Shown: in pieces, positions 1 to 64,000 of the stretch
How positions within the stretch are numbered: the stretch's first letter is position 1
Layout: every line of letters starts with the position of its first letter
DNA from: Amoebidium appalachense
Taxonomy: Eukaryota; Protista; Ichthyosporea
DNA length: 64,000 nucleotides
Reading direction: 5' to 3'
Assembly (NCBI GenBank): GCA_963693365.1
Contig: CAVNZM010000002.1
Coordinates: forward strand, 16,773,615-16,837,614
Program-made: the position numbers and the translations under genes
Notes under the pieces: model-generated
Database searches by the model: none
What the model was told of the DNA's origin: nothing
Seen by the model: the letters and a program-made list of their open reading frames with translations, nothing else

Positions 1-194
1 ATCGCCAAATGTAGTTTGATAGACCACATAATACCACAACACACACACGTCACATTCACAACAGACACCCAGAAAGATAGCCTACCTGTAAATTACAACA
101 TCCTTAAGCTTGATTCTATACTAAACACGCGTAACTACGACCTGTTTATTAGATGTATTGATTGGCTTGAGAAACACATCAATACAAAATTCTA

Positions 195-266
<72 letters not shown>

Positions 267-1556
267 CCAGCTGATAAAAAAAAAAAAAAAAAAAAGAAAA
301 AAAAAACGGGGAACCCCCAACCGTTATTTTTCTTAGTCTGTATGGTGTCTCGTAGAGAAAGTAAACCCTGATATATAGTCATCACCCGACATCTATGTAC
401 GTGATCATGATATACCGCTGAGGGGATATTCCGAGCAAACCCCCCCCCCATAATTGAGACTGGTCTCTCTTTGCCTCGAGTAAACAGCGTAAACCCCAAA
501 CCCCTACTTTTCCCCCCTACTTTTACATGTATTCCCCCCCCCCCCCCCCCCCCCTCCTTTTTTTTTTTTTTTTTTTTTTTTTTTGCGTGCCACAATTTCC
601 CACCCAAGATTCTATGTTTGACTGATATGTGCGATCGCGCGCGAATAATTGGTCGATGCAAGATATTTTGAGATTGCAATATATCTACTTTTCTCATTAT
701 TCTTTGTTTTTATCCATTTTCATTATGGTGGCAATACCATGGTTAGGGTGTTTGGTTTATCCCTTGGGGGTGGATATATGTATACACAGGTAGTACATAT
801 CAAGTTCGAAGAAGGCCTCTTCGTGGCTGGGCGGCTTTTCCAATGGAATTCATACACAGTGGCTGGCGGCACAACTTTCTTCTGACTGCATATTTAATTT
901 ATAATTACCACCATTACTTGGTACTGTATGCACCGGGCATACTAGGAATATGTAACAAGCACATACATTACATCACACACGAGTCTGCATTCGTGGCCGT
1001 TGAGAAGGTGAATGCCGGGAGTTTTTATATCACCGACAAACAGTATGGAAATCACTCAACTTGACGACACTCAAGGGTACTACTAACTGGGTTCAACAAA
1101 TATATAATATAATTAAATAATCCACGTTGACATGATAGGTGGTTGCTCCAAAAACGCAGAATCTAATACCCTGTTATGGTAATGACTCCATATATACTGA
1201 AACGTACATCTAACAAAACATGTACGATCAAAGGCCCTCGACAAACGATAATAAAAACTATGCTTATAGAAACAATATCATTACGTCACCACTACACTAT
1301 TTCCCTAGCGCACTACCAACATCACCTTTACGGTGTTATAGTTACAGCCAAGTAAAAGACTTCGGAACTTGCCTCCCCCCCCCCCCCCCCCCCCCCCCAA
1401 ACACACACATACACACTCTCCTTCACCAGGACAGTCACACAGTAACACATTCTCTTCATCTATACACGAGTACAACTTCTCGACTCGAATCGAAAAAACA
1501 TGTGGAAAGAACAAGCAATACCTATTCTGAGGCAAAAATCCGAGGAACATTATGAT

Positions 1557-14316
<12,760 letters not shown>

Positions 14317-14902
14317 TCTCAATTATCTGAAGCTGAAAAACAAAAAATCCCCGTGGTAGAAAAAACAAGAATGACAACTGGCACCAGGTAGTACGTCCAG
14401 CGCTCTATGTTATCTTTTGTCACCTGCGCCCTTCTCTTCGCGATCGTGCCTCGGGTAAGGCTGAGCGCGTGTGCATGCGAAGTGTACGTGTTTCCAGAAG
14501 TGAAATCCTGCGTCTGTCAGTGCGCGGGTGCAAACGTACGCGTGTGGTTGTGCACCTCAATGTGTGCACGTGTGAGACTGTCTCTTCCGTCTGCTTTAGG
14601 CGTTTCGGGCCGTGCCTGAGTCCACGTCACACTCAAGCTTGAGCTCCTTGCTTGCAACAGTGTTCTTGTTTTTTCGAAGTTTGTTTTCGATCGACACAGC
14701 GCACCAGATGACGACATGATTACGTCACTGTCTCACGCGTTGATTGGATCATGTTTGCCTTTTCTCCCTTTTATGGCTATTCTTGGTTCGCGCCTCGGGA
14801 GTCACCAGGAGGCGAAAGGCCGCCAACTTGCCAACTTCAGCTGGCCGCGTGCGTGTCAACAACAAGCCAGAAACATGCACAAGCATTACATAAACTAAAG
14901 GT

Positions 14903-14911
14903 ATATATAAG
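14903..14911 (+). promoter_or_regulatory. TATA box upstream of the intronless membrane-protein gene; region divergent from TOM1
   Basis: TATATATAA ~150 bp upstream of ATG 15054; inverted CCAAT (GATTGG) near 14742. Confidence 0.45.
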
Positions 14912-15053
14912 CTAGGAGTCCTTAGCAGGGTAAAACAGCCCTAAAAGATTCAAAGGAAGCCTCGCTGATACACCCTTTTTCTTCTACCTCCAACTCCCTC
15001 TTCCCGTGGCACCCGCTACCCAGCTCACTGTGTATACTGGGCAACCATCAAAC

Positions 15054-15488
15054 ATGCAACTGCAACTGAACACGGCAGTGGCGGCCGAAGGACTCTTCTG
15101 GTTTGCAACAGCGGGGGCTGCCGCTGCTGCGTTGAAGCATCTGTTTACGCCGACGTCAGTTTTCAAGGAGCTCACTCCAGTTGCTCTGAGGGAGGGAGGT
15201 GAAAAAGACAAGCAAGAGGCAAGCCCAGAGGCCTTGTGGTGGGGTGGTTATGCATTCTCAGCCATGAACGTAGGGACAGCCTCTTTTGCTCTCTTTGGAG
15301 CGTACAAGCAGAATCAGGCTATCAAGCAGGCGTATCTTTTTGGCGTCGGGGTGATGTTTGAGTGTTTTGCTCTTGCTTGGTGGACGAGAGGGAGCATAAC
15401 GGGAAACAAGAACCACAAAAAGCAGAGTGGAAAGATAGCAGCCTTTGGTGCCTTGTTCTTGTATGGGTGTGCCATTACTCCTGCTTAG
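15054..15488 (+). CDS. Intronless small multi-pass membrane protein (~144 aa), unknown function
   Basis: Repeat-free ORF from aaacATG, MQLQLNTAVAAEGLFWF...FLYGCAITPA, with about four hydrophobic segments and an upstream TATA box. Confidence 0.7.
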   Translation: MQLQLNTAVAAEGLFWFATAGAAAAALKHLFTPTSVFKELTPVALREGGEKDKQEASPEALWWGGYAFSAMNVGTASFALFGAYKQNQAIKQAYLFGVGVMFECFALAWWTRGSITGNKNHKKQSGKIAAFGALFLYGCAITPA

Positions 15489-15886
15489 CCCCTGGGTGGG
15501 TTGGAGGAATGGATTTGGTAAGAGTTATGTTGGGGACGAAAAGCAGGTGTGTGGCTGGGATGAACAAGTTGTTTATTTATGTGTATGTAAAGGTTTAGGG
15601 TGGAAATTTCTGCACCTGCGCAGGAGTGGATGTACATAAGCCTGCACCTAGATACTGTACACGAACGTGCAAGGTAGCTGTGTGTGGATCGAATAACAAT
15701 TAAAAATTAGGGATGCAGAATCATAAAAGCAATTCGGTCTTTAAAAAGATCCTGGCAATTATGATCACTGAAGGACACCAGCTACTGGTGTGACGCATAA
15801 TGTTGACCTTTCACCCCTACTGCCACCCACACCCGCACGTTGCACACTAACAAGGATGTTCCCCGTAGAAGGTGGTAGTGGTGTGT

Positions 15887-15937
<51 letters not shown>

Positions 15938-16344
15938 CGTGCGCGCACGGTGTGTGTTTGTGTTTTTTATCGGAGGCCCCTGGGGAGAGGGTTGGGGAGG
16001 GGGGGGGGGGGGGGGGCTGGAGAATGTGGTACGCGGTCACGGTATGCATAGTACAGTACTGGCAACGAGGGGGTTATCAGAAAGGGAAAAACGGGCACAA
16101 ACTAGTTCTTTTACTCGGCTGAGGGGAGGGGGAATTAAGGTTTCGTCCTAAGGTGGAAAGACACGATAATGTTTGCATATTTCCTATGTCGTGCACTCTG
16201 CAGTCGTGGCTGCACCTTCCGAGTTACTCGGTTTATGTGCTTATGATGTGTGTGTTCTGCTCGCCTCCTCCCTCCAAAAGCCCGATTGCTCGGGGGGCAA
16301 AGTTGGGAGGTGGGGGGGGGGGGATGGGGACGGGGAGGGGGGAG

Positions 16345-16648
16345 GGGAAGAAGCATGTTCGAATATTTCACACAAGAAAGGGAAGAAGGGGGGGGGGGGG
16401 GGGGGGAGGGGAAAGAGAAGAAGAAGGATGTTTGCATATGCATTTCACACAGCGGGAGGGGGCGAGGGGGGGGGGGGGGGGGGGGGAGGGAGAAGAAGGA
16501 TGTTCGAATGTCTCACACAGCCAGATAGGGGGAGGGGAGGGGGGAGAAAGCAGGATGTTTGAATTCACACAGCGGAGGGAGGAGAAGGGGGGGAGAGGGG
16601 AGGGGAGGGGGGGAGAGGAAGAAGAAGGATGCTTGAAAAGTCACACAG

Positions 16649-16705
<57 letters not shown>

Positions 16706-16745
16706 GGTGAACAAGAAGGAAGTCAGCCTGTGAACATTTCACACG
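16345..16745. repeat. Degenerate ~60-bp minisatellite: GAAGAAGGATGTT...TCACACAG units separated by G tracts
   Basis: About six copies of the motif alternating with poly(G). Confidence 0.6.
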
Positions 16746-16985
16746 GGGCCCCGGAATGGGTGTGTGTGTGTGTCGGGGGGGGGGGGGGGGGGGGGGGGGG
16801 GGGATGTTTGGACATTTTACGGTGAGTGCTATAAACAAATATGGAAATATCATATCGATAGCAATTAAATAGATAGAGCCAAGTCCGGTGCTTTGAACAG
16901 TGATGCACACTAATATTAGCTACCTGGCGCGCAGGGGCGGGTAGAGCAAAGCACTGCCAGGGTTTGGGGAAGTCGCGCGCGCGCG

Positions 16986-17360
16986 CGTGTGTGCACGTGT
17001 GTGTTGTGTGTGTACATCTTCAGTCAGTGTGTGTGTGTGTGCACGTGTGTGTTGTGTGTGTACATCTTCAGTCAGTGTGTGTGTGTGTGCACGTGTGTGT
17101 TGTGTGTGTACATCTTCAGTCAGTGTGTGTGTGTGTGCACGTGTGTGTTGTGTGTGTACATCTTCAGTCAGTGTGTGTGTGTGTGCACGTGTGTGTTGTG
17201 TGTGTACATCTTCAGTCAGTGTGTGTGTGTGTGCACGTGTGTGTTGTGTGTGTACATCTTCCGTCAGTGTGTGTGTGTGTGCACGTGTGTGTTGTGTGTG
17301 TACATCTTCAGTCAGTGTGTGTGTGTGTGCACGTGTGTGTTGTGTGTGTACATCTTCAGT

Positions 17361-17375
<15 letters not shown>
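16986..17375. repeat. 42-bp tandem repeat x9
   Basis: GTGTGTGCACGTGTGTGTTGTGTGTGTACATCTTCAGTCA units; 14-aa periodicity in the ORF track. Confidence 0.9.
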
Positions 17376-17404
<29 letters not shown>

Positions 17405-17702
17405 ACACACAAGTGGAGGGGCTGGGTGTGTGTGGGAGGGGTGGAGCACGTATTGGGGTTGGGGAGGGTTGGGGGGAGGGGGGGGGGGGGGGGGGGAGGG
17501 AGAGGGTATATATTAGAGAGTGCACGGTACTGGCCGGGTATCATAAGATCTACGTAGCCATTACAAAATCATGCATGCAAGAAAACTACATTTGTAAAGG
17601 AATGCTGTAACGACGATCATCGTAGCCAAATGCATCAACTTCACTCACACACTTTGATAACATGAAGCAATGAATGTTGAGGGCATCTTCACCGAAGAGG
17701 AA

Positions 17703-17735
<33 letters not shown>

Positions 17736-18264
17736 GATCTCTTAGAGAGTAATATTTATCCCCGCAGCCAGAAGGTTGGAGGATGGGGAGGAGGAAGGGG
17801 GGGGGGGACGGGGCGCACAGCTCAGCATTATTAATGGACATGTTACCACAAATGTTCTGTAGTGGCTAGCTACTATTTATAAAAATCTCACCTTTATTAT
17901 GCTCAATTCGTCACCTTAAAAATATTTCTGCCACACTGAGTCCCTGATATTTAACTATATAAAATGCGCATTAGATCTGGCAGTCTCTGCCACGCACAGA
18001 AAATTCAAGCTGCTATATATCTGTTATTAATGATGGCCGACATTGCCATCATCCCACATATCTTCATATCATTACCAAAGTAACCTGCCCTATGTATTCA
18101 TGTTTGCTGCATACAACTGCATTATGTACACAAACACACCGTTAATTCTCACATAACCTTCGGAGTAAACAATAGTTGCCATAGTTGCCTTTAAAAGAGA
18201 AACACCATAGGGTTAAAAACAAACAGTCACAGTGTGTATGTGTGTTTTAACTCTACCATCCGTT

Positions 18265-22222
<3,958 letters not shown>

Positions 22223-23078
22223 GTTTGCTGTCTTCACAACGCGTGGCCTCCTTGTACTGCTGCCTTCTTATTAGGTGTTACCTGACCTAGTTTTAGTCGT
22301 GCACACCTACACAGATAACAGAAACTCGTCTCAGCTGACAGGAGGTTTTTGTTTTATGGGCCAACTGCGGGAGTGCGCAGAACTAAATCTATGGTTCACA
22401 AGTCTACAGCGGAACACCCTGTACTGAATATTTGAGAAGAGATCTTTACATTGTTTTATATACTCGACGAGAAGCATGACGTCATTGTCAATGAAAGACT
22501 AGCTATCGCCTTCTTATCAGTAAGCGAAGTAAGCTTGCACAGTACAGGGTCTGAATTTACCGCCAGTAGTCGCACTGAACGGTATCGGTGAACAACATGT
22601 GCGGACCTGTTCACCATCATGTTGCTTGGAGAGTCTCTCTCTTCAAATTACAATGCTAAAAATATGATCATTTATTTTAGACCGTATGATCTTGATGGTT
22701 AGCTAGCACCGAGTTGCGACTTCTGCCCACCGCATACGGTGTGACTAATAATTGTAATACTGTTTGAATTCATGATCATAGCGCTAGCATGATATGTACA
22801 CGTGCACGTGGGCATGTGTTTGTGTACATACATTTCCACTATTGTTCGAGGTTTTAACGCAAAAGCAGCAGAAATGGCGCAGGCCATAGCTGCAGGCCAC
22901 AGGGAGAAGAAGACTATCTATCTACATCCAGTTTTTTATTGTTGAGCACCGCATGCCAACTCTGCCAGAAGGCTTTCCTAGGCAAAGAGCCCCGTTGGCA
23001 TGACGTCAGCATTACTCATCATAATGATGAATCCCCAAAGACTCATCTGTCTGGGCGAATCCGGTATGTGTGAAACAC

Positions 23079-24341
23079 TTTTTTTCTTCTGACTGGATTT
23101 ATTCGACGGAAAGATATGCAAGTATGCACGGCATATACTGAGAAGACAATAAAAACTTCACGAGTTATCCGGTAACAAGTGCATACTGAGATACCTGAAC
23201 GCTGTGTGGAAATCATATAAATACTCTTTGTGACGACCAACAGAATTCAACAAAAAGTCTAAAGTGTTCACATTGCCAGCTAGTGTAGCAGACACCCGTA
23301 GGGAAAGAGGTAAAACGCAAGAATTTTTTTCTTTTCTTTTGACTGGATTTATACGACGGAAAGATATGGCAAGTATGCACGGCATACTGAGAAGACAATA
23401 AAAAAAACTTCACGAGTTATCCAGTAACAAGTGTATACTGAGATACCTGAACACTGTGTGAAAATCATATAAATACTCAATGTGACGACCAACAGAATTC
23501 AACAAAAAGTCTAAAGTGGTCACATTGCCAGCCAGTGCACAGTAACTCAGACACCCGTAGGGAAAGAGGTAAAACGCGACATAAAAACTCACAGTCACCT
23601 ATCAACATGCTTGCGATTAAAAGGTTCAGCACAAAAGTGGCACCAGCGGCGATGAAAACAAAAATTACAACGCCACTGCACAACTTCCCAGGCAATATCA
23701 ACATCAGAGCACCATACAGACTTATCTACTAGGGTGGTATCCATACGTACAGCAGGAGAAATATATCCTGCCAAAGCCCCCCAAAAGCGATAATGATCAG
23801 TACGGTGTTGCTTAGTAAGGAACATAACACATGCCGACTGAGTTTTACCTTTGATTTCGCTATCAGAACGAGAAAGAAACTTATACTGCGTATGGTAATA
23901 ACGCGAAAAGGCAGAAAAAACAGGAAGAGAAAAGAAAGAGGGAGTGAGATAGCGAGAGGAAGAATCAGGTTGAAAGAGGGTAGGCTGAGGACATTCAGAA
24001 GTAGCGTTGGTGAAATGGGGGGGAAGAGGGATGGAGGGAGGGGGGGGGGAAAGAAAGCATAACGAGGGTGACCAACAGGTATCCTTATTATAACTAGATG
24101 AAAGCAAAAACGAAGAGACAATTCCTCCATACGACAAACAGCAGGCGACAATCCAAACATACTGATTGAGGGAGGTACAAACCGAGTACGAAACAAAGTG
24201 CGCAGCGCTATACCCTGAAAATCGTCGAACTCTTTCAGCGCCACGGCCGCCTCGCGAGGTGAGGCGCAGGCCAATAGCGGAAGTCCATATTCGATAGTCG
24301 GCCGTAAAAAAGTTTTATAGTAGAGAAGAAGGTTCGCAAGA
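23079..24341 (-). mobile_element. 3' fragment of a non-LTR retrotransposon (same family as 27836-30516), with its last ~250 bp tandemly duplicated
   Basis: Near-identical reverse complement of ~29505-30515 (YKTFLRPTIEYGLPL..., HRRWCHFCAEPFNRKHVDR). The 3' end with A-rich tail occurs twice (~23079 and ~23323). Frameshifted. Confidence 0.9.
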
Positions 24342-24419
24342 ATTTCATTTGGCGGCTCCTTTGCTGAGTGTCTTTGGTCTTCGGCCGGCAAGTCAACGTA
24401 TGAATGAATTAGGCCTTCG

Positions 24420-25003
24420 ATTTTGTTTTCATTTGGCTAGACTCCCTTCTTATCATCCTTTGGTGCAATTCTTTCCTCCTTTAGTACCTGTTCCCATTTC
24501 TTGAATGTCTGTGCGAAATGTCCTATGCCCAATCTATCTCCCATTCAGAGATATCCTTTTAGATATTTATCTCCTTTATTCTTCTCTTCCACTGTCTATC
24601 AGCAGTATGTTACTTGTTTCATACTCAATATCCTTTGCTTCACCATGTTGATAAAGAGTATCATGGTAGGACTCTTGAGCCCGTGCTTCTTTTATATTAG
24701 AGACTCACCTATTTTCTTTACAATCGTTGTGTAAATTAGCTACTTATATTCATCCTTCCTCTCGTAAACCTACCACTCTTACTGATTTTGCCATTCTAAC
24801 CCCTTTAATCTTGTGATATTGCTTGGAAATGTTTATTTTGGCGTTGTAATCTTTGTTTCCATAAATGTTTGTGCCACTTTTGTGCAGAACCCTTTTCTCG
24901 TAACCATTAAATTAGATATATGTTATTATTTATCTCAGATTGTTCCGTTGGAAGTTAGAAGACTGGCTTATTTAGATAACCCTAATTAAAAAAAATAAAA
25001 AAT
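24420..25003 (+). pseudogene. Older, diverged C-terminal fragment of a related LINE
   Basis: Broken frames give FRYLSPLFFS, LATYIHPSSRKPTTLTD and DIAWKCLFWRCNLCFHKCLCHFCAEPFSRNH, colinear with SRYLTPSFFS, LAGYISPAVRMDTTLVD and DIAWEVVQWRFNFCFHRRWCHFCAELFNRKH in 29573-30433. Ends in an A-rich run. Confidence 0.75.
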
Positions 25004-25134
25004 AGTACGTCTATTGACTATCTGTTAGATCACCGAATGTATAATGAGTTTTCTAGGGTGTATGATTATCTAAGTCGTTAATATCTTATCCGTATCCGAG
25101 ATTTAATAAGGTTTTCTTGTATTTTTTTTCCCCT

Positions 25135-27771
25135 CTTGACTGGGATTTATTGATCAGTGGTCCAGTGGATATGAAGTCAAGGTGCAGCCACAGGCTACAT
25201 GACCACCAAAATAACCGACTTCGAAAGAGCCACAGCGATGAAATAAAGAATAAAACAACAAGTGACCAAAGGACACCAGCGGGCAAAGGTACTAGTACAA
25301 GTGCACGTGTATGCGTGAAACTAGTTTGCTCAAACTAGTCGTATGCAGCGATGATGACCAGGCCACACTCCGAAAGAAGACATCATTACTGAATGCAGAC
25401 CAATCCGAGCGAGAAAACAATCCCAACGGGCCCGTCCCCTAGAAAACCCGCAGAAGCTGTCTCTCCAACTCTTTGATAAGGCAGTGGTTTAGTTGTGGCA
25501 GGACACACAGGAAACACAACTACAGAATCAGGCATGCAAGCAAACCCAGTCATTGCCATACTGCTGAAGGCTGAAAACTTTGAACACGGCAGCCACAAGG
25601 AAAGCTCCTCGATGACCCAGTAGCTACCCCTCCACTCACGCAGCGCAGAAGCAGTTGAAGAAGTTGCAGCAGCCCACCGCTGTCATGTGCTGAGCTGATT
25701 CGTATTAGTTTGCTTCTATAATTCGTGTTTTGGTGAGTGAATTTCGGGGGTTTTCTTGCATAGTGATGCCGGGGTCTAAGTGGGGTATGAGGAGATTAAT
25801 CAGTGGTATGGGGAGAACCTGATGCGGCGGCGGCTGATTGTTAAAGGTGCGCGCGTGCATGCACCATGCCTCTGCGTACTCTCCATGTTAAATGTTGTAT
25901 TGCTTCTTGCTGTGTGCTTGGCGAGACCCATGTTGCCTGCTCGCGTGTGTGTATGCTTATATGTATTGTGAGTAAACGTGTGTACGTGTTGTAGTGCTGT
26001 AGGGGTGTCTGAGGTCGCGGTAGCCAATGGTGTGGAGTGCGTGTAGTCTGTGGGGGGAGGGAGTGTTGTGATTGGCTGAATGTCACTGTGGTATTTGTCT
26101 GGCCAGTGGGCCGCGTGTCTGTGAAGTGTCTCGCGGGGTCGCGGGCTTTTGGAAGTTCTTCTCAGAACACAAAAAACTCGCTTCCCACCCAACTCAAAAA
26201 AAAAGTTTATACGTATACACAGTTTCGAGCCCCTTTAAGCGTGCAGATAGTTAGAGTAGTTTGTATACACTCTGTTTGTTGCCACGACAACCGCCTTGGC
26301 AATAGCTCGCGTAGAAGCGTAGATAGCGTGTAGAAGTCACCGGAAGTTGCAGTGGGCCACCAGATGTCGAAGAAACCACTCCTCAAGCGAGAAACTCCGC
26401 AGAAGGGAGATGTCCCCACACTCTTACAGCAGTAGGAATAGACAAGGCCGCACTACACACACACAGTGTCACGTTCCCCTGAGTGGGACCCCTTTCCACC
26501 ACAAAAAGAAAAAACGAAAGCCTTTATATACCTGCCATGGTGAAGAATCGGGAAAAAAAGTTGACGTGACAGCTAAGAGATCAAAGTAAAAGTGAAGCTG
26601 TATTTCTTCGCTGAGATATCTGCGATATCTCGATTATCTCTATATTGACGAGAATATCAATAAAGTCATTATAAAAAATAAAAAAATTCATTCATTTCGA
26701 ATTTCTTTCCAGCAGCGGGATTTAAGCCAAGTGAAATTCCGTCACATCAATAGTGTGCTGCATGCAGACTGCACGCTTTCCTGCATATAAAAAAATGAAT
26801 AAATTTATACTATTGGGGGACTCCGAGGTTCTGATATCATAGCGGGGCTATATTTTTCATTTCACTTTCACTTCGATCTCTTAGCTGTCACGTCAACTTT
26901 TAAAGTTTCCCGATTCTTCATCATGGCAGGTATATAAAGGCTTTCGTTACTTCTTTCAAAGTTTTGTGGTGGGAGGGAGTCCCACTCAGGGGAACGTGAC
27001 TGCAGCGTGTGTGTGGTGTGGCCTGGTGTATTCCTACTGCTGTGAGATCGGAGTGTGGGGGCATCTCCCTTTCGCGGAGTTTCTCGCTTGAGAAGTGGTT
27101 TCTTCAACGCCTGGTGGTCCACTGCAACCTATGGTAACTTATATACGCTGTCTACGCTTCTACGCAACCTATTGGCGGTGGGCTGCTGCAACTTCTTCAG
27201 CTACTTCTGCGCTGCGTGAGTGGAGGGGCGGCTACTTGGTCGTCGGGGAGCTTTCCAAGTGACTGCCAGTCCTTAGCCTCCAGTCATACTATTATGGCAA
27301 TGACCGGGTTTGCTTCAGTGCATGCATTCTGTAATTGTGTTTTTCTGTGTGTCCTGCCACAACTAGGCCACCTTATCAGAGAACTAGATACAGTTTCTCC
27401 AGGTTATCTAGGGGCGGGCCCGTTGGTGTTTTTTAGCTTAGATTTGGTCTGCATTACTCTTTTAGAGGCTGACTTCAAGTTGCTTGCTGTGCCTCCGTAG
27501 GTTTTGAGGGGGCCTGTTGGGAAGGAGCAGTATTGATGTCCTCTTGCGCAGTGTGGTCTGGTCAACATCGATGCGTATGACTAGTTGGAGCAAACTAGTT
27601 TTACGCATACACGTACACTTAAGGTTTTGCCCGCTGGTGTCCTTTGTCACTGTCTTGTCGCTTTGTTTAAATATATTTCGTAGCTTTGGCTTTTTCAGTT
27701 CTATTGGTGGTTATGTAGCCTGTGGCTGCACATTGCCTTCATCAACGGATCAATCATCAAACCCGAGTCAA
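25135..27771. repeat. Large imperfect inverted repeat: arms ~25135-26620 (interrupted by a solo LTR) and ~26832-27771, ~210-bp spacer
   Basis: Colinear reverse-complement blocks, e.g. GTGCAGCCACAGGCTACAT, GAAGAAGTTGCAGCAGCCCACCGC, ACGAAAGCCTTTATATACCTGCCATG, AAGTTGACGTGACAGCTAAGAGATC. Confidence 0.9.
25681..26289. mobile_element. Solo LTR (609 bp)
   Basis: Starts TGTCATG and ends CACGACA; 5-bp TSD ACCGC (25676-25680 / 26290-26294). The opposite arm of the inverted repeat shows the empty site (GCGGT at ~27176). Confidence 0.85.
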
Positions 27772-27835
27772 AAGAAATTTTTTTCATTGTTACTGGTAAG
27801 TTAGGTAAATGTTGCACACATGTGAAAAACTAGAC

Positions 27836-30516
27836 TAACCGCCGCCTCTTATCTCGCGGTTTCAAGCACAAGTTAAAACAGTTACTCGCCGTCAAGGAGT
27901 ATGCGTCGGTTCATGGCTTCTTTCTTGTCGCAGTGCGCGACGCCCGTGCGCAGCGCGGTTTCAAGTACAAGTTAAAACAGTTACTCGCCGTCAAGGAGTA
28001 TGCGTCGGTGTTCATGGCTTCTTTCTTGCCGCAGTGCGCGACGCCCGTGCGCAGCGGAACCCGGCTATTTTGGAGGTTTGTTATAATGAGTTTGTTGAGT
28101 TTCTATTTGCCTTTGGCGAGCAGGTGGTGGGCACGGTTAGTACCCTTCCGTTCGGCTGTCGACAGTCTCACGTTTTGCAGTCCCTACGACAGTTGTTGTC
28201 TCTACAGGAAGCATTATCGGTCTGGAAATCCGCCGGTTGGTTTGGGCCTTCCGTGCAAGTCTATGCCCCGTCTCCTTCCATCTCCGTCGCTGAATCCGTC
28301 GATGACTATTATGCTTCCCTATTTTCGCTTCCTAATGTGTCCACGGTTCCATCACCGCCCGCTGGCCTCTCCCAGCCGCCGAGTTGGGAGCCGGACCAAA
28401 TCGTTCCCGGGCACTTTTCACAGTTATTTCAACTCTTCGGCTGTTTTTGGTGCTATACGGGTGTTAAAACCCCGCAAAGCGTGCGGGCCGGATGCTCTTC
28501 CTCCCGTGCTTTTCAAGGTTCTTTCTCCCGTGCTTCCGCCCCGTAATCGCGCAGAGTCCCCCCCGCCCCCGCCTTTTGCTGTCCTTCTTAGTGAGTTTTT
28601 TCCCGGCTTTTTTCGAACTCGGGTTTATTCCAAATTCGTGGCTTGACACAATCGTTACGCCCGTTCGTAAGAAGGTATCGCAGGGGGTCATTAACGACTT
28701 TCGTCCCGTCACACTTACCAACGTTTTTCGTCGGCTCTTCGAGGGTTGCATGCTTCGCGCCTTTAACACCGACGATTCTTTAAACGCCGTGTTCCGTCTT
28801 TCTTCCCTTCAAGGGGGCTTTCGTCATGCCTATTCATGTTATACCCACAGCCTGTTACTCCATGAATCCATTACTTCTGGCTCTCCGCACGTTGTCTTCA
28901 TCGACCTTAAGAACGCCTACGACACCGTACCCACTGGTTTGTTATGGCATAAGCTGGCTATGCGGGGCTTACCAGCCCCCTTTGGCCGTCTTCTGCAAGC
29001 GCTGTTCTATACCACTCGCGGACGAGCGGCGGTCAATGGAACATTAACGCCCGGTTTTTCTCGTTCTCGGGGTCTTCTGCAGGGGTCCCTCCCGAGTCCG
29101 TTGTTGTTTGACGTTTTCATTGACGATTTAGCCTGCGCCCTCGAACCCTTTGGCCAACTACATACCCGCCGTGTACCGGGTCTTCTTTTTGCGGACGATA
29201 TTGTCCTTTGTTCCTTAACCGAAGGTGTCATGCACCAGATGCTTCGTCAGGTGGATCAATGGTGCACCGAGAATCTCATGACAGTCGAAATTGCAAAGTG
29301 TGCTACTTTTTCGAAAAACGCTTCCTTTTGGCCGCTCTTCCTATTCCTGTTCAGAGCACCTATGACTTAGTCTATTTGGGTATTCCTTTTACTGCACTGG
29401 GTGTTGATTTCCGCAAGCTCCTCACGGCACGGATCGCTCGTGCGAAGGGTAAGCGAAGTTCACATCGTGTCAAATATGCTTCAACGGGACTCGTCTGTGA
29501 TCCATCCTGCGAACCTTCTTCTCTTACTATAAAACTTTTTTACGGCCGACTTTCGAATATGGACTCCCGCTATTGGCCTGCGCCCCACCTCGCGAGGCGG
29601 CTGTGGCGCTGAAAGAGTTCGACGATTTTCAGGGTACCGCGCTGCGCACTTTGCTTCGTACTCGGTTTGTGCCTCCCTTAATCCGTATGTTAAACTTTGG
29701 ATTGTCGTCTGCTGTTTGTCGTATGGAGGAATTGCCTCTTCGTTTTTGTTTTCATTTAGTTAGGATACCTGATGGTCACGCTCTTTATGCTTTCTTTTCC
29801 CCCCTCCCTCCATCCCTCTTCCCCCCCGATTCACCAACGCTACTTCTGAATGTCCTCAGCCTACCCGGCCTCTTTCAACCTGATTCTGCCTCTCGCTATC
29901 TCACTCCCTCTTTCTTTTCTCTTCCTGTTTTTTCTGCCTTTTCGCGCTATTACCATACGCAGTATAAGTTTCTTTCTCGTTCTGATAGCGAAATCAAAGG
30001 TAAAACTCAGTCGGCATGTGTTATGTTCCTTAGGCAACACTGTACTGATCATTATCGCTTTTTGGGAGCCTTGGCAGGATATATTTCTCCTGCTGTACGT
30101 ATGGATACCACCCTAGTAGATAAGTCTGCTGTATGGTGCTCTGATCAAGTTGATATTGCCTGGGAAGTTGTGCAGTGGCGTTTTAATTTTTGTTTTCATC
30201 GCCGCTGGTGCCACTTTTGTGCTGAACTTTTTAATCGCAAGCATGTTGATAGGTGTGAGTTTTTATGTCGCGTTTTACCTCTTTCCCTAGTACGGGTGTC
30301 TGCTACACTGGCTGGCAATGTGGCCACTTTAGACTTTTTGTTGAATTCTGTTGGTCGTCACATTGAGTATTTATATGATTTTCACACAGTGTTCGGGTAT
30401 CTCAGTATGCACTTGTTACTGGATAACTCGTGAAGTTTTTTGTTGTCTTCTCAGTATGCCGTGCATACTGCATATCTTTCCGTCGAATAAATTCAGTCAA
30501 AAGAAGAAGAAAAAAA
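27836..30516 (+). mobile_element. 5'-truncated non-LTR (LINE-like) retrotransposon with frameshifted RT and C-terminal Cys/His motif
   Basis: Domain 0 KACGPDAL, then DFRPVTL, QGGFR, FIDLKNAYDTV, GLLQGSLPSPLLF, LLFADDIV, YLGIPF and C-terminal CHFC-x7-H-x3-C. AATAAA and A-rich tail at ~30486-30516. ~97-bp tandem duplication at 27856-28055. No endonuclease seen. Confidence 0.9.
28492..29370 (+). pseudogene. Reverse transcriptase core of the LINE
   Basis: RT motifs 1-6 in one frame (FADD catalytic motif); flanking parts lie in other frames. Confidence 0.9.
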
Positions 30517-30859
30517 TATACACATACAACCCGCCCCTGGATATAAAGTCTTGGAGGATCCGCGTGATGCGCTGGGACCCAATGAGAGACAGCTCAATTT
30601 AAGCCAAACCAATCGGGTTTGCATTTCGAACCCAGCTAGGACCTGCTCAGCGGCTCGGGAGTCGGAGCAGGCTGGCCTGGTGCATCATCAAAAAAAAAAA
30701 CGATCACAACCCGGCGCAAACAGAAACTAATATCAAGCATGCAATAATTAATAAGGACGTCGGAGACTACGCAGGGCTGGAAGATGTTACTGTATTCCAG
30801 GGGTTCCCGACCAATTCGTGTCCTTGCTTTCTTTCTTTCTTTTTCTTACTTTTTTTTTG

Positions 30860-30908
<49 letters not shown>

Positions 30909-30916
30909 GGGGGGGG

Positions 30917-30953
<37 letters not shown>

Positions 30954-32271
30954 AGGGAGGGAGAGGCTGGGCTGGGGGAGAGGGGGGGGGGGAAAGGCGG
31001 GGAGGCCCTGTTCTTGGGGGGGGGGAGGGTGAGGGGGGCGGGGGGAGTTGAGAAGAGTGTTGAGAGGCTGGAGGGGCGGTGAGGGGGAAGGAGTGGAGTG
31101 CAGGGGGAGGGGGGAGGGGGGAGGTGGAGGGGGGTGGGGGGAGGTGACCTACTGAGGTTGCACCAAGGAAACCCCGGTGGCGGTTACACACCGACATACA
31201 TCTAGATTGGGGAGCATGGAGGGAGCAGCTTTATACGAACGGTTAGCATGACCTGAGATTACAGTAATTGGACTCACAGTGTAGGTGAATGGGCAAAGAG
31301 GGTGAGATACTCGAGAGGAATGGACGATGGTGGTGGACAGCATAAGGCTGTGGACGGGCGAGTGGGGTACTACCGTAGCTACTCAGAAATTGCGGATTCC
31401 ATGGAGGGTTGTGGAGCGATACGAGTGCGCGGAGGGAGGTCGGATTGGGGAATGCTCTGAGCTGCAAGCACACTGACATGGCCAATAAAGTTTGCCATCA
31501 CGGTTGATCCCTCTTACTGACGCTCTCACTTTGGCGGGCCTTAACCAAAGCCTGAATGCTTAATTGTGAAAACACACAAAGTGTAGTATATGTTGGAAGA
31601 TGTAACCCCAGCGGAGGCATCTGTGGAAATAGCTCAGTATGAGGAGCAGGCTGGCGGTGGCGGAGGGGGAGGGAGGAGGGGGGGGGGGGGGGGGGGGGGA
31701 GGGGGGGGGGGGGGGGGAATATCATAGGACTCACGCACTGGCAAGTGATCAACGTCGTTAGGCCGAGTGCCTGAACCGACCCCCCCCCCCCCCCCCCCCC
31801 ACCCACCCCACCTCCCCAATATCGTATATTTATTATGCAGAGGGAAAGCGATGCAGATCAACACTGTGTTGGGAGGTGAACCAAGGACTATATGTTTGGT
31901 TTTTATTTTGGTACACCTATTCGTTGCAGTGTTCTTGTAACCACACCACGAGGGAGCAACACCTACGGTAACTCTTTGCCTGAACCGTGCCTGTAACATC
32001 CGAGTAACCGTCCTCCCCGGTTCCCTCCCTCCCTCCCTCCCTCCCTCCCCCCCCCCCCCCCCCCCCCCTCCCCCCCCCCTACTTCAACCCATCCTCCTCC
32101 ACATTCTTTCTCCAGGCGCTTCTATTTGCTCTCTCTCTTTTCACACCTGTTGCAAGCAAAGTGAACATAACCATTATCACCCGTACACACTTTTATCCAC
32201 TGTGCTCTGTACGTTTTTTTTGTTAGCCTATGTACCTCACACCTGTTTTCGATAAAGCAGCCAAGAACGAT

Positions 32272-32991
32272 TTATTTGCTTTTTTTGTCTTCTCTTTCCC
32301 TTTGCTTCTCAGCTTCTATTTCCTCTCTCAGTTTTGCCGCAACTGCCTCGGGCACCTTTGCGCTATTCAACAACAACTCCTTAATCTCTGCTTTAGTCAG
32401 CTCCTTTTTTGATGCCTGTACATGGGGTTTGCTTTCCCTGAATTTTGAATATACATGTGGTGCAAGGAAGGTAACAGCGGCAGCAAAGACCGTCAACAAA
32501 AACAAGCATTTGCTTGCTGTTGCAAGAGCACAATAACGAAAAACGTTTTCATCATTTCTCTTTATCCAATCAACACAGAAACCTAAACAGACAATATTTT
32601 CAATCATATCCGAAAACAAGTAAAGAAGTGACAAAGGGAGCAAGCGAGGAGAGATGAGGAAAGAAGCAACCGCAACCATGTCCATAGACACGAAATCGAA
32701 ACATTCGTGTGCAATAACATAGGCAGAGTCAGCAGGTTTCGGGAAAAAAAGGGTGAAGTTAACAGCTGTCCACGAGGATTTTATGCTGGCCGGGTCGTAG
32801 CCTCCCAATTTTGCGCAAAATCTGCTGAGAGCCCAACAGACGGTGGCGGCCACCAGCACACGAAGGAGGAGTGGGTTATCGTCTTCGGCTTCGTCTCCTT
32901 TTCCTCCCCTTGACTCTTGGTGTCTCGAAGCACTGGGCTCGGTTGTGACAGAGGCATTGGACGAGGAAGTGTGTTCGGTTTCTTGACTCAT
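32272..32991 (-). CDS. Single-coding-exon multi-pass membrane protein (239 aa) with charged tail and C-terminal KKSK
   Basis: Repeat-free 720-nt ORF; hydrophilic N-terminus, 3-4 hydrophobic segments, coiled-coil-like tail, KKXX-type ER retrieval end. Confidence 0.75.
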
Positions 32992-34203
32992 TCTTAAAGT
33001 TCAGGAAGAGCAAGTACGTGCGTGTGTGTGCGCGTGCGTTTGCGTGTGCATGCGTGTGTGTGTGTGGGTCTTTGTGTGTGCGTGTGTACACACGTGTGTG
33101 CGTGTGCGTGTGTGTCTGTGTGTGCGTGTGTGTGTGCGTGTGTGTGCGCGCGCGTGTGGGTACCCACGCGCTCTAACGCCACGCCCCGTCAAAACTTAGA
33201 AGACGAAAAATACCTTACCAAGCGGTGAATTTATGTGATAATAGATTTTTTTTACTCTGCTTTAGACCTGCCTTGCTTGTAAGATTTGCGTTTAGTGATG
33301 TTTTCTTCCCCAAAGCCACAGGCTGTGTGAGAGACTGCGAGTGCGAGAGCTGCTCTGTACAGACAGATGACTGAGCCTAGTCTCCAAGGCTATGTACCCA
33401 CTGGCTTATGTAAGTGGCTGAGCACTACTACGTGTCGCCTGCGGCAACATACAAGGTATGTTGACTTGTATGTTGAGCTGCGCCGCAGGGAGACAGCACT
33501 CAAAGTGACTACTAGACTGAGCCGTGTCATCGCAAAGGAGGCAGTGACAACAAAACCATACATGCCATTCACATACCATTCATCCAATTTAAGCGCCGTA
33601 TTGGACAGTGAATTCGTAATTACATACCACATGGATACTTCAGTTCTGGACATCTTGCACGGGTGTTGCATGCTCAGTGTCGGTCTCAGTGTTGCATCTT
33701 TTGTCTGTTAGTTATATATAGGTAGGAGTTTCGCAAGAGGGTTTTTTGGTTCTATTGCCACTAGCATAGAGGCAAAATAAAAGGCTGTATGCAGGATAGG
33801 TGCTGGTTCTGTTTTTCTATTCCAGTATGCGCTGTTTTTGGTGAACTGTGGGCATGTGCAGGTTTCTTCTGCTGGAGTTCGGCACCCGTTTGCAGGCAAG
33901 GGATCAACATCATAATTCCGTTCTGTTGCTTAGCACGGGTCTTTCCCCTTGCTCCTCACTGCCTCGTCCGTATGCAATTTATGTGCCATCTATTGTATAC
34001 CGGCTCTTTTGTGGTCCACGGTGCCTGTTTGTGTCATCTCCTGTGTCTTTCATCCACGTGCCCTTGTCTCTCTAGCTCCCTCCCTCCCTCCCTCCCTCCC
34101 TCCCTCCCTCCCTCCCTTCTCCCCTCCCCCCCTCTCCCCCCGTCCCCCTCTCTCACACCCTCCGTCTCTCTCTCTCTTTTTCTCTCTCTCTCGCTCTCTC
34201 TCT

Positions 34204-34250
<47 letters not shown>

Positions 34251-34336
34251 CCTCCCTCTCCCTTTCCCTCTCCCTCTCCCTCTCCCTGTCCCTGTCCCTG
34301 TCCCTGTCTCTCGCCTTCTGTCTCTGTGCGTCTCTG

Positions 34337-34368
<32 letters not shown>

Positions 34369-34983
34369 CCCCCCCCCCCCCCCCCCCCCCCCCTTCTCTT
34401 TCTCTTTCCCCTTTCTTATTCTCTCGGCCCCCTCTCCCTCCCCCTTCCCCCGCCTCTTTCTCTCTCTCCCTGTGTTTGTGGGTGGGTGGTGAGCGTATAT
34501 CTGTGTGTGTGTCTGCCTGGACGCGTCCGTTCGTGCCTGTGTGCATGTAGGCCTGCGCCCGCGTGCGTGTGTGTGCTTGTGGCTTGTGCCTGTGCCTGTG
34601 TGTGTGCGGATGCGGGTACGTGAGCGCGGGTGCGGGCAGGTGTGATCGCGTGTACGTGCCACCACGAACATGGGCCTACGCGTGTGCTTCTTCCTCACCA
34701 ATGTTGTCTTAGCGCTGCACATCTGCCCGCCTCGAGGGCTTCTTGCACCATCTGAAGCACCCACATGTGTAAACAGCCACACATGCTCTCGTTCATGCAC
34801 ATATGCACACTCAACACAATCAAGCACACACCCCGACACCCAGCCACAAACTCACTGTCACTTACTTCACACGCCCACTCCCACACTCAACTAACTTGAA
34901 CTCTTGAGTATGCCTGCTTATCTCCGTGCTTGTAATAAAACTCTCTGCTCCAGTACTGCCTTACTATGGGCCTGGTTCCTTCT

Positions 34984-35015
<32 letters not shown>

Positions 35016-35311
35016 CCCCCCCCCCCCCCCCCCCCCCACCATCAACCACCAACTCCCAACCCCCCCCCCCACCCTGTCGTTGTTCTTTGCCTTATCGTCT
35101 ACACACCCATCCTCATACCCCCCCCCCCCCCCCCCCCCCGGGTGTTTAGTGCCTGCACTGTGCTTTCTCTTCTATTCTAATATTAATGCCCTTGTGACTG
35201 TATTTATCTCTGTGCTATGTGTGCAAATATCTCTCTTCTATTTTCTTACATCAGCCTCTGTGTCTACGCACTGCACCGTCCTCTCATATGCCTTCGTGTT
35301 GCTCTGGGCAG

Positions 35312-35346
<35 letters not shown>

Positions 35347-35765
35347 TGGTCGCTCCCTGTATTCCCGCCCCTTCTCCTCCCAGGGGAGAATTTAATGGTG
35401 TGCCTGCACCAAACATAGATATCCACGTTTTTGACGTGTGAATTTGTTCCCCCCCCCCCCCCCCCTCCCCCCCCCCCCCCCCCCCCCCCCCCCACCTCCA
35501 CTCCCCCAAGGGCACTACTCCCCTCCTCTCCCTCATTCCCCTTATTCTTGCCACTCACCTACCCACAAGCCATCCCACCTTCCTTACACACTCTCCTCGA
35601 TATATGCCTGCAACTTAGAAGTGCAAGGTGTTTGGACTTTTTCCCTATTACGTTACATGTAAATCTGTGTTGAGTTGAAATTATTTTGTATACACCATTT
35701 CTCTGCTCTAGGCTCTAGGTCTTCTTGTTGCAATGCCCCACCGTCCCCCCCTCCTCCGGGCTCCC

Positions 35766-35821
<56 letters not shown>

Positions 35822-35824
35822 CCA

Positions 35825-35874
<50 letters not shown>

Positions 35875-35989
35875 CACACACAACTTGCTGGGTGCCTGCA
35901 CGTAAGACACGTTCTTGGGGTGCACTAATTTTCCCGCTAGCATGGCTTAGTGTTTGCATATATTTTTCTGTCTAGGCAAGTGTTTGGCT

Positions 35990-36290
35990 CCGTGTTCATG
36001 TGGTTCTGTGTTTATGTTGCTCTATCCTTGTGTGGCTGTGTTTTGTATTGCCCCGTGCTCATGTGGTTCTGTGTTTTTGTTGCTCTGTGCTTGTGTGGCT
36101 GTGTGTTTGTGTTGCTCTGTGCTTGTGTGGCTGTGTGTTTGTGTTGCTCTGTGCTTGTGTGGCTGTGTGTTTGTGTTGCTCCGTGCTCATGTGGCTCTGT
36201 GTTTGTGTTGCTCCGTGTTCATGTGGGTCTGTGAATGTGTTGCTCTGTGCTTGTGTGGCTGTGTGTTTTTGTTGCTCTGTGCTTGTGTGG
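35990..36290. repeat. ~33-bp minisatellite (GTTGCTCTGTGCTTGTGTGGCTGTGTGTTTGT)
   Basis: About nine degenerate tandem copies. Confidence 0.8.
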
Positions 36291-37106
36291 CTTCCCTCAT
36301 CCGCCCTCTTAAGCGTTCTTTTTTTGCCTCTCATTGCACATTGGTCTGAGCCATTGCACATTGGTCTGAGCCTGCATGGGGCCTTATGTTTAGAGGGCCC
36401 CGGCTCCTTTCTTCCCCTTTCCCCCCTACAGACTTGTCGGTCAGCTCTTGTACAGCACCAGGCAGAATGTTCATCTCTACCTTCCCCCCCCCTCCCCCCC
36501 CGCACCCCCCCCCCCTCCCCCACCATGTTATCCAAAAACAACAAAAAAATTTGTGATATGCGGCCTTTTGTACCCAACCGTTCATGCACCCTATTCCCTG
36601 CTCTGCCACTATGTATCTCTGTGCTCTTTGCTGCTCGAATATTTGTGTCTTTCCCCCCCCTCCCCCCCCCCCCCCCCCCCCCCCCCCCCACTGTGCGCCC
36701 TACTTTAGGTCGCATACTTGAATGTTTGTTTTCGCATACCAGTGTGTGTCTCCTGATGTAGTTGTACTTCGTTATGTTTGCCGCATTCTAATCCCCCCCC
36801 CCCCCCCCCTTCCTCCCTGCCCGGGGTCCCCGTTAACCCATACACCCACCTTTCCCTATTGCGAAGTCTTTCTCTTGTTATCTGCTATTTCCTTGGTTCT
36901 TTTCTTAGACTGAATATCGGGTTAGGCACTCACCCCTCATCCCTCTGCCGTTGTTCATGTTTATTCGTTTTCTGCGTTGCCGTGTGCCCAATTTTCTTGG
37001 TTTCTTTTTTTTTGTTTCCTTTGTTTCTTTGGGTTTTTTGATGCCTGTGCCTTCATGTTTACCACTCTCTGCATAAATTATTCCCCCCCCCCCCCCCCCC
37101 CCCCTC

Positions 37107-38509
37107 CTCATCGTGTATGCGTACTTCGTACTGTGTTCCGCATTCAAACCCCCCCTGTCTTCTTTCAGAGGTGTCCTTTCAGGACAGACCACTGTGTGGA
37201 GACATCTTTACTTCCATGCAACCGGGCATGGTTGCTCTGTGTCGTGCATCTGTAAGCACATACGCGTTTGTCGCTGCACTGCATTAGTTTGCACATACAT
37301 CTTCACCGTTTTGCTCACCTTGCTTGCATAAGCAACCCTGCTCGTCTTTGATCAAGACGGGTTGACCCACCCAAGTTCAGTTGATGCTGCTGTCTGAGTT
37401 GGAGCGTCGTATATACGCGGGCTAAGGGGTCGAAACTCAGACGCAATTGATGACTTGGGCCCTCCCTGAGGATGGGCTCTGCTTATGACGCATACTGTGC
37501 GCATGGCTGATGCTGCATACTTGAATGTTTGCCTTTGCATGTGTCCTGCACCATGCTTCTCATCGTGTATGCGTACTTCGTACTGTGTTCCGCATTCAAA
37601 CCCCCCCTGTCTTCTTTCAGAGGTGTCCTTTCAGGACAGACCACTGTGTGGAGACATCTTTACTTCCATGCAACCGGGCATGGTTGCTCTGTGTCGTGCA
37701 TCTGTAAGCACATACGCGTTTGTCGCTGCACTGCATTAGTTTGCACATACATCTTCACCGTTTTGCTCACCTTGCTTGCATAAGCAACCCTGCTCGTCTT
37801 TGATCAAGACGGGTTGACCCACCCAAGTTCAGTTGATGCTGCTGTCTGAGTTGGAGCGTCGTATATACGCGGGCTAAGGGGTCGAAACTCAGACGCAATT
37901 GATGACTTGGGCCCTCCCTGAGGATGGGCTCTGCTTATGACGCATACTGTGCGCATGGCTGATGCTGCATACTTGAATGTTTGCCTTTGCATGTGTCCTG
38001 CACCATGCTTCTCATCGTGTATGCGTACTTCGTACTGTGTTCCGCATTCAAACCCCCCCTGTCTTCTTTCAGAGGTGTCCTTTCAGGACAGACCACTGTG
38101 TGGAGACATCTTTACTTCCATGCAACCGGGCATGGTTGCTCTGTGTCGTGCATCTGTAAGCACATACGCGTTTGTCGCTGCACTGCATTAGTTTGCACAT
38201 ACATCTTCACCGTTTTGCTCACCTTGCTTGCATAAGCAACCCTGCTCGTCTTTGATCAAGACGGGTTGACCCACCCAAGTTCAGTTGATGCTGCTGTCTG
38301 AGTTGGAGCGTCGTATATACGCGGGCTAAGGGGTCGAAACTCAGACGCAATTGATGACTTGGGCCCTCCCTGAGGATGGGCTCTGCTTATGACGCATACT
38401 GTGCGCATGGCTGATGCTGCATACTTGAATGTTTGCCTTTGCATGTGTCCTGCACCATGCTTCTCATCGTGTATGCGTACTTCGTACTGTGTTCCGCATT
38501 CAAACCCCC
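37107..38509 (+). mobile_element. Tandem array (~3.1 units) of a 452-bp non-coding retrozyme-like element
   Basis: Exact 452-bp period (37352/37804/38256); units look identical by eye. Starts mid-unit, ends at CATTCAAA-C run, poly(C) on both flanks. Confidence 0.9.
37391..37480 (+). ncRNA. Candidate hammerhead ribozyme, non-circular (swapped-strand) permutation; repeated at +452 and +904 and at ~39852-39941
   Basis: TGTCTGAG-T-T/GGAG (37391-37404), GGGTC-GAAA-CTCAGAC (37427-37442) and CTCC-CTGAGGA-TG-GGCTC (37462-37479) can form stems III, I and II around a CUGANGA/GAAA/GUU core. Confidence 0.7.
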
Positions 38510-38512
38510 TCC

Positions 38513-38543
<31 letters not shown>

Positions 38544-38573
38544 ACATACACACACACCACGCACACACAAACA

Positions 38574-38670
<97 letters not shown>

Positions 38671-38837
38671 CACGCACAAACACATACACACATACACAAC
38701 ACACACAACACCCCACCTCCCCCAGGTCTTTATACATGTAGTTGTGTTGTCGTCGTTATAGTGTGGGTTTTTGCCCCGTTTAACTTTTTAAATTCATGTG
38801 ATATTGTTGCGTTGCACCTCTCCCCTCACTCTTTGGC

Positions 38838-38966
38838 CATGACGGGGTGACTCGCCTATTGCCAAATCGAAGCACAGGATGGGTTGGGAACCAGGCATTA
38901 GATGTTGAAGAGTCGATACCCATTCGTTTGTGAAGGCATGGGAACCTCCTGGATGATGGGCTCTCT
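38838..38966 (+). mobile_element. Highly diverged subfamily (E) core of the hammerhead-bearing repeat
   Basis: GGATGGG-T-T-GGG ... GAGTC-GATA-CCCATTC ... CTC-CTGGATGA-TGGGCTC: same layout, different stem sequences, mutated core. Confidence 0.6.
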
Positions 38967-39703
38967 TCAAGTGTCTTCTGCCTGCACAAATGATTTGGTT
39001 TCTGTTTTTTTGTCTTGTTTTAGTGGTTTTTTTTTATGTCCTTGCCTCCGGATTTGCCACTCTCTAATTCATACCTTCTCCCCCCCTCCCCTCCCCCCCC
39101 CCCCCCCCTCCCCCTCCTCCCTCCCCCCCCCTCTCAGTGTGTGTGGGGTGAACGAGTTGAATCGCTAGCATTATGGATGACTCCCCCCCCCCCCCCCCCC
39201 CGGGCCAGGATTGGCGTTCCATATTCTTTTTTTTTTTTTTTTTTTTTGTATATCTGCATCATGTTTTGCCTCGTGATTTCCTGCTTCATACTGTGCCGCA
39301 CACTCAAACCCATTCCCTTCCCGTGTGTCCCCACACACTCAAACACATGTTCGCACACACGTGTACGCATTCACACACACATCAACACGCAAACACACAC
39401 ACACACACTGACACTCACACACACTTACACACTCACACTCACACACACACTCACACTCACACTCACACACACGTACACAAAATCACTCACTTACACACTC
39501 ACACTCACTCACTCACTCACATAGACATACACACCACCCTTCACCTCCCCACCCTTCTCCGCTGGGGTGCAATGGTAGCTGCTTCAAGCCCAGTTGTGGA
39601 TGCTTATTCCTTTTCATTCTTAAAATCATTTTCCCCTTTTCTAAACACCCGTGGAAAACTGCCCCGTGGATGCCCCCCCCCCCCCTCCCCCCCCCCTCCC
39701 CCC

Positions 39704-40068
39704 CGTGCATCTGTAAGCACATACGCGTTTTTCGCTGCACTGCATTAGTTTGCACACACATCTTCACCGTTCTGCTCACCTTGCTTGCATAAGCAACCCT
39801 GCTCGTCTTTGATCAAGACGGGTTGACCCACCCAAGTTCAGTTGATGCTGCTGTCTGAGTTGGAGCGTCGTATATACGCGGGCTAAGGGGTCGAAACTCA
39901 GACGCAATTGATGACTTGGGCCCTCCCTGAGGATGGGCTCTGCTTATGACGCATACTGTGCGCATGGCTGATGTTGCACACTTGAATGTTTGCCTTTGCA
40001 TGTGTCCTGCACCATGCTTCTCATCGTGTATGTGTACTTCGTACTGTGTTCCGCATTCAAACCCCCCC
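39704..40068 (+). mobile_element. 5'-truncated monomer of the 452-bp element
   Basis: Near-identical to the array unit; poly(C) on both sides; same 3' end. Confidence 0.9.
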
Positions 40069-40072
40069 CCCC

Positions 40073-40103
<31 letters not shown>

Positions 40104-40367
40104 ACATACACACCTTAAACAAAATTTTAGTTAAAAAAAATATCTGACGCGCACACACGCGCGTGCGCACCCACACCCACACACGCGCGCGCGCACGGGG
40201 GTAAATACATGTACACACCGTACCCGTGCCGTTCCATTCTATCTTTATTCCTCCTGTCTATTTCACCATATCACATTCCTTTCTCTCTCCTTCTGCCCTC
40301 TCAATCCCTGTTGCCAAAAATCTATCCTCTCCACACGTTTTGCCTTCCCCCCTCCTCCCTCTCCCTC

Positions 40368-40413
<46 letters not shown>

Positions 40414-42063
40414 CCACCACCACCACCACACAAACACACACACTCAAACTTGCACGGGCCAACTGCATGCCTCACCCAGTTAAGCACACCCATGACGACC
40501 ATGCCCACCACTTAAATACACACACCAACTATCCTACTCCTCCCCCCCCCCCCCCCCCCCCCCCCAACACCGCAACGATGTTATCCGTTGTGAATTTGTT
40601 CTTCGTACTGTGAAACAATCAAACCCCCCCCCCCCCCCCCCCCCCCCCCCACCACCACCACCACCACCACCCCCTTCTTCACCCACTCCCCTCCTCGCCC
40701 TCCTTGCCTTATTTATGCCTGACCTTCCCACCCCCATCCCCGCCTCCCCCCTCCCACGCGCACTCACCACACACCCTTTCCCCCGGGGAACTAACTCACT
40801 TTCAGGTTATTTCAGGTAAACCGTTTCCTCCTTGCTCTGGTCTGCTCTCCCCTCCTGATCATCTCGACATTTCCTTCTAATTGCTCAAATTGTTTTTTGG
40901 AAACACTCCCCCCCCCCCCCCCCCCCTCCCCCCACCTCACCTCGGGCTGTCCTCCCTTTTCTTCTATTCCTTAACACACCCACATGCATACACGCTCACG
41001 CCTACACACCCACACAGGCTCAATCGCTCACTTGCACGGGCACACCCACACGCACACACACCTCGCACGGACTAACCAACACCGCACACCACCACCGAAC
41101 TATTTATAGTCGACTCTTACGTATGGTCCCCATACATTTGCCCTTGTTTTCAACCTGCACCCACACGTGCATTCACCAACATACCACTAGGGCATAAGCG
41201 GCTAGCCGGACAGATTATGCAGGCACGCAAATGCTCCCAAAACACCGCATACACCCCACCATGGATGCTAGTGCCAACACCCCCACACCCACACCCACAA
41301 CACACACCCTCTGCGGACACACGCACAGACACATCCCCTTCTCTTTTCTTTCTGCCTTTTGAGTATCATTACAACCCGAAGATTTGTTTCATACTGCTGT
41401 GAGTGTGTGTTTTTCAACACAACGCGATGGCTGCCCGGTATCGTCAATGGAATAGACAATGCTCTAGATATGGCCAAAAGGCACAAATCCTATCCCCCCC
41501 CCCCCCCCCCCCCCCCCCCCACCCCCCCATCCGGTCCTCTCATTTCCCAGCGTGTGTGCAAACATTCCCATACACATAAATCAAATATGCAGACAAAGCC
41601 CAGAAGCTTGTCATATGATAAGGCACGTTCACAGTGCACGCCTACACACACATATCACACCGGCATGCATGCAAGAAAGTACCTGTAACACGTACGTACA
41701 CTCTTGTTTGAACACTAGCCGTCTGTTATACACACAAGGACATCCACACCGTAACACTCGCACACACACGTGCCTGGCACACACGCACACACACACGCAT
41801 AATTATACCGGCACACAACACACACAGGTATACATGATGGTGTAAGCGATACCGTTGCTTACAGCGTTGCTAGTACGTTTCCCGTTGCTTGCAGCCTTAC
41901 TGGCGCCGTTGCTTTACCGTTGGGGTGTGTCCAATGATGACAGTAATGGTGAGTGCAATGCCGTTGGTTGGACTTAGGGTGTAGGCAACCCATGTCATGT
42001 GAAAGCAACGGTGTCACTTCCACCATTAATGGAGTAATTGATGGTAGCACTAGCAGCATTACT

Positions 42064-42160
<97 letters not shown>

Positions 42161-42489
42161 CCACCCACCCGTGCACCCACACTCCCACACACAATTTTTA
42201 CAGGCAAAATAATAGCACTTGCTTTATGATCGATTTGTATCATTTCCTGCAATAATTATAATTATCAATATCCCCGGTCCCCTAGACCTGTATATGTTTT
42301 GTCGATGACTGACTTTCTAACATTTTTCATGTGTCATGAAGTGGCGTTTGTGAACCAAATGTGCACATGTTCAATGGCCGAGGTCATAATGACTTTGCAT
42401 TTGCGGCCATAATTTATTGAAATAGTATAAAACTTGTGCTGAAAAGCACATCTGCCGGCAGCAACAAAGCACGGCTAACAGCAATGTCT

Positions 42490-44720
<2,231 letters not shown>

Positions 44721-44900
44721 GTGGCGGGTGTGTGTGCAAGTGTATGGCCTGTGCGTCTGCATGAACATCAGCATGAGCAGCGATGTGTTTTAATCCTGCA
44801 GGAACCCAAACCTTATTTAATACTATGTTATGCGAGCACGTGTGAGCATATCCATCTGAAACTTCCTTAAGCGGAAAAAGAAAAAGTGCTGGATACACAC

Positions 44901-45074
44901 CTTCCTGCTCTGTCTGCTGCCCAGCAGGCGCCAGCCACGTGTGTCTCTGGTTGTGCAGTTTTCGGGTCGACCGAGCCACAATTTCCCTTCGCATAACGGG
45001 CAATAACATGGAGAACGCTCCATTCTGGGGCCTTTTGGTGGGCCAGAACCTTGTTCGTCTTGTAACCGCTTCAT
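44901..45074 (-). pseudogene. Probable N-terminal exon remnant of the transposon's transposase (Cys/His zinc-binding motif)
   Basis: MKRLQ...SPCYCPLCEG continues, with a 1-nt frameshift near 44985, as IVARSTRKLHNQRH and ends at GAAG|gtgtgt. No DDE core found downstream. Confidence 0.4.
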
Positions 45075-46152
45075 TCTCGCCGTGAATTATACAGCTATGG
45101 ACCTGGTACTGAGGTAGGAACAGCGCGGCTCCAGCACCATCGACGAAGAGTTCTCTTGAACGTTCGATTACGTAATTGCTTTCGCGTTAGTCTAGGGGTC
45201 GATGAGCAATGAGTTTAGGTGGAAAGCAAAGCTCATGAGTAAATACTGTTAGAGCAAACAGCATTGCTATTTACAATAAAAATTATACTATTAATTATTA
45301 TATAGAAATTATTTTTTGAAGAACAAACCATTTGCCACAGCCAGCTGCCTAAGACATAATCACGCATCCCGATCATGATCATGATCACGCGCGCATGCGC
45401 ATGATGTCAGAAACCGTGAAATCAATGGTACAGCCTTGCTGTTCTTCTATTTAGATGTAATTACGGCCCGTACAAAATAGTAAAACATACCCCAAAAAGA
45501 GAAAGAGAGAGAAGAAGCTCCAGGCCCCTAAAGATCATCACCCATAAAAAAAAATTGCAAAAAAGCCAATAACATTACAACTTCGAAAGCACCGCCAGGA
45601 GGACCAATCACAAGCTAGCAGCCAGTGCCCGACTCCTTTGATTGGCTGACGTTTGTGGCCTGTGTGAAAGCAACGACCAGTACCATCCGCAAAGCCCCCC
45701 TCCGCCTAAACCCTGTCTTGTATTGTTAACCGCACTACAAGTTGGAATATATATAAATAACGGATATAATTAAAAAATACTCTAACGGTTTTGTGAGATT
45801 TCAGTTGAATAATTTAGATGTTATAGGTAAATCTGTAGCCGGTTGCGATCTGCAGCCGGCTATAATTTTTACATCCCATGGTAATTTCAAGCTTGCGTAA
45901 AGAGCCCCAGGCCGTTTGTTCGCGCCTGTTTGAGAAAAGTCCGTCGTTTTTGCTACACACGGTCAGTTTGTTTTGGCGGGCGTTCTTAGAACATGTGGTT
46001 GACATTTTAGTGTTTATGTTAGAGGCTGCATGCATATTTGCAAACCAACAAAATGGCGCACATAACACACATGCACCACGCCATACTAGTTTGTGGAGAG
46101 CAACGTATACCAGCTGCGGTTGGCCATAGGCTCTACCGGTGCTGAAGGCTGC

Positions 46153-46162
46153 ACTATAAAAA
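46153..46162 (+). promoter_or_regulatory. TATA box of the transposon-borne 161-aa gene
   Basis: ACTATAAAAA ~150 bp upstream of ATG 46308. Confidence 0.5.
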
Positions 46163-46307
46163 GGTCCGTACAAGACGTAGTTATTCCACGCGGTCACAAA
46201 GGCTACTGTGTGACAAGGGTGTCCACGACTTTTCCTCTTGCAGCTACCCTCTGTCCTGTGTAGCGTTAGTGTGTCTTTTCCCAGCCGTCTAGACGTTGAC
46301 CATCAAA

Positions 46308-47387
46308 ATGAGCACGTTCCAGAAGATCGTCCGTGAGGTGAGGGTTTCTTTTTTACACCGTGCCAAGGGTATGCAGAAACTTAAAGATACGGTCATTCGG
46401 TTGCATAGGCCGCTGTAAACCCTACCTAGATTTTACGTTTTGTGTTTTGTCAGTCATCTCCCTTGCATGTACACGGTTGCCCCCCCTTCCCCCCTTTAAT
46501 TTTTTGGTGTGTTTTGTTCACTTTGGAGGAAGTGTTGTGATGGAAGCGAATGGGTCCGTCATTCAGAAAGCCAATTGTGACACACCCGTTGACTGCAGGA
46601 GAACAACGCCTTGGCAGAGCGCATTGCCGAGATGGTCCAGGCTGCCGTTCAGACTGCTCTCTCAGCTCAGCTGCAGCAAGCTCCAGCTCCAGCACCAAAG
46701 ATCCCTGCTAATGGCAAGACAAAGATCGAACTTCCTACGGTGAGTGGCTGGATGAGTCCTTTTATCATTGTACCAGTCTCTGAGCTATAAATACAAGAGG
46801 GGTTACTGTCCCCCCCCCCTCCCCCACTTTTGAATGGAAATTCCTACTTTTATGACATGTTAAAAAATAGCCGTTCTGCTGCTGCTGTGCTCTATGGTCG
46901 CTGCTCCTCCGTGTTTGGGGTGCCTTGTGAATGGTAGCTATGCCATAAGTAAAAGCTTTGGCGTGCCTTCGATAGTGATGGAGACCGGTGAGCTTTGGTG
47001 TGTCTTTGAGTAGCCTGTTTTTCCGCGCTTTCCCTCTTTTAAAAACAGAGAGCTAACGCATCTATTTCTCAGGGCACCGTTAGCAACGCCGTAAGAGCGC
47101 ATCTTCAGGACATGGATCAGAATGTTCTCGACTTCACCTGGGGCAAGATGGACAAGGCAGACAAGGGTGTGTTTGTCGCTGCTGTGCGCAACCACATTTC
47201 TGCGCGGGGGCACTTGACTGGTGAAGCGGCCAGCATCACGGACAAGCAGCTGTCATCTTCCATCGGGGAAACGTTGCGTACCATGAGATGCCGTGCCAAT
47301 AAGATGTCAGCGGAGGAGGAAGTGAAAGAGTATATGAAAATGTGTGGGATTGTTGTAGAGGCCGCTGCTGTAGAGGATGATGAATGA
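46308..47387 (+). CDS. Intact 3-exon 161-aa helical protein carried by the TIR transposon (possible BEN-like DNA-binding accessory protein)
   Basis: Exons 46308-46337, 46599-46739, 47073-47387 with canonical phase-0 GT-AG introns. MSTFQKIVRE-ENNALAERIAEMVQ...APAPAP...GTVSNAVRAHL...ITDKQLSSSIGETLRTMRCRANK...EDDE*. Confidence 0.8.
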
Positions 47388-47696
47388 TTGCATGCATGTG
47401 TCTATCCTGTCTCTCTTTTTGGTTGCAGCGTCACGAAAAAATCTCTTGATACTTAACAGCTATAGCGTGTTGTTGAACACGAGGGGCACATGTGTTATAC
47501 GTGTTTCTTAACACGGGTTTGGGATTGTGGTGCTGGTGTATCTGTATCATACAGTGGTGCTAGTGTGTATTTATTGAAGTGCATACGTGCACAGTTGTAC
47601 GGGTCTCTTCCGTGAATAAAACAAAAACGAAGTATGAAGTGTCTATCTAAAGTGAGCAGAACCCAGACGATGGGTGGGTGGGTGAAAAGCGGTCCG

Positions 47697-47737
<41 letters not shown>

Positions 47738-48536
47738 CGGTTCACCCCCACTCCTGCACTTGCACGTTGGTTCCTCCATTACTTTCACCGGTCACTGTGC
47801 AGTGAAGGGTGTGTTTTATTGCGTTGCTGTCGGTGTAGCCGCTGCCGGTGATTACACACTTGAATGGACGTTACTTACACGTGGCTTGCTGCAGTGATTG
47901 CTTGTTACTTACAACGTTGCTCACCCATTGGATATGTATATTGTGGGTGTACAATCAACGTGTTGCTTAACAATCAAATGCGTTGCTTACACATTACCTT
48001 GCCCCGTTGATACAACGTTTACTGCGCTACTTGCACGTTTGATTACACGTATTGTCATCATCAGTGATTGCACCGTTGGTTACACGTTGCTGGGTCGCTG
48101 GCCAAACCAACGGCATTGCTCACACCGTTGTAAAGTCCGTTGATTGTACCAGTGCCCTAAGGGAAGAAGCAACGGTCGAATCAAATGAGAAAGTAACGGT
48201 TGCTTACACCATCATGTATACCTGTGACAAGCACGCGCCTGGCACACACTTATACACGGCCAATGGATTGCAACGAGTTATAATTTAATGGTGTTAGTTG
48301 ATTGGAGGGAAAGCTCGATGCTCCCCACTAGCAAGGCTGGGGCAGGTTCCCCGGGCTGAGTCTGCATAATTAGAAATAGTTAGGTTGATTAGTGGTGTGT
48401 TACTAAGCTAATGGCACTACGGCAATTCAACTAGGGTACACTCGGTGCTGAGTGGAAGACGGTAGCCCACATGCATATGAGGGTAACCTTGGGGGGTGAA
48501 ACGGGATAAAAATAAAAAAAATAAAAAAACTTGAAT

Positions 48537-48578
<42 letters not shown>

Positions 48579-48593
48579 ACCCACCCACCGTGG

Positions 48594-48627
<34 letters not shown>

Positions 48628-48684
48628 CGCACACACACACACAAGCACACGCGCACAAGCACACGTGCACGTGGCACACACACT

Positions 48685-48725
<41 letters not shown>

Positions 48726-48740
48726 GCACACGCGCACGTG

Positions 48741-48781
<41 letters not shown>

Positions 48782-49271
48782 GCACAAGCATACGTGGGGT
48801 GGGGGGGAAGGGGGGGGGGGAGGGGGGAGGGGGCTTTGAGCCTGGGTTTGTGTGTGGTGGGTCACAAAAGGGGAGGGGGGGAGGGGGGTGTACGTGTGCA
48901 ATTACTCCAGCTTGAGCACATATGCATGCACGTGTGGAGGTAGTGCATTAACTCGAGTTTCAAACCGTTGAGAGCTCAAAATTGCTGACTAGGCTTAGTC
49001 CCGCCTGAGGCCTATTTCAAATTCAACAATCCCGTGGACGTCACGTATGTGCCATATTGTACGGCCACGTGCACTGATGTGTGTTTTTGATTTGCGTGTT
49101 TTCACTGACATGTATGTGAGTGCCTAGGCCTGTACGTGCCACCAGATGGTATTTGTTACGCCGTGTGCAGTGTGTGTGTGTGTGTATGTGTGGCCGTCAC
49201 GGCCCACGCGCGCGCGGTGTGTGTGCACGTGACGTGTGTGGATAAATGTGTGCCGGCGTGTGCCAGTGTAC

Positions 49272-49382
<111 letters not shown>

Positions 49383-49647
49383 GTGTGTGTGTGTGCCGTG
49401 TCAGTGTGTGAATGGTGTGCATGTGCGTGCCATGGTGCGTGTGCGTGCGTGCGTGCATGTATCATGTTTATAAGTGTGTGTTTGCGTACGTGTGTGTGTG
49501 TGACGGTGCCAGCACAGTGTGGCGTGTGTGTGTGTGTGACAGTGCCAGTCACAGTGTGGCCGGCAGTGTGTGTGTGTACATGTGTGCCGGTGTGTGTCGC
49601 AGTGTGTGTTGTGTGTGTGTGTGCCGTGTGTGTGTGTGTGTGCCGCG

Positions 49648-49706
<59 letters not shown>

Positions 49707-49775
49707 CATGTGTGCGTGTGTGCGTGTGTGCGACGGCGTGTTCGTTTGTGTGTGCGTGTGCGTGTGTGTGCGCGC

Positions 49776-49831
<56 letters not shown>

Positions 49832-49983
49832 ATGTGTGTATGTGCATGTGCACGTGTGCAGATCTGAGATGTGCAGATGCCAGATGTCAGATGTGCTGAT
49901 GTCATGATGCGTGCGCAGCATCATGCACGCCTCATGTACGTCTTATACGTGCATGTCACATAGAAACATAGACCCGCTGCGGG

Positions 49984-50014
<31 letters not shown>

Positions 50015-50339
50015 AGGGGGGGGAGGGAGGAGGGGGGGGGGGGGGGGGGGAGGAGGAGGACGTGGACATTTTCACGTGTCTCGCGTCAAGTACTCGGGCG
50101 CCCGCGACAACATTGAATGGAACGTATCATTGCATACCAAGTCAAAAACCGGCGATCGCCGCCAGAACTAACCTTTTTTAGCTCGCTGCGCTCGCTACCA
50201 TTGGATCGGAAAACACTATTCAATGATATGGTTTTGTGTCACTGGGTAGATATCGCAAAGTGTCTCAGTATTAGGAAAACCAAATACCACACATTCCGCC
50301 GTTAAGTTTCAGCTCAGAGGGGGTGCAATCGGAGTTATT

Positions 50340-50845
50340 GGCAGCCTAATGATTGGCTCGATTGTTAGCTCTTCCACCAATCACAAATGCGCAATTTGAC
50401 AAATAGCGCAAGCTAGATCTGCACATGGTTTAAGCCAATCATAAAGCTTGTGTGATCTTTTGCACTAGTTTAAAAAAGACGCTCGGATTGTTTAAAGTTA
50501 TAATTAATCCAATCGGCGCATCGACCAAAAGTCTGACGTCACATTCCATCCCTGAATTTAGGCAATCTGATTGGTTCGGCGGTTCGACCGAAAGTCCCCT
50601 GGCCTAGCCGGCATTTGATTGGCTGCGCTGGAAAACGCAGTAAGCCGTCGAATGTGGCTGGGCCTCCGGCAGTGTCCACGCAATAAAAAGTTTGAAACCC
50701 CGGCTACTACCGACAAGATTTCCGATGACTCCAGTTTTCTGGCCCCAAAATGTGTACCAATGGATGGGCAGGTAATCTAACTAAATGTGGGTGATAAAGC
50801 TGTATTTTCTGGTTGGTTGAACTGAATTTTTGGCGGGAAAAGTGT
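50340..50845 (+). promoter_or_regulatory. RTEL1 promoter: clustered CCAAT boxes, CRE, CHR-like and E2F sites
   Basis: CCAAT/ATTGG at ~50351, 50377, 50436, 50509, 50569, 50617, 50757; TGACGTCA 50534-50541; TTTGAA 50691-50696; TTTTGGCGGGAAAA 50828-50841. Confidence 0.6.
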
Positions 50846-51221
50846 GCCAGTGACAGCCAGCCGAGTCCTTGGTCGACGGTCCTTGCAACCTGGTCAAAGG
50901 CTTCAAGCAGTCAAGATTCTAAGAACATAAAGTGATAAGCATATGTATACCCTAGTCCATTCTGTTACTTGGTGGTTAAGCTTATTTCTCTAGGAATTAT
51001 ACCCATTTCATGTCCTCGTGAAGCCAGACCCAAAACCCTTATCTCTCTTGAGCTGAAGACATAAATTGTGGACCCCTGCTTCGACGAATGCCCTCACACT
51101 ATTTCATTTCAACATAGGTGGGAAACAAACGAAAGGAAGTATGTATCATTACTCCGAAGGCACATAATCAGACTAAACCAAGCCGAACACTATTTCGGTT
51201 GTTATCTCTTTTGCTGGAAAA

Positions 51222-63731
<12,510 letters not shown>

Positions 63732-63760
63732 GTTTGTTCCCCCCCCCCCCCCCCCCCCCT

Positions 63761-63791
<31 letters not shown>

Positions 63792-64000
63792 CCCCCTCCC
63801 CACCCTCCCCCTCCCATCCGTCCCTCCCTCCCTTCTTCAATCCCTCAGCCACCCTCCCCCCCATCCCCCTGCCCCTCTCTGCCCCCCCCCCCCCTCCCCC
63901 CACCCCCCCTTTCCCCCCCTTCCCCCCCCCCCTCTCCCCCCTCCCCCCCCCCCCCCCCCCGTCCCCCGCCCCTTCCTCGTGCCCATCCACCAACCCAACA

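Follow-up and report, generated by a model that had tools for sequence, protein, structure and literature searches.

The DNA analysed here, a 64,000-nucleotide stretch from Amoebidium appalachense (the window), is of eukaryotic nuclear origin. Its exons are short and its introns rich in poly-C/G and CA repeats; C or G runs of at least nine occur 169 times across it. An SPFH/Band 7 gene of six exons lies on the minus strand, where it was mapped with P0001, a protein derived from a transcript and identical to it at 100%; a cluster look-up with one exon returned Band_7 clusters only. Exons of an RTEL1/XPD-like helicase lie at 51-58 kb; the name RTEL1 is putative and comes from a reading of its motifs. 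The first RTEL1-like exon seems by eye to have a GC donor, not GT (51286-51290, plus strand). Also present are a LINE-like element with an RVT_1 domain (27834-30517, plus strand, and 23079-24341, minus strand), which is frameshifted and has an A-rich tail, and whose minus-strand copy ends in a tandemly duplicated 252 nt; a GT-rich minisatellite at 16987-17393 (8.5 copies of a 48-nt unit, 98%); and another with GT-rich units of 16/32 nt at 35981-36292. Two intron-free frames (14934-15488, plus strand; 32272-33000, minus strand) have no Pfam match at E ≤ 0.01.

At 37107-38509 (plus strand), a head-to-tail array comprises 3.1 units of 452 nt, with poly-C flanks on both sides. Three units are 100% identical, in agreement with the repeat reported in the preliminary description of this DNA. 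The repeat is non-coding and tandem, with one predicted ribozyme per unit, and no stop-to-stop frame of 120 amino acids lies wholly within the array. A 5'-truncated copy at 39704-40061 (plus strand) is 98% identical and has an intact core. A copy of 1.3 units at 19301-19910 (minus strand; the 19.4-kb copy) occupies an intron of the SPFH gene, on the sense strand; one of its ribozymes is missing block S (see below) and the other carries A15.1→G. Subfamily B is represented by a monomer at 3189-3640 (minus strand; the 3.3-kb copy), about 440-452 nt between C runs, with an intact core and a 5' half that cannot be aligned to subfamily A, that of the array. Subfamily C (56267-56470, plus strand; the 56.3-kb copy) is 5'-truncated, has a mutated core and lies in an intron of the helicase gene. 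The divergent subfamily D (38795-39085, plus strand; the 38.9-kb copy) has a mutated core, a two-sided change in stem II and a different 3' end. A 3'-end fragment lies between C runs at 36690-36791 (plus strand), and similar fragments occur at 39253-39308, 40566-40623, 54027-54068 and 57603-57635, and at 20472-20510 on the minus strand. A second family that ends in poly-C is present at 36826-37083 and 38995-39105 (plus strand; 73% similarity across 114 nt of 3'-end sequence), and its 3' end is common to subfamily D and absent from A, B and C. With a profile of the ribozyme domain we found nine copies and one weak match in the window. All blocks are present in eight copies; the core is intact in five of these eight, or in two of the five distinct sequences, and is mutated in the other three.

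The predicted ribozyme is built from three blocks, all on the plus strand. Block S (37391-37404) consists of a stem III strand, U16.1 (37399), H17 (37400) and a stem I strand, and the RNA is predicted to be cut after 37400. Block G (37427-37443) consists of the stem II 11.x strand, GAAA (37432-37435; G12 is 37432) and the second stem III strand. Block C (37462-37472) consists of the second stem I strand and CUGAGGA (37466-37472; C3 is 37466). The preliminary description had placed the three strands, there called A, C and B, at these same positions, and their unusual order recurs in all three identical units. The hammerhead core letters CUGAnGA, GAAA and UH are all present, as are core-adjacent stems I, II and III, together with pairs G10.1-C11.1 and A15.1-U16.1. 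Stem III extends 8-12 bp beyond 15.1, stem II has 5-6 bp and stem I only 3-4 bp. A descriptor in which the blocks could stand in any of the six orders, with thresholds taken from the motif itself, gave five matches, every one in the order S-G-C (four identical copies and the 3.3-kb copy), and in 200 local dinucleotide shuffles gave six loose matches in any order and no strong one. No canonical, circularly permuted order was found within 130 nt. Rfam models returned no ribozyme match at E ≤ 5; the remaining matches were driven by microsatellites and fell below the gathering score.

The claim that pairing persists while sequence changes holds for stem III, in which four of eight pairs have changed on both sides. 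Support for stem I, of 3-4 bp, is thin, and the stem I proposed for the 56.3-kb copy is out of core register. The two copies put forward as evidence of covariation are both defective in the core, a point left unstated: in the 38.9-kb copy A14→U is accompanied by one additional G within the CUGA box, and the 56.3-kb copy carries A13→G together with U16.1→C.

The partner of the stem II strand in block G probably requires revision. The strand directly after CUGAGGA, originally assigned to this role, is invariant and pairs in five of five distinct sequences; the stem has two G-U among five pairs, two extra nucleotides and no two-sided change. A strand upstream of block S (37364-37368, plus strand; G10.1 is 37364) instead forms five Watson-Crick pairs with 37427-37431, the first of them G10.1-C11.1. 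Stem II energies for the upstream versus the downstream strand are -7.1 versus -3.5 kcal/mol in subfamily A, -8.7 versus -3.5 kcal/mol in subfamily B (3.3-kb copy) and -5.0 versus -4.4 kcal/mol in subfamily D (38.9-kb copy). The upstream strands of the copies fall in the same alignment columns; one pair is altered on both sides in the 38.9-kb copy, and in the 56.3-kb copy one pair is kept as G-U and one is broken. For each copy, 9-16% of shuffles contain a fitting upstream 5-mer by chance. When the core is scored as a whole, the split wiring is 95.0% paired with six two-sided pairs and the contiguous wiring 96.3% with five, and because these scores are alike the alignment by itself does not decide between them. 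A descriptor for the split core found five strict and seven relaxed matches in the window and none in 300 shuffles; it was written from the motif and misses the 56.3-kb copy.

Several further predicted helices surround these blocks. Helix Y, present in the minimum free energy structure, pairs 37327-37338 with 37474-37487 and would close the opened core, with pair probabilities of 0.64 distally and 0.21 proximally. Hairpin Z (37341-37361; probability 0.96) lies between Y and G10.1 and is weaker in the 38.9-kb copy. Helix W (37370-37382 with 37445-37459; probability 0.98) is looser in subfamilies B, C and D. The 22-nt linker between S and G folds, by eye, into a small hairpin (37404-37418) whose sequence differs in every subfamily. 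The first six nucleotides of the 3' strand of Y are the originally proposed stem II strand, and they can also pair with 37364-37369. This pairing between the two candidate strands may represent a possible off-state; the nested fold that contains it is 2.7 kcal/mol less stable than the best scaffold. Among three nested folds compared, Y+Z+W+III is the lowest (-45.7 versus -43.0 and -36.5 kcal/mol), and the parts that it leaves unpaired are exactly the core and the strands, four in all, that make up stems I and II. The probabilities near 0 that these two stems receive in nested folding are uninformative, since the program cannot form pseudoknots. A circular monomer has modest structure only (z -1.6), and folding is no weaker for the minus strand than for the plus strand (z -3.3 versus -2.3).

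Between subfamilies A and B, the conserved block begins at 37318, some 70 nt 5' of the span given originally, and takes in Y, Z and the upstream strand at 83-95% identity (Y 5' strand, at 37318-37340, 19/23; Z 20/21; stem II strand 7/8; core 10/11; Y 3' strand 16/18). The 5' halves are no more alike than shuffled sequences, 171 of 200 of which scored as high. The module is larger than 37391-37480, and extends over about 37318-37490. The A/B conservation from 37318, the scaffold in which the stem I and stem II strands stay unpaired and the same blueprint, read by eye, in Naiad elements (see below) together favour the split core. Stem II probably forms with the upstream strand, and was probably mis-paired in the preliminary description; this removes the oddity of extra nucleotides after A9 and makes the wiring different from that of published SGC ribozymes.

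The proposed structure would be a knotted hammerhead core in the order site-GAAA-CUGAGGA, with two additional helices, Y and Z, inserted so that they open it between A9 and G10.1. Y, Z, W and III would form a nested scaffold on which stems I and II could then close as two pseudoknots. Helix W would connect the strand lying 3' of stem II' with the one lying 5' of stem I', the part that the 'I' helix plays in type-SGC ribozymes. Topologically, the design could be derived from type-SGC if an 8-nt bulge linked the 3' end to the 5' end and the circle were reopened in block C between A9 and G10.1.

The block order site-GAAA-CUGAnGA is already known as type-SGC (Eckert et al. 2023, PMC10085705); the proposed opened core and the nuclear setting are new in the literature searched. 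In the portions of that paper available to us, type-SGC ribozymes (HRIMA-1 and SGC variants) cleave at 0.007-0.19 per minute and come only from viroid-like metatranscriptome RNAs, with no genomes of known organisms, and the CUGAnGA block (block C) is assumed never to be interrupted. In most of the alignment rows shown there A9 is followed by a U, and the rows include both GUU sites and CUGAGGA. The repeat shares with these ribozymes the S-G-C order, two core pseudoknots (predicted for the repeat), U before G10.1, GUU, CUGAGGA and a helix between the distal ends of stems I and II (W in the split model). It differs in its S-G linker (22 nt with a hairpin, against about 3 nt), in the stem II 10.x strand, which is probably upstream of S whereas block C is contiguous in type-SGC, and in being a nuclear DNA repeat instead of an RNA from metatranscriptomes. 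The earlier reading of a pseudoknotted, non-circularly permuted hammerhead is supported and has this precedent, and it changes in the stem II partner and the limits of the module. The published SGC descriptor, as given in the same portions, would miss the 452-nt element because it requires CUGAUGA and an S-G linker of 0-8 nt.

A similar arrangement appears in Penelope-like elements. Naiad 3' ends are reported to be without canonical hammerheads in the sections of Craig et al. (2021, PMC8557442) that we consulted. Four unrelated Naiad ends in its supplement (near parts 10-11, 12, 19 and 24) follow, by eye, the order Y-Z-II'-W-S-G-W-C-Y, with stem II letters GGCUCC/GGAGCC, GGCCCC/GGGGCC, GACACC/GGUGUC and GACGCC/GGCGUC. 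Among the matches listed for the Chlamys consensus sequences, no split hammerhead was clear by eye at CTGAGGA (matches 7-25 of 25), CTGACGA (7-23 of 23), CTGATGA (29-56 of 62) or CTGAAGA (7-14 and 17-43 of 43). In a slime-mould consensus (near part 51 of the supplement), CUGAAGA precedes a GAAA by about 95 nt, and a possible partner for stem II lies in the interval; this is perhaps the same cyclic order opened elsewhere, a weak resemblance seen by eye.

These comparisons bear on whether the repeat is an ordinary type-SGC hammerhead, with stem II formed by the strand after CUGAGGA and the upstream match serving another role or an off-state. The downstream strand does pair in every distinct sequence, the published SGC rows that we could compare have the U after A9 and similar core-proximal letters, and the 38.9-kb copy, in which helix Y is poor, extends the downstream stem II by 8 bp and follows it with an 8-bp helix as in HRIMA-1, both compatible with contiguous wiring. 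Against this, the contiguous stem II has half the pairing energy, shows no two-sided change, needs a bulge or two extra nucleotides and leaves the conserved 70 nt upstream unexplained, and the Naiad ends with the same blueprint cannot, by eye, pair in this way. We consider this reading unlikely.

The preliminary description recognized the repeat, but missed that it appears to be a mobile element that targets poly-C. Insertions end at a shared 3'-end motif with an internal C7 run (37556-37607, plus strand), the putative priming site; the insertion end corresponds to the C7 run within the unit, 200 nt past the predicted cut. A profile built from eight ends had 15 matches at E < 0.001, comprising 11 insertion ends and four internal units. 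Eight of the 11 ends, the same eight from which the profile was built, run directly into C runs, and the other three into shorter C-rich stretches. The 5' sides of eight insertions examined start after C runs, at variable points. A fixed 3' end, 5' truncation, (C)n sites and head-to-tail copies are thus all observed in the window. Element ends occur about once per 6 kb (11 in 64 kb), which would amount to thousands of genomic copies if the window is typical. All five A/B/C insertions that reach the ribozyme run past at least one predicted cut site and none starts at one, the nearest start lying 9-11 nt downstream; since insertions cross cut sites and never start at them, the template would have been circular or uncut. 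In both ribozyme-bearing insertions that could be placed on the sense strand of introns (the 19.4-kb and 56.3-kb copies) the ribozyme is crippled, a hint, from two cases, of selection against cutting in pre-mRNA.

Chlamys elements insert at (C)n, are truncated at the 5' end and include non-autonomous copies arranged head to tail, such as MRC1, according to the available sections of PMC8557442. The repeat resembles them in all these respects. It differs from Naiad and Chlamys elements in the lack of an ORF and the absence of an autonomous partner in the window; Naiads prefer (TA)n and have animal hosts. No Penelope-like reverse transcriptase was found in the window, where the sole reverse transcriptase is LINE-like, and no tRNA-derived head of the element was found. 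The LINE was rejected as a partner: it has an A-rich tail and no common end, and its best match to the element has an E value of 0.13.

In a possible cycle, one cut per unit along the RNA would set free monomers of 452 nt, which ligation could turn into circles. The G strand of a poly(G.C) tract would be nicked by an enzyme supplied in trans, with priming on the internal C7 run of the RNA, giving both truncated and longer-than-unit copies. A Penelope-like reverse transcriptase starts inside its RNA (PMC11167929). We give this scheme of monomer release, circles and trans priming on the C7 run roughly even odds. The broader model, that the repeat is an active split-core hammerhead in an element likely spread into poly-C by a borrowed Penelope-like reverse transcriptase, is the one that we lean towards.

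The fold might also be derived from a hammerhead and not cut by itself, acting instead with the help of a protein or as a handle for the reverse transcriptase. The hammerhead of anole Poseidon cuts only with its protein, and Poseidon insertion in vitro is independent of cutting (PMC11167929); for the repeat there are many near-equal alternative folds, no insertion end lies at the cut site and three of the five distinct cores are mutated. However, core mutations are to be expected in old copies, and neither the youngest family nor subfamily B has a change in any core letter, even though their 5' halves have diverged beyond alignment. We view a fold that does not cut by itself as improbable, to about the same degree as the contiguous wiring.

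Hammerheads that act as dimers have a short stem I. The short stem I of the repeat and its tandem occurrence would also suit a canonical hammerhead assembled across tandem units or from two RNAs, in which case the odd order would be only apparent. This is contradicted by stem III, which ties S to its own G block over 8-14 bp with a probability of 0.99, by solo copies that retain the whole design and by the lack of a canonical order nearby, so that we hold such an assembly to be quite improbable. A chance match in a structured repeat, for which one might invoke the many ways that short GC-rich motifs can pair and the lack of an Rfam match, is very improbable given the shuffles for both descriptors, the absence of stems I and III together from all 29 pattern-matched viral loci and the presence of the same design, by eye, in Naiads.

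Non-LTR retrozymes of animals carry type I hammerheads and have a proposed Penelope-like origin, and circular monomers have been shown for them (Cervera and de la Pena 2020, PMC7229834; Li et al. 2026, bioRxiv 10.64898/2026.07.22.740005; both as far as their accessible parts go). Like them, the repeat is non-coding and tandem, with units of a few hundred bases and one hammerhead each; they differ in hammerhead class, type I in the retrozymes and SGC order in the repeat. Judged by its letters, the repeat would work like a hammerhead of the SGC cyclic class, and not as a type I retrozyme.

If cutting by the split-core hammerhead occurs, it would break the rule, as it stands in the available portions of PMC10085705, that CUGAnGA and its stem II strand are inseparable. 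It would add one more hammerhead permutation to the six so far considered possible and, in the literature searched, would be the first case of the non-circular class in nuclear genomes; genomic ribozymes would have been undercounted by descriptor searches, and the insertion point inside the core could be of use for ribozyme switches. It would also account for the apparent absence of hammerheads from Naiad and most Chlamys elements in the parts of PMC8557442 that we drew on. More tentatively, and with the chances somewhat against it, an active hammerhead opened at A9/G10.1 could be the ribozyme so far missing from Penelope-like elements of the Naiad/Chlamys branch throughout eukaryotes, used here by a poly-C retrozyme that moves via circular RNA, with the decoy strand as an off-switch, and providing a link to viroid-like type-SGC RNAs.

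We also searched more widely for related sequences. The literature, covered as text without figures and with limited subscription coverage, describes no split-core hammerhead and no type-SGC ribozyme in a nuclear genome. A 21-mer of the family had no match in viral contigs or prokaryote genomes. The 11 loci that a gapped G+C pattern matched in metagenomes were all judged chance matches in unrelated sequence. Four core-split patterns matched 29 loci in viral contigs, none with both stems I and III. By eye, the pattern-matched phage contigs L026, L027 and L030 (match at 301 onward, plus strand) carry a canonical type II-like motif in the order GAAA-site-CUGAnGA.
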